A stretch of DNA of 64,000 nt from a virus (taxonomy: Duplodnaviria > Caudoviricetes), in IMG/VR virus record IMGVR_UViG_3300031555_004297; one strand, given 5' to 3'. Positions 1 to 64,000 of the stretch are shown here, piece after piece (positions within the stretch are counted from its first letter, which is position 1; every line of letters starts with the position of its first letter). Under the pieces are notes generated by a model. The model ran no database searches, had not been told where the DNA came from, and was given only the letters and a program-made list of their open reading frames with translations. The translations under genes were made by a program, and so were the position numbers.

Positions 1-1785
1 TTCTTTATTATCTGCATTAAGCATTCCTTGAACTAATTCATCTCTTACTTCGAGATTATTGACATACATGTTCATCATTTCCTTAAAACTAGGAATTGAT
101 ACATTAGGCATGTTATACTTATCAATTAGCCCAAGAGCAGCATCTTTTTCCGCTTGCATAAGTTTCGAATTTGTAACGGCTTCTGCAAGTTTAGCAAGAT
201 CTGCCTTAAAATTAAAACCATTAACGTAAAGTACATTAGATGCATCTGTTTCAACAATCTGGTCTACGAATCCATTGTATTTATACGTTAATGCAGTAAG
301 TAATGTAAACAAATCTGCTACATTAAACGAACGCCCAGTTGCAATATAAGGAACTTGTACAGTTACCATACTTTCAAGAGCGACATTATCATATAGCACA
401 TTAAAGAAGTAGTTTTGTTGGATTGATGCCTTAGCTATATCTGTAACGCTATCGATAGACATGTATTTAGTTCTAGCAAGGTTAAACTCTTCTTTTAAAA
501 TTGAAGCAATGACTTCGTTATGAGCTCTTCCTCCATCCCAAGTAGGATCTTGAAGAGTGATCTCATCATAGTCGTAGTGGCTTGTTTGGTCTCTGATATA
601 AGAATCAAGATCTTCATCAAGAGGAAGTTTGATGAACTTAAGTTCATATTCTTCTTCAAGATTTTCAGATCCATCTTCATTATAAGCATATTTATAGCTA
701 CCATCAAGCTCAGTCTGTCTATCTTTAAGCAAATAATACTTAAAGATTTTTACATTATCAAATCCAAAGATAGAGCAGATATCTACCATACACTTTGCTG
801 TAGATTTATATTTTAGCAAAGTATGAAGATTCTTTACCATTGAAATTTGATATTTCAAAGGAATCTCGCCAAAGAATGGAATACCATTTGACTGGAAAAT
901 ATATTGTACAGAACGAATGTCGAAGATTTCTTTTCTAGTAATAAATTCTTGAACTCTAGAAATGATATCAATCATTGTAATTAATACAATAAATATCGAT
1001 ATCATATTATCATAGTAATCAGAACTATATTTGAAGGCCTCTGAATAAATTGTTCTTAGTACATAGAATTTGTTTTCATCTATCTTATCGCGATACATCT
1101 GAGCAATTGCTTCAGATTCAACTTCAGGAACATAGAGCACGTCAAATCTATTAGCCCTTCTAGCCAAATAATAATCAATAGCTTTAGTTCCAAGATGCCT
1201 CATATATTCATACTTAGCGGGATCTTTTTCAATAATACTATCGATTATGCCATACTGTTCAAGAATAGCAATCTCATTAGCATCAAATGTATGAATAGGT
1301 CTAGGTATCGTATATTCTCCATTCTTATCCTGAGTATATAATTGAAGTTGAACACCATCTGGTGGAATCCAGTCTTCTATATAATCAGCTTCTCCAACAG
1401 GGGGAAGACCATGGAGCATTCTATAATAAGGGTTAAGCTCTTCATAACCCTCGATATATTCTTTTATAAGTGCATTTGTAATTAGAGTTCTTTTAGCTGA
1501 AGGAATTCTTGAAGGTTTCTCACGATACAATGTCATCGTACCATAATCAACAATACCTGCAGCATTAAATGCTGATGTCGAAATAGTTGGAAAGACTTCA
1601 ATAACTGCCGTGCCTTCAATACACGACACGTATAAGTCTCCATTTTTCAAAGATTCAGCAGTCTCGCTATGATCTGCCCTATCCTTTAACTTTAAAACGG
1701 TATCTGCAGCTAATAATTTAGTGTAGTATACCATTTCATCGACATATGGGTTATCTGTATATATTTTATTTATTTTGAAAGACAA
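1..1785 (-). CDS. Large virion structural protein, partial (runs off the left edge)
   Basis: Not in the ORF track. TTG start at 1785 after SD GAGGGTGA, and the same frame is still coding at position 1. Contains YEELNPYYRMLHGLPP. Late-type promoter CACA-TATCAA-TA just upstream. Confidence 0.7.
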   Translation of the reverse strand, partial: MSFKINKIYTDNPYVDEMVYYTKLLAADTVLKLKDRADHSETAESLKNGDLYVSCIEGTAVIEVFPTISTSAFNAAGIVDYGTMTLYREKPSRIPSAKRTLITNALIKEYIEGYEELNPYYRMLHGLPPVGEADYIEDWIPPDGVQLQLYTQDKNGEYTIPRPIHTFDANEIAILEQYGIIDSIIEKDPAKYEYMRHLGTKAIDYYLARRANRFDVLYVPEVESEAIAQMYRDKIDENKFYVLRTIYSEAFKYSSDYYDNMISIFIVLITMIDIISRVQEFITRKEIFDIRSVQYIFQSNGIPFFGEIPLKYQISMVKNLHTLLKYKSTAKCMVDICSIFGFDNVKIFKYYLLKDRQTELDGSYKYAYNEDGSENLEEEYELKFIKLPLDEDLDSYIRDQTSHYDYDEITLQDPTWDGGRAHNEVIASILKEEFNLARTKYMSIDSVTDIAKASIQQNYFFNVLYDNVALESMVTVQVPYIATGRSFNVADLFTLLTALTYKYNGFVDQIVETDASNVLYVNGFNFKADLAKLAEAVTNSKLMQAEKDAALGLIDKYNMPNVSIPSFKEMMNMYVNNLEVRDELVQGMLNADNKE

Positions 1786-1926
1786 TATACGTCACCCTCT
1801 TTCGATTTTATTTATTGATATGTGAAGTCAGTAAAAGTTACAGTTACCGAAGATTAAGAGTTCTATATTAATTGAATTCTGGTATTATAGGTTAACATTT
1901 TATTAATATATTCTATTTTTGGAGGA

Positions 1927-2604
1927 ATGGTCATGCAAGATACTTATAACCCTCTTCCTGGTATAGAAACATATCAAGAAAATATGAACCCCTGCTTAAC
2001 AAGCCCTAGTAGTACCTTTGATATAAGTTTTTATCAAACAAGAGAAAGCCTCTTAGATATTGATGTCTATAGAGTTTTCTTAAAGAACTGTGAAACGCGG
2101 TTTAGGCATTCACATACATATAAAAATTATAAAGGTTTCCTTATTGGACTTGGGATGGATAGATGCCAGGTGCATGGTTTTATCAGCGCGGATATGGAAG
2201 GCGTTGATCTGGAAATGCATCACTGCATCTTGACCCTTTTTGATATCTGTTTACTAATCACGGAACATCTATTAAATACGGTCGGTTATGTAACTACCTT
2301 CGACGTTGTGCAATTGCTGAAGGAAGAGCATAAAGCGAATAACATTGCTCTAGTAATGCTTTCAAAAACTCCACACCAAGTATATCATAATGATCCTACG
2401 CAGTTTTTCATTCACCCTAAGATGTGCTTTGGAAACTGGCCGGCTCTCATTGAAAAATACAGGTTGGGACTTACGCAAGACGTAGCATTTAAACTGCTTT
2501 ATTATCTAAAGAAAGCAATTGAAGTTGGAGAAACTCAAGATAACGGACTACTCGATCTTCGAGAAAAAATTAAAGAATGGAGTGAATATTGTGGCAGAGC
2601 CTAA
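1927..2604 (+). CDS. His-Me finger (HNH-like) protein, paralog of 9910..10644
   Basis: MDRC...EMHH..LTLFDI...H...LSKTPHQVYH motif pattern; late promoter AACA-TTTTAT-TA near 1895. Confidence 0.55.
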   Translation: MVMQDTYNPLPGIETYQENMNPCLTSPSSTFDISFYQTRESLLDIDVYRVFLKNCETRFRHSHTYKNYKGFLIGLGMDRCQVHGFISADMEGVDLEMHHCILTLFDICLLITEHLLNTVGYVTTFDVVQLLKEEHKANNIALVMLSKTPHQVYHNDPTQFFIHPKMCFGNWPALIEKYRLGLTQDVAFKLLYYLKKAIEVGETQDNGLLDLREKIKEWSEYCGRA

Positions 2605-3046
2605 TCATTATCTATTTATTACCTACATCATCATTATCGTAGGAGTTATTATGGCAATGGCCTTAGCGGCCTTGATCATACAGCTAGTACTAAATTATAA
2701 ATACAGAAAAATCATGATTCAGCAAAGTGAACACAGACTGCATATTTCTGCGCAAATTGACAAGACAATACCGGAATTGCTCGAGTACATTATACAAGAA
2801 AGTTTTAGAGATTACGAGGCAACTACTTTAGTCCCTCTCAACGAAGATTATATTAACGAGGAACGTGAAAAAGAAATCAGAGCGGAATTAGTCAATATTG
2901 TCGGAGAAAGGATATCTCCTATAGCATTAGAGAAGATTGCTATTTTCTATAATGAAGGCAACATCGCTAAAGTTATCGCTGATAAAATCTACATCACGGT
3001 TATGACTTATGTAGTTGAACACAATTCCAAGTGGTCTGAGAAATAA
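2591..3046 (+). CDS. Single-pass membrane protein
   Basis: Probable GTG start at 2591 after GGAGTGA; N-terminal hydrophobic helix YLFITYIIIIVGVIMAMALAALII. Confidence 0.65.
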   Translation: MAEPNHYLFITYIIIIVGVIMAMALAALIIQLVLNYKYRKIMIQQSEHRLHISAQIDKTIPELLEYIIQESFRDYEATTLVPLNEDYINEEREKEIRAELVNIVGERISPIALEKIAIFYNEGNIAKVIADKIYITVMTYVVEHNSKWSEK

Positions 3047-3066
3047 TGCTTAAAAAAAATAAAAGA

Positions 3067-3093
3067 GACGGCATAGCGTATAGCTATGCCGTC
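3067..3093. terminator. Intrinsic terminator between convergent genes
   Basis: GACGGCATAGC/GCTATGCCGTC inverted repeat with flanking A-run. Confidence 0.75.
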
Positions 3094-3097
3094 CTAC

Positions 3098-3904
3098 TTA
3101 TTTCGCAAAATAGCTTGTTGCAAGCATCTTATTTAGAGTCATAAGGATATTAGCATTATAGCTTATATCTAAATACTTCTTATCACTTTCGGATGCTACA
3201 TCCATCTCTATCGTTTGATAGGTGGTAAAGCTTCTATTTAATCTATATCGGGATTGCGATACAAGCTCTCTATAATAACCTACATCAAGTTTAAGATTAA
3301 TGTAATCACTATAGAACTTCGATAATATATCTATAGCTATTCCAACTCCTTCTAACTGTGCGCAATAAAAGATCTCTTTTAAAAAATCTAGCATATAGTT
3401 AGCATGAAGAGAAATAGCAGTCTCGCCTAATCCCTTTATATCCAAAATTTCTATTTTATTAATTGGATCAAAATCATAATACATATCAAGCATACCAAGT
3501 CTATAATAAGATCTATAAGAGCTCTCTAATCTAAACTTGACTCGATCTGTAATATCAAGCTTCATAGGTCTATCAGAAAGGACAACCATTGCATCGTTTC
3601 TAATAGCCAAAATATCATTATCATCGAGATTGTTAATCTCCATGAATACGCGTCTGGCACTTTCTATACCAGCTTTTCTTACTGCTTCAATATTTGTATT
3701 TTTTCCGATCATCTTACCAATAATTATATTTCTCTCATCTTTTGGACAATTGTATAAATATTGATAGAGGTCTTCGGTTATGGCATTAGCATCTCGTAAG
3801 ACACTAATATTGGCTTTGGTCAAATCGTATTCGCGAATAGGGAAGTCTATAATGTATTGCAATGGCGATCTGTATACTACTTTTTTCCATACACTTTTAC
3901 TCAT
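3098..3904 (-). CDS. Small DNA polymerase palm-like protein
   Basis: Motif-A-like IREYDLTKANISVL and motif-C-like ILAIRNDAMVV; likely start MSKS overlapping the upstream stop. Confidence 0.45.
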   Translation of the reverse strand: MSKSVWKKVVYRSPLQYIIDFPIREYDLTKANISVLRDANAITEDLYQYLYNCPKDERNIIIGKMIGKNTNIEAVRKAGIESARRVFMEINNLDDNDILAIRNDAMVVLSDRPMKLDITDRVKFRLESSYRSYYRLGMLDMYYDFDPINKIEILDIKGLGETAISLHANYMLDFLKEIFYCAQLEGVGIAIDILSKFYSDYINLKLDVGYYRELVSQSRYRLNRSFTTYQTIEMDVASESDKKYLDISYNANILMTLNKMLATSYFAK

Positions 3905-4406
3905 AGACTTCACCATCCATCGGCACTAAAGTATGCCAGCGCATTATATCCTGTTCAATTGCATAAAGACCAGGAATTGACATATCTGATTCTTCTGCAT
4001 ACATAAAATCTTCTAATTCATTTACGACATAAGCATTATATCCATATCGTTGCTGAATTAGTTTTACAAGAGATTCAAGTATAGCATCTCGATAATCAGA
4101 ATGATTAATTAAAATCTGCACCATAGTTTCAGGTGACATATAAGCTGGAATAATGATATTCATAAATTGACAAAATGCATCAGGGTTTTCCATGATGAAT
4201 CCATGATATGAAATATCAAAAGAAGGACAATATACCATATCTCCTTCAAGCGACTCCTCCGGTAAATAGCCAGGCGATGGCACCAACATATTTAATGTAG
4301 GTACATCAGAATAATAGGAAGACAGGTTGTATACAACAACCTGTCTAATTCCTTTTTGTTCTAGCATTTCGGCAGGTATAATTCTGTGAGGTGTAAAGAT
4401 AATCAT
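3897..4406 (-). CDS. Hypothetical protein (possible paralog of 4403..5062)
   Basis: ORF translationally coupled in an operon. Confidence 0.7.
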   Translation of the reverse strand: MIIFTPHRIIPAEMLEQKGIRQVVVYNLSSYYSDVPTLNMLVPSPGYLPEESLEGDMVYCPSFDISYHGFIMENPDAFCQFMNIIIPAYMSPETMVQILINHSDYRDAILESLVKLIQQRYGYNAYVVNELEDFMYAEESDMSIPGLYAIEQDIMRWHTLVPMDGEVYE

Positions 4407-5062
4407 ACTCCCTCCAACGGATCGAATAAGAATTTCCCTTCGTTTTCTGCTATCATTTTCTTGACCATTTCAAAATATTCCACATAGTATTGATGCGTTC
4501 TCTCTTTTACAGCGGGATTAATCTCATATGCTAATTTTGCAATAGCAATATCATGAATAGGAAAACTAATGGGATGCTTCTCCATAAATGTCGGATAATC
4601 GATAAGATTCATATTGTAAAGTTTGGCCAAATCTATCGGCAAATATTGCTCTTCAATATATGGTTGAATCTTGTTACGAATTCCAAGTACAAGTCCATAA
4701 TACTTATAAAGAAAATCTATAAGCATTTTTGGAAATTGCATATTTAGCTCATCTCTTCCAAACATGATTCCTATCGGAATTTGTCTGATAGCAGCTGCTA
4801 CAATAATGGATACATAAACATCGGCCTCCTGAGAATTAAGATAATGCTCATAGATAGCTATCGATCTATTTATATCTCCATCCAGCTCTGCTTGGATAGC
4901 TTCAAATGGCGATAATAAAGCACCTGCAGTAATAATAGCAGGATGAGTCAAGAATTTCTGACTGGGTTCTTCGACAACATAAATTATCTTTCCACCAGTA
5001 TATGTGAACTCCTCGAACTCATCCTCATTTATTACCCAAATACCCATCGGGTAATTTGCCAT
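4403..5062 (-). CDS. Hypothetical protein, weak DUF488-like pattern
   Basis: LLSP.EA...DGD...IYEHYL...L.KYYG; SD AAGGAG. Confidence 0.6.
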   Translation of the reverse strand: MANYPMGIWVINEDEFEEFTYTGGKIIYVVEEPSQKFLTHPAIITAGALLSPFEAIQAELDGDINRSIAIYEHYLNSQEADVYVSIIVAAAIRQIPIGIMFGRDELNMQFPKMLIDFLYKYYGLVLGIRNKIQPYIEEQYLPIDLAKLYNMNLIDYPTFMEKHPISFPIHDIAIAKLAYEINPAVKERTHQYYVEYFEMVKKMIAENEGKFLFDPLEGV

Positions 5063-5073
5063 AACTAGTCTCC

Positions 5074-6537
5074 TTATTTCTTAGGAATACGAGTTGTTGT
5101 CTTCTTCTTAGGAGTTTCATCTCCATCAGAAGGTTTCTTTGTATTTCTTGTGCGAACGGGCTGCTTACGAGGAGCAGGCTCGTCCTCATCATAGAGATCT
5201 CCATACTTATCTGCAATTTCATCTACAGGATCGTCATCGATCTCTTCATCAGCAGATTCTACATAATCATCTGCAGCAGTTTCCTCTACAGTTTCATTTG
5301 TAGTTTCTTCTTCAGCGGACTCAGCTACTTCTTCCTTTACAGGTTCTTCTGTAGCCGCAACTGTAACTTTAATATTTACAGTATTATTTTCTTTGTCCTC
5401 TTTAACCTCATCTACAGAAACAAGCTTGACGTTCTGCTTAGGAGCCTTAATATTCTTCTTGGAAGAACCAGGCTTCTTAACATTAATCGCTGTTGCAACT
5501 TCTGCAGTCTCGACCCTATCCTTCATACCACCAGCAAGGATATCTTCGCCCTTAGTGATAGTAGCATTAAAGGTAGGGATGAATTTAGACTTGGTCTGAT
5601 TACCAAATCGGTTTCCGCTGCGGTTCGGAGCAGGTACATTAATTACCTCTGCTTTAAGAACTCCAGCTTTCTGAGTTTCAGGAATAGGTCTCTTGATAAC
5701 TTCCTCAGATTCGATTGAAGAAGTTAATACTTCCTTTCCTCTAGTAATAGTAACTTTCATTGTACTACCTCCTTTAATTACAATATTGTTTTCAATACTG
5801 TCATCTCTTAAATTACACGCTAAATATATTTTACCACATTTAGTGCATACTAGGTGATTAAATCCACAATCATAATCAATCTCGCCATCGCAAGTCTGGC
5901 CTGTTAATGGATCTACAAGTTTTGTACAGAAGAGCTTATTTCCATCGAGCTTGTAAATATATGGATAATCTAATAAGACAGGCGCATGTCCAAATCGAAT
6001 ACCCCAGTTCATAAAGAACTTTGTTCCAACATCTTCTACAACATACTGTCCTAAAATCTTATTTACAAGAATCTCAAATACATCTTCTGCGATCTCCCTG
6101 AACTCTGCTTTATTTTTTATAGGCAGAACTCGTTCCGCAAATCCTACCGTACCACATGGAGACGTATAAAACATCTTTGCTACATACGGCTTCAATAAGA
6201 ATTGATTTTGGAATTCTAGCGGATTATCTTGCATACCAACTTTATCTACAGCTATCTTAACAAGAAATCTGTCATCTTCAGAAAAGCTATAAACAATTCG
6301 GTTCGTACCAGCAGAGAATCGTTTAAATCCTCTTGGTCTCATAATATCATCTATCATCTTATATTTCTTTTGAATATTTGATGATAATCTGATTGATGTT
6401 GCTATGGATCTCAATGCATCTACATCCTGTTGCGTAAGATAGAAATGCATAGGAGGAATCCATAAGTTATCAAACTCAAATTCAAGAGGACTTTGCTTCT
6501 TGACCTTTAAGATGTCTAATACATCTATTTTAGCCAT
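5074..6537 (-). CDS. Ser/Thr protein kinase-like domain + Zn ribbon + acidic disordered tail
   Basis: Gly-loop SAGTNRIVY, VKIA lysine, N..E helix, DVGTKFFMNWG catalytic loop, LLDY; four Cys ending in CTKC; D/E-rich C-terminus. Confidence 0.75.
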   Translation of the reverse strand: MAKIDVLDILKVKKQSPLEFEFDNLWIPPMHFYLTQQDVDALRSIATSIRLSSNIQKKYKMIDDIMRPRGFKRFSAGTNRIVYSFSEDDRFLVKIAVDKVGMQDNPLEFQNQFLLKPYVAKMFYTSPCGTVGFAERVLPIKNKAEFREIAEDVFEILVNKILGQYVVEDVGTKFFMNWGIRFGHAPVLLDYPYIYKLDGNKLFCTKLVDPLTGQTCDGEIDYDCGFNHLVCTKCGKIYLACNLRDDSIENNIVIKGGSTMKVTITRGKEVLTSSIESEEVIKRPIPETQKAGVLKAEVINVPAPNRSGNRFGNQTKSKFIPTFNATITKGEDILAGGMKDRVETAEVATAINVKKPGSSKKNIKAPKQNVKLVSVDEVKEDKENNTVNIKVTVAATEEPVKEEVAESAEEETTNETVEETAADDYVESADEEIDDDPVDEIADKYGDLYDEDEPAPRKQPVRTRNTKKPSDGDETPKKKTTTRIPKK

Positions 6538-6554
6538 AGTAATATCCTCCCTTC

Positions 6555-7703
6555 TTAAGGTTCATCGAGCGATCTTATAAAGGACTGACGTGCTAACTCT
6601 AATCGATCTCTCATAAAGTTAGGCGCTGTCACACTATACTGACCCGTATTAGGATCATATGAGAAACTTGATGCTACAGCTGGATCATGCCCAGGACTTA
6701 CTGGTCGTCCATCAGGCATAACTCCATATCTGCCAGCAAATCGTTCAACTGCAGAGCGTTGAGCTCTGGTTCTGATACCATTTTTCTTAAGAAGATTCTC
6801 TCTAAAGGTATCTTTATTATAAGCTTGAGCCGTTCTCTTAAGACCTTGCTCATAGATTTCTCGGCTCATATCATGTGCTAATACAACTCCAGCTCCGTTA
6901 TTTAAGAAATCCAACAAATCCATATTGTCAAATGCCCGTTCAGGAGCTCTCTCATATAGCTGGTTGCGATAATGAATCATATTAGCTTCATTGATAGCAT
7001 TTCGTGTTTTCATATATTCAGCTTGATAACAGCATCTTTTATAATCTTCTCGCTTATATACATCAACATCGACTGCTTCCATAGCCGCTAAGACTTCATC
7101 TCCTCGAGTTACACTTACGGAGAGAAATCTCATAGGTTTCTTGTTATAAACTGGTTGTGATCGAGCATACTTATCATATCGATCAAACCTCTTTTCACAT
7201 TCAGCGGCTTCTTCTTCAGTTCTACTCACATTTTTACTTACAATTCGAGAGATAGATTTGAATAGTTTCTCATCATCATCGAGCTGTTCATCATAAGTAG
7301 AATTATTGTAATTAGCCGCTTCAAGACGCTCTCTAGCGTCATCATCCATAGGTTGCATATATAATGGATTATTGAAGCCATATCCATAACCACTATATCC
7401 ATAGCCCATATAAGGATTATAATAATCTCCAAATGCAGCTTGGTATCCAGGATTATATCCTCCAACAATATTTCTCGGTGGAGCGAATGTTGTAGGCTGA
7501 TATATCATTTGTTGTCCACCCTGCATTAGCATCTCTTTCGGTGATGGGAAAGGCATACCTTGTGGCTGTTGCTGCTGAGGTTGTGCCACCGTCTGAGTTG
7601 TAATTACTGTAGGACTACTACCGTAATAGCCAGGCATATTTCCAAACCCTTGTGGGGTGTTGTTTAGCATGGCTTGTACAGTAGGACTGTTCATATTAAG
7701 CAT
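6555..7703 (-). CDS. Hypothetical protein with Q/P/G/Y/N-rich low-complexity N-terminus
   Basis: QPQQQQPQGM and YNPYMGYGYSGYGYGFNN; SD AAGGAG. Confidence 0.75.
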   Translation of the reverse strand: MLNMNSPTVQAMLNNTPQGFGNMPGYYGSSPTVITTQTVAQPQQQQPQGMPFPSPKEMLMQGGQQMIYQPTTFAPPRNIVGGYNPGYQAAFGDYYNPYMGYGYSGYGYGFNNPLYMQPMDDDARERLEAANYNNSTYDEQLDDDEKLFKSISRIVSKNVSRTEEEAAECEKRFDRYDKYARSQPVYNKKPMRFLSVSVTRGDEVLAAMEAVDVDVYKREDYKRCCYQAEYMKTRNAINEANMIHYRNQLYERAPERAFDNMDLLDFLNNGAGVVLAHDMSREIYEQGLKRTAQAYNKDTFRENLLKKNGIRTRAQRSAVERFAGRYGVMPDGRPVSPGHDPAVASSFSYDPNTGQYSVTAPNFMRDRLELARQSFIRSLDEP

Positions 7704-7752
7704 TAGGTGTTTCTCCTTTACTTTCTTGATACTTCATAATTATATTATGTAA

Positions 7753-8298
7753 TTATTTTGAAGTATCCTCTTCAACAAACTTGTCGATGATATGCTCAAT
7801 AACTGTCATAAAGCTAAGTTCTTCAGCAGAACCTTCCATATTAACAGCACTGAATGCATACTTACAGTTCGTTCTAAGCATAACGTTATATCTAGTCGCT
7901 AAAGAGCGTCTATACATAATAATTTTTATAACGTGAGAAATTGCTAAAAATGCTTGAGAAACAAGTTCGATGTTAAATAACTCATCAGCAGTAGAATACT
8001 GATTATCCTTATTTACAATCTTGTAGTACATTTCTTTTAATCCAGAAAGCACGGTTCCGATAACTATGTCGATTCCAGCAGAATCGGTGATTTCTTTAAG
8101 ACTATCATAAGCCTCGTCAATAGTTTCCTCGATTTTATCTGCAAGCTCGAGGTGATTAAGTTCTTTCTTTGCAGCCGATGAAATGAAAGGCTTTGCTTCA
8201 AGCTTGCGCTTAGGCGTTTCCGCAGGCTTTTCATTAGCTGTTACCTTATTCATTCCAAATACGAATGCTGCTCCTGGTCTGAGTCCTTGGTGTTTCAT
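7753..8298 (-). CDS. Hypothetical protein
   Basis: ORF with AGGAGG SD overlapping the RNase H stop. Confidence 0.7.
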   Translation of the reverse strand: MKHQGLRPGAAFVFGMNKVTANEKPAETPKRKLEAKPFISSAAKKELNHLELADKIEETIDEAYDSLKEITDSAGIDIVIGTVLSGLKEMYYKIVNKDNQYSTADELFNIELVSQAFLAISHVIKIIMYRRSLATRYNVMLRTNCKYAFSAVNMEGSAEELSFMTVIEHIIDKFVEEDTSK

Positions 8299-9023
8299 TG
8301 ATTGTATCCTCCTTTAAAATCGTGGTGACTTCTCACCGTAGTTTTGTCTATACATCTAATATACTGGTGTAGCATAGATGCACGAATATTATAGAAAAAG
8401 GGACTTAAGCCCTCTAACTCCGTATTAGGTAAAATAATCCCATTTGCTACATATGCATGTACAGCTTCTCTAGTAGATTTATCTACCATGTCATTGCATC
8501 TGCATAGATAGCAAATATCTAACCCTAAAGATTCTGGAGCTACTTTATTAGCTCTAATAAAGTGAGCTCTTGCTTTATCCATTGTCATTTTACCATCCAT
8601 TACATGACCACGCTGATGGTAAAATTCAATGCGTAAATTATTTTCAACGATTAGATTGAAAATATCAATGAACTTTTGTTGATTCATTACTGGTTGGCCA
8701 CTACTAGAAATTAGTGTTCCATCAGGCTGTATTCTTTCAACCCAATTCTTAATCCAATCTCTTAGGCCATAAAGTGAAATCTTTGAATCCGAAAACAACC
8801 TGAATATTGCTCCAGGGTTCTCTTTGCGAAGTTTTAATGCTTCCACAACTCCTATAAAAATAGCTAAGATTTCTGAAGAGTTATTGGTAGCATCTAATTG
8901 AATTATTCTTCTATATCCAACGTCATGGATACCGACACTATCCTGACATGTGATAACGCAACCGCCACAGGCAATCTTTTTATCAATGTCTATAGAGGCG
9001 TCGCAAAATAAGTTAAAGATCAT
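8295..9023 (-). CDS. rnhA: Ribonuclease HI
   Basis: LFCDAS, TNNSSEILA, FSDSKIS, W, RGH and NDMVD catalytic pattern. Confidence 0.85.
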   Translation of the reverse strand: MIFNLFCDASIDIDKKIACGGCVITCQDSVGIHDVGYRRIIQLDATNNSSEILAIFIGVVEALKLRKENPGAIFRLFSDSKISLYGLRDWIKNWVERIQPDGTLISSSGQPVMNQQKFIDIFNLIVENNLRIEFYHQRGHVMDGKMTMDKARAHFIRANKVAPESLGLDICYLCRCNDMVDKSTREAVHAYVANGIILPNTELEGLSPFFYNIRASMLHQYIRCIDKTTVRSHHDFKGGYNQ

Positions 9024-9069
9024 AGTTTACTACCTCTTTTTCGTTTAGTTAATTCATTGTTTCTACCTA

Positions 9070-9080
9070 TATAATATATG
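9070..9080 (-). promoter_or_regulatory. Early-type promoter CATATATTATA
   Basis: ATATA(T/A)TAT motif recurs upstream of non-virion genes at about 7741, 12903, 22821, 30718, 38745, 40902 and 45851. Confidence 0.65.
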
Positions 9081-9107
9081 ACCAAAATGAAGATTAAGAA
9101 AAAAGGT

Positions 9108-9131
9108 GAGAGAGCGGTTTCCCGCTCTCTC
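9108..9131 (-). terminator. Intrinsic terminator
   Basis: GAGAGAGCGG/CCGCTCTCTC hairpin with T-run on the minus strand. Confidence 0.8.
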
Positions 9132-9182
9132 TCTGTATCATTTTTAAAGGAGATATAAAAAATGACTACTTACAAAATCAGA

Positions 9183-9752
9183 TTACGCTCTAACGAGGTT
9201 AACCTTGTTCTTGAGCTGATCAACAGCCTTCTTGGTCTTCTTAAGCTTCTTTGCATTCTTACCATCCTTCTTGCCGCACTTAGCCTCAAGAAGAGTATTC
9301 TCAACAAGCAACTTAACAGACTCAGCAGTGATAACAACAGCAACCTGCTCAGGCTCTACACCATTCTTAGCAGCGATGTCCTCAACGACATTTGTTGCAT
9401 CGGGCTCACACTCTTCTGCAGTAGCAGGAGCAGCACCCTCTTCAGCATTTGCATTCTGCTCAGCAGCTGCCATCTCGCCCTCAGTTTCCTGAATAGCGAT
9501 AACAGTCTCGAGCGAAACAAAGTACTTAGCAGTACCAACGGGAGCCTGAGCTGCATAAAGATTAACAGCCTCAGATACAACCGGAACACCACCATTAGTG
9601 GTCTTATCTTTCTCATCAACTTCTTCAACGTTATTAGTCAGATCTTCTTCGAGTTCCTCAATAACGTCCTTTACCTCTTCACTAACCTCGGGGTTAAGAA
9701 GATCAGCAGAAGCAGCTTCTACAAGCAACTTACGCGGATTGTTAAACAACAT
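9183..9752 (-). CDS. Acidic late protein, probable prohead/internal head protein
   Basis: E/A-rich with LVEA, VSEA and LLEA sites, basic C-terminus; late promoter AACA-TATAAA-TA; strong codon bias. Confidence 0.6.
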   Translation of the reverse strand: MLFNNPRKLLVEAASADLLNPEVSEEVKDVIEELEEDLTNNVEEVDEKDKTTNGGVPVVSEAVNLYAAQAPVGTAKYFVSLETVIAIQETEGEMAAAEQNANAEEGAAPATAEECEPDATNVVEDIAAKNGVEPEQVAVVITAESVKLLVENTLLEAKCGKKDGKNAKKLKKTKKAVDQLKNKVNLVRA

Positions 9753-9909
9753 TTTGGAGTTCCTCCTTGATAAAATATTTTTTAGAATTGATCAATTCCA
9801 CGTCATTCGGAATTTATTTATATGTTGTAGAGTTAAAATAATTAAAACGCCCATAATTGAAGGCATTTATAGCGTTTTAACCCATTTTTTCCAGTATCAT
9901 AGCGAAAAA

Positions 9910-10644
9910 TCACTTATTTTCACCATCTACAAGCTCTCTAATACGACCCTTTACAAGATCTACAATATCCTCCATCTTGGGAAGATTGTAGGCTCCAGAT
10001 GGATCTACATAGATAAAGTGTTTAGCAAGAATGGTTTGAGCATCATCGCCATTATAAGTTTTAGTAGCTTCCTCAATATGCTCAAGAGTTTCTAACTGCT
10101 CTGGAAGCATATAAGGTTTGTAATGATTTACAAACTCTCTGTATTTTCCATATACAGCAGAAGTGGGGACAAATAAATAAGAGGCATGTACAAGCTGATG
10201 TACAGTCTCGGCCAAAGGAATAAGACCGACCATTAAATTATAATGCAGATACATTACTTCTTTAGCAACAAACTCTTCATCAAGAGGCTCATTATACGAT
10301 ATTCTTTTATTATAGACAATAAGCGCTATATCATACAAACTAAGCGGCTCATGATGAATTTCAATATGAATCTTCGTAGAATCGGCATTACTAAGATTTT
10401 TATAGAAAGCGCATCTATCCATATCGACATACTCTCTAAGATATTTAATCATAGCTTTGTATTCAAATGAAGTTCTAACACACATTTCAACAGCTTTTAT
10501 ATATTTCTGGAATGATTTATCATCATTCAGATCATAATCATAAAGGTTATACTCAGGAACCTCATGCATCTGTATGACTACAGGCGGATCTTCCATTTCA
10601 TATACCTTATTTCCAACAACATTCGGATCTCTCAAATAACTCAC
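9910..10644 (-). CDS. His-Me finger (HNH-like) protein, paralog of 1927..2604
   Basis: MDRC...IEIHHEPLSLYDI...LHY...LAETVHQLVH. Confidence 0.55.
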   Translation of the reverse strand: MSYLRDPNVVGNKVYEMEDPPVVIQMHEVPEYNLYDYDLNDDKSFQKYIKAVEMCVRTSFEYKAMIKYLREYVDMDRCAFYKNLSNADSTKIHIEIHHEPLSLYDIALIVYNKRISYNEPLDEEFVAKEVMYLHYNLMVGLIPLAETVHQLVHASYLFVPTSAVYGKYREFVNHYKPYMLPEQLETLEHIEEATKTYNGDDAQTILAKHFIYVDPSGAYNLPKMEDIVDLVKGRIRELVDGENK

Positions 10645-10717
10645 CTACTTTCTATCATTATAGAAATGTTAAAAGAAGCAGATAGGAGTCAAAAGACTCC
10701 TATCTGAATGTTTATAA

Positions 10718-12115
10718 TTATACTTCGTTATCCTTATTAGGAACGACTCTTTCAAAATCTTCCTCTTCGGTACCATCGGGAGCAATACCAGCAGCCTGCT
10801 CATATTCTTCATCAGTTACTTCAAAGGTCTCATCTACAATACCAAGATCTTCGTCCATAAAATTGAACGGATCTTCGATAAGAAGACGAGGATTCGTATA
10901 AAGATCGCAAAGTTCTTTTGTATTAAATCTAGAAATAGATCTAAACCAATCACCTACTGCTTGTGCATACATGCGGATTTCTGCCTGAGCATGCTTATCT
11001 TCTCTAAGATGCAAGAACATCAGGAAACTCTTTACCGTAAATGTCATATAGATCTTTCTGCACTGAACATTTCCTGGGAGGAATGCTCTAGCATCTTCTT
11101 TCAGAAGATGGTGTTCCTGACCAGCAACAACAGGATTCTGAAGCTGCTCATAAATCTTACATATTGCATCTCCAATTTCATCGAGAGTGAGATGCATGGG
11201 GCTAGATGCTCCAAATCTGATATTGTACTTATGAGTTGCATCATACTTATCAGGCTTAAACAATGCAGGTGAGCTAAAGCATCCCTTGCTATAGTCTACA
11301 TATCTCTGAGACTCCTGAGTAATGCCATTTCTATGTCTTACAAGCTGATGAGTGCAAGTACGGCTCATATTCTTAAAAAGAATAGTAATAGATGCAAACT
11401 TAATCAGATCGAATGTTGTAATCTTTTCGGCGATCTCGGGTTCAATACTATAGAGATTCGTATACAGCTTCTTGATACTATCCATACCAATTACTTCAAA
11501 AAGTTCTGTATTTGCAGACTCGGGAAGAGATGCACTAAGCAGTTTGAAGTTTTCATCGGGCTCGAGATTCTGGAACAAATCTTTATCAAGAAGCTCGTAT
11601 GCACAGATATCTTCAAATGCGGCAGAGTTTCCATACTGGTAAAGAAGTGCTGTAATTGCCTGAAGAACAGGATTATTTAGATCTTCAGCTTCTTTATAGA
11701 GATCTGTAAAGCCTCTATAAGATCCACCGATAATAAAATGCCAGTATGTACCGTCATTAGACATTACACTAAAAGTATTAAGATACTTTACAGTAGTAAG
11801 AAAATCTACAAATTCAGGTGCAAACTTTACAGCAACTTTAAGATATGCAACAAAGTTACTGTGCTCAAGAATAGACGTATGGCCAGTCTTAGATCTACGT
11901 CCTACATAATCTGCAATTCCTTGATAATCTTCAGGAATTGGCTTATCCCAACAGCATGCTGATGCGGTTGCACAGATTGGAATTGCGTTATTCATACCTA
12001 CCAGGTATGCTTTGACTGCTCCAAATCCGATGGATTCTTCAGTCACTTTCTTCTTTCCGCCAACTTTAGTTCTGATTTTGGACATGGCGGTTTCTTTGGT
12101 AAACGGGTTGTTCAT
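10718..12115 (-). CDS. thyX: Flavin-dependent thymidylate synthase (extended)
   Basis: GHTSILEH, SRTCTHQLVRHRNGITQESQRYV, EDARAFLP, LR..KHAQAEIR. Confidence 0.92.
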   Translation of the reverse strand: MNNPFTKETAMSKIRTKVGGKKKVTEESIGFGAVKAYLVGMNNAIPICATASACCWDKPIPEDYQGIADYVGRRSKTGHTSILEHSNFVAYLKVAVKFAPEFVDFLTTVKYLNTFSVMSNDGTYWHFIIGGSYRGFTDLYKEAEDLNNPVLQAITALLYQYGNSAAFEDICAYELLDKDLFQNLEPDENFKLLSASLPESANTELFEVIGMDSIKKLYTNLYSIEPEIAEKITTFDLIKFASITILFKNMSRTCTHQLVRHRNGITQESQRYVDYSKGCFSSPALFKPDKYDATHKYNIRFGASSPMHLTLDEIGDAICKIYEQLQNPVVAGQEHHLLKEDARAFLPGNVQCRKIYMTFTVKSFLMFLHLREDKHAQAEIRMYAQAVGDWFRSISRFNTKELCDLYTNPRLLIEDPFNFMDEDLGIVDETFEVTDEEYEQAAGIAPDGTEEEDFERVVPNKDNEV

Positions 12116-12837
12116 AGTTTTTCTACCTCCTTAATAATTCTATCCCAAATTTCATCTGCAATTTCACTTCTACTTTTAATTGTATTATCCTCATTAAGGA
12201 CATCAATCACGATAAGATTGATTCCTGCAGATGCAAAGACATTTGTTTGGATTGCTCTCTCAGAGCGCTCCCATACACCTTGAATAAAAGATGTATCAAG
12301 TTCATTTAAATCCTTATTAGCTTTCTCAGCGATGAGCTGTCGAAGCACATCAAATGATTTCATTCTCATCCATACTACGATATCAGGTGTAGGAATTCCA
12401 TATACCTTTTCATCGTAGAGAAGGTCTTCAACAGATACGTTATTTTGATCCTTCATAGGATTATAAATAGCATTGGAAGAGCTGTATCTATCAAACAAGA
12501 ATACAGACTCTTTGTTTTTAAGCTTATCAATATTTCTTTGTATTCCATGTACTGATTCATACCAATATGCGAGTCTATCAGCACAATATAGATTGCAAGT
12601 AGCGATCGGATGCGATTTCATATGATCTCTATCAAGAGATCCATCTAACCATTTCTCAAGCATCAAAGCAGGTTGAGTTCCATATCTTGGAAATGATTCT
12701 GTAATAATTTCTACATCTGCTTCATAGCGAAGGCGAGCAGCAAAAGTTTTATAATTCGTTTCCTTAAACGAATTATCTAGACCTTCAAATGCAATTATTC
12801 GACCATTAAGCATTTCTTCAAAGTCAGTCATTTTCAT
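12112..12837 (-). CDS. tmk: Thymidylate kinase-like dNMP kinase
   Basis: IIAFEGLD..K, FPRY, DR, FDRYSSSN and PDIVV motifs; coupled to thyX. Confidence 0.8.
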   Translation of the reverse strand: MKMTDFEEMLNGRIIAFEGLDNSFKETNYKTFAARLRYEADVEIITESFPRYGTQPALMLEKWLDGSLDRDHMKSHPIATCNLYCADRLAYWYESVHGIQRNIDKLKNKESVFLFDRYSSSNAIYNPMKDQNNVSVEDLLYDEKVYGIPTPDIVVWMRMKSFDVLRQLIAEKANKDLNELDTSFIQGVWERSERAIQTNVFASAGINLIVIDVLNEDNTIKSRSEIADEIWDRIIKEVEKL

Positions 12838-12936
12838 TCTCCTTTTATGTAATAATTACTTAATTGTATTGATCTCTGTATAATCATAAAAATATGCTTA
12901 AAGATATAATATAATAATGAAAGGAAGTGATTTAAC

Positions 12937-13749
12937 TTGACAAATTTTGAATGGGACTTCTATCAACCTATAGCAAAAAGATTATTTGACTATATGAATG
13001 GTAGAATTAATAAAATGAATAACCGATGTATTCTATACATCGATATGTATGATAATATTCGTAATACTTATGCTACTATTCGATATCCAAATCATATATT
13101 TCTTCATCTGGGAAATATTATAGATAGTTGGAATAATGAGTGGTATGGTATTATCAAAAAAGAAGAATATGTTTGCACTGTATTGGCTTGGGCCATTGCA
13201 CATGAATTATTTCATGCAGATCAAGCTATTCAAATGGTAATGTATATGAGCAATAATGCCTATAAAGAGGATAAAGAAAATGACGTACAACGATCTAGCT
13301 ATGATTGGGTGAGCGATAACCAATTTGTTTTATCAAATCTTATAGGAATTAGAATTGATATGGAGGCAATCACGTCAGATTCGCTTCCAGATGAAGGTCA
13401 TTATAGAAAGGCATCACCTGCAGAGTTTTATAAGCAGACTATAGCCAATACCATTCTAAAAGACCTTCAACTATTTAATAAATTAACATTTTTTACAAAT
13501 GATGCTGAGGCTGATGATATCATACTGATGTTTAATTCTAAAGAATCAGTTGTTATTAAAAGTGGAGGCAGATATCTTGCAGAAAATATAAGTGCATTTA
13601 GTGATATGACATATCGCTATGTAGCATATTATGATGTCTATGTCGTAAATGTAAATGTAGAAACTATAATGCGAGATGGACGATCTGTAGTTATAGTGGA
13701 TTTGAAAATTGATAATCCACTATTCTATCCAATGATGTTTAAAAAATAG
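12937..13749 (+). CDS. Zincin-like HExxH protein
   Basis: AIAHELFHA followed by E..V; early promoter GATATAATATA at 12903. Confidence 0.6.
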   Translation: MTNFEWDFYQPIAKRLFDYMNGRINKMNNRCILYIDMYDNIRNTYATIRYPNHIFLHLGNIIDSWNNEWYGIIKKEEYVCTVLAWAIAHELFHADQAIQMVMYMSNNAYKEDKENDVQRSSYDWVSDNQFVLSNLIGIRIDMEAITSDSLPDEGHYRKASPAEFYKQTIANTILKDLQLFNKLTFFTNDAEADDIILMFNSKESVVIKSGGRYLAENISAFSDMTYRYVAYYDVYVVNVNVETIMRDGRSVVIVDLKIDNPLFYPMMFKK

Positions 13750-13765
13750 AGAGGAGATATGACAA

Positions 13766-14314
13766 ATGAAACATTATGCTAAATGGATGGAAGTTCAGAA
13801 AATCCATCCGCAAGATGATTACATGCTAAGGATTAATTATACGAAAATGCTTAGCGCTTGTCCAGATTTAGCAGATGTATGTCTTAATGATTTCTTAAAA
13901 TGTTGTAATTCTGTATTTATTCTTGTAGATAAGATTTATGGCAATACTCTTGGAATCATTGCAATTAGACAAGCATCTGTAGAAGAATTAAAGATTGCTG
14001 GTCTCGGATACTATTGTTTAGATAATCAAGCTTTATATAAGATTGAAGCCTTCCATTGTGATAGTAATGTCTCAGATGAAGACTGTTCTAAGCTAATTAA
14101 CACAGCTATCGCAGATAAGAATGATGGATTTATCTTCTATCGTCCAGTCTGCCCTACGGTTAAAGATCGAGAGAACTTTAAAGATTTTGTAGGATTTACT
14201 GAAACTACAGTTGTAAAAGATAATAAAGAATTAAATTACTTTGTTAAACCGCCGGCAGTATATGGAGAAGCTTCTCCAGAACGTCAAATAGAAGAAGTAA
14301 CAGAGTTGGCTTAA
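13766..14314 (+). CDS. Hypothetical protein, possibly degenerate GNAT fold
   Basis: LGIIAI...YKIEAFHC...KLINTAI...F..FVGF pattern; SD AGGAG. Confidence 0.5.
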   Translation: MKHYAKWMEVQKIHPQDDYMLRINYTKMLSACPDLADVCLNDFLKCCNSVFILVDKIYGNTLGIIAIRQASVEELKIAGLGYYCLDNQALYKIEAFHCDSNVSDEDCSKLINTAIADKNDGFIFYRPVCPTVKDRENFKDFVGFTETTVVKDNKELNYFVKPPAVYGEASPERQIEEVTELA

Positions 14315-14329
14315 TTGCCAACTCTGTTA
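14298..14329. terminator. Terminator between convergent genes
   Basis: TAACAGAGTTGGC/GCCAACTCTGTTA followed by a T-run. Confidence 0.8.
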
Positions 14330-14340
14330 TTTTTTTTTGT

Positions 14341-14880
14341 TTACTTTACCCAAGAAGGGCAGGGAGCGAATACACGAATGCTCTCATGAGCAGGAACTAC
14401 GGTAGGTGTCTTAGAATAACGATCACTGCCATCGTCATTAACTCCAACCTTCTGCGGGAAGAGACGAGTAGTAGCTTCTACTTTCTTAAGACCAAGAGAT
14501 ACGTCAGAATGCTCTCTTGCTCCAAGAGGAAGCTTACGACCAGTCTGAAGGAAGGTATTAACAAACTCCTTAGAGATGCTTACCATAGAAGCAGCTTCAG
14601 ACTTCTTAACTTCATAGCCTTCCATAAGCTGAGTAGCCTCTGCCATAGGAACCTTTGCCGCATTAGAGATTACACTTGCGCACATCTGCTGGAAGTCACG
14701 TGCAGGATTATAGCTCATTTCTTTACCATCTTTACCATAGATATCTACAGTATAAGAAGTATCGCTAAGCATTGCCTGCATAACACGGATCTCGTCCTTT
14801 CTGGACGAGCTTACTTGGTTAAGACCTGTAGAAATTTCTTCAATCAAGGCCTTTACGGTGATTTCGCCTTCGTTGTTCAT
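14341..14880 (-). CDS. Divergent HU/IHF-like DNA-binding protein
   Basis: Start at 14880 after AGGAGG. KKSEAASMV...FLQTGRKLPLG...LKKVEATTR.FP...VVPAHESIRV follows the HU helix and beta-arm pattern. Confidence 0.55.
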   Translation of the reverse strand: MNNEGEITVKALIEEISTGLNQVSSSRKDEIRVMQAMLSDTSYTVDIYGKDGKEMSYNPARDFQQMCASVISNAAKVPMAEATQLMEGYEVKKSEAASMVSISKEFVNTFLQTGRKLPLGAREHSDVSLGLKKVEATTRLFPQKVGVNDDGSDRYSKTPTVVPAHESIRVFAPCPSWVK

Positions 14881-14935
14881 TTGGAATCCTCCTAAATTAT
14901 ATTTTTTATATTTATGATAAAAGAGATCATTTATC

Positions 14936-15115
14936 TCATTTATTAATAGTTTCTGCATTGGGCTTATTATCAAAAAAGATCATAGGCTCAATTAGCTTTC
15001 TAGGTTTTCCCTTTTCTGTAATTAATCGATTTACTTCTTCAGGCGTTGCTTCTGCAAGAAACTTGATAAAGTTATCTCGAGTGATTGTCTGCATATATGA
15101 TTTTTCTTTTTTCAA
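14936..15115 (-). CDS. Small 59-aa protein missed by the ORF track
   Basis: MKKEKSYMQTITRDNFIKFLAEATPEEVNRLITEKGKPRKLIEPMIFFDNKPNAETINK; TTG start after GAAGGA (or ATG at 15094); late-type CACT-ATTAAA-TA upstream. Confidence 0.7.
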   Translation of the reverse strand: MKKEKSYMQTITRDNFIKFLAEATPEEVNRLITEKGKPRKLIEPMIFFDNKPNAETINK

Positions 15116-15268
15116 AGTTCAATCCTTCTTTCTTAGGATTATTTAATAGTGTCCTTTATACTTTCCTACATAGGCCACTATTGGATTACTTGAATGTGAA
15201 CGCCCGTGTAAAGGTTAACTTGGGAACGTTCCAACTTATTAATAATTCAATAAAAGGGGTGAGAAATT

Positions 15269-17920
15269 ATGAAAATGATGGATGAACTGAAACCTTTGTT
15301 TCTTTATCCCAAATCTATGAAAGTACATGCTCCTGTAAACGAAAAAGATAAGAAAAAAGGAGCTGCTATTATGCTCCTTAGTAAAGATACAACAACCTCG
15401 TCTAAAATGATGAGATTGCCATATCTTCATAATCCTAATCTTTTCTCAGCATATTATATTGACAGAAATGCCATGGCATATATCGATAATGTCGGTATTG
15501 AAAATATAGATTTTGATGAAAAGGAAGCTGAAAGCATTTCTGAAGGAATTATCTTCAGCTCTATTGGGAAAACAAAATTTAAATTCGATGACAAGGCTAC
15601 TGTCATCGATACAAGGAGAATTCAGGAAGTCTTTAGCCAGAAGTCTATCGAAGAGTTTGCTAAAGGAATTAGAACTACAAAAACTCCAGAAACCATTAAG
15701 ATTATAGTCTATCCAAATGTATCCGCTCTTAGAAGTGCTGCTCCTAAGAATATTCAGAATGTTTATGGAGATTACTTATATTCATTCGTATCCAATGATG
15801 CAGTTCATGTTATGTCTTATGCATATTATGATGAAGAGCTCATGGGAGGTAATTATATTGTATATCTCAGAAAAGCACTATATCAATTCTTGATCGAGTT
15901 CTATAATGATGATATTCCTACCACAATGTCTCATGTAATTGCATCAGGTCTTTCTGGTCAAGCCGCTTGGCTTAGCGAGAATAAGAGTAGAAATAGATAT
16001 AATCTCGGAGAGCTTAAGAAACTTGCTGAACAGATAGAGAATATGGCTAGGCCTAAAGCTTGGGAGCTTACAAGGGAATATATTAAGCATAATGATATAA
16101 ATATTTTTAGAAGATATCAAGCAAATCAATTTATTGGTATTGCTAAGAGATTAATCTTTGAGAGCTCACTTAGCTATATGCAGCGTGAAAGACTTCTTCC
16201 TTCCGAATTTGGTCTTCCTAACAAGAGAAAATATCCAATGCATGATGAAGAACATGTTCGTCTTGCTTTGAAGATGTTTAATAATGCAGATGAAGATGAG
16301 GAAGAAGAGCTTGCAAATAATATTGTAAAGAAAGCTAAATATTTTGGTATTACTGATCTTAAAGCTAGTGCAGCAAATAGATTCAGAAAATTCTACGATC
16401 CTGCCACGCTTAAACCAGTAGATCCTAATGCTAAAAATAAAAAGAGTGATGGCAGTGTTAAGCAAGAATTTGCTATACTTGAAGCTGGTCCTCTTGGTAC
16501 TGATTATATGGATATTGTAAAGATCTGTAATAATTTAAGTGCTAATGAGCTTTCTCGTATCACGTTCTATGATACCTATAGAAATTCTAATTTTGTAGCT
16601 AAGCGTATTATTAAAAGAGTAGGTCCAGAACCTGCTGGATTTCTTGATGCATATATCTTTCCTTCTAATCCTGATCTTGCACAGATCGTAATTGCAGTTG
16701 ATCCTAGGTTTAGAGGTCAGCATGTTGCAGATGATATGGTGGATGAGCTTCTTAATGGAGATTTTGCTAAAACGTATGAGTTTAAGATCTTCTATTGGAC
16801 TGCTCATCCCGATAATGCTGCTTCTCAAGCATTGGCATCAAAACATGGATTTATTGATACGGGCCATCTAGATAAATATGGCCGTAAAGTTTTCATTAAG
16901 AAAGTTAAAGATGACAATGAAATCTGGAAAGAGATCCCTGCTCATATGAAGCCGGCTCATTCTTCTGAAGAGGTTGTTGAGACAGAGCTTTCTTTTGTTA
17001 CTAAAGAGATGGCTCTTCTTACTGAAAGTAAGGATAGAGAATATTCTCAGAAACTTAAAGCGTATTTATATAAAGAACGTATCAGAAATAATAAAGATGC
17101 TGTTCTTCTTTATGATAGAATCAAAGAATCTAATCCTGAGATCAAGAAGACATATATCAAACTTGAGATGTATAGAAACTTTAATCTTTTCGTAGATCTT
17201 TCTTACTATCATGGATTATTCTTGAAGAATAATGCAACTGTTCTTGATAGAGCTGTCAACTTCTATTTTGAGTTTATCAATAGACTCATTAACAATAGTG
17301 AAGTTAATGCTACTTATAAGAAACAAACTATTTTTATTCCTGTAGACCTCTCTGCATGGGATGTTGCGAACGATACTGACCTGACAGACTATAAGAAGAG
17401 TTTGAACCCAATTTCAATTATCTGTCGTCTTATACGCACCAATCCAGAGGCTCTCAGGAAGGCTTGGGGAAATAAATCTATTGTCTTCGTTGGAACTAGA
17501 GGATATTTCACAGTAGATTTCAAGGACTTCGATATTAAGAAGCTTGCTAGATTTAAGAATAATCTTAAGAAGCTTACTTCTGATTCAGAAGTAGTTATAG
17601 ATGACTATGAAACTGATCCAGATGTTCTTGGAGGAGAAGACAAAGATACTCCTAAAGCTAGAGCTGCTAGAATGATCGATAAGATTGAACAAGGAAGTGG
17701 AGTATCTATCAATAATATTGAAAAGATTGATATTCCTGTTCAAGCCATTGAGCATCTTGCTATGAAGACTGGAGTTCTCGATATTGATCCTGCTTCTGCT
17801 ACATCTGTTAATGGTATTGCTATCGTAGCTCTTGATGTTGACGATAAGCATGAGGCTCTTGCAAATACCGTATTTAATAAAGCTAAAGGAATCGATACAT
17901 TCTGTCTTCCTAATAAATAA
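15269..17920 (+). CDS. Multidomain late/virion protein with GNAT acetyltransferase domain
   Basis: IAVDPRFRGQHVA...HPDNAASQALASKHGF (GNAT); FGLPNKRKYPMHDEEHVRLA (DUF6582-like); late promoter AACT-TATTAA-TA. Confidence 0.75.
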   Translation: MKMMDELKPLFLYPKSMKVHAPVNEKDKKKGAAIMLLSKDTTTSSKMMRLPYLHNPNLFSAYYIDRNAMAYIDNVGIENIDFDEKEAESISEGIIFSSIGKTKFKFDDKATVIDTRRIQEVFSQKSIEEFAKGIRTTKTPETIKIIVYPNVSALRSAAPKNIQNVYGDYLYSFVSNDAVHVMSYAYYDEELMGGNYIVYLRKALYQFLIEFYNDDIPTTMSHVIASGLSGQAAWLSENKSRNRYNLGELKKLAEQIENMARPKAWELTREYIKHNDINIFRRYQANQFIGIAKRLIFESSLSYMQRERLLPSEFGLPNKRKYPMHDEEHVRLALKMFNNADEDEEEELANNIVKKAKYFGITDLKASAANRFRKFYDPATLKPVDPNAKNKKSDGSVKQEFAILEAGPLGTDYMDIVKICNNLSANELSRITFYDTYRNSNFVAKRIIKRVGPEPAGFLDAYIFPSNPDLAQIVIAVDPRFRGQHVADDMVDELLNGDFAKTYEFKIFYWTAHPDNAASQALASKHGFIDTGHLDKYGRKVFIKKVKDDNEIWKEIPAHMKPAHSSEEVVETELSFVTKEMALLTESKDREYSQKLKAYLYKERIRNNKDAVLLYDRIKESNPEIKKTYIKLEMYRNFNLFVDLSYYHGLFLKNNATVLDRAVNFYFEFINRLINNSEVNATYKKQTIFIPVDLSAWDVANDTDLTDYKKSLNPISIICRLIRTNPEALRKAWGNKSIVFVGTRGYFTVDFKDFDIKKLARFKNNLKKLTSDSEVVIDDYETDPDVLGGEDKDTPKARAARMIDKIEQGSGVSINNIEKIDIPVQAIEHLAMKTGVLDIDPASATSVNGIAIVALDVDDKHEALANTVFNKAKGIDTFCLPNK

Positions 17921-17927
17921 AAAAAAT

Positions 17928-17956
17928 AACCGCTAGAGGGATTTCCTCTAGCGGTT
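17928..17956. terminator. Bidirectional terminator
   Basis: AACCGCTAGAGG/CCTCTAGCGGTT flanked by A- and T-runs. Confidence 0.85.
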
Positions 17957-17962
17957 TTTATA

Positions 17963-19720
17963 TTAATTAAATTCGTATACGTTATGTACAGCACTAGGTA
18001 CAAGGAACTGATTACAAGTTGCCATAATACCAATAATGCGAGCAACAGTATCAAGAATCGTAACGTCAGACATAATAGAAGTCTTAACATTGGTATCCCA
18101 TTTCTTGGTACGAATATTGTATACCATGGGTTCAGTTGCGCATGCATTAATCTTAATAATGTCAAACTTATCAGGAACGTCTCCTACATCTTCTGTAGCA
18201 TAAAGCGTAAGAACAAGCTCTCTATAAGCTGAATAGATAGCTTTATACAAAGCATTTTCTAGAGGATCTCCAGTTACAGCTACTTCAGAAGTGGCATTAT
18301 CGCTGTCAGCTGCATCAACATTATACAGTTCTACAATAGCTTTTACAGCAGACAGATTAGCAGCAAGGCCAACACCATTAGCTCCAGCGGAACGCAGGTT
18401 AAGTACAGCATCTTCTACAAGATCGCGGAGAGCATCTCTATCAGTTTGTGTAAGTCCACCCACATAAAGCTCTACCATATTACATTCAAGCGAATGCAGG
18501 CGACGCTTAAGAGTTCCGATAGTTCTAGCATCTTCACCCTCCTTAGAAGCGCGATCAATCTCTGTTCTAAGGAAAGCAATAAGATTATTGTAGATTTCAG
18601 AATATGATCCATCTTCATTACGAAGAAGAGACGGGTTAACAAAAGTTGTCTTCTCAGAATAAGAAACAACCTTATCACAATGTCCAGCCCAGTTCTTAAT
18701 CGTAGACGGAGTGGGAGCTCTTCCAGCTTCTACATCGGCCTGATATACCTTAGGATCAATATACTTACGAATCATCTTCGCACCGCACATTCTTGCAAGA
18801 TCCTCAAGCTGCTCAGGCTCATGATACTCGGTAATCACGCACACGGGAAGCTTATTTTCAGAAGATGCCTGAGCCATATAATTGATAAGACTATCCATAG
18901 AACCAGACAAATCCTGAGAAATCTTAGGAGCAAAGATTACAGTGGGCACAATCTCATCATAGTTTCCATCATTTACAGGAGTAATGAGATTCTGAGAAAT
19001 AATAGAACTAAGATAAGCAGCCATTTCTGCTGTATCTACAGGATGCTCAAAGAAGTAAAGTTCAGGATTAGGAACTTCACACGTATTGGTTTTGGGATTG
19101 GTAATGTAACAGGGATTATTATAACCACTATTAAGGGTCATACCATCATAGCTCTTGATTACCATCTCAGTGCCCATCGCGGGGCTTACATCGATATATG
19201 CACTGTTACCAAACTGCTCATAAATCTTATAAAGCGTCTGGGCAACAAATTCATTACCATTTGTAGAAATCATTGCAATATCATATACATCCTGAAGGGT
19301 GAGCTCAGTTGCAGACATCTTGATTCTAGCTTTAATATTTTCTACGACCTTTTCAAGAGCCTTAACAATCTCTACAGGTCTATACTTTCCAGAGGCTTCG
19401 ATCTCCTTAATCTGATTAAAGATAAGATTAGAAAGAAGTACTGCCGAAGTAGTACCATCGCCAACAGTCTTTACGATGTGACGAGTAATAGACTCGATGT
19501 CATCCTTAATAGACTGCTCGATAATACCATTATACTGAATAGATCCGAGAATGCTATGGCCATCTTTTGTATAACGAGCAAATGCATTCTCTTTCTTCAA
19601 ACAAGCATTAGATCCATTAGGACCAAATGAATGCACAAGAATCTCAGAAAGCTCTCCAAGAACATTCGACTGAACTGTTCTCAGTGTAGAGCCTCTAACT
19701 ACGTTGTTGATAATTTTCAT
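17963..19720 (-). CDS. groEL: Phage GroEL-like chaperonin
   Basis: SFGPNG, TKDG, VGDGTTSA, ISTNG, VGG.T and VEDAV motifs. Confidence 0.9.
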   Translation of the reverse strand: MKIINNVVRGSTLRTVQSNVLGELSEILVHSFGPNGSNACLKKENAFARYTKDGHSILGSIQYNGIIEQSIKDDIESITRHIVKTVGDGTTSAVLLSNLIFNQIKEIEASGKYRPVEIVKALEKVVENIKARIKMSATELTLQDVYDIAMISTNGNEFVAQTLYKIYEQFGNSAYIDVSPAMGTEMVIKSYDGMTLNSGYNNPCYITNPKTNTCEVPNPELYFFEHPVDTAEMAAYLSSIISQNLITPVNDGNYDEIVPTVIFAPKISQDLSGSMDSLINYMAQASSENKLPVCVITEYHEPEQLEDLARMCGAKMIRKYIDPKVYQADVEAGRAPTPSTIKNWAGHCDKVVSYSEKTTFVNPSLLRNEDGSYSEIYNNLIAFLRTEIDRASKEGEDARTIGTLKRRLHSLECNMVELYVGGLTQTDRDALRDLVEDAVLNLRSAGANGVGLAANLSAVKAIVELYNVDAADSDNATSEVAVTGDPLENALYKAIYSAYRELVLTLYATEDVGDVPDKFDIIKINACATEPMVYNIRTKKWDTNVKTSIMSDVTILDTVARIIGIMATCNQFLVPSAVHNVYEFN

Positions 19721-19738
19721 AGTTCGATTTCTCCTTTA

Positions 19739-20404
19739 TTAGTTTTCGTCCTGATCAGTGATATATGCTGACATAATTTCAATGTCATGGATATCTCCTA
19801 GATTAATAACAAGTTCAGGGCTTAATAATGTAAAGTCATCTTCGCTATAGTTTTCACTAAAGTTTAAAACAACAATACTTTTGGGACCTGGATAATCATA
19901 CATTAGAGCATGTTTATAGTTTCCGACAATTACTCTATTGTATTTGGTAAGGTCCACATCTTTACGCTCCCCTGTTTCGATAGCCACACTTGGGAACTCT
20001 TGAGTTACAAACTTCTTCTGTGCTTCATTTTCGCAATACACGGCTATCTTAACAATATCACCTCTACCTATTTTACTATAAGCAGAAATAAGGGTAGTAG
20101 CATTTGTCTTGAAAGCGTATTTGCCAAGAATGCACATTTCGTAATCGGCCCAAAGAGCATTAAGGACAGATTCAGAATGTTGTTTAAATTCATCTCCTAT
20201 CATAAGAGATTTAAAAACATCATCCTTATTTTGAGTTCTAGCTAATTTCCAGTCTAGGTCGGATGTATAAAGAACTCTGTGTTTATCAAAGTTCTGTAAT
20301 GCAGTCTCCCTATACTCACCAGCTAAAAACTTGATTGTAGAAATTTCTCTATCAATAAGAGAGTAGAAATCAAATAAAACACTGTTTTGCATAGTTTCAC
20401 ACAT
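19739..20404 (-). CDS. Hypothetical protein (possibly degenerate HAD fold)
   Basis: VLFDFYSLID N-terminal motif. Confidence 0.6.
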   Translation of the reverse strand: MCETMQNSVLFDFYSLIDREISTIKFLAGEYRETALQNFDKHRVLYTSDLDWKLARTQNKDDVFKSLMIGDEFKQHSESVLNALWADYEMCILGKYAFKTNATTLISAYSKIGRGDIVKIAVYCENEAQKKFVTQEFPSVAIETGERKDVDLTKYNRVIVGNYKHALMYDYPGPKSIVVLNFSENYSEDDFTLLSPELVINLGDIHDIEIMSAYITDQDEN

Positions 20405-20461
20405 CCTTTAAAAAATAAAGAGGGTTGACCGTATTATGATCAACCCTCTGCATAATTTTGA

Positions 20462-21256
20462 TTACTCGAGGTCTTCCATGGTAGCAGAGCCGTAACTTAC
20501 TCCAGAAGAGAAGTTGGAACTACTGCTAGAATTATTTCCATTTGCGGGATTGTTGAAAAACGAATTCTTAGAATATCTATTGCCATTAGAATATGACTTA
20601 GCAGTTTCAACTCCAAGAGCCTGAGCAATTGCGTCAATCTTCTTATCTACGCGATCGAACGAGAATTTACGCTCATCCATTACCGTAAATGCAATGGCCT
20701 TAGTAGAAGCCTTTACATACTCGTCAAGTACAGTGAGCATCTCAAGAAGCTCAAGATTATCATACGCATCATACTCTCTATCGAAGTTCTTTCCATCAAA
20801 GTTTCTAAGAGAGAAATGATAATGAGTCTTAAATTCATAAGCGAAGCTACCAACAATTTCGCCATTCTCGCTAAGCTTACGAATTGTAACAAAGGGAGTA
20901 TTCTTTCCATACTCTGCACCATTAGAAATAGTAATAGCTGCAGTACCAGAAGGAACACCTACAGAATTATATGCTACAGGATCCTTCATGAACAGCTCGA
21001 TCTCGTTCTTAAGCATACGAGCCTTAGTGTGGGACAGATAGATGGTAATTCCATTGTCCATATCGAAGGATACCTCGTCGTTACCTGTCTGCTTTCTAGG
21101 ATAAATACCGATACAGAGGCTATTTTTCCAGAATCTGAAATTCAAACAAGTAGCGTCTACTTCGGATTCAGCGTTATTCATACGATAAGAGTATACAGTA
21201 ACGCCAGGGTCGTTAGACTTTGCAGTCTGATTGTTGTTGTAAGTTCCAAATGCCAT
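20462..21256 (-). CDS. Putative single-stranded DNA-binding protein
   Basis: Beta-rich core, N/S-rich linker and acidic tip (ATMEDLE); high-expression codon usage. Confidence 0.5.
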   Translation of the reverse strand: MAFGTYNNNQTAKSNDPGVTVYSYRMNNAESEVDATCLNFRFWKNSLCIGIYPRKQTGNDEVSFDMDNGITIYLSHTKARMLKNEIELFMKDPVAYNSVGVPSGTAAITISNGAEYGKNTPFVTIRKLSENGEIVGSFAYEFKTHYHFSLRNFDGKNFDREYDAYDNLELLEMLTVLDEYVKASTKAIAFTVMDERKFSFDRVDKKIDAIAQALGVETAKSYSNGNRYSKNSFFNNPANGNNSSSSSNFSSGVSYGSATMEDLE

Positions 21257-21317
21257 GATTTGTTTCTCCTTTATTATTTATAAAAATTTATTTATTTGTT
21301 TTAGATTGGTTAACTAA

Positions 21318-22793
21318 TTAAAGTGATTTGAAAACGTCAGTTACAATATCTAGCATTTTCTTTTCACTATGGTAGATTTCAAACTTTCCACCATTCTTCT
21401 TTATAATATCTCCAATAGCTTCATAAGACTTCTTAGTTTTATCATCAAGCTTACCGAATTCATCATAGATTACAAGAAATGTCTTACTATAATGAGAAGC
21501 TTCAGTAGCTTCTACAAATGAGTAAGGTCCTACATGATCTCCTACAATCACTACAAAAAGATTCAGTTTAGCATCTGCTTTAACTTCATCCTCTTTAGCA
21601 ATGCATTCTGGGGTCCAATTAGGTACAATAGGATTAAAGAGCTCGTACTCTTTCTTCTTTTTATCATCAGACTGCTTCCAAAGTTCAATAAACTGCTCTC
21701 TCCAATCTGAGTTTACAGTACCACCAAGGAAGATCTGATTTGATTTAGGTTTAAAGTTCTTTGCTGTGAAAATAAGTTCTTTAGTAGAAAATCCAGCTGC
21801 TTTAGGATGTCCTCCACCACCAAATTTTTCAGCAAATGTTTTAGCATTAAAGGAGCAATGCTCATCTGCATAAACAGAGTACTCCCACTTTCCAGATTTG
21901 CCACTATAATTGAACAGAATTGCCTGTCCATATCTAGCAAGCTCATCTGCAAAGTTCCAGCTATTGCCAGTTGCATTCTTACAGATAAACTTGGTTCCAT
22001 CAATTACATATGTAAATGTATCTTCAAGTTCTCTATCATAACGCATTCCAATATATGCTTGTACAGTCTTTCCCTTATTAACGATTTCTTCTACATATTC
22101 AACATCGGTTAGGATATCCCATACAGCATTATTAAATTTAGGGCTTTCAGTGTCTTCATCGATACAGATACTTGTATCAGTAAGTTCAGCACCAAGAATA
22201 AACTGATCGCTACGTTTGTCCATTTTCTTCCAACAATCGTAGTCATCGACAAAATAAAGCCATAACGGAATTGCAATATCATATTCATGATAAACCCCAT
22301 CAGCTTTATTCTTTTTATTTGTTTTAGAAGCCATTACTTTAATAGCGCCTTTTGCACCATAAGCAGCTTCAATAAGGTATTCTTCATCTTCTTCAATATG
22401 CCTAATCTGCTGTAATTCATTCTGAGGGCATTTGAAAAAAGAATAGACAAGTGCGGCACCACATGCGCACTTGGAAACAAAATACGTTAAGTTACTAATA
22501 GCTTGCAATTCGTCTTTATGCTTCTCAATTACGTCTAGTGATGATGCGTGATGATCAATCCATGTTACAGTTCTTGCAGTTTTACAAAGTTCAATTAGTT
22601 GATCATAAGTCGAGTGGCTAATTGAAAAGTCTACAACAAATACATCATCTTTAGCGGTATGCTTATCAAATTTGCTGTTGTAGTCCATCATGATATAATC
22701 ACTCGGATGATCTTCAATTGCTGCTGGTTTCATTGTATGAACTAACCAACCAGCTGTTTTTCCATCCATGTCATTGTGATGATAAACAATCAT
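21318..22793 (-). CDS. DHH/DHHA1 phosphoesterase fused to a nucleoside-2-deoxyribosyltransferase-like domain
   Basis: YHH.DMDG, VDFS, IDHH, D.D.W, GGGGHPKAAGF; C-terminal IFLGGT...WRE...FNPIVPNWTPEC. Confidence 0.85.
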   Translation of the reverse strand: MIVYHHNDMDGKTAGWLVHTMKPAAIEDHPSDYIMMDYNSKFDKHTAKDDVFVVDFSISHSTYDQLIELCKTARTVTWIDHHASSLDVIEKHKDELQAISNLTYFVSKCACGAALVYSFFKCPQNELQQIRHIEEDEEYLIEAAYGAKGAIKVMASKTNKKNKADGVYHEYDIAIPLWLYFVDDYDCWKKMDKRSDQFILGAELTDTSICIDEDTESPKFNNAVWDILTDVEYVEEIVNKGKTVQAYIGMRYDRELEDTFTYVIDGTKFICKNATGNSWNFADELARYGQAILFNYSGKSGKWEYSVYADEHCSFNAKTFAEKFGGGGHPKAAGFSTKELIFTAKNFKPKSNQIFLGGTVNSDWREQFIELWKQSDDKKKKEYELFNPIVPNWTPECIAKEDEVKADAKLNLFVVIVGDHVGPYSFVEATEASHYSKTFLVIYDEFGKLDDKTKKSYEAIGDIIKKNGGKFEIYHSEKKMLDIVTDVFKSL

Positions 22794-22898
22794 AATTTTC
22801 CTCCATTTTAATATCTCATAGATAATATATGATTATTTTGTAGTTACTTCTCTATTAAAATATTACTTGAACTTAATAATAAAATAGGAGGGAATGAT

Positions 22899-23279
22899 AT
22901 GAATGATATTATAAATTTCTATGATAAAATGGATTTAAAATATCCTGAAATAGGAATAGCTATACAGGATATAGATAGAAGAAATCCAGGAATGGTAAAG
23001 TTTATTATTCCTATTCTAACGCCGAATCTAGATAGCTCTAAAGCATTTAATAAGACTATCTATCAGAATAAAAATAATTTAAAGAATAAAGCTATTGCAT
23101 TTGATATCAAAAATATATCTCTTACAAATTATGTCATCATTCCTATGCCTAAGGAAGTTTGTATGTCATATGATATGGAAGAAGATCCTATTATTCCATC
23201 TGGCTCTAAATGGATCTTATCTTTCATTGGTGGAGATATAACAAAACCAAGGCCTATTGCTAGATATCTTGAAATGTAA
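22899..23279 (+). CDS. Putative baseplate spike/hub OB-fold protein (gp5 N-terminal-like)
   Basis: G.VKF.IP.L and IPSGSKWILSFIGGDITKP; late promoter AACT-TAATAA-TA. Confidence 0.55.
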   Translation: MNDIINFYDKMDLKYPEIGIAIQDIDRRNPGMVKFIIPILTPNLDSSKAFNKTIYQNKNNLKNKAIAFDIKNISLTNYVIIPMPKEVCMSYDMEEDPIIPSGSKWILSFIGGDITKPRPIARYLEM

Positions 23280-23437
23280 ACAAATCGAATACAGCTGGAG
23301 AACGCGCTCCAGCTGTATTCTTTTTTGCGGTAAAATAATTTACGGAGGAGAAATCAACAACAATGAAAAGAAAACCATCACGTCTCACCACATGGAGGTT
23401 CAGAAATTATGACAAAGGCAGTAAGTTCATCATAATT
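23280..23437 (-). ncRNA. Candidate late sRNA with two anti-Shine-Dalgarno/anti-start modules
   Basis: AACA-ATAAAT-TA promoter at 23448-23437; 5' hairpin; two CCUCC motifs; terminator hairpin at 23288-23320. Confidence 0.5.
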
Positions 23438-23446
23438 AATTTATTG

Positions 23447-24631
23447 TTAATATCTATTCTCCACAATGTCGGGATAACTTACGAAAAGTCCGTAAGATTT
23501 ATGCTTGTAAACAACTGTAGAAGAAAGTTTATCGCGAAGAGCAACAAACTTATCATATGCAGTATTCCACTTGCCAAGCTCGAACTCATCACAGTTCTGA
23601 GAGTTACGATATTCGTCACAAATAGAAATATTGCTATTGATCTGCCTCATAAGGTAAAGAGCATCATCTTCATCTTCTACATTCTTAACCTGCATTGCAA
23701 GTTCATAATAAGCAGAATCGATCATCTTAAGGTTCTTCATTCTCATTTTTCTAAGAATCTTCTGTCCCACAGATTCCTTACCAGCCGATTCGCTAAATAT
23801 CATATCATCATCGATTCTCTGAATACGACGATATACATTACCAATCTCAAGCTTTTCAAGTCTAGAGCCGGTCATTGCCTTCATATCAGCAAGAGTCTTC
23901 ATAGCTCCAATACGCTGAAGCTTGATCTGGCGGTATAGACTAAGAGTCCAGCTAAAGATAATAAACTTGCTAGTCTCGCTATTCTCATAAAGCTTCATAT
24001 TGCCATTATTGATCTTTCTATATGCATCTACGAGATCTTCTTCCATTCCATATGCATTAATAAATTCATCATTGTAAATCTCAGCAACATCGGAAGTATA
24101 GAAGATAGAATCACACTTAGAAAGATAATCTTTCAGTCCATATGCAAGAATCTCTTTATAATGGATAGACTGGGATACACGAATATGATCTTTATTGTTA
24201 GCCAGATAGATATTGAGGGCATTGCGAGCATTCTCGATAGGAGTAGAATCTCCAGTAAGATGATTAACTTCTCTAAGAAGAAGCGCTGTAAGTCCTCTTA
24301 CAGAAATATCGGTAACAGGATCGAAGAGTTTAGAATCAAACTCGACAAGATAGCTGCTAATACGATACTTCTCTTCATCATTGGCCAAATATCCATAAAT
24401 TTCATCAGCATCAATCATAGGAATAATCTTAATGCCGAAATACATATTGTCATTATTTGTTGTATATAGAACCTCTTTACACTCAGAATCTGTAAAGAAA
24501 CGATTTAATTCATTCTTTAAAGATCTAAGATCTTCAGGCTCCACAGAAGTAGTCTGATCTTTCATTCTAGCAAATACAGAATGAAAGACAGAAAAGTCGT
24601 ACATAATTTCGCTCATGTTTATATCCTCCAT
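23447..24631 (-). CDS. Probable head protein with degenerate zincin motif
   Basis: LLLREVNHL in place of HExxH; FSESA site; late promoter; next to major capsid gene. Confidence 0.6.
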   Translation of the reverse strand: MEDINMSEIMYDFSVFHSVFARMKDQTTSVEPEDLRSLKNELNRFFTDSECKEVLYTTNNDNMYFGIKIIPMIDADEIYGYLANDEEKYRISSYLVEFDSKLFDPVTDISVRGLTALLLREVNHLTGDSTPIENARNALNIYLANNKDHIRVSQSIHYKEILAYGLKDYLSKCDSIFYTSDVAEIYNDEFINAYGMEEDLVDAYRKINNGNMKLYENSETSKFIIFSWTLSLYRQIKLQRIGAMKTLADMKAMTGSRLEKLEIGNVYRRIQRIDDDMIFSESAGKESVGQKILRKMRMKNLKMIDSAYYELAMQVKNVEDEDDALYLMRQINSNISICDEYRNSQNCDEFELGKWNTAYDKFVALRDKLSSTVVYKHKSYGLFVSYPDIVENRY

Positions 24632-24694
24632 TTGATTTATAGAGTATCTGATCTTTAATCAATTATTTAATAGTTGACTCAAGCAAATAACAAA

Positions 24695-24720
24695 AGGAAG
24701 AGAGCCGAAGCTCTCTTCCT
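24695..24720 (-). terminator. Terminator after the major capsid gene
   Basis: GGAAGAGAGC-TTCG-GCTCTCTTCC followed by TTTT on the minus strand. Confidence 0.85.
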
Positions 24721-24760
24721 AGTGTTTTATGATATATTCAGACTACAGGAGGTGTCAGAA

Positions 24761-26548
24761 TTACTTCATAAGGTTAAAGTCGCTCATGTAACGGCCACCA
24801 ATGGGATCAGTGTTGGGAGCGATATCAGTGAGACCAGTGGGGTTAAGGATCTGGATACGACCCTGAACAGGCTGATACTCAACGAACTGCCAACGCTCGA
24901 ACGCATGGATAGCGGGAAGAGCGGGATTAGCCATGTTACGGATCTCGTTCGATACATACATCTGGTAATCGTAGATTCTATATACGATACGGTCAGTATT
25001 TCTGGGGCAAAGAACGATAATCAGATTGGGATTTCCACGGAGCTTATCAGATGCGATAAACTGGTATACTCTCTTATCGGACGTAACAACAGTCTTAACG
25101 AAATCGAGCTCAACAGGACCGATGTTGGAGGGAGTCTGGTAGGTATACTCAGTAGGAGTAATCTTACGAACCAGATCAGGAGATCCAAAGATAGATACGG
25201 TCATGTTAGGATCGTTAAGAACCTGGAAGAGACCCGTGGTAACGGAATCCAGGTAATCCATGAACGTCTTATGTCTCCACTCAACGTGATCAAGAGCATA
25301 GCTTCCACGAGGAGCGAAGTCGAACGTGGTTGCGAACTTGCAATCATCGGGCATAGTCTTGAAGGAATCATCAAGCTTAGTCTTGATAGAGGTATCCTTG
25401 TACTCGCCGAGAACAGTCTTCATGAGCGAGAGGATCTTGGACAACTGATTTACATTGTAAAGAGCAGAGATGTCCTTAACTTCCTCAGGAGATACAGTGG
25501 TGTTGATGGGGTTAGCGCTGGGGATCTCAACGATATCAGTGCGAACCTTCCAACGAACGCTGCAGGTCTTAACCATAGCGGAAGAAGTATCAATACGAGC
25601 GCTAAGGCGAACGTCGGATACAAGGCCGCTGGTTCCATTAATAGCAAACTTATTGTTCTTCATGTATCCAGTGAGGACATCCTTAAGAACAACAGTCTTA
25701 GTGGGATCTGTTGCATCCTTAGAGTTTACAACAACCTCATCAGCAAGAACACGGTCGATCTCGCCGTAGGAAGGAGTAAACTTGATTCTTACAGGCATCC
25801 AGAAGCTGTACTCGCCATCTGCATCGACAGCAGCACCGGTCTCGGGGTTGATATCACCAGCCTGGAGATATACACCGTTAACCTTAACAGCGGAGATGTA
25901 AGTATCGATCGAGAGGTTATCCTCCTCAGTTGCACCGATAGTTGCAAGAACATCGGTAGCGCCTTCCATCTGAGGAAGAGTCATATCGATAGAAGTAAAG
26001 GGTGCAGTAGAAGCGATTGCATCGTGAATCTTATACTGCTCCTTGAACATATCGATCTCTTCACCAGCGGGAGTAACGAGAATTCTCTTCTCCATAGACA
26101 TGGTGAACTTAGGCTCACGTGCAACGAACTTGGGAATAGCACCCTTGTCGAAGACGTTGTTCATCATGATATTCTTATGAAGCGGGAAGGTCATGCCGAT
26201 TACAGGGTTCATGGAGCCCATGTAAGCGTGCTCGAGCACTGCCTCTTTATCATTCTCGAACTGTGCTACAGCCATGTCCTCAGCGTCCTCGCACAATGCT
26301 GCTGCATGTGCAGGATCAACCTTATCGAACTCGGCCGTATCAAAGGAATTCTCAACATAGAAGTTTTTCAGGGCATTGCAAGCAGAACCGATCTGAAGTG
26401 CCTTGAAGGGCTCAGTATACAGATCTACGCCTTCTGCAAGAATGCTGTTAGCGCATTCCTGGAAGCTCTTAGCAAAAGAGTAGATAGAATCTCTCTCATA
26501 GCCTCTGCCCAGGGTTGCGGTATTTTTGCGATTACCAACAATAGGCAT
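24761..26548 (-). CDS. Major capsid protein
   Basis: 595 aa with the strongest codon bias in the window, own late promoter and terminator, acidic propeptide ending VLE/H, head-gene context. Confidence 0.75.
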   Translation of the reverse strand: MPIVGNRKNTATLGRGYERDSIYSFAKSFQECANSILAEGVDLYTEPFKALQIGSACNALKNFYVENSFDTAEFDKVDPAHAAALCEDAEDMAVAQFENDKEAVLEHAYMGSMNPVIGMTFPLHKNIMMNNVFDKGAIPKFVAREPKFTMSMEKRILVTPAGEEIDMFKEQYKIHDAIASTAPFTSIDMTLPQMEGATDVLATIGATEEDNLSIDTYISAVKVNGVYLQAGDINPETGAAVDADGEYSFWMPVRIKFTPSYGEIDRVLADEVVVNSKDATDPTKTVVLKDVLTGYMKNNKFAINGTSGLVSDVRLSARIDTSSAMVKTCSVRWKVRTDIVEIPSANPINTTVSPEEVKDISALYNVNQLSKILSLMKTVLGEYKDTSIKTKLDDSFKTMPDDCKFATTFDFAPRGSYALDHVEWRHKTFMDYLDSVTTGLFQVLNDPNMTVSIFGSPDLVRKITPTEYTYQTPSNIGPVELDFVKTVVTSDKRVYQFIASDKLRGNPNLIIVLCPRNTDRIVYRIYDYQMYVSNEIRNMANPALPAIHAFERWQFVEYQPVQGRIQILNPTGLTDIAPNTDPIGGRYMSDFNLMK

Positions 26549-26662
26549 ATTAAATGCTCCTTTCTATTAAGCTTAATAAAATTGCGTTATGAAATATGCC
26601 GCGCAATGCGAACAATATTTTTACCATGATGTTATTATTCTTCAAAACCTAAGAAGGTGTAA

Positions 26663-27352
26663 TTATTCACCTTTTTTGTTCATTTCTTCAAGAATATCGT
26701 TAATTCCATTCAAAACTGCAAGAAATTTGTTGTAATTAACAAGGTTCTCTATATATGACTTAGTTTTATATACAGAATTTATATAATCGGTTAGCATATC
26801 TCTGAGATTTGAGAGGGTATTAGATACATATTTAATGATCTCAAAATTTTCCTCTGCTACAGCTACATCGCCAATCCGATCTATAACTGAAGTTGTGGTA
26901 TCAAACATCTCGAGGTATCTATTCTTAAGCTCTTTATGCTTGATATCAAGTTGTTCGGGAGTAAGATTTTCATAAAGATCCTCTTCCTCCTCCTTATGTT
27001 CGTCAACCTCTGAAGGCTGTTGGGGGTCATTTATTGGTGCACCACCAGCACCTTGTGGAGCTCCCCCATCTTCTGGTGGAACTTCCTGTGCTTCTCGATC
27101 GGCATCCATCTGAGTATAATCTACGGGCGGTTCTTCACCACCTTCTCCTTCAGCCGGAGTCTGTTCTTCACCCTGAGCGGGCTGTTCTTCAGTAGCATTG
27201 GTATCATCGACAGGCTGTTCAGCCTGTGTTGCAGATGCTTGATCCTCTGCTGTATAATCAGGAGTCTGTTCTTCTTCCCCAGGTTGGCCGTCGATTTCTG
27301 CTTCTCTAACAGGTTTAACCAAGGGTTTATAATTTGTGAAAAAGAAACCCAT
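26663..27352 (-). CDS. Acidic scaffold/prohead-core-like protein
   Basis: VREA site, E/P/Q/G-rich disordered region, helical C-terminus; directly upstream of the capsid gene. Confidence 0.55.
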   Translation of the reverse strand: MGFFFTNYKPLVKPVREAEIDGQPGEEEQTPDYTAEDQASATQAEQPVDDTNATEEQPAQGEEQTPAEGEGGEEPPVDYTQMDADREAQEVPPEDGGAPQGAGGAPINDPQQPSEVDEHKEEEEDLYENLTPEQLDIKHKELKNRYLEMFDTTTSVIDRIGDVAVAEENFEIIKYVSNTLSNLRDMLTDYINSVYKTKSYIENLVNYNKFLAVLNGINDILEEMNKKGE

Positions 27353-27447
27353 ACTCTGCCTCCTTTTTCTATTTTAATTTAATCTAATGTTGAGCAAATA
27401 CAAAAGGAAGGATCACTAGGATCCTTCCTTTAATTTATTATTCAGTT

Positions 27448-29886
27448 TTAATCTTGGTCCTTTGGAGCATCATAGTATTTCTGTCCGAGATCTACTTTCA
27501 TTTTATATTTAATTCTTTGAAGCTGTCTTTCAAGATTTCTCTTTGTCATAAGAAGCTGTTTTAGTGCCTTCATATCATTCTTCTGCTCAGCAATCTGAAT
27601 GTATTTATCGCACATCTTCATTTCAATCTCAATTTCATCGATAACCATCTGACGCTCTTTAGACTTAAACTTAGCAGAAACTCCAAGATAACCAAGAGTT
27701 CCAATTACTGCAATAGCAGGATGGATGAAGAACGAAAGTCCAGCATTAACGATAGCCATTTTAATAACTTTAGAAGCAGACGGGAGAATTCTTCCTTTAA
27801 TAATAGCTTCTCTATTATCATTAGTAAGAGCATCCTCTACACCTTTCTTCATATTATTAACACTAAGGTCAATAGTCTGAGACATTTGTCTATCCTTATC
27901 TTTAAGTCCAGTCATTGCTTTTCTCAATTTCATAGAAGCTAATTTCAATGTATTAGAAATAGAAGCCTCCATAAGAGGAGAAGTTTCATTAGCATTGACT
28001 GTACTAAGGAGTTGAATTCCTTGAATTGCTTCACAAATAGAATCCATTTCCATCTTTCCTTGGAATACTGTCATAGCAGAGCTTTCATCATCAGGTCTAA
28101 TCTGTTCAAGAATATTAAGAGCAGAGTGGATAGAGCTAATTCTTACAGATCTTGCTACAGTGCTCTCAAGAGTAATTTTATTTTTTCTAATATTAGAAAG
28201 CACAGACTCGAGAGATATTTTCATGATATCTTTATGGAAATCCTGAGGATATTTTGCACCAAGATAAGCAAGATCAAGCATTGCATCATTATCCGCGTTC
28301 TCCATAATTGAGAATATCATATCTTCAGTAATAGGATTAGAGTTATAAGCTCTTAATACATCTTCAAGAACAGATCCGATATGGGTGGTTGCTTTGCAGA
28401 TGTCTGCAAATTCATTAAATTCTCCAAAATCAAAATCATCAAGAAGATCATCATCTAATCCATTGGTATCTATGTCACTTGTATCGAGATCATCATCTGA
28501 TCCGATATTGTCATACATCTGATCCTGCTCTTCATCTGTGAGAAGTTCAGAATGGTACATATCTAGTTTAACAAGAGCTTTCTCAAGAGCATCTTTATAC
28601 TTCTCGAGTTTCTCTTTTTCATCCTTATCATTAGTAGAACTAATTTTCTTTTCGGTTGCTTTAATTTCGTGCTCAAAGCATTTAATCATCTTAGCAACTT
28701 CTTTGCGTTCTACATGCAGCGAGATAAATTTATCAGCAATAAATCCAACAGCTGCAACTACAGGTCCAATAAACGGAATAGCTACACTGCCAACAATGAA
28801 GAAGGATCTAAGCCACTTGAGTAGATTAGGTGTCTCCTCAATAATATTTGTCACATTGTTAGAATATAGCTTAGTAATCAACCCTTTAAGCTTGTTCTCG
28901 GGTTTGTCTGTCTTAGCAAGTTCTTCCTCTTTGAACTTGTTGAAAATATCTTCGAACTCTTTACTTTCTTTAACAGGAATGCTAATATTATTATCACCAT
29001 AATGCCTTTGGAGCAACTGATCGATAGGCTCTTCGGTCTGTTCTGGTTCGTCTTCCATGAGAATATCGATGTTGCCCATATCCTCATTTTTATCAAAGAA
29101 TAAAGTAGCCTCGAGAATTTCTTTACATGACTCACGTCCATCCGGCTTGAACAAGAAATAGTCGATAGCAGTTTCAAGAAGTTCAGACTTCTTGTAATCT
29201 ATATTATTGGATTCAAATCCATAAAATGCGGTTTCAATGACAGTATTGAACTTAACGGCCGTAGGCATTTGATAAGTATCAATTCTATTACAAAGTTCAA
29301 CAACGGTATCGCTGACACCGTTAACTCTTGTATTTTCATTGATCAGCACTTCGAGATTGAATCTCTTGGAAACTCTATTATAATTTTCAATAACTCTATC
29401 GCAATTAGCATAAATAATAGCTGCTTCGAGCATCTTAGTATATGCTTCTACCATTGCCTGATCCTTTTCTTGATCTTGAGGAATAGGAGCTTGGGGCTTA
29501 TCGGCTACAGGATGAGGCTGTACCGGAGGAGCAATAATATGCGGTTGCAGCTTATGCTGAGCAACCGTTAATCTCCTTTTAAGCAATGTTTGAGTGTGTT
29601 TTGCATCTCTAACTTTTCCGATGCCTTCATTAGCAATAAATAATCCAACTTTAGAAATTTCAGATACATTGGCTTTTTCAGAAAATGCCTGATACATATC
29701 TAAAATCTGATATAGATTTACCTCATTACAGCTTGTGATCTTAGTTTCAATCATTCTTTTCAGATCAGCAGTTCTCATTGATTTCATTCCCCGCCAATCT
29801 AAATTATGTTGTTCTCTAAATGAGCTGGTTGGCGCAGTAAGATTTTGCATTCTTTTACGAATATCGCTCATTAAAACTTGTCTCAT
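27448..29886 (-). CDS. Large head/internal virion protein with two hydrophobic-hairpin + coiled-coil repeats
   Basis: Multiple xxE-A/S sites, acidic linkers, late promoter AACT-TATAAT-TA. Confidence 0.6.
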   Translation of the reverse strand: MRQVLMSDIRKRMQNLTAPTSSFREQHNLDWRGMKSMRTADLKRMIETKITSCNEVNLYQILDMYQAFSEKANVSEISKVGLFIANEGIGKVRDAKHTQTLLKRRLTVAQHKLQPHIIAPPVQPHPVADKPQAPIPQDQEKDQAMVEAYTKMLEAAIIYANCDRVIENYNRVSKRFNLEVLINENTRVNGVSDTVVELCNRIDTYQMPTAVKFNTVIETAFYGFESNNIDYKKSELLETAIDYFLFKPDGRESCKEILEATLFFDKNEDMGNIDILMEDEPEQTEEPIDQLLQRHYGDNNISIPVKESKEFEDIFNKFKEEELAKTDKPENKLKGLITKLYSNNVTNIIEETPNLLKWLRSFFIVGSVAIPFIGPVVAAVGFIADKFISLHVERKEVAKMIKCFEHEIKATEKKISSTNDKDEKEKLEKYKDALEKALVKLDMYHSELLTDEEQDQMYDNIGSDDDLDTSDIDTNGLDDDLLDDFDFGEFNEFADICKATTHIGSVLEDVLRAYNSNPITEDMIFSIMENADNDAMLDLAYLGAKYPQDFHKDIMKISLESVLSNIRKNKITLESTVARSVRISSIHSALNILEQIRPDDESSAMTVFQGKMEMDSICEAIQGIQLLSTVNANETSPLMEASISNTLKLASMKLRKAMTGLKDKDRQMSQTIDLSVNNMKKGVEDALTNDNREAIIKGRILPSASKVIKMAIVNAGLSFFIHPAIAVIGTLGYLGVSAKFKSKERQMVIDEIEIEMKMCDKYIQIAEQKNDMKALKQLLMTKRNLERQLQRIKYKMKVDLGQKYYDAPKDQD

Positions 29887-30005
29887 TGATGCCGCCTCCC
29901 TAATTTAATTTAATTATAAGTTAGCGCCTAAGTAGATCAAAATAGATTGAGTTACAAAAAAAATAAAGATGGGCAGGACTTAGGGCCCTGCCCATAATCT
30001 ACCGA

Positions 30006-30656
30006 TTAAATATACCAACCACGAGGAGTATAAGTTACCTCGGGCTCGGGATAGTTTGCCTTATCATCACAAGCGCAGTCGATACAACAGTGCTTTTTAT
30101 CATTAACAGCTGCTTGTCTTTCAAGAGCTCTATCCATAAGATCCTTCATAATATGATATCCTTCGACAAGAGCTCCGGGGTTAGAAATCGGAACAAGAAT
30201 TGCAGAAGGTCTTTCTGCATTTCCAATAATACATGCCTCTGTTACGGGACCGAGATCGTGAGTGCTACTATCTTCACCAATACCACAATATCTCAAACCA
30301 TTATTGAGAGTATTTACGATAAGAGTAGAAGTCTTACCAGCCTCAGTAATCGGAACTGCAGGAATAATTGCCGCAAAACGGCTATCATTATAACCCTTAA
30401 TATGACCATCAAGGGTATTTACCATACCATTATCAGAAAGGATTGCATGAGCCACATCCATTCTTTCCATATAAGGATACAATCTCTCGACTACATCATA
30501 AGGATCGATGGGATTATTAAAGAAATCCATGGGTTCATAAGGTGCTACGACCATCTCGGCTGCACATGCCTCACATTTTTCAAGTTCAGCAGGATCAATT
30601 CGATTAATCGCTTCTGCGGGAACCTGAATTACTTTTGCTTTAAGCTTTCTTTTCAT
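30006..30656 (-). CDS. Hypothetical early protein
   Basis: Early promoter near 30718, SD AAGGAG, terminator at 29969-29995. Confidence 0.75.
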   Translation of the reverse strand: MKRKLKAKVIQVPAEAINRIDPAELEKCEACAAEMVVAPYEPMDFFNNPIDPYDVVERLYPYMERMDVAHAILSDNGMVNTLDGHIKGYNDSRFAAIIPAVPITEAGKTSTLIVNTLNNGLRYCGIGEDSSTHDLGPVTEACIIGNAERPSAILVPISNPGALVEGYHIMKDLMDRALERQAAVNDKKHCCIDCACDDKANYPEPEVTYTPRGWYI

Positions 30657-30745
30657 AGTTTAATTCTCCTTTAATGAATTAAGTATTTTTAATTGGAAGT
30701 TGACCTTCCATTACTTTTATAATATATACTCAAAAATTAATTATA

Positions 30746-30856
30746 CAAAAGAAAGTCCGAGAATCCTGCTCTGGATTCTCGGAAGAAAGGTGCCCACATG
30801 CTGCTATATGCCAAAACAACACTCGGAGGTAACAACGGAATCTGAATAACACCGTC
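30746..30856 (-). ncRNA. Candidate ~110-nt late sRNA with anti-SD motifs
   Basis: AACA-TATCAA-TG promoter at 30867-30856; UUACCUCC and CACCUUUC motifs; terminator hairpin at 30756-30783 plus U-run. Confidence 0.5.
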
Positions 30857-30876
30857 ATTGATATGTTATATTATGA

Positions 30877-31169
30877 TAAAAATATTCCGGATGGGCGTCA
30901 ACCATCCGGAATACCAGGCCCTGTTAAATAAGGGTCCTTACATACGACACAACGCCTCGGAAAATATTATGCCTTTCTTTAGTGCAACAACTCACTAGAA
31001 AGGCATGTCGGGCCGCCTCTTCTCTTATGATGCCCCATTCACACACCATAAGAGTCCATAATCAAGCTTTAATTAAGTAGCGCTTTGTATATAAAACCCC
31101 AACGAGGTCAGCTTTATATACTATTGATTATTTAAGCACCACCAAAAACAATCAATCATTGCACTACTT
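30877..31169 (-). ncRNA. Candidate ~290-nt structured late ncRNA
   Basis: AACA-AAAATA-TA promoter at 31180-31169; six or more stems whose mismatches become G-U on the minus strand; terminator at 30883-30913; no convincing SD-led ORF. Confidence 0.6.
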
Positions 31170-31261
31170 ATATTTTTGTTGACATTGCAGTAACTTATTA
31201 CCTCAATAAATTGAATGCTTGTTTCAACATATCGGTAAATGAAAATAGGAGGTTGCTTATA

Positions 31262-32086
31262 ATGCCTAACAATATTCCTACGATTGGATACGTTATTCTT
31301 GAAAGCGCACCTCTGGAGGCTCCTGAGGTTAGCGTTATTTCTGATACCGGAAATAGAGTAATCGGTGAAGGAGTTATCCAGGAAGCCGAAGAAGAAAATA
31401 GAAATGGTCGTTGCTATCTTCATAACGACCTGCTTAGAGAAATCCAGTGTCCTAGAACAATGGAGCTTCTTACTACTGGAAATATGTTTGCTGAAAATGG
31501 TCACCCGATGGATATGTCGATGGCTAGACAGCAGACTATCGATCCCAATAACAGAGTTGCTAGATTCCTTAAGATTTGGATGGAAGGCAATAAAGTTATG
31601 GCGCAATTTAAAGGGTCTAATGACCCCAAGGGTGAATCTTTCGATCAGGACCTTCGTGAAGGGTTGAAACCTAGCTGGTCGCTTAGAGCTCTTGGATCTC
31701 TCAATAACATTAGGGGTAGAAATGTAGTCGAAAATCTTCGTGTAATCACTTGGGATAGAGTTATTTATCCTTCTCATCCTGGTGCTTATACAACCCGTCT
31801 TGTAACCGAGTCTGCAGCATATGCTAATGAGATTGCTCATATCGAAAGAGTCAATGAAAACGGCTGTCTCATTCCGATTACAAACGATAGCATTCTCTCG
31901 TATCTTAAGACAGAGTCTGCTAATATCAAGAGTCTTCTTTCTCAGATTGATTTTCTTTACGAGTCTGCTACTATCGTAAGAGGAAATCAGGTTCGTCTCG
32001 TTGCAAAGAATGGTGATATCTTCGTGGTTAACCTCGAGAGTCATATTTCTAACGAGATTCAGGCATACTGCAAAAAGATGATCTGA
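31262..32086 (+). CDS. Prohead core protease (T4 gp21-like)
   Basis: GVIQEA...NRNGRCY, ENGHP, SWSLRALGS, TWD.V..PSH..AY; ATG at 31262 after AGGAGG. Confidence 0.88.
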   Translation: MPNNIPTIGYVILESAPLEAPEVSVISDTGNRVIGEGVIQEAEEENRNGRCYLHNDLLREIQCPRTMELLTTGNMFAENGHPMDMSMARQQTIDPNNRVARFLKIWMEGNKVMAQFKGSNDPKGESFDQDLREGLKPSWSLRALGSLNNIRGRNVVENLRVITWDRVIYPSHPGAYTTRLVTESAAYANEIAHIERVNENGCLIPITNDSILSYLKTESANIKSLLSQIDFLYESATIVRGNQVRLVAKNGDIFVVNLESHISNEIQAYCKKMI

Positions 32087-32201
32087 CACTGCAATACAAG
32101 GAATCTGTAAACGATTCCTTGTATTCTTTTAGCTCGTTAAAAGGGTCAACTTATAAATAATATAATTACTCAAATTCCTCAATGAAAGGAGGAAAATAGT
32201 T

Positions 32202-34382
32202 ATGGCTGTAATGCGTAATAGAACTCAAACGACTATCTATTACCATATGAGTACTACTAACAAAAGTTTCTTAGAGATGTATAAATATCTCGAGAATACT
32301 GGTGTTAAGAACTGCAAATTTATGCTTGTTCTTCTTGATCCTGATTTGGCTAGAGTAGATCCGTATGATCCTAAGCTTCCTCAGGTTATGAAGAGAAAGA
32401 TTTTAAGAGAATGTATATATAATCCATGGTACTTCTTTAGAGAAATTGTAAGAATCCCGGACTCTGGTCAAGCCACAGGTGTTAAGTTTCAGCTTACTCG
32501 TGGAAATCTAGCTCTGCTATTCTGCTTGATGCTCAATCTAAATATATTCTTGGAGCAACCTCGTCAGACTGGTAAGACAATTTCATCTCTATGCTGGTAT
32601 CTATACCTCTTTAACTTTGGTACTGCAAATGCCGAAATGTCCTTCTTGAATAAGAAGTTTGAAGACTCTAAACTCAACCTTCAACGTATTAAGGATATTA
32701 GATCTTTGCTACCAAGCTATCTTAAAATGGATGAAGCATTTGCTCCTGATGGATCTCGTATTAAGGGTAAAAATAACATTGAGAGCATGCAGCATCCTAT
32801 CAACAGAAATAATATCAGAACTGTCGCATCTGCAAGATCTAAGGTTGCAGCAGCAAGTCTGATGCGTGGTCGTACGACACCTATTATTTACATAGACGAG
32901 TATGGCTTTATTTTGTATAATGATGTCATTTATACAAACATGGTTCCTGCATTCAATACAGCAGCTAATAATGCTAAAAGAAATGGAACCCCTTATGGAA
33001 TGCTTATTACAACAACGCCTGGTATGCTTACCACGGATGAAGGTGTCGAGGCATTCACTCTTAAGGAGTCGGCTACTCCTTTCAGTGAAAGATGGTATGA
33101 TCTAAGCAATGACGAAATCATGAATATCGTTGCTAGTAATACCAACTCTAACTTTGTATATATTAAGTATACTTATCAGCAGCTTGGTAAATCCGAGCAA
33201 TGGTTTAAAGATCTTTGTATCACAATGCGTAAGGATTGGGATGCAATCCGCCGTGAGGTTCTTCTTGAATGGTCGAATTCGTCCGAAAACTCTCCTTTCC
33301 GTGCAGAAGATCTTGATACTATCAAGGGATTACTTAAACAACCGCTTAATACAGTGCTCATGCTCAATAAATTCGAATTGAAGATATATGAGCAGATTAA
33401 TCTAAAGTATCCGCCTATCATCGGTGTTGACGTCTCAGGAGGGTACCAAAGAGACTCGTCTGCTATTACTGTTATAGATTCTTATTCTACAAGAGTATGT
33501 GCTGAATTAAATAGTAACTTTATCTCTACTCCAGAACTTGCACAAGTTATCTACCATATTGTATCTCAATGGATGCCGAATGCAGTAGTAAATATCGAGC
33601 GCAATGGAGGCTTTGGATCATCTGTTATTGCACGTCTACTTCAAACTTCTATAAAGAAAAATCTTTGGTACACTATTAAAGATAAGATTGTAGAAGAAAG
33701 ATTTAATGGGCCTACAGTACATCGCAGAACCCAAAAGACTAAAGTTTATGGATCTGACTCTACCAAACAAGAACGTGATGAACTCATGGAAATCTTACGC
33801 GATCGCGTAGAGTATCATAAAGATAAGATTATTTCTCCCACCATTTATCAAGAGCTCTGTGGTATGGAAGTTAAGAAAAGTGGTAAGATAGAGCATTCTA
33901 CAAATACTCATGACGACCAAGTATTCTCCTGGCTCTGGGCGCTTTATATCTACTATAATGGCGGAGATTTGATGAATAACTGGGGGATCGAACGTAGAGT
34001 TCTTAAGACTGATGCGGATCTTGAAGAAGCTGTTGTCGATCTCTCTGAAAATGATAAGAGCATTACTCAGGAACTCGATCTTATAGAAGATGAAGAAGTT
34101 ACTGAGCAGATGCAGGCTATACAGAATGCTCCCGGACGTATGGGTTATGAAGAATGGATGCGTTCTGAATCTGAAAAAGATGAGGCTGCCATGGATAAGC
34201 TCTTGGCTAATAAGGCTGTACAGAAATCTTTAGCTGAAAGATATCATGTTGTGGTACCTCAAACAAATAAATCAATACAGACTATTCCTACAGAAGTTTT
34301 CTTAGACTTTAATACTCCAGAAGAAGAAATTGAAGTTAGAAATAACGCAGTTCTTGTAGGTAATATGAGTAAATACTGGTAA
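32202..34382 (+). CDS. terL: Terminase large subunit
   Basis: Walker A PRQTGKT, Walker B IIYIDE, TTTP motif III, nuclease IGVDVSGG and HDDQV. Confidence 0.93.
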   Translation: MAVMRNRTQTTIYYHMSTTNKSFLEMYKYLENTGVKNCKFMLVLLDPDLARVDPYDPKLPQVMKRKILRECIYNPWYFFREIVRIPDSGQATGVKFQLTRGNLALLFCLMLNLNIFLEQPRQTGKTISSLCWYLYLFNFGTANAEMSFLNKKFEDSKLNLQRIKDIRSLLPSYLKMDEAFAPDGSRIKGKNNIESMQHPINRNNIRTVASARSKVAAASLMRGRTTPIIYIDEYGFILYNDVIYTNMVPAFNTAANNAKRNGTPYGMLITTTPGMLTTDEGVEAFTLKESATPFSERWYDLSNDEIMNIVASNTNSNFVYIKYTYQQLGKSEQWFKDLCITMRKDWDAIRREVLLEWSNSSENSPFRAEDLDTIKGLLKQPLNTVLMLNKFELKIYEQINLKYPPIIGVDVSGGYQRDSSAITVIDSYSTRVCAELNSNFISTPELAQVIYHIVSQWMPNAVVNIERNGGFGSSVIARLLQTSIKKNLWYTIKDKIVEERFNGPTVHRRTQKTKVYGSDSTKQERDELMEILRDRVEYHKDKIISPTIYQELCGMEVKKSGKIEHSTNTHDDQVFSWLWALYIYYNGGDLMNNWGIERRVLKTDADLEEAVVDLSENDKSITQELDLIEDEEVTEQMQAIQNAPGRMGYEEWMRSESEKDEAAMDKLLANKAVQKSLAERYHVVVPQTNKSIQTIPTEVFLDFNTPEEEIEVRNNAVLVGNMSKYW

Positions 34383-34396
34383 GGAGGGTATTAATC

Positions 34397-35164
34397 ATGC
34401 AAGCAAATAGGATGAATAAACTCCTAGATAAAATTGAACGTCGTCTTGGCGTTAAGCAATTAAACTTACCAGATTATCTTACAAAAGATAAATGGGCAGA
34501 AGAAGTAATTGCAAATGAAACTCTAGATACATTTAGTAGATACTTCCCTAATTCTATGCATATCAGAATGGATCTATCTCAGCGTAAATATAATGGATAC
34601 TATCTCCTCGATGAATATGTGCCTGAAAGTGTAGAGATCCTTGGTGTAAGAGATATCGACTGGTCTCTCTTCTCTAGAGATAGCTTGAGGCTGCAGGAAG
34701 CTCAAGGATATGGTACTTATGATTTTATGACCAATAACTATGGCCTTGATGATATAGCTCTACTACAGATGAGAGCCGATCATATGTCTTTATTCAACAA
34801 TCAGATCTTCGTTGAATTTAAGCCTCCGAATATGATTAAACTTTCTACAGTCACTGGAGCTGATATTACTCGTGGAATGAATAGTTGGCCTGTAGAGATT
34901 CTTATTAAGCATGCTCCTAATCTTATGACAATTCCACCTACAATGATGGAAATCTTTGAAGAGCTTGCTGAAACGGATGTGGCATCTTTTCTGTATCAGA
35001 ACTTAAAATATTATGATGGTCTTGAAACAGTATATGCCTCTATTGATCTTAAAATGGGTGATCTTGAAACTAAAGCTTCTAGAAGAGAAGATATTGTTAA
35101 TCGTCTTGATGAAGCACATGTTTCTGCAGCTAATACTCATCAACCTCTTATATTTACAATATAA
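34397..35164 (+). CDS. Probable head-completion/neck structural protein
   Basis: Follows terL in the same operon; function inferred from context only. Confidence 0.45.
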   Translation: MQANRMNKLLDKIERRLGVKQLNLPDYLTKDKWAEEVIANETLDTFSRYFPNSMHIRMDLSQRKYNGYYLLDEYVPESVEILGVRDIDWSLFSRDSLRLQEAQGYGTYDFMTNNYGLDDIALLQMRADHMSLFNNQIFVEFKPPNMIKLSTVTGADITRGMNSWPVEILIKHAPNLMTIPPTMMEIFEELAETDVASFLYQNLKYYDGLETVYASIDLKMGDLETKASRREDIVNRLDEAHVSAANTHQPLIFTI

Positions 35165-35171
35165 AAAAAAT

Positions 35172-35202
35172 AAAGACAGGTGCAAAGCTGCACCTGTCTT
35201 TA
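35172..35202. terminator. Bidirectional terminator
   Basis: AAAGACAGGTGCA/TGCACCTGTCTTT inverted repeat. Confidence 0.8.
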
Positions 35203-35215
35203 CTTGTCGTTATGA

Positions 35216-35581
35216 TTAAATATGCGAATGCTTCTTAAGATATCTTCTAATAGCGCAATCTATCTCAATAAGTTTCTTAGCACAATCTTGAGGTTCAAGA
35301 ATTGCCTTTAGATGATATTTTTCTTTGTCTGTAACAGATTCGCATACAGGATATACATTTCTAACCGTTTTTGTTTTTAAAACACGGCCATATCTATCCC
35401 ATTCTATTGCTTCTTCAGTATATTCTACAAGTTCAGCTTTAATTAACTCCATATCTAATAAAGCTGGCATATCGAATAACTGAAGCTCATACCGCCTAGC
35501 TCCAGTTTGCTTAATAGAGCTTTTAATGATTCCACCATAATTTTCTAAAACGCGTAGAAAATGGTTTATTAAGTATTCCAC
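35216..35581 (-). CDS. Hypothetical protein
   Basis: GTG start with AGGAGG SD. Confidence 0.7.
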   Translation of the reverse strand: MEYLINHFLRVLENYGGIIKSSIKQTGARRYELQLFDMPALLDMELIKAELVEYTEEAIEWDRYGRVLKTKTVRNVYPVCESVTDKEKYHLKAILEPQDCAKKLIEIDCAIRRYLKKHSHI

Positions 35582-35597
35582 AATTTCAACCCTCCTA

Positions 35598-36278
35598 TTA
35601 AATATACCGATGAACCATATCGATTACATTTAATATCTTGTTGAAATTATCATTTGGTAATAGATTATATACTATCTTTACATCAGCTTTCTTTTCGGCT
35701 GCAAGCCTTTTCATTTCTTCTCTCTGCTCATCGCTAGGAATAGCAGCTTTGAGAAATGCTTCTGGCGGATTTGAAAAGATAAGCTTAGCGTTTACAAATA
35801 TATTGAAAGGACTGACGAGATTAGCCTTTTTATCATCTACATACATTTTACGCCATTCTATATCAGGATCCCATCTTGCTTGTGGAATGAAGAATCCAGA
35901 TCCTGCAGCCTTAGACATATAAGGAATAGCTATAGAATTTGGCACAAACTCATAATATTCTACATTTGCATTAGTATATTGCAAATAATCCATCAGAAGT
36001 GGCAAATACTTATCCATAAAGGTCGTCTGAACCTTCCACATGTTTGCTATAGTAGGAAGATTTATTCCATACATGGAAGCCATAAAAGATTTATAAATAG
36101 TATCTATAAATTCTTCTGGCATAAATCCCATCTCCCCATCTTCTGCAGAAATTCCTACAATTTTAAATCCATCTTTATGAGATTGGATAAGATATTCTAA
36201 AGCAATATCTTCCTCTCCTTTGGTAAAGAGCCGATGTATAGGACTCTTTCCGACTTCGTCGCCTATATATTCGCGCAT
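35598..36278 (-). CDS. Hypothetical protein
   Basis: ORF in operon, GGAGG SD. Confidence 0.7.
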   Translation of the reverse strand: MREYIGDEVGKSPIHRLFTKGEEDIALEYLIQSHKDGFKIVGISAEDGEMGFMPEEFIDTIYKSFMASMYGINLPTIANMWKVQTTFMDKYLPLLMDYLQYTNANVEYYEFVPNSIAIPYMSKAAGSGFFIPQARWDPDIEWRKMYVDDKKANLVSPFNIFVNAKLIFSNPPEAFLKAAIPSDEQREEMKRLAAEKKADVKIVYNLLPNDNFNKILNVIDMVHRYI

Positions 36279-36281
36279 ACA

Positions 36282-37061
36282 TCAACCCTCCAATAGTTCG
36301 ATATTATCTTTTGTGCCTCTTGGTGTTACAAATCTACCTTCAACACCTTCTGCTCCAGATTTAGATTCAATCATAGGAAGAGATCTGGGCTCTCCATTAA
36401 TTAGCATCCTTCCCGTGCCAATTTCCGGACGTTGTAAATAATTAAGCAGTAATAATGCCGCTTGATACATATTGAAACATGAGATTGTATAGTACAAGCC
36501 CATCAATCTATCAAGAGTAATATCTACAAATGTAGAATTATCATTCAAGGTTAGTCTGATTCCAGGAACTTTATCAGCATTAGCAATACCTCTATCTATA
36601 ATTACAGGCATAATATGTATATACTTACCCATAGGAAGATTGCCAATATTAAATTCAGGAATCGGCGATGTAAGAATCAATTCGCCTTTGTTTGTAGCAA
36701 ACAGATTCTTGTATTTTGTATCTGTAAACCAAGATATTGCTGTTTCCAATCCTTGCTTTACCATCATATATTCTTGGGGGCCTATTCTAATAAACAACTT
36801 AGACCCATTTATATCTTTTTGAATTGTCTCAATAGAGAGATAGTAATCAAAACTTCTCTTTATAGAAACTGCTGTGGGCATTTCTGGGACACCCTTCATT
36901 GGATATTCATATTCTTTATGAAAATAATATCTCTTTCCATTAGAAACCTTAGAAAGCGATACATTAAATTTTAAAATTAGATTAGGTCCAATGACATATA
37001 CGTCATCAGATATTTTATCTATTTTAAAGAACTCCATAGGTTCAATTAGTTCTTTAGCCAT
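36282..37061 (-). CDS. Hypothetical protein
   Basis: SD AAGGAG; AACT-TGTAAG-TA promoter. Confidence 0.7.
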   Translation of the reverse strand: MAKELIEPMEFFKIDKISDDVYVIGPNLILKFNVSLSKVSNGKRYYFHKEYEYPMKGVPEMPTAVSIKRSFDYYLSIETIQKDINGSKLFIRIGPQEYMMVKQGLETAISWFTDTKYKNLFATNKGELILTSPIPEFNIGNLPMGKYIHIMPVIIDRGIANADKVPGIRLTLNDNSTFVDITLDRLMGLYYTISCFNMYQAALLLLNYLQRPEIGTGRMLINGEPRSLPMIESKSGAEGVEGRFVTPRGTKDNIELLEG

Positions 37062-37166
37062 ATTTCATTCTCCTTAAATCTTGTTACTTACAAGTTGACG
37101 AAGGATTAAAAAATAATTCGGGAGAGGAAAACCTCTCCCGAATTTTCCCATCGTCGAATAATTATA

Positions 37167-38678
37167 TTATTTTTCAGACAGGGCTGTAGTTCCATCGGCT
37201 CTGAATTCGAGTTTAATCGTCTTCATTGCCATGCAAGGACCGCAGAAGCGATAAGGTGTTCCGGCAGTGGTAAGAATAAATGCCTTTGTTTCCTTATCAT
37301 ATTTGTCGAATCTGAAACGTGCTTTAGGATCTCTTTCGAGTGCTTTCTTAAAGACGTCCGCTTTTGCCGCTGCCAACAATCTGTTACGAACAGCCTTTCT
37401 AGAATCACTGTTCATATTATTTGTAGGCATGGTAATAAGTGCCACGTACTTGTTCAATTCAAGCAAATCTTTGGTGTACATTCTGCTCGGTTCGAGCGCT
37501 TGATATCCACCAGTAAAGAGATCTTTGAACAACTTCTCATTGAAGACGTTATTCTTGCTCTTAGATCTTTCCTCAGAGTCCTTAGGACTTACAAGGATAA
37601 GATACATCTGCATATCTTCATATGCCATCATGGTAGGATCTCCGATCAAGATCTTTGCTCTGCGATCAATAATCTTACCAGTATCAATCGTAAAGCTCTT
37701 GTACGGATTAGGTCTGTTTACATCGTTAGCTGTAAAGGTAAGGCATGTAATCAGACCGCTGGGTTTGCCGTTGCTTCCAGGACGCATATCATACTTGACC
37801 TGTGCCCCACACTCTCGTGCAACTCTTTCGATATCGCCAAGATACTTGTACTGAGAAATCAGCTCGCTGTTGTCGAACTTAGCCTCAGGGGTGGGAGCCG
37901 CTTCTGCCTTAGGAAGTTCCTGAATCATATCAGGAGTCTTTCGCACAGTAGGTTCCTTCACATCCGGTTTAACTATGAGATCAAGATCTACATCAACCTT
38001 TGCAGGTTCTGCTTTCTTTACCTCAGTCTTCGGCTTGGGAGGATTATCGACCTTATGACGTCCCTTTCCAGGAACGATAGGTTGCTGCTGTGCCTGAGCT
38101 ACCTGAGCAGGATTCTGCTGCGGGTTCATAGGCTGCTGCATCATGGGATTGGGCTGTCCCATGAAAGGAGGTCTCATTTCCTGCTGAGCCTGATTGTAAG
38201 ACATATACGAATCAGGAGTTACAGGTTTATAGAAACCAGGATCGGGCATGACCTTTTCCTCTTCCTTCTTAACAAAGGAACTGAAGTCCACGTTCATAGG
38301 ACCGGGTCTTACCATTGTGGATGCTGCACCCATTGCAGCTTCTGCCATTTCTTCTACGATTGTTTTCGTAAAAGGCTTTTCAGCTTCTGTATCTTTGTCA
38401 GAAGTCTGCTTTGCTGCCTCTGTAGCAGCTTCGGTTTCGGACTTAACCTCGAAGTCCTCGGGATTGATCTCGATAGTGCTGGAGTCTTTATCACTGCCAA
38501 CAGTCGAGGTCTTAGTAGTGGAGTTCTTATTATCTTCAGCGGCCTCAGCCTTGTCATCATTCTGACTCTCGGCTGTACGAGAAGCGCGAAGATCTTCCAA
38601 CTCCTTTTCGGAAATGTAGCTCGAGAATGCAGGTACATTTGCCTTGCGCTCAAGCCAGATTCTAGCAAATACGTTCAT
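37167..38678 (-). CDS. Early protein with long disordered acidic and Q/P/M-rich N-terminal half
   Basis: Early promoter at 38745; MGQPNPMMQQPMNPQQNPAQ; terminator at 37114-37144. Confidence 0.75.
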   Translation of the reverse strand: MNVFARIWLERKANVPAFSSYISEKELEDLRASRTAESQNDDKAEAAEDNKNSTTKTSTVGSDKDSSTIEINPEDFEVKSETEAATEAAKQTSDKDTEAEKPFTKTIVEEMAEAAMGAASTMVRPGPMNVDFSSFVKKEEEKVMPDPGFYKPVTPDSYMSYNQAQQEMRPPFMGQPNPMMQQPMNPQQNPAQVAQAQQQPIVPGKGRHKVDNPPKPKTEVKKAEPAKVDVDLDLIVKPDVKEPTVRKTPDMIQELPKAEAAPTPEAKFDNSELISQYKYLGDIERVARECGAQVKYDMRPGSNGKPSGLITCLTFTANDVNRPNPYKSFTIDTGKIIDRRAKILIGDPTMMAYEDMQMYLILVSPKDSEERSKSKNNVFNEKLFKDLFTGGYQALEPSRMYTKDLLELNKYVALITMPTNNMNSDSRKAVRNRLLAAAKADVFKKALERDPKARFRFDKYDKETKAFILTTAGTPYRFCGPCMAMKTIKLEFRADGTTALSEK

Positions 38679-38772
38679 AATCTAGAATCTCCTTTCGTTG
38701 AAAAGATATAGAAGACAGATCAATATCTGTCTTCTATTCACTTTTATATTATATCCTTAAAAATATCTTTCT

Positions 38773-40314
38773 TTACGATTCTTTCAGATCTAACGGATCA
38801 TCAAATTCCATGGGCTGAATTAGAGTTTCTCGAGATATTTTTATATCATTACATCTCTTTTCTAACTCAGATCCTGTAAGATTGATCTCTACGCAATCTG
38901 TCGCATATTTCTTAAATACTGGTTTCTTGAATTCATAAAACTTCTTTGTATGAAAGAATCCAGTATCTACGATATCTTTATAAAGAGTATTAGGATCTCT
39001 TGTGCGCCCAAGCGTCTGCTGTGCCAATACTTTAGACTTAAAGGGCTCTGCAAGGTTTACAGTTTCTACAAGGCCTTTAATATCCATTGCTGCTCCAGCA
39101 CTCTTAGTTGTACTAATGATTATCTTCTTTTGAAGCTCTAGGGGTTTCTTATCAGGAGGTACAATGCTTGTGTATACTCCAACTTGGCCTATAAGCTCAG
39201 GGAAACTTTCATATATAAGATCTCTTACATATAGAATTGCTTCATTAGTCCCTACGTAAAACAGATGCTTTCCAGGCTTCTTTAAAGCCATATTTACTAA
39301 GACTATAAGAAGCTTTTTAAACTCTGCAGAATGAACTAAATAATCTGTATAAACAGTACGATTCAATCCGTAATTATTCTTACATCTTCCAGCTTCAACC
39401 GGAGTAGGATTTGAATTAAATCGAATTGCAGCATACTTTGTATGAGGATCATTCTCACCATCAAATAGATTGATCTTTGGTACATTCTTGAAATAGTAGT
39501 TAAAGATAATATTCTCTCCGGCATCGCTTCGTCCAGGAGTTGCTGTAAGATAATAAGTGATAAAGCTATTTGAATAGCAATCAATCTGAAACATAGAATC
39601 GAAGTTCAGATGTGCTTCATCATAAAACTTTACTCCTATTTGGCAATGTCTAAAAAATTCTCTAATCTTATCCCATCCTTGTTTATCTCCAATACTTTTT
39701 ATGGTCGAATGCGTAGATAGGATTACTTTATATTTAGATACGTCTCTATTTAATAGCTTCATCAATGAAGGGGCCCCAGAAATAAAATAAATTTCATCTT
39801 CAGTAATATTTGTATATTCCATGAAGAATTTCTTCCATTGCTCAAGCCATCCAACATTGTTTGTTATTACCATAGATCTGAATCCAAGATATGCTGCTAC
39901 GGCAATAGCACAATAAGTCTTTCCCTTACCAGTATTTAGATTTACAGACATCATTGTGCTGGTCTCATTTCTAAAATATTTATCCATGCTAAGCATAAAT
40001 TTGATAGCTTCTTTTTGTGTATCATCTCTCGGTTTATACTTAAGCATAATAGGTCCTACATCTCCAGTAGGATCCATACTAGAATCTACTATAGGTTCAG
40101 ACTGTAATAATCTTTCTATATATCCGATATCAATACCTCTCGGAAGCATCAATATCTTATTTTCTTCATCATAAATCATTCCTTTTGGGAATCTTTTGTG
40201 ATAAGTCATATCATAAATCGAAAACATTTTTTCAATTTGAGGACAATCACCCATTGTATAATTATTGACCTCTATGTGAGTTCGATAGATGACGATTTTA
40301 TTCATAATTATCAC
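38773..40314 (-). CDS. Superfamily 2 helicase (UvsW-like)
   Basis: PRDDTQ Q-motif, TGKGKT, DEAH, TATP and QTLGR motifs. Confidence 0.9.
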   Translation of the reverse strand: MIIMNKIVIYRTHIEVNNYTMGDCPQIEKMFSIYDMTYHKRFPKGMIYDEENKILMLPRGIDIGYIERLLQSEPIVDSSMDPTGDVGPIMLKYKPRDDTQKEAIKFMLSMDKYFRNETSTMMSVNLNTGKGKTYCAIAVAAYLGFRSMVITNNVGWLEQWKKFFMEYTNITEDEIYFISGAPSLMKLLNRDVSKYKVILSTHSTIKSIGDKQGWDKIREFFRHCQIGVKFYDEAHLNFDSMFQIDCYSNSFITYYLTATPGRSDAGENIIFNYYFKNVPKINLFDGENDPHTKYAAIRFNSNPTPVEAGRCKNNYGLNRTVYTDYLVHSAEFKKLLIVLVNMALKKPGKHLFYVGTNEAILYVRDLIYESFPELIGQVGVYTSIVPPDKKPLELQKKIIISTTKSAGAAMDIKGLVETVNLAEPFKSKVLAQQTLGRTRDPNTLYKDIVDTGFFHTKKFYEFKKPVFKKYATDCVEINLTGSELEKRCNDIKISRETLIQPMEFDDPLDLKES

Positions 40315-40417
40315 CTCATTAATTTGTTCAAGCTTCTATATAAACCTAAAATGGACTAATTAGAAAAAAAAAAGAAACAGCTCTCGAAAGGACTGTTTCT
40401 TTTCTGAATTTATCAGA

Positions 40418-49149: not shown

Positions 49150-50421
49150 ATGCCTGAAAATAAGAATAATGAAGTAGTTCATGAGGCCACAAATGCTATG
49201 CTAGATAAGGATACAGAGATTCTCTCTGATATTATCGAAGTAGCAAAAGCTGAAAGAGAAGCTAATCCAGATGCTGACATGGAAAAAATTGCCGCATCTG
49301 TTGAAGTTAATCCAGAGGCTGAGCTTGAATCAAGACGTATAACTGTACCTACTGGTGCAGATGAAAATGCCATCGATCTTATTGCTAAAGAAGTTGAAGA
49401 TATGCCTTCTGTAGATATTGATATATTTGATGCAGCGGATCCTGAAAAAGTAGATGCAGCAATTGAGAATCTTACTACAGAAAATGCTAAGGAAAACTTC
49501 AATCTTAGTGATGAAGAGACAATGGTATTTATGGATATCATCCATAATTTTAATAAGCCTGGCTATAGAGTTTATAATAATCTTCCCGATTCTGTAAAGG
49601 TTATTGTAGATACTCTTATGAGACAGAATGGTATTGCTCTTAAGCACAGAGAGGAAGTAGCACGTACTATTCTTAAAGAAATGATTAGCGATGCTGGTGT
49701 TGAGCAGGCCTTCGTTGATTTCGAGAAATCTCTTAATGAAGCTCTGAATATGCCTAGTATCGTTGATATGTATACGGAGCATACGAGAGAAACTATGGAA
49801 GTCCGTATTCCCGAAATGATTGAAAAAATTAAGGATATTGCTCCCGAAAAGGCAGAAACTCTTCAGGCCGTTAAGGATCAGTTTACTAAAGCTTATACTT
49901 TGTCCGAGACTTATAAAATTTATGAGGCTAATAATCAGGTTCGTAAGGCTGTTCGTCGCTATGAGAATGAATATAAGAAGTCTCTTTATAGGCTTAATTA
50001 TATCAATCAGGATAGTACGTTCAAGTTTAACGACGCGATGGAGATGCCTGTAGCTCTTACTAAGGTTCTTATTACGGATCCTTCTCTACCTGCCATTGAG
50101 GAGACTGCTTTAAGAACTAGATTGAGAGAAATGAAGATCAATGATGTAGATATCAAGAAGTTCTGTATTCTCATTGCACTTACTTGTGCTAGTGATTCTA
50201 AGGAACTTCTTAATGCTGCATATACATATTACCTGATCCGTAATATTATTACACTCAAGCATACCCAGGAGGCCAAAACAGATTTCGCTGTCGAACTTAT
50301 TAATAATATTTGTGATGTAATCGCTTTTATTCGTGATAAGGAGGCCTACTTACATGCAACAAATCTGGACAAATCCGAGCCTGCAAAGAAGCTTCACGGC
50401 AACAGGCCTACAAAGAAGTGA
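49150..50421 (+). CDS. Hypothetical protein, acidic N-terminus and helical C-terminus
   Basis: SD AAGGAG; long ORF. Confidence 0.75.
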   Translation: MPENKNNEVVHEATNAMLDKDTEILSDIIEVAKAEREANPDADMEKIAASVEVNPEAELESRRITVPTGADENAIDLIAKEVEDMPSVDIDIFDAADPEKVDAAIENLTTENAKENFNLSDEETMVFMDIIHNFNKPGYRVYNNLPDSVKVIVDTLMRQNGIALKHREEVARTILKEMISDAGVEQAFVDFEKSLNEALNMPSIVDMYTEHTRETMEVRIPEMIEKIKDIAPEKAETLQAVKDQFTKAYTLSETYKIYEANNQVRKAVRRYENEYKKSLYRLNYINQDSTFKFNDAMEMPVALTKVLITDPSLPAIEETALRTRLREMKINDVDIKKFCILIALTCASDSKELLNAAYTYYLIRNIITLKHTQEAKTDFAVELINNICDVIAFIRDKEAYLHATNLDKSEPAKKLHGNRPTKK

Positions 50422-51451
50422 GTTTGAGCAATATCTAAAGCTCGCTCTCAATAATAAAGAGATTCTGGTATTTCCTAATATGGAGTATCAGTTTGTCTTT
50501 TATGATGCAAATTATGGAACTCGTCGAACCGTAACTGGCCTAGTTACGAAGGTTTACGAAGACCAAATCAAAATCAAAGTACTTGATATTAAGAAAGATG
50601 CAGTAGACTGTTCTGGATGTAAGAACAGAAACAATTGCTCTAAGTATCAAGAAAATCAAAATATTAAGCAGAATACAGCTCCAATGCCGACATGTAACTG
50701 TATTCTAAATCCTCCGGATACTAGTAAGTATGATGGACCTACTACATATTTTATTCCGGTGGCAAACATCATGTCAATAAATTATGTAAAATTCAATCCA
50801 GAAATACCTAAGCCGAAGGGAGGAACAAAAGTTATGCTGCTCGGCATTTCAGCAACGATGGTTAAGGCTATCATTATCCATCTAGAATTCTTTGATGATA
50901 GTACTGATAATGCTGTAAAGTATGTAGACATCCAGAAAGATGGAATTTACAATATAGCATATGAAGCAAAGAACGGAACCATTTTTGAAGTATATGGTAA
51001 AGTTCATGCTATTAATGAAGTCGGAGGGCCTCCTCCTAGACCTCATGGTCCTGTCCGTGAAAATGTAGGATTTAATAATTCTGTATTTATTGACGAATGC
51101 GGCTGTAATGAGCATACTAAAGATGACTTCATGAAAGAACCTCCTGTAAAGAGAGTTGAGATTATTATTGATGCCTCTGATGATTTCTCTGGAAGCTATG
51201 AAAGAATCATGCTCGACTCTATCAGAGATTGTACATTAATTCAAGCTCCAGAAGGAGCAGGCGATTCTGCAGGAACTGTTAATCCTGATGAAGGATGCTG
51301 CGATTGCTGTGATAAAAATAAGCCTATGGAATATAGTTACAACAATGATACGAAGGTTATTGTTAAAGGAGATAAGGTAGATATTTTTATTAAGGGTCAG
51401 AAATCTGAAACAGATCTCGATGCTCTTATCAAGTATTATCTTGCTCTATAA
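50354..51451 (+). CDS. Hypothetical protein with Cys clusters and a duplicated beta module
   Basis: ATG at 50354 after AAGGAGG; CSGC...C, CNC and CCDCC. Confidence 0.7.
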   Translation: MQQIWTNPSLQRSFTATGLQRSEFEQYLKLALNNKEILVFPNMEYQFVFYDANYGTRRTVTGLVTKVYEDQIKIKVLDIKKDAVDCSGCKNRNNCSKYQENQNIKQNTAPMPTCNCILNPPDTSKYDGPTTYFIPVANIMSINYVKFNPEIPKPKGGTKVMLLGISATMVKAIIIHLEFFDDSTDNAVKYVDIQKDGIYNIAYEAKNGTIFEVYGKVHAINEVGGPPPRPHGPVRENVGFNNSVFIDECGCNEHTKDDFMKEPPVKRVEIIIDASDDFSGSYERIMLDSIRDCTLIQAPEGAGDSAGTVNPDEGCCDCCDKNKPMEYSYNNDTKVIVKGDKVDIFIKGQKSETDLDALIKYYLAL

Positions 51452-51547
51452 TTAATTGAGTCCCTTCCCCAACAATGGGAAGGGACTCAATATTTTTCCT
51501 TTTGTAACAATTAATTAAAGAAATTAGAAGGAGGACTAATTGCAGTT

Positions 51548-52702
51548 ATGCCGATTATTTCTGTTAATCCAATCGATAAAAAGATCTATCGAGTGACCGT
51601 AACATTGGGTCACAATATGATGGAGAATATAGTAGTTTCCGATGATGGATTGTATAGTGTTTTCTATATCCAGAATGGCACTAGCCACAATCATACCGGG
51701 CGTATTCTGAATGTTATTCAGAATAATATGATGCCTCAGAACAGTTATATTTTATTTGACTGGTCTGCAGATAATCACAATCGTAGAGAAAGAATTTACT
51801 TCCATCAGATCCAGTACATTAAAGATGTAACTCCTAATGATGCATATAGAATTGCTGTACAGCATGGATTTGTTGGATCTGTTGAAGACTGGCTTGAATC
51901 CATGCGTGGTTACCCTGGAAAGAGTAACTACGAGATTGCTGTCGAGTGCGGTTACGAAGGAACACAGGCAGAATACATTGAAAGCTGTCGTGGAGCTCGT
52001 GGTTATAGTGCTTATGAGATTGCAGTAAGAAATGGCTTCCAAGGAACTGAAGAGGAGTGGCTAGCTTCTCTTACAGGCAAGGATGGTAAGTCCGCTTACG
52101 AGATTGCGGTTGAGCATGGATATGAAGGTACCGAAGAAGAGTGGATCAACGATATTATGGCAGGCGGAGGAAGCTCTGGAGGAACTGGAGCTGACGGTAA
52201 ATCCGCTTACGAGATTGCTTGTGATCATGGCTTTAAAGGAACTGAAGAAGAGTGGCTTGAATCCCTTAAGGGAGAACCTGGAGAGCCTGGTAGAGACGGT
52301 ACAATCGGTAAAGATGGTAAATCCGCATATCAGATTGCACTTGATCATGGTTTCGAGGGAGATGAGACTGCTTGGTTAAAATCTCTTTGCGGTAAGTCTG
52401 CATATGAGCTTGCTATTGAGCATGGATTTAAGGGATCTGAAGATGAATGGCTGGATTCTCTTAAAGGTGCAAATGGTAAGAGCGCATATGATATTGCTGT
52501 TGAACACGGTTTTGAAGGTGATGAAATTGCTTGGCTCGAGTCTCTTAGAGGTAAGGATGGTAAATCCGCATATGAGCTTGCTGTTGAGCATGGATTCGAA
52601 GGAACCATCGAGGAGTGGTTCGCTCAGAATGGCGATGTGACCATTGTCTACCAGGATGTAGAGGGCCTTAAGCAGGCATCTACTTGGACTGATGGCATGT
52701 AA
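51548..52702 (+). CDS. Collagen-associated repeat protein (9 x GKSAYE.A...GF.G.E.EWL.SL.G)
   Basis: Nine repeats visible in the translation; late promoter AACA-ATTAAT-TA. Confidence 0.8.
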   Translation: MPIISVNPIDKKIYRVTVTLGHNMMENIVVSDDGLYSVFYIQNGTSHNHTGRILNVIQNNMMPQNSYILFDWSADNHNRRERIYFHQIQYIKDVTPNDAYRIAVQHGFVGSVEDWLESMRGYPGKSNYEIAVECGYEGTQAEYIESCRGARGYSAYEIAVRNGFQGTEEEWLASLTGKDGKSAYEIAVEHGYEGTEEEWINDIMAGGGSSGGTGADGKSAYEIACDHGFKGTEEEWLESLKGEPGEPGRDGTIGKDGKSAYQIALDHGFEGDETAWLKSLCGKSAYELAIEHGFKGSEDEWLDSLKGANGKSAYDIAVEHGFEGDEIAWLESLRGKDGKSAYELAVEHGFEGTIEEWFAQNGDVTIVYQDVEGLKQASTWTDGM

Positions 52703-52892
52703 TTAATATGGAATTAATAGTGGAATCTTTTTCTAGATTCCACTATTAAATTTTATATATTGTATCCTCAATATTCTCAGAGGAACAAATTCTAAAATCG
52801 AACAATTTAAATAAAGGTTTAATTCTTGGACTTTTCAGTCCGCATTCGGTTATGCCTTAAAAATCTTTTAAAAGAGGAGGGTATACTCTATC

Positions 52893-54863
52893 ATGATGTT
52901 TTGGCATATTGTAACCTCGAGTGTGTATCGTGCTGGAACTCCTACTGAAGGTGACATGTACTTCATTTCGGATACCAGAGAGATCTATCGTGGTTCGGAA
53001 TTGTTCACAGAGTCCGTAACTCTGTATGAGACGCTTCCTACTGTTTCAATTGCTATTAATCGTCTATACATTGATAAGAATACTCTTGAGGGCAAGATTT
53101 ACGATGGTTCTAAGTGGACCACCGTTATTAAGCCTGTAGAGACTACTTTCAATGCAGAGAGCGAGAATCCTGTCACTGCTAAGGCAATTGCTGGCTACGT
53201 TGCTGATCAGATTGCAAATGTTACCGGTTCTGGTGATGTTGTTACTGAGGTAACGTGGGATGAAGCTAATGCTATTCTTAGCGTTAAGAAGGGAAGCAGC
53301 GCTACTGAGACTATCGTATTTGATGGCCTTGGTGTAACGCTTACCTATGATGCTGCTACTGGTTCGCTCCAGTTGGCAGATGTTTCTGGCAATAAGATCG
53401 GCGATGCTATTAGCCTCGATCTCGAGCGCTTTGTAACTGCCGGTGAATATAATGCCGATACTCAGGAAATCATCCTGTACTTCGATGCCGACAAGACTGA
53501 GTCTGTTACGATTCCTGTTGGTGCACTTGTAGATACCTACACTGCCGAGTCCAGTACGACTCTCGATCTTACCGTTTCTGGCAACAAGTTTGTTGGTAAT
53601 GTAAAGATCTCTACTACTGAGGGCAACCTTATTACTGTCAATGAAGATGGTATTTATGTTGCTCCTATTGATATTTCTGGCAAGATGGATAAGGTTGCTG
53701 GAGCAGTTGAGGGCGATATCGCTGTTCTCGATGCTGATGGTAATGTTGTTGATTCTGGCAAGAAGTTCGAAGACCTCGTTCCTAATAATAAGGTTTACGA
53801 GGGCGCTACTCTTGATGAGGCTATTACTGGCGTAACTCCTATCAAGGGCGATGTTGCAATCGTTTCTTCTCCTATTGGCGAGACTGGTAAGGTTCAGAAG
53901 ACTGTTCACCAGTACGATGGTGAGAAGTGGAATGCTTTCGATTCTGACTATGATGCGAGCAAGGTATTCCTTTCTTCCGACTGGATTACCACTACGAAGA
54001 TTGGTCAGATCCAGACGCTTACTGGCGGTCAGGCTGTTGTTGCTCCTGCTGGTACTGATGTCGCTACTGCTCTCATGAAGCTCACCGCTAAAGAAGAGCA
54101 GCCTACCGTTTCTGATCCTGCTGTATCTTGGGCTAATAGCTCTGCTAGCGAATTCAAGGCATACGAGGTTGGTGAAATTGTTCCTATTTCCGTTACTGCA
54201 GCACTTTCTGCTGGTAGCTACAGCTACGGTAGAATCGATGCCGATGGTAAATATGAAACAGCTACTTCTGCTGGTATTGCAGCAACTGGCTATACCTTCA
54301 CCGATACTAATGGTGTAGAGCGTACTGGTAGCAATACTGCTGTATTCGATGATGTAGAGGTTACTGACGGAATCAACTACAAGGTTACTGCTTCTGTAAC
54401 TTACGATGGTTCTGCATATAAGCCTGCTACTAACTTCAAGAATCTCTCAACTAAGTCTACTATTGCAGCTGGTTCTAAGAGTGCTACGACCGGTGCTATT
54501 ACTGGATATCGTAACTGCTTCTATGGAACTCTCACCGAGAAGGATTCTGTTCTTACTTCGTCCATTATCCGTGGCCTGACTGCTACTGGTAAGGCCGTTG
54601 CTAAGGGAACTACTCTTAGTCTCTCTGTACCTGCTGGCATTATGAGAGCTATCGTCGCATATCCTGCAAGCGCTACTACTCTTACTGCTCTTAGCTCCGT
54701 TAAGGATGCTAATGACTCCAATGCTGAGATCTCGTCTTCGTTCGAGATGACTCAGATCGACGTTGAAGGTAAGAATGGATATACCGCTGTAGCATATAAG
54801 GTATTTGTCAAGACCTGGGCTTCTGGTAATGGTAAGGCAAACACCTATGCTATCACTATCTAA
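52893..54863 (+). CDS. Fibre-like virion protein
   Basis: T/G/A/D-rich beta structure; N-terminus shared with 56617..58323; late promoter at 52801. Confidence 0.65.
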   Translation: MMFWHIVTSSVYRAGTPTEGDMYFISDTREIYRGSELFTESVTLYETLPTVSIAINRLYIDKNTLEGKIYDGSKWTTVIKPVETTFNAESENPVTAKAIAGYVADQIANVTGSGDVVTEVTWDEANAILSVKKGSSATETIVFDGLGVTLTYDAATGSLQLADVSGNKIGDAISLDLERFVTAGEYNADTQEIILYFDADKTESVTIPVGALVDTYTAESSTTLDLTVSGNKFVGNVKISTTEGNLITVNEDGIYVAPIDISGKMDKVAGAVEGDIAVLDADGNVVDSGKKFEDLVPNNKVYEGATLDEAITGVTPIKGDVAIVSSPIGETGKVQKTVHQYDGEKWNAFDSDYDASKVFLSSDWITTTKIGQIQTLTGGQAVVAPAGTDVATALMKLTAKEEQPTVSDPAVSWANSSASEFKAYEVGEIVPISVTAALSAGSYSYGRIDADGKYETATSAGIAATGYTFTDTNGVERTGSNTAVFDDVEVTDGINYKVTASVTYDGSAYKPATNFKNLSTKSTIAAGSKSATTGAITGYRNCFYGTLTEKDSVLTSSIIRGLTATGKAVAKGTTLSLSVPAGIMRAIVAYPASATTLTALSSVKDANDSNAEISSSFEMTQIDVEGKNGYTAVAYKVFVKTWASGNGKANTYAITI

Positions 54864-54881
54864 GAAAGGAGGTAGAATGTA

Positions 54882-56477
54882 ATGGCTGGATATAGTTATG
54901 AAATGATTACAAACATTTTGGGCAGAGCTGTTGCTTTTATGCCCGAGACCGCATTCCCGCTTGATGCGAGAGTTTACTTTGGTTCGTATACTGAGGCAGC
55001 TGCAGCCGCTAAGAGTGCTAAGCCTGCTGGTTCTAACGAATCCATCTACTTCTATGGTCAGCAGATCTATGTTGTAGAAAATGATGTTGTTACGACCTAC
55101 CTTATTCAGGTAGATGGTAGCCTTAAGGAGGTAGGATCTGCTACTCTTGGCGATGAGAAGACTATTTCTCTTGGTGAAGATGGCGTTCTTAGCCTTAAGA
55201 ATTTCGGTAAGCAGTACTATGCTTACGTACCTGCAGATGTTATCATCGAGGGTACTTACACAACTGCTGATGAGCTTCCTACTGAGGGAGTTAATGCTGG
55301 AGAGTATGCTAAGGTTGGCGATGCTTACTATCTTTATAATGGAGAGGCATGGGCTGTTGCTACAACGGCTCCTAAGACCCAGGCCGAGCATGTTCTCACT
55401 GAAGGCTGGCAGACTGGACTTGAGCCCAAGGTTGTAGCTGCCGCTTCTGGCGATGGCTATGAGCTTGCATGGTATGAGCCTTCTTCGACTACTGTCGAGG
55501 GACTTAACTCTATCGTTGCTGGCGTTCAGACAAGTGTTTCTAACCTTGCTGATGCCGTTGCTGCAAATAAGACTGCTGCTGAGCAGGATGTAGCTGATGA
55601 AGCTGCTGCTCGCGAGGCTGCTGATTCTGAGCTTAATACCAAGATCGCTGGTAATACTGCAGCTATCAATAAGCTTAATGGCGGTGCTGAGAATGAGGGT
55701 TCGGTGCTTCATACTGTTAACACTGTTCTTGCACAGCTTGTTGGTGATGGTTCTCAGGAGACTATTGACTCTCTTACTGAGCTCGTAGAGTGGGCTAACT
55801 CTCACTCCACTGAGGTTGTTGAGATGAGCAATGATATCGAGCAGAATAAGGTAGATATCTCTGCCCTTGAGACTCTGCTTGGTACTCTTCCCGAGGGTGT
55901 AACTGCAACTACTGTTGTAGCATACATTGCCGAGGCTGTTAAGGCTGAAGAGACTCGTGCTCTTGCAGCTGAGAAGGCCCTTAGCGATCGTCTTGATACT
56001 GCTGAGGCTACTCTTAATGGTCTTGGAACTGCTGCACAGGCAGATGCTGATGACTTTGCAACTGCTGAGCAGGGTGCTAAGGCAGATACTGCAGTACAGA
56101 GTGTTGTATCTAGCGACAATGGTTATGTTGCTGTAGATAATGACAAGGTTAAAGTATACGAGCTTCCTGCTGCTAAAGTTAATCAGCTTGGTGGTATCAC
56201 TCCCGATGGTGCTTCTATCGTTACTGATGATAACGGTGTTGCTTCTGTATCGGCTGTTGATTCCTCTAAGGTTACTGGCCTTGATGCTAAGCTTGAGGCT
56301 ACCCAGAATGCTGCCGAGGCTGCTGCTCAGGAGTACACTGATGAGAATGCTGTTGCTAAGAGCTCCGTAGTTGCTACGGCTGCCGAGGCTGCTGCTTCTG
56401 TCGATGAAGCTTCTGCTGAAAAGGTTGCATCTGAGAAGCTTATTCTCGAGCTCTTTACTTGGAAGACCGAGATGTAA
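54882..56477 (+). CDS. Fibre-like coiled-coil virion protein
   Basis: FPLDAR head motif, Ala-rich heptads, DSLTELVEW, ATAEQGAKADTA. Confidence 0.65.
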   Translation: MAGYSYEMITNILGRAVAFMPETAFPLDARVYFGSYTEAAAAAKSAKPAGSNESIYFYGQQIYVVENDVVTTYLIQVDGSLKEVGSATLGDEKTISLGEDGVLSLKNFGKQYYAYVPADVIIEGTYTTADELPTEGVNAGEYAKVGDAYYLYNGEAWAVATTAPKTQAEHVLTEGWQTGLEPKVVAAASGDGYELAWYEPSSTTVEGLNSIVAGVQTSVSNLADAVAANKTAAEQDVADEAAAREAADSELNTKIAGNTAAINKLNGGAENEGSVLHTVNTVLAQLVGDGSQETIDSLTELVEWANSHSTEVVEMSNDIEQNKVDISALETLLGTLPEGVTATTVVAYIAEAVKAEETRALAAEKALSDRLDTAEATLNGLGTAAQADADDFATAEQGAKADTAVQSVVSSDNGYVAVDNDKVKVYELPAAKVNQLGGITPDGASIVTDDNGVASVSAVDSSKVTGLDAKLEATQNAAEAAAQEYTDENAVAKSSVVATAAEAAASVDEASAEKVASEKLILELFTWKTEM

Positions 56478-56616
56478 TATATGTGGCCCGAGAGAATATT
56501 ATTTCTCTCGGGCTTTACTAACAAATTCGCTCGCCCTCTTTTGGGTGATTTAAAACATAATAATAAACTATTTAAATCATTTAAGTAGAATTTATTTCTC
56601 AGGAGGAATAATTAAT

Positions 56617-58323
56617 ATGCTTTCATGGTATGTCTTGACAAGCAGTGCATTTAAGACTGCTGTCGAAGCTAATAAGGTCACCAGCGATATGATGATCTTT
56701 ACTAGCGATACTCACGAAATTTATCGTGGAACTCAGGCGTACACCGAGTCTACCGTTCTCTTTACTGGTACTAACGGTGCACATCCTACTCAGACTGCCG
56801 CTGTAGGCAAGTTGTACATTAACTCTGCTACTCTCGAGGGTTGGGTATACAATGGTACTTCTTGGACTCAGGTAATTAAGGCAGTCGCTACTACTGTTAA
56901 TGCTTCTGATACAACTCAGGCTGTTTCTGGTAAGGCTGTTGCCGATTACGTTGCAACCGAGGTTGGAAAGGCTCAGAGTAATGTAACGGAGCTTGAGAAG
57001 ACTGTTGCTGCAAATAAGACTGCTGCTGAGCAGGCAGTTGCTGCTGAGGCTACTGCTCGTGAGGCCGCAGATGGAACTCTTCAGGGTAATATCGATACTC
57101 TCTCTGGTACTGTAACTGCTAATAAGACGGCTGCAGATACTGGTATTCAGGAAGCTAAGGATGCGGCTGCAGCTGCTAAGACTGCTGCAGATGAGGCTCA
57201 GGCTGATGCTGATAAGAATGCCGAAGATATTGCTGCTATTAATACCACTCTTGCATCTGTTGCAACTGATGGCGAGCTTAATGCTGCAAAGCAGGATCTT
57301 CAGGCTAAGATCGATGCTGTTGATGGCAAGGCTGATGCAAATGCTGCAGCTATTGAGCTTCTTAACGGTGCCGCTGAGACTGAAGGATCCGTTCTTTACA
57401 TGATCAATGATGTTCTTGTTGATCTTGTTGGTGATGGTTCTCAGGCTACTATCGACTCTCTTACTGAGCTTGTAAACTGGGCAAATGAGCATGCTTCTGA
57501 TGTTATCGAGATGAATAATAGCATCTCTGCTAACACTAGCGGTGTTGCTGCAAATGCTAGCGCTATCGATGCTCTCGAGGCTCTTGTAGGCACGCTTCCT
57601 AGTGGAACTTCCGCTACGACTGTATGTCTCTACATTGCAGAGGTTGCTGCTGATCTTGCTGAAGAGGTAACTGCTCGCACTAACGGCGATGCTGCTCTTG
57701 CAGAAGATATCAGCGAGCTTAACACTGCTGTAACTAACCTTACCACGACAGTTGGTAATAATAAGACTGCTCTTGAGCAGGCTGATGCACAGCTTCGTGA
57801 GGATCTTACTGCTCTTCAGGGCACTGTTAACACTCTGAGCCAGACTGTTGCTGCAAATAAGACTGCTGCTGAGCAGGCAGTTGCTGCTGAGGCTACTGCT
57901 CGCGGCGAGGCTATTGCTGCAGTTCAGGAAGATGTAGATGCTAATGCTGATGCTATTGCTCTCATTAATGAGAACCTTGGTTCTTATGCTACTGATGAAG
58001 AGGTTGGCGCTATTAGAACTGCTCTTGAAGGACTTATCTCTGCTAAGATGGCTAAGGTTGGTACTGGCAAGACTGGTGAAGTTATCGTAGCTGATGCTAA
58101 CGGTGATGCTAGTGCTTCTGGCAAGAAGATTGGTGGATCTACCTTCGGTTCCAACCAGACTGATACTCTTGCTACTGAGGCTGGCGTTGTTGCATATGTT
58201 GGTGCTAATGCTGTTGCTAAGACTGCAGTCGTTACTACTCTTGATGCTGACGCTCCCAGTGATGCTGAGGTTCCCTCTGAGTCTGCTGTTGTTGCAGCTC
58301 TTACTTGGAAGACCTCTATCTAA
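56617..58323 (+). CDS. Fibre-like coiled-coil virion protein
   Basis: Shares modules with both preceding genes; late promoter AACA-TAATAA-TA. Confidence 0.65.
   Translation: MLSWYVLTSSAFKTAVEANKVTSDMMIFTSDTHEIYRGTQAYTESTVLFTGTNGAHPTQTAAVGKLYINSATLEGWVYNGTSWTQVIKAVATTVNASDTTQAVSGKAVADYVATEVGKAQSNVTELEKTVAANKTAAEQAVAAEATAREAADGTLQGNIDTLSGTVTANKTAADTGIQEAKDAAAAAKTAADEAQADADKNAEDIAAINTTLASVATDGELNAAKQDLQAKIDAVDGKADANAAAIELLNGAAETEGSVLYMINDVLVDLVGDGSQATIDSLTELVNWANEHASDVIEMNNSISANTSGVAANASAIDALEALVGTLPSGTSATTVCLYIAEVAADLAEEVTARTNGDAALAEDISELNTAVTNLTTTVGNNKTALEQADAQLREDLTALQGTVNTLSQTVAANKTAAEQAVAAEATARGEAIAAVQEDVDANADAIALINENLGSYATDEEVGAIRTALEGLISAKMAKVGTGKTGEVIVADANGDASASGKKIGGSTFGSNQTDTLATEAGVVAYVGANAVAKTAVVTTLDADAPSDAEVPSESAVVAALTWKTSI
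57000..57902 (+). repeat. ~60-bp direct repeat pair in a fibre gene (57000-57059 and 57843-57902; partial copy near 55557)
   Basis: GACTGTTGCTGCAAATAAGACTGCTGCTGAGCAGGCAGTTGCTGCTGAGGCTACTGCTCG occurs twice. Confidence 0.85.
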
Positions 58324-58404
58324 GCTGATTTATAAGAAGGGACTCACTAGAGTCCCTTCTTTTTTCTAATTCAATTCACATTATATTAATAAATCCTATG
58401 TGAG

Positions 58405-58908
58405 GTGAATATTATGGCAAAAATTATTCAATATTATGATTTGCCTGAAGCACTGATTGCTCAGCAACCATTTACCGCTGGAGCTCTCTATGTGTCTAAT
58501 GATACAGGCAAAATGTATTTTGACTCCGTTGATAGTAATTCCCGAGTAGATGTAGCTAATGATGTAATGCCTGTTGCAACTGAGGCTGCTAGAACTGCTC
58601 TCTTGGCACCTATCCCCGGAAGACTTTATTGTGTTCTTGAGTCTGGCTGTATCTATCTTTATATCGATGGAGACTGGGCTAAACTTGGAAATAGACCTCA
58701 GATTCATTTCGAAAACGTAGTTGTAACTAAGGACGTTGCTCTTGTTCTTACGGATAACAGAATCCTTGCTACAGATACTGCCGTTTTCGTACCCGATCTA
58801 AGTGTAGCAGATCTTGTTACTACAAGTACTTGTACTTGTGCTGCTGGAAAAGTAACCGTAAATGTAACTGCAAATTACGATATCCCTGGACGTGTAATTG
58901 TCAATTGA
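58405..58908 (+). CDS. Small fibre-associated protein
   Basis: GALYV..DTGKMYFD and LLAPIPGRLY...YLY..GDW motifs; likely ATG at 58414. Confidence 0.55.
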   Translation: MNIMAKIIQYYDLPEALIAQQPFTAGALYVSNDTGKMYFDSVDSNSRVDVANDVMPVATEAARTALLAPIPGRLYCVLESGCIYLYIDGDWAKLGNRPQIHFENVVVTKDVALVLTDNRILATDTAVFVPDLSVADLVTTSTCTCAAGKVTVNVTANYDIPGRVIVN

Positions 58909-58935
58909 TTACATAGGAAAGGAGGTGTGTGATCT

Positions 58936-59670
58936 GTGGCTTACAATGTACCAAAGTTCTTAAGACGTGATGGAGACGCGTTGTTATTCAACCAGGAAGG
59001 ACAATTTGTCTTTTATGTTCCAGAACTTTATTTTGATAGAGGCGATGCACAAATAAAGGGAGAGTACATTAATCTCATTGGAATCATGGATTACACCATC
59101 TATAATAAAGACGGTAGTAATATCGGATTAAAAAGATTTAACTTTCCTACAGTGTTCTTGAGCAAGCCTTCTAGGATAGAGAAGTCTAAAAATTTGCGTT
59201 TAAAGAAGTCTGTAGAACCTCAAGACTATAGATTGCTAATTTATGAAAAAGATGATGCAATTGTTGTATCTGTAAAGGTTCCACAGAATATTGCAAATGT
59301 TGAAGATTTCTATAGAATCTTCTTAACGGGAAAACTTCCCACAACCATTCCTTATGATAAGCTTCAGAATTATTTCGTAGATGCTATGGAATTGAATGGC
59401 TCTTCTTATGGCATGAGTCTCCAGATGTTTGGGGTTGTAATCAGCGAGATGTGCAGAGATCAGAATAATATGGCTAAAGCATTTCGTCACACTGACTTCA
59501 AAGATCAGATGGAGTATCGTGCTATTAGTATTAAGGATCTTCCTAAATATATTTCTCCTAGCGCTTCGATCGGTAGCGAGAACTGGGATTTGGGTGTAGT
59601 TGGGGCAATTATGAACCCAACAAATACAAATTCACCAATGGAAAAACTCTTAATGGGCAACTCTGACTGA
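58936..59670 (+). CDS. Putative stand-alone extreme C-terminal beta' piece of the virion RNA polymerase
   Basis: FGVVISEMCRD...YRAISI...SPSASIGSEN aligns by eye with HLEVIVSNQIRD...YEILSL...SVTISMSYQK of 45953..48199. Confidence 0.5.
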   Translation: MAYNVPKFLRRDGDALLFNQEGQFVFYVPELYFDRGDAQIKGEYINLIGIMDYTIYNKDGSNIGLKRFNFPTVFLSKPSRIEKSKNLRLKKSVEPQDYRLLIYEKDDAIVVSVKVPQNIANVEDFYRIFLTGKLPTTIPYDKLQNYFVDAMELNGSSYGMSLQMFGVVISEMCRDQNNMAKAFRHTDFKDQMEYRAISIKDLPKYISPSASIGSENWDLGVVGAIMNPTNTNSPMEKLLMGNSD

Positions 59671-59762
59671 TTGCCCCCAGATAACATAGAATTAAAAGTT
59701 ATAATGCTCCCTTACTTGGCATTAGAGCCTTTATTCAACAAATTTAAAAGGAGGAAACATAA

Positions 59763-61652
59763 ATGTATCCTGGTGTCATTATTGAATATGATGATCAAAG
59801 TCTAATTCAGCAAATTGAGCCTGCGGTTACTACGGTTCAGAATGTTCCGCTCTTTGCAGCTGTGTTCACTTCTGATAAGGGTACTGAGGAATGGACTCGT
59901 ATTTCTGGTAGACAGTTCTTCAATATGTATGGTGAAAACATCTCATTTAATCGTCATGGCCAGCCTCTTCTTCAGGCAGCTATGTCGATCCAGGCCGGCG
60001 CAGAACTCCTCTGTAAGAGACTTGTTGCTGACGATGCAACCTTGGCAATTGCTGCTGTTGTTGCAAAGATTGGCACGAAAGACGTAACTACTCAGAAGGT
60101 AGACGCCGATGGAAATGCTCTGTATGCAGATGCTGATGGAAATGAAACTACTGAGGCTACTGCAGCTGATGGAACCGATAATACTCCTATTACGGTTGTT
60201 GAGGCTGTTCCTAGCATTACTTATAGCTTCAAGATCCTTACCGATACAGACAGCTATTACTCCGCAGATGATGCTTATGCTGCAATCAAGGAGACCCTTG
60301 GTGAAGGCGAACATCTGCTTTATGTCATTGCCGATAACGGTCGTGGCGCAAGTAAGAAGAGAATTAAGATCGTTCCCAACTACAAGCTTTCCAAGAATGC
60401 TGATTATGCTATCTATACACTCAGCGTTATCGAGAATGCTACTGAGGTTGAGTCTATCTCCTTCTCGTTTAACCCCAACATCGTTTCGAACGGTGTAAAT
60501 ATTTCCCTTAAGAGCATGGTAAATGCTAACTCTACTCAGATCTCTTGTGCTGCTAATGATGCAGATCTCGATATCTTTGTAGATACCATTGCTAAGGCTC
60601 TTAAGATCGATCCTACGGTCGCATACACATATGACCTTCTCTTTGGTTGCACTCCTAAGGGAGCAGCAATCGCTGGTCTTACTGTAGATGGCAGCGTTCT
60701 TCAGAACTCTGCAGGTCAGCCTCTTCAGGGTGGTTCGAATGGCACATTCGGTGATTACCCAGTTAAGAATGAGGCCGAGTGGTCCAAGCAGGCTATTGCA
60801 GCATTCGATGGTTCTTTTGATAGCGTTATTTTCAATGTTGATCAGTATAAGATCCATGCTGTAATTGATGCTAACTATCCCGCAAAGGTTAAGAGAGCTA
60901 TTGAGACTCTCGCTACCTTCCGTGAGGACTTTATGTACTTCCGTGATATGGGTCTTGGAAAGACTAGCATCGATCTTATCGATAAGGCTACTCTTGATGA
61001 AACCAAGAACATGTTCTGCGCATCCTATTGCCAGAGCTACGATGTATATGATCCTTATACGAAGCGTCAGATCCCTGTAACTATCGGTTACGATCTTGCA
61101 CAGCTTCTCGTTAAGCATCTTGATAATGGCGCTATTCTTCCTACCGCTGGTATGAAGCATGGTATGGTTATCAATAATGCTATTTACGGTACGCTTTCCT
61201 TCGCTCCCACGATCTGTCCTGATCCTGAGGGCAACCAGAAGGAGCAGCTCGAGGATATGCGTGTTAACTTTGCTTCCTACATTGACAATAGACTTGTTAT
61301 TGAGACTCTCTATACTTCTCAGGAGAAGCATACTCAGTGGTCTTATGTAAACAACGTTATGGGTGTTCAGGAAGTTATTAGAGCTATCCGTACTCGTTGT
61401 CCTTCTATCCGCTATAACTTCATCGATGGTACTGACCTCGAGAAGTATAAGCTCGATGTTGAGGACATTATCGCTCCTTACAAGTCGAACTTCAAGACGC
61501 TTGAGCTTGTCTATGCAACTGACTCCACTTATGCAGCTAACAAGATCTTCTATGCAGTCCTTAAGGTTGTATACAAAGATTTCGTTCAGACTGAGTGGTT
61601 CAAAGTCACTGCTATCCAGGATCCTACGGCAGTCACTGGTTCGACCAACTAA
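59763..61652 (+). CDS. Tail sheath protein
   Basis: MYPGV N-terminus, F...YG, KRLV..DA, LQGGSNG, IDANYP..VK; high expression; precedes the tube gene. Confidence 0.85.
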   Translation: MYPGVIIEYDDQSLIQQIEPAVTTVQNVPLFAAVFTSDKGTEEWTRISGRQFFNMYGENISFNRHGQPLLQAAMSIQAGAELLCKRLVADDATLAIAAVVAKIGTKDVTTQKVDADGNALYADADGNETTEATAADGTDNTPITVVEAVPSITYSFKILTDTDSYYSADDAYAAIKETLGEGEHLLYVIADNGRGASKKRIKIVPNYKLSKNADYAIYTLSVIENATEVESISFSFNPNIVSNGVNISLKSMVNANSTQISCAANDADLDIFVDTIAKALKIDPTVAYTYDLLFGCTPKGAAIAGLTVDGSVLQNSAGQPLQGGSNGTFGDYPVKNEAEWSKQAIAAFDGSFDSVIFNVDQYKIHAVIDANYPAKVKRAIETLATFREDFMYFRDMGLGKTSIDLIDKATLDETKNMFCASYCQSYDVYDPYTKRQIPVTIGYDLAQLLVKHLDNGAILPTAGMKHGMVINNAIYGTLSFAPTICPDPEGNQKEQLEDMRVNFASYIDNRLVIETLYTSQEKHTQWSYVNNVMGVQEVIRAIRTRCPSIRYNFIDGTDLEKYKLDVEDIIAPYKSNFKTLELVYATDSTYAANKIFYAVLKVVYKDFVQTEWFKVTAIQDPTAVTGSTN

Positions 61653-61674
61653 TCTATAGAAAGGAGATTTAACG

Positions 61675-62508
61675 ATGGGCGCATATAATATGTTTACAGA
61701 CCTTAAGACTCCTAGAGATCTTACGCAGTATACGCTGTTCCGTGGTACTACGGACTTTTCTCAGCTTCAGCAGTTTGATCTCTTTGAGAGCGGCTACCCC
61801 TATCTTATCGTCGTTTCTGTTCCGGACTTCTTGTCTAAGATGGCAGAGCGTGATCAGGATGTAGCTAAGTTGCTTGCTAACTACGTTCACATTCTCGAGT
61901 ATGAGTTCCGTGGATTCCAGTCTGGTCTTGAGAACCTTACTGGTGAGACATCGGCTATTAATAACGGCTTCAGCGATATGAACGTTATTACTAAGACGAC
62001 TGGTCAGTCTGCTCAGACTTTCTCTATGAACTATTATGAGAAGTCTGGTTCGACTCTTACGAAGATGCATGAGCTCTATCTGAGATCTATCAGAGACCCC
62101 GGTACCGGCCTTAAGCACTATAATGGCTTGATTGGCTTCGGTGATGACAACATTAAGCCTAATGAGGCTGGCTTCCATAAGGAATGCTTCAGCTTCCTCT
62201 ACATCCACACTGATAACACTGGTATGCTTGTAGAAAATGCTACTTATATCGTTGGCGCTATGCCTACGAGCTCGGAGCTTTCTATCTACAATGGTGTAAA
62301 GGGTGATGTTCAGTTCCATGAGATCGCTGCTGAATTCTCCGGATTCCCGATCAGAGGTAAGGCTGTTAATGCACGTGCAACTGCAATCCTTAACTGGATG
62401 AACTCTGCAGCCAACAGCAAGATGGTACAGCGTAACAGCTGGAACTACGAGTATGCTGGTACTGCCGATACTGGAGTTGGACTTGCTCAGAGCAAGCTTA
62501 CTAAGTGA
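61675..62508 (+). CDS. Tail tube protein
   Basis: Directly after sheath; F..NYYEKSG, IRDP.TG, GAMP and EFSG pattern. Confidence 0.7.
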   Translation: MGAYNMFTDLKTPRDLTQYTLFRGTTDFSQLQQFDLFESGYPYLIVVSVPDFLSKMAERDQDVAKLLANYVHILEYEFRGFQSGLENLTGETSAINNGFSDMNVITKTTGQSAQTFSMNYYEKSGSTLTKMHELYLRSIRDPGTGLKHYNGLIGFGDDNIKPNEAGFHKECFSFLYIHTDNTGMLVENATYIVGAMPTSSELSIYNGVKGDVQFHEIAAEFSGFPIRGKAVNARATAILNWMNSAANSKMVQRNSWNYEYAGTADTGVGLAQSKLTK

Positions 62509-62523
62509 TAATATAAATGAAAT

Positions 62524-62553
62524 AAGAAGGCTACGGAATTTCCGTAGCCTTCT
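62524..62553. terminator. Bidirectional terminator
   Basis: AAGAAGGCTACGGA/TCCGTAGCCTTCTT. Confidence 0.85.
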
Positions 62554-62562
62554 TTAATTTGC

Positions 62563-64000
62563 TTAATAACCGTAATTGTCTCCGCCATCATTATTATCTG
62601 CATGAGACTCGCCTTTATTAGTCTCTGTAAGCATCTTTGCTCTATCAAGGATATCTTTGTGAGCTGTGGTATTGAGATGTGTTCCAAGATAATACTTAAA
62701 GAGCTCTCTGCTATAAGTAGCTTTAAGCTTTTCATCTTCTTCATCTGCCATTTCTACATCTACCAAGGACTGCACAAAGTTTCTTGTATTATCTACAAGC
62801 TGGTTTGTATTAGTAATATTGATAAATGTAGGGGGTGGGAGAGTAACCCTCATATCAATAGACTCATTGTACTCATAGTTATATACAGGAACAAGGAATT
62901 CTCTAAGAAGATCCTGATAGAGTTCTTGTCTCTTATAACAGAATCTCAAGACCTTACTAGAAGACATTGTAAGCTGCATAGCATAATCTACAGATTGACG
63001 AGCTTGAATAATCTCAATCGGAATGCCTGTGCTATTAATAGCCATCTCCTCGAGAGCATCCATAAGTTCAGTAGGAGTCTCTATATTCTGACCAGGCATG
63101 ATCTCAAACTGAATAGGAGCCTCGCCAGATGCACTAGTCGGAATAACGAAATCGTTAAATCTACCAGTAATGTTTAGAATATTATTAATATTCTGGAACT
63201 GTCTAATACCAAAGTTTCCTTGCTTAATCTGAGAAATAGTATTGAGCAATGTCTGAGCAATATTTGTATCTACAGTCTGCTTTACATAGTATACTCTCTT
63301 GTCCTGTCCTCTTGTAAGAGTACCAATAGAGGTTGTAATATACAGGCTGGAGTAAATCTTTCCAGGGATAAGGGCTTTATCTAGATCAGAAATGCCTCTA
63401 TGTGTAATAGGATCTTGTCTAAAATAGAAGTGAACCATATCCTCCGGAGGAACAAATGTAACTTTAATTCTATCAATTGAAGGAGTATTAAAGAGATCAT
63501 TATACTTAAGAATCATATAAATCTCTTTAGCAATATCCTGATTAGAATTAACAAACTGCTTATCGATAAATTTCGACAATTGACCAGCAACATATTTAAT
63601 TATCTGATCTTGGCGCTGATTGTCTACAGTATTAAATGCCGTACGATGATCGCCACGCATATTTGTAAGCGGATCACCAAGAATATTCTTGAATCCCATG
63701 AATGACTCAGAATCATCCATAGTTCTTAACTCAAAGAAATAGTAACCCATGCAAAGATCTTCAATATAAATCGGAACTACATGATCTCTAGGAAGCTTCT
63801 TAATAACACATCCAGGAGCACGAACTTTTACAGGCTCGAGTCTCTTACCAGTAACAAGACCATCATTAGCAATGATTCTTGTGTCTTTACGGTCTGCCCC
63901 AATATTGATATTTCCTTTAGCTTCCATATTACTATTATCAGCCTCTGAGAAGAATTTAGCAGCCTGTTCGGTTTGAACAAGAGAGTTCTCGCTAAGTCTT
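62563..64000 (-). CDS. Portal protein (T4 gp20-like), partial; start lies beyond the window
   Basis: Frame open to the right edge; RGQDKRVYYV, DFVIP...G..PIQFEIMPGQ, TGIP motifs. Confidence 0.75.
   Translation of the reverse strand, partial: RLSENSLVQTEQAAKFFSEADNSNMEAKGNINIGADRKDTRIIANDGLVTGKRLEPVKVRAPGCVIKKLPRDHVVPIYIEDLCMGYYFFELRTMDDSESFMGFKNILGDPLTNMRGDHRTAFNTVDNQRQDQIIKYVAGQLSKFIDKQFVNSNQDIAKEIYMILKYNDLFNTPSIDRIKVTFVPPEDMVHFYFRQDPITHRGISDLDKALIPGKIYSSLYITTSIGTLTRGQDKRVYYVKQTVDTNIAQTLLNTISQIKQGNFGIRQFQNINNILNITGRFNDFVIPTSASGEAPIQFEIMPGQNIETPTELMDALEEMAINSTGIPIEIIQARQSVDYAMQLTMSSSKVLRFCYKRQELYQDLLREFLVPVYNYEYNESIDMRVTLPPPTFINITNTNQLVDNTRNFVQSLVDVEMADEEDEKLKATYSRELFKYYLGTHLNTTAHKDILDRAKMLTETNKGESHADNNDGGDNYGY

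What the first reader, a model, noticed from the sequence alone, without database searches (positions are those of the whole stretch)
23280..23448. Late sRNA candidate complementary to the start region of early gene 30006..30656
The RNA would read GUUUUCUUUUCAU-UGUUGUUGAU-UUCUCCU. The 30656 mRNA reads AGGAGAA-UUAAACU-AUGAAAAGAAAGC. That gives 13 bp over AUG and the first codons (one G-U) plus 7 bp over the SD. A second module (anti GGAGGUUCAGAAAUUAUGACAAAG) has no in-window target. The promoter overlaps the upstream stop codon.
Basis: partly seen in the sequence, partly recalled or inferred. Interest (0 to 1): 0.72.

Follow-up and report, generated by a model that had tools for sequence, protein, structure and literature searches.

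The report
Jumbo-phage RNA masking ribosome sites
An uncultured giant phage keeps a short gene-less unit whose predicted RNA is the mirror image of a gene's start signal; across related phages it changes in step with the start signal of the phage's own chaperonin gene, so it probably turns down translation of that gene and a few others, but neither the RNA nor any repression has been shown.

Summary
The described pairing with gene 30006..30656 is real (13-14 bp over AUG, 7 bp over the SD) but not unique: rank 4-6 of about 145 phage starts, and foreign start regions used as mirrors do as well. The unit itself holds up. A late promoter (AAC[A/T]-N6-TR, enriched upstream of genes here, matches the AR9 late consensus) overlaps the stop codon of gene 23447..24616 and predicts a ~150-nt minus-strand RNA: 5' hairpin, open anti-SD/anti-AUG segment, terminator. 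Sixteen related phage lineages keep an insert here, 15 with the promoter, all with anti-SD sequence, none with a sense SD; the plus-strand frame is not conserved. New result: the insert co-varies with the RBS of the phage chaperonin gene (17963..19720) across 11-12 phages (family-wise p 0.0003-0.04), whereas 30656 co-varies only with the closest relative. Best reading: a late, trans-acting, multi-target RBS-blocking sRNA, chaperonin the best-supported target, 30656 a possible lineage-specific one. Module B is doubtful; host targets are untested. One advance prediction was only half met. No transcript or repression shown. The scan noted sister units before, in this genome and in another phage.

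The parts
23437..23448 (-). Late (phage non-virion RNA polymerase type) promoter AACA-N6-TA, overlapping the stop codon 23449-23447; predicted start of transcription 23437
   Evidence: Motif in 48 of 103 upstream regions of this genome, N6 spacing only, gene strand only; equals AR9 late consensus with start at the last base (PMC5312081); present in 15 of 16 related lineages that have the insert
23280..23437 (-). Predicted small RNA, about 150-158 nt (may also exist as the 3' UTR of the upstream mRNA)
   Evidence: Promoter to terminator; fold z -4.7, driven largely by hairpins; no Rfam family; a metatranscriptome contig covers 23311-23768, strand unknown, weak
23405..23437 (-). 5' hairpin, 12 bp; its 3' arm is the anti-AUG of 'module B'
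   Evidence: Folds; a 5' stem of different sequence is predicted in most relatives
23394..23416 (-). Module B: anti-SD (23398-23394) and anti-AUG (23411-23409); doubtful, no clear phage target
   Evidence: Anti-AUG costs 5.5 kcal/mol to open; best phage partner not outstanding; seen only here and in the 89% relative
23344..23376 (-). Module A: anti-AUG/first codons (23376-23363) and anti-SD (23355-23344), predicted single-stranded; the likely seed
   Evidence: Opening cost under 1 kcal/mol; recognisable in relatives at 89, 76 and 62% protein identity
23287..23320 (.). 14-bp intrinsic terminator hairpin shared by the convergent units (U-run strong on +, weaker on -)
   Evidence: a hairpin of this kind is at the same place in all relatives
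19714..19735 (-). Start region of GroEL-like chaperonin gene 17963..19720: best-supported target (10 bp from the SD into the spacer, 7 bp over AUG)
   Evidence: Cpn60 hits; cognate preference over 11-12 phages p 5e-5, family-wise 0.0003-0.04, signal on the SD side
30643..30670 (-). Start region of gene 30006..30656 (216 aa, unknown function, early-type promoter motif at 30728-30719): possible lineage-specific target
   Evidence: Longest anti-AUG match in the genome and best 2x2 score against the 89% relative; no family-wide co-variation
23447..24616 (-). Upstream gene, 389 aa, unknown function, follows the major capsid gene; its stop codon is part of the promoter
   Evidence: No Pfam/PHROG hit; 355 homologues
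22899..23279 (+). Convergent gene, 126 aa, unknown function, with a late promoter motif; ends at the shared hairpin

Best explanation
An AR9-like jumbo phage makes, late in infection and with its own RNA polymerase, a ~150-nt non-coding RNA from a promoter at the stop codon of gene 23447..24616. A 5' hairpin and the terminator stabilise it; between them lies an open segment complementary to Shine-Dalgarno and start-codon regions. It pairs in trans with a small set of mRNA starts and blocks ribosome loading. The target under lasting selection is most likely the phage chaperonin gene (17963..19720); other starts of the same type, including the early-type gene 30006..30656, are probable secondary or lineage-specific targets. 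Shown: sequence layout, motif enrichment, conservation pattern, co-variation statistics. Inferred: transcription, timing, pairing in the cell, repression. My odds: real antisense sRNA 0.75; chaperonin a true target 0.5; 30656 a true target 0.3.
For: Promoter motif validated in three genomes and tied to the insert in relatives (15 of 16 with insert; absent where only the terminator follows the stop). Anti-SD core on the transcribed strand in 14 of 16 lineages and a variant in the other two, sense SD in 0 of 16, per-sequence chance about 0.1-0.5. 10 of 12 promoter-to-terminator units in this genome carry anti-SD against 3.7 expected. Seed is accessible. Chaperonin RBS is the only one of 11-15 genes with strong cognate preference; survives jackknife, removal of close pairs, three window sizes and family-wise correction, including a matching one-base indel between this phage and its 89% relative. 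Plus-strand frames are 1-191 aa or absent and have no promoter.
Against: No stranded RNA data and no functional test. In this genome the chaperonin start ranks only 6-9 and 30656 ranks 4-6; two other genes score clearly better with accessibility. One relative (L013) pairs worst with its own chaperonin start. My advance prediction for the 77% clade was half met: 10 nt on the SD side and 7 at AUG match, the spacer does not (different samples). The chaperonin was picked after inspection, only genes within about 10 kb could be tested, and one of ten control mirrors also showed cognate preference (p 0.01), so a genome-wide SD flavour may contribute. Some relatives have no insert at all. The G-U asymmetry test was uninformative.
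Confidence: 0.55

Rival explanations
1. It is an antisense sRNA, but its real targets are host mRNAs (or it is a broad anti-SD damper of host translation); matches to phage starts are side effects of shared Firmicute start sequences.
For: Relatives carry one to four different start-like mirrors that have no outstanding phage partner; module B has none here; the module A pattern is common in bacterial starts; a host-dependent SD flavour could shape both the RNA and the chaperonin RBS (control p 0.01).
Against: Ten other phage starts show no such cognate preference; no single host gene family recurs among 120 genome matches. Host unknown, so not properly tested; not exclusive of the best explanation.
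Confidence: 0.2
2. One reading: a dedicated repressor of early gene 30006..30656.
For: Longest anti-AUG match of 148 starts; compensatory-looking change with the 89% relative (-9.7 kcal/mol, best of 15 genes); early-type promoter motif.
Against: No family-wide co-variation (p 0.15-0.96); ranks 64 and 15 in two related whole genomes; 7% of foreign starts give such a match.
Confidence: 0.1
3. The plus strand is the functional one: real SD+ATG starts for small peptides or the 191-aa frame 23363..23938, or ribosome-decoy RNA.
For: Both modules read as SD plus ATG on the plus strand; a 191-aa frame is open here.
Against: Frame shrinks to 23 aa in the 89% relative and to 1-39 aa or nothing in others; SD-ATG spacing up to 16 nt; no phage promoter on that strand, which lies behind a strong terminator; no family hit.
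Confidence: 0.05
4. A non-functional relic or plain 3' UTR: pyrimidine-rich filler or the decayed start of a lost gene.
For: Absent in several relatives; body sequence turns over fast; an RNA contig runs from the upstream gene into it.
Against: A dedicated promoter motif is kept with the insert; anti-SD is kept while everything else changes; co-variation with an unlinked RBS; similar units elsewhere in the genome.
Confidence: 0.1

Closest known systems
Streptococcal csRNAs (CiaR-dependent small RNAs; PMC3091779)
   Same: [quoted passage not shown]
   Different: Phage-encoded, driven by a phage late promoter, no CiaR box, no sequence family match; modules are re-tuned from phage to phage and can be tandem.
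3' UTR-derived sRNAs with their own promoter (Salmonella DapZ type; PMC9438474)
   Same: [quoted passage not shown]
   Different: Phage RNA polymerase promoter; presumed Firmicute host, no Hfq dependence shown; no sequence relation.
Phage base-pairing RNAs: c4 of P1/P7, sar of P22, PreS of lambda (PMC12197685; 10.1101/2024.10.31.621285)
   Same: Phage RNA that pairs at or near a ribosome-binding region; c4 acts in trans on the phage's own mRNA.
   Different: Those come from temperate phages and serve immunity, lysogeny or host genes, made by host RNA polymerase. Here an AR9-like jumbo phage, late promoter, candidate target a chaperonin. The review names no jumbo-phage case; dRNA-seq of early phiKZ infection confirmed no sRNA (PMC8244752).
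AR9 late transcription units (PMC5312081)
   Same: Promoter consensus AACA-N6-TA/G; early AT-rich consensus; chaperonin gene; some late promoters drive antisense RNA.
   Different: AR9's reported antisense RNAs are cis, opposite genes; my term search of the paper found no trans-acting small RNA. Capsid identity to cultured phages is only 21-25%.

Membership tests
csRNA | Anti-SD plus anti-AUG in an unpaired region between two hairpins | tested here: met
   Module A
csRNA | CiaR-box promoter (consensus from my own knowledge) | tested here: not met
   No match near the unit; 7 matches in the window against 6.7 expected
csRNA | Match to an Rfam model | tested here: not met
   Best E-value 2, far below gathering scores
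3' UTR-derived sRNA, own-promoter type | Promoter at the end of the upstream gene and a shared terminator | tested here: met
   Sequence motifs only
3' UTR-derived sRNA, own-promoter type | Discrete primary transcript | not testable with these tools
   Only unstranded contigs
Trans-encoded base-pairing sRNA | Short imperfect complementarity to unlinked mRNA starts | tested here: met
Trans-encoded base-pairing sRNA | Compensatory change between RNA and target | tested here: met
   Chaperonin RBS, family-wise p 0.0003-0.04, one clear exception; statistical, not experimental
Trans-encoded base-pairing sRNA | Repression that depends on pairing | not testable with these tools
   Needs a reporter
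Trans-encoded base-pairing sRNA | G-U wobble bias showing which strand pairs | tested here: inconclusive
   27 against 24 for the chaperonin; bias for other genes confounded by composition
c4 antisense RNA | Rfam c4 structure and an antirepressor target | tested here: not met
   No hit; no such target among the top ranks
Cis-antisense or type I antitoxin RNA | Overlaps its target gene on the other strand | tested here: not met
   Neighbouring convergent gene ends at the shared hairpin; no conserved plus-strand frame

The most novel reading that the evidence does not exclude
A lineage of AR9-like gut jumbo phages runs its own layer of translational control: late-promoter small RNAs built from short, fast-changing mirror copies of ribosome-binding sites (one to four per RNA, about ten such RNAs per genome), of which this one is held in step with the chaperonin RBS over long evolutionary distance while picking up other targets, early genes or host genes, lineage by lineage.
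Probability: 0.35. Interest if true: 0.8.

Novelty: new variant of a known kind. Interest (0 to 1): 0.62.

Why it matters
Functional trans-acting sRNAs are described mostly for temperate phages; none was found for jumbo phages with their own RNA polymerases in the papers read here. If real, this gives such phages a way to time or cap protein output after transcription, and supplies a concrete RNA-target pair, with natural compensatory variants, that can be tested in a Bacillus or E. coli reporter without culturing the phage.

Tried and rejected
Rfam: nothing. Cultured phages: no relative of the RNA; capsid only 21-25% like LPJP1 and phiR1-37. Whole-genome target ranking in three phages: no orthologue is top in all three. 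Advance prediction of the chaperonin spacer in the 77% clade: not met, flanks met. Wobble asymmetry: uninformative. Host target: host unknown; a pattern scan gave 120 generic starts, many encoding signal peptides, no recurring family; the same pattern in viral contigs was unspecific. RNA runs: two with small shares; patchy unstranded contigs, one spanning 23311-23768 and ending inside the hairpin, too weak to count. Consensus fold of three close relatives: only the terminator aligns; one structure call was malformed. Gene 27448..29886 as target: p 0.003-0.13 raw, 0.07 or worse after correction. Functions of the 812-aa, 389-aa, 216-aa and top-scoring 559-aa proteins: not identified. Energies are RNAduplex plus my own opening-energy sum, not IntaRNA; gene starts come from a simple caller.

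Full report
Setting. The window lies in a 185-kb virus record with major capsid (24761..26548), terminase, prohead protease and a GroEL-like chaperonin (17963..19720). Its nearest cultured capsids are LPJP1 and phiR1-37 at 21-25%, so it is an uncultured jumbo phage of the AR9/phiKZ-like kind (inference). The finding is the gap between convergent genes 22899..23279 (+) and 23447..24616 (-), both of unknown function.

Observation. The pairing is as described: 13 bp (14 with a second G-U) over the AUG of gene 30006..30656 and 7 bp over its SD. It is the longest contiguous anti-AUG match among 148 starts. But it is not exceptional as a whole: rank 5 of 143, 4 of 148, and 6 with accessibility; foreign start regions used as mirrors reach 13 bp with some gene in 7% of cases and -27 kcal/mol in 55%.

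The promoter. AAC[A/T]-N6-TR occurs in 48 of 103 upstream regions, once on the other strand of the same DNA, only at spacing 6, and likewise in two related genomes. It equals the mapped AR9 late consensus, whose last base is the start (PMC5312081). It predicts an RNA from 23437 to the 14-bp hairpin at 23320-23287, about 150 nt: a 12-bp 5' stem, a weak middle stem, an open stretch holding module A, and the terminator. Module A's anti-SD and anti-AUG cost under 1 kcal/mol to open; module B's anti-AUG is the 3' arm of the 5' stem and costs 5.5, so module B may be partly a by-product.

Relatives. Using the upstream protein I collected loci at 89% down to 27% identity. Sixteen distinct lineages at 58-100% have an insert of 30-130 nt between the stop codon and the terminator; L019 and the 47-52% group have the terminator only. 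The promoter is present in 15 of the 16 with insert and absent in L019. The inserts mostly cannot be aligned, yet 14 of 16 carry an anti-SD core and the other two a variant, none a sense SD, against a per-sequence chance of about 0.1-0.5. Many carry an anti-AUG at start-like spacing, some in tandem, up to four in L101. The plus-strand frames behind these mirrors are 191 aa here, 23 aa in the 89% relative and 1-39 aa or absent elsewhere, with no phage promoter on that strand: they are not genes.

Which target? I paired each phage's RNA with each phage's start region for orthologous genes and asked whether own pairs beat crossed pairs. The chaperonin stands out: p 0.0003 with 10 phages, 5e-5 with 12, at most 0.0004 in any jackknife, at most 0.004 after removing close pairs, family-wise 0.0003-0.04 over 11 genes, with the signal on the SD side. 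Own SD-side matches are 9-12 nt in seven lineages, and a one-base indel next to the SD is shared by RNA and target between this phage and its 89% relative. Gene 30006..30656 shows nothing family-wide (p 0.15-0.96), but in the same close pair a change in codons 2-3 is mirrored in the RNA, the best 2x2 score of 15 genes, just ahead of the chaperonin. So module A may use its anti-SD half mainly on the chaperonin and its anti-AUG half on 30656 in this sub-lineage (inference from single events).

Limits. The chaperonin was chosen after looking; only genes within about 10 kb were testable; L013 is a clear exception; my written prediction for the 77% clade was met on the flanks (10 + 7 nt) but not in the spacer; one of ten control mirrors also preferred its own chaperonin start (p 0.01), so shared SD flavour may add to the signal; in this genome two other starts pair better; across three whole genomes no orthologue is top in all. 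In AR9 the chaperonin is a late gene, and here it follows both an early-type and a late-type promoter and an internal hairpin, so 'late RNA shuts off early genes' is not the whole story; capping output is as plausible. Host targets could not be tested. RNA evidence is one unstranded contig, 23311-23768.

Family in the genome. A blind scan for late promoter, non-coding body and terminator gave 12 units, 10 with anti-SD against 3.7 expected, among them this one, 30856(-) and 45751(+); the two related genomes gave 6 of 15 each, against 2.5 and 3.7. Earlier notes of this scan describe these sisters and a similar unit in another phage; they are leads, not support.

Comparison. It works like streptococcal csRNAs (anti-SD and anti-AUG between two hairpins, PMC3091779) and is placed like DapZ-type 3'-end sRNAs (PMC9438474), but belongs to no Rfam family and lacks a CiaR box. 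Known phage RBS-binding RNAs (c4, sar, PreS) are from temperate phages (PMC12197685); none was confirmed in early phiKZ infection (PMC8244752).

Verdict. New variant of a known kind; interest 0.62.

Noticed in passing
window 30856-30756 (-) and 45751-45833 (+); genome positions about 70.6 kb and 28.4-28.9 kb before the window, and 69122 (-): Sister units with late promoter, anti-SD body and terminator; the 30856 unit sits directly before the early promoter of gene 30006..30656.
   Followed up: partly
window 20449-20419 (-): A strong terminator-like hairpin lies right before gene 19739..20392 and the chaperonin, with no promoter motif after it, so both may depend on read-through; a similar hairpin end is seen in relatives.
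   Followed up: no
window 23388-23382 (-); L009, L020 and L166 inserts: A 7-nt loop motif (GTGAGAC) in a middle hairpin recurs in four otherwise unalignable inserts; possible protein-binding or structural loop.
   Followed up: no
L101:11174-11340: Insert with four tandem start-region mirrors, all predicted open, and a terminator on the RNA strand only; the clearest example of the modular form.
   Followed up: partly
L167:196-1875 (-), genome 23195-24874: A 559-aa gene of unknown function whose start is the best-scoring partner of module A in this genome; its orthologues rank only 32-33 in two relatives.
   Followed up: partly
window 29855-29905 (-), gene 27448..29886: Start region shows weak cognate preference (p 0.003-0.13 raw), clearest in L099, L100 and L015; possible further target.
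   Followed up: partly
L099:14667-14930, L100:14747-15022: Relatives carry a small gene with a Pfam Sequestin (PF21825) hit between the DHH gene and the next gene, absent at that place in this window; candidate counter-defence protein.
   Followed up: no
L153 and L133, after the stop of the 389-aa homologue: More distant relatives have the late promoter motif and a 55-95-nt insert without anti-SD: a different small RNA or an ancestral state.
   Followed up: no

What the first reader, a model, noticed from the sequence alone, without database searches (positions are those of the whole stretch)
30746..30867. Late sRNA with two-site complementarity to the structured early leader at 40640-40900
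The sRNA segment CAUGUGGGCACCUUUC (30800-30785) pairs with leader GAAAGGUGUGCACAUG (40889-40874) at 15 of 16 positions, counting one G-U, and covers the uORF SD and AUG. A second segment UGUUACCU (30834-30827) pairs with AGGUAACA (40822-40815) at the uORF stop, in collinear order. This is a trans-encoded pair 10 kb apart, one late and one early.
Basis: partly seen in the sequence, partly recalled or inferred. Interest (0 to 1): 0.8.

Follow-up and report, generated by a model that had tools for sequence, protein, structure and literature searches.

The report
Jumbo-phage late RNA with possible decoy
An uncultured giant phage and ten related lineages keep a gene for a small late RNA that mirrors ribosome-binding sites; in this phage and its closest sisters a second, early RNA displays a matching dummy site that may soak it up, but neither RNA nor their pairing has been observed.

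Summary
The base-pairing is as described: 14 Watson-Crick pairs plus 1 G-U in 16, and 8 of 8 at the second site. The window is from an AR9/phiKZ-like jumbo phage. The 30856-30746 unit is very likely a real late sRNA gene: a late promoter, a U-rich non-coding body and a terminator recur beside the prohead-protease gene in 11 lineages, most with an anti-Shine-Dalgarno tract. The 'leader' is itself a conserved early RNA; one hairpin loop shows CAUUCUCC, complementary to a ribosome-site tag on about 10 genes. Site 1 survives unchanged in a sister phage (57% synonymous identity), where its first 9 nt are unpaired. It has no compensatory change, no counterpart in five farther lineages, and an energy shuffles often reach. 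Best reading (about 0.45): an RBS-masking sRNA, with two RNA-polymerase subunit genes as top mRNA candidates, plus a recent single-site decoy in the early RNA. This scan had already reported late anti-RBS sRNAs in this genome and in other jumbo phages. No RNA data were obtainable.

The parts
30856..30867 (-). Late (non-virion RNAP type) promoter AACA-N6-TG; predicted start G30856
   Evidence: Matches AR9 late consensus (PMC5312081); same motif precedes the prohead protease gene at 31226; present in all 11 lineages
30746..30856 (-). Late sRNA, about 111 nt: hairpin H1, hairpin H2, free anti-SD tract, terminator
   Evidence: Positional conservation; alignment and consensus fold of five close homologs; no Rfam family; opposite-strand ORF not conserved
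30834..30856 (-). 5' hairpin H1 (GACGG/CCGUU); loop hypervariable
   Evidence: Stem invariant in 5 close homologs; other 3' arms in L249 and L251 still pair with the same 5' end
30827..30834 (-).
   Evidence: Differs in each of L242, L265, L407 and L247; cognate energies
30794..30828 (-). Hairpin H2 with loop UUUGGCAUA (anti-start-codon-like); the 5' half of site 1 is its 3' arm
   Evidence: One two-sided and three one-sided pair-keeping changes in L247; paired one-base deletions on both arms in L407; UUGGCA/UUGCA also in L255, L001, L043
30784..30793 (-). Free seed GCACCUUUCU (anti-SD) between H2 and the terminator
   Evidence: Unpaired in the consensus fold, partly paired in the single-sequence ensemble; GGCACCUUU invariant in 5 homologs
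30746..30783 (-). Intrinsic terminator (11 bp) and U-tract
   Evidence: compensatory A-U/U-A change among homologs
40896..40915 (-). Early (virion RNAP type) promoter; predicted start G40896
   Evidence: 11/13 to AR9 early consensus with correct spacing; conserved in L240, L242, L265
40874..40889 (-). Site 1, an SD-like sequence in the early RNA; candidate decoy
   Evidence: 15/15 identical in sister L265 with diverged flanks; first 9 nt unpaired in L265, partly unpaired here; G-to-A at its first base in strain L240
40806..40896 (-). Variable 5' domain of the early RNA (closing stem GAAGAAC/GUUCUUC); contains the non-conserved 19-codon uORF (40876-40817) and site 2 (40822-40815)
40670..40798 (-). 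Conserved multi-hairpin core of the early RNA
   Evidence: Recognisable in six lineages with different stem sequences; MAFFT alignment too poor for a formal covariation count
40771..40778 (-). CAUUCUCC loop motif, complementary to the RBS tag AGGAGAAUG
   Evidence: Its CUCC core lies in a hairpin loop in the minimum-energy fold of five homologs; here the open form is 0.7 kcal/mol above a self-paired form; tag at 10 of 158 called genes
40418..40636 (-). 72-aa small protein gene behind the early RNA, itself carrying the tag
   Evidence: no Pfam or PHROG hit
31262..32086 (+). Prohead protease gene, the divergent synteny anchor
   Evidence: PF03420, phrog_207
38773..40305 (-). SF2 helicase gene, synteny anchor of the early RNA
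   Evidence: PF04851, phrog_16

Best explanation
The non-virion RNA polymerase makes a ~111-nt late sRNA (inferred from promoter and terminator). It exposes an anti-SD seed and an anti-AUG loop and dampens translation by covering ribosome-binding sites of phage mRNAs (inferred). In this genome the best mRNA candidates are the only two genes whose RBS contains AGGUGCC: the non-virion RNAP beta'-N subunit (G000:87347-88666) and a 1266-aa RNAP beta subunit, probably the virion one (G000:62525-66325). That would be a brake on the phage's own polymerases. In this species cluster the early RNA carries one SD-like stretch that is not a real start site and binds the same seed. It would act as a decoy or sponge that holds the sRNA back until it outnumbers the early RNA. 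Shown: sequences, conservation, folding predictions. Inferred: expression, targets, binding, direction of control.
For: Unit kept in 11 lineages with promoter and terminator while the body diverges. Hairpins kept by pair-preserving changes. Pairing to start regions is better than shuffles on average: mean -16.3 against -13.9 to -15.8 in 12 of 12 shuffles, and mean z is negative in 9 of 11 lineages. Site 1 is 15/15 identical in L265, whose synonymous identity is 0.57 (0.57^15 = 2e-4, 0.57^9 = 7e-3), although the AUG is gone and the flanks have indels; its first 9 nt are unpaired there. It ranks first of 159 start regions by duplex energy and third of 160 with accessibility. SD-anchored null P about 0.016. 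The RNAP-subunit RBSs score z -2.6 and -3.1, are the only two with AGGUGCC, are identified, and lie behind late-like AACT-N6-TA motifs.
Against: No compensatory change anywhere in site 1; it is only co-conserved. The last 6 nt of site 1 are paired inside L265's early RNA and their partners form the arm of H2, so structure alone may explain part of the conservation. Strain L240 loses a pair uncompensated. Five farther lineages show no sRNA-early RNA pairing. RNAP-subunit RBSs in G001-G004 do not match their own sRNAs (z -0.6 to 0.9). No neighbouring ortholog is a shared target (best centred Stouffer -1.8). Genome-wide energy is unremarkable (17/60 shuffles). The candidates were picked after the fact. 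No RNA data (one search failed).
Confidence: 0.45

Rival explanations
1. The sRNA is real and masks ribosome-binding sites, but its match to the early RNA is incidental: a purine-rich SD-like stretch kept for the early RNA's own fold or for a protein ligand.
For: Pair absent in five lineages; 47% of shuffles give such a 16-mer; GAAAGG occurs 104 times in the genome; the early core is nearly 100% identical between this phage and L265, so local conservation is common in this RNA; L267 keeps the 72-aa gene with no early RNA in front of it.
Against: The unpaired 9-mer is kept exactly in a domain that otherwise diverges; next-best GAAAGG site extends by only 5 WC + 1 GU against 8 + 1 here.
Confidence: 0.3
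2. The sRNA's real targets are host mRNAs (Firmicute-type GAAAGG/AAAGGAG sites), part of host shut-down; the phage matches are by-products.
For: Seeds differ between lineages and find no near-perfect partner in their own genomes (best hits have 2 mismatches with wobble allowed); their complements read like Firmicute start regions; nearest cultured relatives infect Bacillus and Staphylococcus.
Against: Host unknown and untested; late timing fits shut-off poorly (inference).
Confidence: 0.12
3. One reading: a two-site duplex blocks the uORF from SD to stop and so switches the downstream 72-aa gene (attenuation-like).
For: In this strain both sites are perfect or nearly so and collinear; joint SD-anchored P about 0.001.
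Against: uORF start lost in L242 and L265; site 2 lost in both; the core occurs without a downstream gene in L258.
Confidence: 0.05
4. The unit is not a functional RNA: a promoter-terminator spacer, or a tiny ORF on the opposite strand.
For: Body sequence is very variable across lineages; an SD plus ATG exists on the plus strand (15 codons).
Against: Promoter, H1/H2 folds and terminator kept with pair-preserving changes; the plus-strand frame changes or vanishes in every homolog.
Confidence: 0.08

Closest known systems
Anti-sRNAs / RNA sponges AgvB (EHEC prophage Sp5, against GcvB) and SprY (S. aureus prophage, against RNAIII); review PMC12197685
   Same: One RNA mimics the target site of another and would sequester it.
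   Different: Those are prophage RNAs acting on host sRNAs. Here both RNAs would come from a phage with its own polymerases and belong to different temporal classes. No sequence homology; nothing shown experimentally.
RBS-masking trans sRNAs of Firmicutes with C-rich seeds (RsaE/RoxS, RNAIII; from my own knowledge)
   Same: Own promoter and terminator; unpaired pyrimidine seed complementary to SD sequences.
   Different: No Rfam match; seed turns over between lineages; read by a phage polymerase.
Jumbo-phage sRNAs of unknown target: phiR1-37 misc_4 (PMC4848604), 201phi2-1 sRNA005 and phiKZ ncRNA candidates (PMC11512511, PMC10914365)
   Same: Short non-coding transcripts in phiKZ-like phages; position conserved between relatives.
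   Different: In the passages read, none is described as anti-SD or paired with another phage RNA; different genomic positions; sequence homology not tested.
Cuckoo RNA family (PMC4615179), for the early RNA
   Same: Anti-SD motif shown in a hairpin loop on stems of variable sequence.
   Different: Cuckoo has 2-4 hairpins each with CCUCCUCCC in alphaproteobacteria; here a single loop with CAUUCUCC(U) inside a larger fold, matching a phage-specific tag.

Membership tests
Trans-encoded base-pairing sRNA | Own promoter and terminator, intergenic | tested here: met
Trans-encoded base-pairing sRNA | No conserved reading frame | tested here: met
   (plus-strand ORF not kept in homologs)
Trans-encoded base-pairing sRNA | Exposed seed complementary to an RBS elsewhere | tested here: met
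Trans-encoded base-pairing sRNA | Seed and target covary across relatives | tested here: not met
   no candidate target covaries; site 1 is only co-conserved
Trans-encoded base-pairing sRNA | Transcript detected and regulatory effect shown | not testable with these tools
RNA sponge / anti-sRNA (AgvB, SprY type) | Mimics the sRNA's target site without being a translated target | tested here: inconclusive
   SD-like site kept while AUG is lost; restricted to one species cluster
RNA sponge / anti-sRNA (AgvB, SprY type) | Relieves repression of the sRNA's mRNA targets | not testable with these tools
   needs reporters or infection data
uORF-controlled leader (attenuator) | Conserved uORF start and frame | tested here: not met
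Cuckoo family (early RNA) | 2-4 hairpins each with CCUCCUCCC | tested here: not met
   no Rfam hit
Any Rfam family | Covariance-model score above gathering threshold | tested here: not met

The most novel reading that the evidence does not exclude
An AR9-like jumbo phage runs an all-RNA timing circuit: an early RNA silences a tagged set of genes through its CAUUCUCC loop and also sponges a late sRNA, which in turn brakes translation of the phage's own RNA polymerase subunits, so two phage-encoded regulatory RNAs from the two polymerases set the early-to-late balance.
Probability: 0.2. Interest if true: 0.8.

Novelty: new variant of a known kind. Interest (0 to 1): 0.48.

Why it matters
phiKZ/AR9-like phages are thought to time their genes mainly with two RNA polymerases. 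Conserved anti-RBS RNAs would add a translational layer. A sponge pair between an early and a late phage RNA did not turn up in my limited literature searches. The comparison also corrects the proposed model (no uORF control, one site only), and it points to the early RNA's conserved loop and its matching RBS tag as a more widely conserved and more testable feature than the pair itself.

Tried and rejected
Helicase start (14 WC + 1 GU with the sRNA 5' end): it needs the H1 loop, which varies even between strains; rejected. Prohead protease start (-25.8 kcal/mol here): falls to -18.9 and -11.9 in cognate pairs L407 and L247; rejected as a conserved target. Major capsid start: not significant once each sRNA's general anti-SD bias is removed. 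The 15/16 match at 52909 is on the non-coding strand of an ORF; chance. Inverted DNA duplication as the origin of the match: the sequence between the two sites is unrelated. HDV-like ribozyme for the early core: considered by eye, topology does not fit; not modelled. Formal covariation count on the early core: alignment out of register, so no statistic is claimed. Pattern scans of viral contigs gave almost only chance hits. GTDB search found no close clade member. Whole genomes of L265, L249, L255 and L257 are not held, so the RNAP-subunit RBSs could not be checked in the nearest lineages.

Full report
Context. The window is G000:96001-160000 of a 185-kb virus contig. It encodes a prohead protease, large terminase, SF2 helicase and divergent family-B polymerase. 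Its terminase is closest to Bacillus and Staphylococcus jumbo phages (up to 39% identity). The genome encodes split RNA polymerase subunits, one homologous to the AR9 non-virion enzyme. It is an uncultured AR9/phiKZ-like phage; the host is unknown.

Observation. Both complementarities are present as stated. The AR9 promoter consensus sequences (PMC5312081) place a late start at G30856 and an early start at G40896, and an 11-bp terminator with a U-tract ends the late unit near 30746. How unusual the match is depends on the null. Unanchored, 47% of shuffles give an equally good 16-mer in the window, and 17 of 60 reach the best genome-wide duplex energy. Anchored on the shared anti-SD hexamer, P is about 0.016 for site 1 and 0.001 for both sites. 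Site 1 ranks first of 159 start regions by duplex energy and third of 160 when accessibility is counted.

The late unit is very likely a real sRNA gene. On the strand opposite the protease gene, 11 lineages with 71-100% protease identity carry the late promoter, a 40-140 nt U-rich body and a terminator. The unit is missing from this position in more distant phages (50% identity or less) and was not found in L258 or L259. Most bodies contain CCUUU, CUCCUUU or ACCUC; L251 has none. Five close homologs share hairpin H1, hairpin H2 with a UUGGCA loop, a free GCACCUUU tract and the terminator, with pair-keeping substitutions and a paired deletion. The SD-plus-ATG on the opposite strand opens a different frame in each homolog. 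There is no Rfam match. Pairing to start regions is on average better than shuffles, which fits an RBS-masking RNA.

The 'leader' is a separate conserved RNA. A core at 40798-40670 is found in six lineages. Its stems differ in sequence but still pair. In five homologs the minimum-energy fold puts the CUCC of a CAUUCUCC-type motif in a hairpin loop; here the open form is 0.7 kcal/mol above a self-paired one. The complement AGGAGAAUG sits at 10 of 158 called start regions here. It occurs 10, 20 and 13 times in G001, G003 and G004 (reversed controls 2, 3, 2) but only twice in G002. G002 lacks the RNA at this position and by pattern search. G004's contig ends just before the RNA's position, so it is uninformative for the RNA. 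The reversed control is not an SD, so part of that excess is ordinary SD content, and G002 is a single negative. L258 has a variant loop, one matching variant tag in its locus, and a terminator straight after the core, so the RNA need not be a leader. The 5' domain that holds sites 1 and 2 is the variable part.

Is the pair real? Against: the uORF start is AUA in strain L242 and AUC in sister L265. Site 2 collapses in both. Strain L240 loses a pair of site 1 with no compensation. In L249, L251, L003, L001 and L005 the cognate RNAs pair no better than shuffles; L005 has no early core, so its intergenic region was used. For: L265 (92% helicase identity, 0.57 identity at four-fold sites) keeps 15 of 15 bases of site 1 while the flanks diverge with indels, and the first 9 of them are unpaired in its predicted fold. 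The matching sRNA tract is the free stretch between H2 and the terminator. The other 6 bases are structural on both sides, so only the 9-mer is independent evidence (0.57^9 = 0.007, chosen after the fact). An SD-like sequence kept without a start codon is what a decoy would look like, but no compensatory change was seen.

mRNA targets. Only two of 158 start regions contain AGGUGCC. One is the non-virion RNAP beta'-N gene, where seed and H2 loop could pair collinearly over SD and AUG (z -2.6). The other is a 1266-aa RNAP beta gene with no solved homolog, probably the virion subunit (z -3.1). Both lie behind late-like promoters. Their orthologs in G001-G004 do not match those genomes' different seeds, and the nearest lineages could not be checked. 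Protease, capsid and helicase starts were tested and dropped. Wobble-aware scans for the L001 and L003 seeds found only 2-mismatch sites, one at the DHH gene start. Targets therefore look lineage-specific or lie in the host.

Mechanism and odds. I put the late sRNA gene at about 0.85 and RBS masking as its mode at about 0.75. The combined model (RBS-masking sRNA plus one-site early decoy in this species cluster) is about 0.45; incidental match 0.30; host targets 0.12; non-functional 0.08; uORF switch 0.05. All steps beyond sequence and folding are inferred.

Comparison and novelty. It would work like Firmicute anti-SD sRNAs (own knowledge) and, for the pair, like the sponges AgvB and SprY (PMC12197685), but it belongs to no catalogued family. 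Published jumbo-phage sRNAs have no proven targets in the passages read. The early RNA resembles Cuckoo RNAs in design but fails their motif test. Earlier agents of this scan reported late anti-RBS sRNAs in this genome and in other jumbo phages; those notes are unchecked and are not counted as support. What is particular here is the possible sRNA-sRNA link, which is plausible but unproven.

Noticed in passing
window 40771-40778 (-) and start regions at 12842, 37073, 40649, 45948 and elsewhere in G000: The early RNA's loop is complementary to an RBS tag AGGAGAAUG at about 10 genes; the tag is frequent in G001, G003, G004 and rare in G002, which lacks the RNA. More widely conserved than the reported pair and worth its own study.
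   Followed up: partly
window 40753-40798 (-): An internal GGAG-type tag copy just upstream can pair with the loop in all six homologs (seen by eye; near-equal energies here): a possible two-state switch.
   Followed up: partly
window 40836-40872 (-); G000:82642-82920: The variable 5' domain has an 11-nt complement to the RBS of a 92-aa gene; in L265 the same place is a 12-nt complement to the RBS of the 121-aa gene (window 35216-35581 ortholog). The domain may be a changing seed region.
   Followed up: partly
window 30877-31180 (-): A second, larger structured unit upstream of the sRNA; its 3' part and terminator are recognisably kept in L265, L407, L003 and L043.
   Followed up: no
G000:87347-88666 and G000:62525-66325: The only two start regions with AGGUGCC are both RNA polymerase subunit genes.
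   Followed up: partly
L001:8700-8757 (-) and the DHH gene start near L001:642: In this lineage the sRNA's best own-genome match is the DHH phosphoesterase start (z -4.6); not shared by other lineages.
   Followed up: partly
L240 and L242, terminase region 10941-14076; L265:5505-9313: Terminase and DNA polymerase genes are interrupted by HNH-bearing insertions in some strains and not others (likely mobile introns).
   Followed up: no
L253:5662-19277, L257, L258, L259: The flanks of the protease gene are an insertion hot spot for runs of small minus-strand genes; the sRNA unit moves away with the upstream gene in L253 and L257.
   Followed up: no
L267:1-465: A close relative (88% helicase identity) has an ORF instead of the early RNA in front of the 72-aa gene.
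   Followed up: no
window 51830-52618 and 55535-58219: Coding repeats in tail-region genes.
   Followed up: no

What the first reader, a model, noticed from the sequence alone, without database searches (positions are those of the whole stretch)
30877..31180. ~290-nt highly structured late ncRNA divergent from the prohead protease and terminase genes
The RNA starts at a late promoter with a closing stem (UAAGUAGUGC/GCGCUACUUA) enclosing two hairpins. Then come CUCUUAUG/CAUAAGAG, AUGCCUUUCU/AGAAAGGCAU and GACCCU/AGGGCC stems and a terminator. Loops are G/U-rich (UUGGUGGUG, GUUGGGG, GUGUGAAUGGGG, GUUGUUG). It resembles no tRNA, tmRNA or riboswitch I recognise. Inference: a protein sponge, a decoy for C-rich RNAs, or an assembly-associated RNA.
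Basis: partly seen in the sequence, partly recalled or inferred. Interest (0 to 1): 0.75.

Follow-up and report, generated by a model that had tools for sequence, protein, structure and literature searches.

The report
Orphan late structured RNA, jumbo phage
An uncultured giant phage and its three closest known lineages carry a stand-alone gene for a roughly 300-base, tightly folded non-coding RNA. Its helices are preserved by compensating mutations, it matches no catalogued RNA family, and its job is still unknown.

Summary
Window 31169 to 30875 (minus strand) has the anatomy of a 295-nt transcription unit. An AR9-type late promoter motif (AACA-N6-TA) places +1 at the first base of a closing stem. 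That stem encloses two hairpins (a three-way junction). Two more long hairpins, a small conserved hairpin and a strong intrinsic terminator follow. The fold is far more stable than shuffles (z = -7.0).

Relatives with 75-76% identical prohead protease show no detectable nucleotide similarity. Even so, three further sequences (L004, L002, L042) have the same architecture at the syntenic place. In the junction, 21 of 31 base pairs change on both sides and 96.6% of cells stay paired. G-U pairs fix the RNA strand as minus.

There is no Rfam match, no conserved ORF, no tandem repeats and no paralogue. Covariance models and pattern scans found no homologue outside this narrow clade.

Function is not shown. 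My best inference is weak: an abundant, stable late decoy whose variable number of hairpins displays C-poor, G/U-rich, Shine-Dalgarno-like loops. I found no complementary targets in the phage genome, no pRNA-like interlocking loops and no CsrA-type GGA loops in the window copy.

The scan had already noted this same stretch and the adjacent small RNA. It is a new RNA family of a known kind, of moderate interest.

The parts
31169..31180 (-). AR9-type late (non-virion RNAP) promoter motif AACA-N6-TA; predicted +1 at 31169
   Evidence: Sequence. AR9 consensus from PMC5312081 and PMC5449584. Motif is 4.4-fold enriched in non-ORF space of this genome. Genome has two RNAP beta-like genes. Not shown experimentally.
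30875..31169 (-). Predicted 295-nt non-coding transcript (RNA1)
   Evidence: Fold z = -7.0. Promoter and terminator as listed. No conserved ORF. No Rfam match.
31075..31169 (-). Domain 1: three-way junction. P1 (31161-31169 / 31075-31083) encloses P2 (31123-31156) and P3 (31087-31121).
   Evidence: MFE of the domain alone. Inverted repeats I7, I9, I10. Covariation: 21/31 pairs changed on both sides, 96.6% of cells paired. RNAalifold gives the same consensus.
31022..31054 (-). P4 hairpin (12 bp) with a G/U-rich loop; a hairpin at this position is present in all four homologues
   Evidence: I6; relatives.
30969..31006 (-). P5 hairpin (10 + 4 bp). Extra hairpins are also present in L004 (two there); absent in L002/L042.
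   Evidence: I5.
30916..30948 (-). P7 module: 5' flank AUGUAAGG, 7-bp hairpin, loop UAUUUAAC. This is the only sequence-conserved element of the family.
   Evidence: Alignment A8. 3 of 7 pairs changed on both sides, 92.9% paired. The pattern and model R3 find it once per genome and only in this clade.
30875..30915 (-). Intrinsic terminator (14-bp stem, 7-nt loop) plus U tract
   Evidence: I2. Each homologue has a terminator of different sequence at the same place.
30746..30867 (-). Context: second small late unit (RNA2) directly downstream. It has its own AACA-N6-TG promoter, CCUUUC/ACCUCC motifs and a terminator at 30756-30783.
   Evidence: Followed up separately by the scan.
30006..30656 (-). 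Context: gene X, a 216-aa orphan protein behind an early-type promoter (30702-30719). It is syntenic with RNA1 and RNA2 in all four RNA1-bearing lineages.
   Evidence: no family or fold match.
31226..32086 (+). Context: divergent late promoter (AACA-N6-TA, +1 near 31237) and the prohead protease gene (31262-32086); TerL follows at 32202-34382.

Best explanation
RNA1 is an independently transcribed non-coding RNA of about 295 nt. It is probably made late in infection by the phage's own non-virion RNA polymerase and ended by its own intrinsic terminator.

Both ends are locked in helices: P1 begins at +1 and the terminator closes the 3' end. This should make the RNA long-lived and abundant.

Inferred mechanism: it works in trans as a multivalent decoy. 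The helices act as scaffolds; their sequences drift freely and the total number of hairpins, terminator included, varies from 5 to 8 between lineages. They hold out C-poor, G/U- and purine-rich apical loops and linkers (GWGGWG, GGUGA, GAGGCG, AAGG). These elements resemble ribosome-binding sites. They could soak up a pyrimidine-rich single-stranded partner, either anti-Shine-Dalgarno-type RNA or an RNA-binding protein.

The conserved 3' hairpin P7 would be a separate protein-binding or stability element.

Supported in silico: gene anatomy, fold and covariation. Inferred: transcription timing, and all of the decoy mechanism. I put about 0.9 on 'real structured ncRNA gene' and about 0.3 on 'decoy'.
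For: Gene anatomy:
- Canonical late promoter motif with +1 at the first base of P1.
- Two RNAP beta-like genes in the genome.
- Strong terminator.

Structure:
- z-scores of -7.0, -6.8 and -6.3 in three lineages.
- Each homologue folds on its own into the same three-way junction.
- A model built from L002 and L042 alone ranks the window and L004 junctions among the best non-self hits.
- 21/31 pairs covary, against 6.5 +/- 2.1 in shuffles and 3-6 when the partners are slid.
- Thirteen G-U cells and only four unpaired cells fix the strand as minus.

Non-coding: no conserved ORF.

Decoy-like traits:
- The number of hairpin modules varies.
- Unpaired regions hold about 10% C.
- There are 3-5 anti-SD-complementary sites per RNA, against 1.35 +/- 1.17 in random windows. 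L004 carries a perfect GGAGGUGAU in a loop.
- No pseudoknot or conserved core of the kind a ribozyme or riboswitch would need.
- The genome is reported to hold several late anti-RBS small RNAs, one directly adjacent (unchecked notes).
Against: - No transcript data exist.
- No partner was found. Complements of the loops occur in the genome only antisense to glycine codons.
- Pairing with the phage's other candidate small RNAs is no better than the 2.6th percentile over 80 tests.
- The window copy has the weakest SD-likeness of the four (best -10.6 kcal/mol).
- No single loop motif is shared by all lineages. The enrichment of G-rich motifs is about 2- to 5-fold on only three independent lineages.
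- The promoters of the relatives deviate at position -8 (AACG, AACT), which abolishes AR9 transcription in vitro.
- L006 (71% protease identity) has only a 153-nt RNA at this position, so the RNA is dispensable or fast-evolving.
Confidence: 0.3

Rival explanations
1. Trans-acting base-pairing regulator. One or more exposed loops act as seeds against host mRNAs (host unknown) or against phage mRNAs not recognised here.
For: Stand-alone promoter-to-terminator unit with exposed single-stranded loops. The same genome is reported to carry other late antisense-type small RNAs.
Against: No credible sense-strand target in the 185-kb phage genome. Loop sequences are not conserved between lineages. At 300 nt with many hairpins it is atypical for a seed-type sRNA. 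The host genome is unknown, so host targets are untested.
Confidence: 0.17
2. Cis-acting leader or attenuator. RNA1 (with RNA2) is the long 5' leader of a late transcript of gene X, and its terminator is a regulated read-through point.
For: Same orientation as gene X and constant synteny RNA1-RNA2-gene X in four lineages. [quoted passage not shown]
Against: Two strong terminators lie in series, and RNA2 has its own promoter. No alternative antiterminator pairing or conserved ligand-pocket-like core. No T-box or riboswitch hit even at E <= 10. RNA2 is reported in lineages that lack RNA1.
Confidence: 0.1
3. Decoy against a host defence or host RNA-binding enzyme. An abundant structured RNA occupies a host nuclease, sensor or chaperone, in the way adenovirus VA RNA or RNA anti-CRISPRs work.
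For: Late, predicted stable, multi-hairpin, fast-evolving and lineage-restricted. This is the pattern expected of arms-race elements.
Against: Nothing specific supports it. The hairpins are unlike one another, so they are not repeat mimics. No defence-related neighbours. Host unknown.
Confidence: 0.1
4. Head-assembly or packaging RNA analogous to phi29 pRNA.
For: It lies in the head-morphogenesis cluster next to the protease and TerL. Domain 1 is a three-way junction closed by the 5'/3' helix.
Against: No complementary loop pair for ring formation in any lineage (inspection; the automated scan had a 6-bp floor and found nothing). No Rfam pRNA hit. The terminase is a large 726-aa enzyme, not a gp16-type ATPase. 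In L002 a Myb-like gene separates the RNA from the protease. More distant relatives with the same head genes lack the RNA.
Confidence: 0.04
5. No function as an RNA. The region is hairpin-rich intergenic DNA (a terminator cluster, a DNA-level site such as pac or an origin, or a decaying element).
For: Narrow distribution, rapid sequence turnover, and a reduced copy in L006.
Against: Helices are kept by double-sided changes while the primary sequence is lost. G-U pairs are strand-specific. The promoter +1 coincides with P1 in all four copies.
Confidence: 0.08

Closest known systems
CsrB/RsmY/RsmZ-type protein-sponge RNAs
   Same: Stand-alone promoter-to-terminator RNA. A string of hairpins with purine-rich apical loops. 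The number of hairpins varies between relatives. The helices are scaffolds.
   Different: No A(N)GGA motif in the window's loops. No known CsrA-like partner. Phage-encoded and predicted late. Has a three-way junction. No Rfam match.
Prophage/phage anti-sRNA sponges (AgvB, AsxR, SprY), as named in the earlier scan note
   Same: Phage-borne RNA that could titrate another RNA. It sits next to a small RNA with anti-ribosome-site motifs.
   Different: Those are short and show extended, specific complementarity to their sRNA. No such complementarity was found here.
phi29 pRNA (Rfam RF00044)
   Same: Phage RNA near packaging genes. Three-way junction closed by the paired 5' and 3' ends.
   Different: No interlocking loops. 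About twice the size, with extra domains. A different type of packaging ATPase. Predicted late rather than early. No model match.
Large orphan structured RNAs linked to phages (ROOL, GOLLD) and the two phiKZ ncRNAs found by Grad-seq (PMC8545117)
   Same: Phage-associated, structured, function unknown. Shows that giant phages encode overlooked ncRNAs.
   Different: ROOL and GOLLD are 500-800 nt with conserved cores and pseudoknots. RNA1 is a simple hairpin string with one junction. It is unrelated in sequence and restricted to one small clade.
Adenovirus VA RNA / EBV EBERs (analogy only)
   Same: Abundant, compact, highly base-paired viral RNAs that act as protein decoys.
   Different: Eukaryotic viruses, Pol III transcripts, known protein partners. 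No homology.

Membership tests
Any Rfam 15 family | Score at or above the family gathering threshold | tested here: not met
   0 hits in the whole window at gathering thresholds. At E <= 10 on 30650-31270 the best hit is 18 bits against cut-offs of 47-83, and all hits are implausible.
AR9-type late transcription unit | AACA-N6-T(A/G) with the last base as +1, in a phage with two multisubunit RNAPs | tested here: met
   Motif at 31180-31169. Consensus from PMC5312081 and PMC5449584. Motif enriched in non-ORF space. Two beta-like genes. The relatives have AACG or AACT at -8.
AR9-type late transcription unit | Transcript observed late in infection | not testable with these tools
   Uncultured phage; no RNA data at hand.
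phi29 pRNA | Three-way junction with paired 5'/3' ends | tested here: met
   Domain 1 in all four homologues.
phi29 pRNA | Two loops complementary in trans that interlock into a ring | tested here: not met
   By inspection of the P2 and P3 loops, at most 3 bp of complementarity in any lineage. The automated scan found no helix of 6 bp or more at -6 kcal/mol or better between unpaired segments. That floor would not have caught a 4-bp pRNA-type kiss.
phi29 pRNA | Match to RF00044 and a phi29-type packaging ATPase | tested here: not met
   No Rfam hit. TerL is a 726-aa phrog_2-type terminase.
CsrB/Rsm sponge | Repeated GGA (A(N)GGA) in hairpin loops | tested here: not met
   The window's apical loops contain no GGA. 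L002, L042 and L004 have some.
T-box / riboswitch leader | Conserved aptamer or T-box core with competing terminator and antiterminator | tested here: not met
   No Rfam hit at E <= 10. No conserved alternative pairing or pseudoknot. The downstream gene is an orphan protein, not a synthetase or transporter.
Type III toxin-antitoxin antitoxin RNA (ToxI-like) | Tandem direct repeats upstream of a terminator and a toxin gene | tested here: not met
   No tandem repeats. Only two short direct-repeat pairs. Gene X has no PADLOC or Pfam hit.
6S RNA | Long irregular hairpin with a central open-promoter-like bubble | tested here: not met
   The fold is a junction plus separate hairpins. No Rfam 6S hit.

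The most novel reading that the evidence does not exclude
RNA1 is a late, multivalent ribosome-binding-site mimic. Its loops bind anti-Shine-Dalgarno sequences, either the 16S rRNA 3' tail or the phage's own late anti-RBS small RNAs such as the adjacent RNA2. It would then buffer or time an RNA-only translation switch in a giant phage that already runs its own transcription.
Probability: 0.1. Interest if true: 0.8.

Novelty: new variant of a known kind. Interest (0 to 1): 0.52.

Why it matters
Giant phages with their own RNA polymerases are known almost only through their proteins. Very few of their non-coding RNAs have been described: two in phiKZ (PMC8545117) and a single sentence in a 2026 review (PMC13282480).

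This is a clean, covariation-supported example of a new structured RNA family in an AR9/PBS1-like lineage. It is one of several candidate RNAs in the same genome. If it proves to be a decoy in an RNA-based late regulatory circuit, that would add a layer of control not described for such viruses. If not, it remains a well-defined orphan RNA for later study.

Tried and rejected
- blastn of the 606-nt intergenic region against 50,697 phage records: no match.
- blastn and nhmmer against 36 related loci: only the protease RBS matched.
The DNA of more than 100 protease clusters at 70-81% identity could therefore not be fetched.
- An alignment-based IMG/VR scan, a pattern scan and a GTDB genome scan added no new RNA1 copies.
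- Covariance models R2 (junction) and R3 (P7) over 19-23 related phage genomes found only their training members. The weaker hits were coding sequence or plain terminators.
- Template-strand promoter mimic (UGUU) idea: read off the sequences, L004, L002 and L042 have no UGUU in RNA1, so it was dropped.
- Loop-complement targets turned out to be antisense to GGU-GGU glycine codons.
- Whole-RNA duplexfold between RNA1 and RNA2 gave meaningless long-range pairings. Windowed tests were unremarkable.
- Small ORFs such as GAGG-N-AUG and the AUG-UAA start-stop are not conserved.
- Gene X as a clue:
  - The first AF2 model was poor (pLDDT 45.6).
  - A deeper alignment gave pLDDT 81.
  - There was no sequence-family or fold match. 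The best Foldseek E-value was 0.13 (viral library) and 0.28 (PDB), and the best VIA Z was 2.9.
- The other late structured RNA, near genome position 166,400, is not a paralogue.

Full report
**Setting.** The window is bases 96001-160000 of a 185-kb IMG/VR virus record, with about 36% G+C. The finding lies in a 605-nt gene-free stretch (30657-31261). On one side is a minus-strand gene for a 216-aa orphan protein (30006-30656, 'gene X'). On the other are plus-strand genes for a prohead protease (31262-32086; Peptidase_S77, phrog_207) and a large terminase (32202-34382).

The terminase is closest, at 33-39% identity, to Bacillus and Staphylococcus jumbo phages (BpSp, Goe21, S6). More distantly it resembles other jumbo phages of Erwinia, Pseudomonas and further hosts. 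The genome has two RNA polymerase beta-like genes. The phage therefore belongs to the group that transcribes with its own virion and non-virion polymerases.

**The observation.** The minus strand of 30870-31185 folds at -110.6 kcal/mol, against -76.0 +/- 4.9 for shuffles (z = -7.0). The plus strand reaches only -83.2.

The anatomy on the minus strand is:
- P1 (31161-31169 / 31075-31083) encloses P2 and P3, forming a three-way junction.
- A 20-nt linker follows.
- P4 spans 31022-31054.
- P5 spans 30969-31006.
- A linker contains GAGGCG twice.
- A small hairpin, P7, spans 30916-30938.
- With no spacer, a 14-bp terminator and U tract follow (30875-30915).

**Promoter.** AR9 late promoters are AACA-N6-T(A/G) with the last base as +1, and early ones are AAATATATATTAT-N6-G (PMC5312081). 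Positions -11 to -8 are essential in vitro (PMC5449584).

- The minus strand reads AACA-AAAATA-TA at 31180-31169. This puts +1 on the first base of P1.
- In this genome, 39 of 82 AACA-N6-TRA sites lie in the 11% of sequence outside long ORFs. AACC and AACG variants show no such bias.
- The protease has its own divergent AACA-N6-TA (+1 near 31237).
- A second AACA-N6-TG directly follows the RNA1 terminator and drives a 111-nt unit, RNA2 (30746-30856).
- A TATATATTAT early-type motif precedes gene X.

The predicted transcript therefore runs from 31169 to about 30875 and is 295 nt long.

**Relatives.**
- Protease-based scans gave 36 IMG/VR loci and 80 metagenome loci.
- Only the closest (69-76% protease identity) are informative:
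  - L004 (the same as L005 and L007).
  - L002 (the same as L003).
  - L042.
  - L006.
- None shows nucleotide similarity to RNA1 by blastn or nhmmer.
- At the syntenic place, each of L004 (354 nt), L002 (244 nt) and L042 (240 nt) has the same plan:
  - a promoter-like AAC-N7-T(A/G);
  - a closing stem that starts at the predicted +1 and encloses two hairpins;
  - one to three further hairpins;
  - the P7 hairpin;
  - a terminator;
  - then RNA2 and a gene X homologue.
- Their z-scores are -6.8 and -6.3.
- L006 has a different downstream gene and only a 153-nt RNA with a degenerate P7.
- More distant relatives (40-55% protease identity) have no room at this locus.

**Covariation.**
- A covariance model built from L002 and L042 alone ranked the window's and L004's junctions among the top non-self hits in 40 kb (17.4 and 16.8 bits).
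- On the resulting four-sequence alignment, 96.6% of cells pair.
- 21 of 31 pairs change on both sides, against 6.5 +/- 2.1 in shuffles and 3-6 when the partners are slid by 1-3 columns.
- RNAalifold predicts the same junction, with 22 of 32 compensated pairs.
- This alignment was fitted to the structure, which inflates such counts. The independent check is that each sequence folds alone into the same junction.
- P7 keeps 92.9% pairing, with three of seven pairs compensated. Its loop (UUUAUACA-like) and 5' flank (AUGWAAG) are conserved.
- Thirteen G-U cells, which would be A-C mismatches on the other strand, identify the minus strand as the RNA.

**What it is not.**
- No Rfam family matches, either at gathering thresholds in the whole window or at E <= 10 locally.
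- There is no tRNA or tmRNA.
- There are no tandem repeats.
- There is no conserved ORF on either strand.
- No helix of 6 bp or more forms between unpaired segments.
- There is no paralogue in the genome, and no homologue in 19-23 related phage genomes with the junction or P7 models.
- IMG/VR and GTDB scans added nothing.

**Function.** Nothing is shown. Three features suggest a display scaffold rather than a catalytic or ligand-sensing core:
- Helix sequences drift freely.
- The number of hairpin modules varies.
- Unpaired regions are C-poor (about 10% C) and carry G-rich, purine-rich motifs.

Sites complementary to a generic 16S 3' tail number 3-5 per RNA, against 1.35 +/- 1.17 in random 295-nt windows. 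L004 carries a perfect GGAGGUGAU in a loop, but the window copy is the weakest of the four.

Earlier notes of this scan report several late small RNAs with anti-ribosome-site segments in this genome, including RNA2 next door. These notes are unchecked.

I tested whether the RNA1 loops pair specifically with those regions or with anything else in the phage:
- The only near-perfect complements are antisense to glycine codons.
- The candidate small RNAs score no better than the 2.6th percentile over 80 tests.
- The small RNA at 23280-23448 pairs with the gene X start region but not with accessible parts of RNA1.

The decoy reading therefore rests on anatomy alone. I give it about 0.3, against about 0.9 that this is a genuine structured ncRNA gene.

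**Neighbour gene.** Gene X is homologous in all four RNA1-bearing lineages. It belongs to an orphan family of about 107 clusters. A model built on 73 sequences is confident (pLDDT 81). Even so, it matches no Pfam, PHROG, PADLOC or PDB sequence profile, and no fold: the best Foldseek E-value was 0.13 (viral) and 0.28 (PDB), and the best VIA Z was 2.9. It gives no clue to the RNA's role.

**Limits.**
- There are only three independent lineages plus one close pair.
The many ENA/Logan relatives seen at protein level could therefore not be used.
- The host is unknown.
- No transcript data exist.
- The relatives' promoters deviate at position -8.

**Verdict.** This is a real, previously uncatalogued structured RNA gene of a small clade of uncultured jumbo phages, with unknown function. 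The scan had already noted the same stretch (e1-5647473) and had followed up the adjacent RNA2 (e1-5647501).

Noticed in passing
window 30746-30867 (-): A second small late unit (RNA2) lies directly after the RNA1 terminator. It has an AACA-N6-TG promoter, a 111-nt body with ACCUCC and CCUUUC (anti-Shine-Dalgarno-like) segments, and a terminator at 30756-30783. A counterpart follows RNA1 in L004, L002, L042 and L006. The scan has already followed it up.
   Followed up: partly
window 30006-30656 (-), promoter 30702-30719: Gene X is a 216-aa orphan protein behind an AR9-like early promoter motif. Its family has about 107 clusters. The AF2 model is confident (pLDDT 81): a beta-rich core plus a long C-terminal helix. 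There is no sequence-family or fold match (best VIA Z 2.9).
   Followed up: yes
L002:2077-2829 (-): In the L002/L003 lineage a 250-aa Myb-like DNA-binding protein gene is inserted between RNA1 and the protease gene. The RNA stays with RNA2 and gene X, not with the protease.
   Followed up: partly
L004:2649-2723 (-): The L004 version of RNA1 has two extra hairpins. They score 19.4 bits with the junction model, and one loop (GGAGGUGAUGG) resembles the P3 loop of L002. This may be an internal duplication.
   Followed up: no
L006:2753-2905 (-): The 71%-identity relative has only a 153-nt late-promoter RNA in RNA1's place, with a degenerate P7. It also has an unrelated gene in place of gene X.
   Followed up: partly
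window 30986-30997 (+): A plus-strand AACA-N6-TA lies inside the RNA1 gene (antisense, within P5), followed by an 18-codon ORF with a poorly spaced SD. It is not conserved in relatives and is probably chance.
   Followed up: partly
G000:C1 ~166,380-166,650 (+), outside the window: Another promoter-to-terminator structured RNA begins with a similar purine-rich closing stem. It is otherwise unrelated to RNA1 and is not hit by either model.
   Followed up: partly
window 31067-31079 and 30669-30681: A 13-nt direct repeat (85% identical) links the P1 3' arm and start of linker 1 of RNA1 with the 5' UTR of gene X just upstream of its SD. The resemblance does not extend to the part of the gene X start region that the small RNA at 23280-23448 could pair with.
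   Followed up: partly
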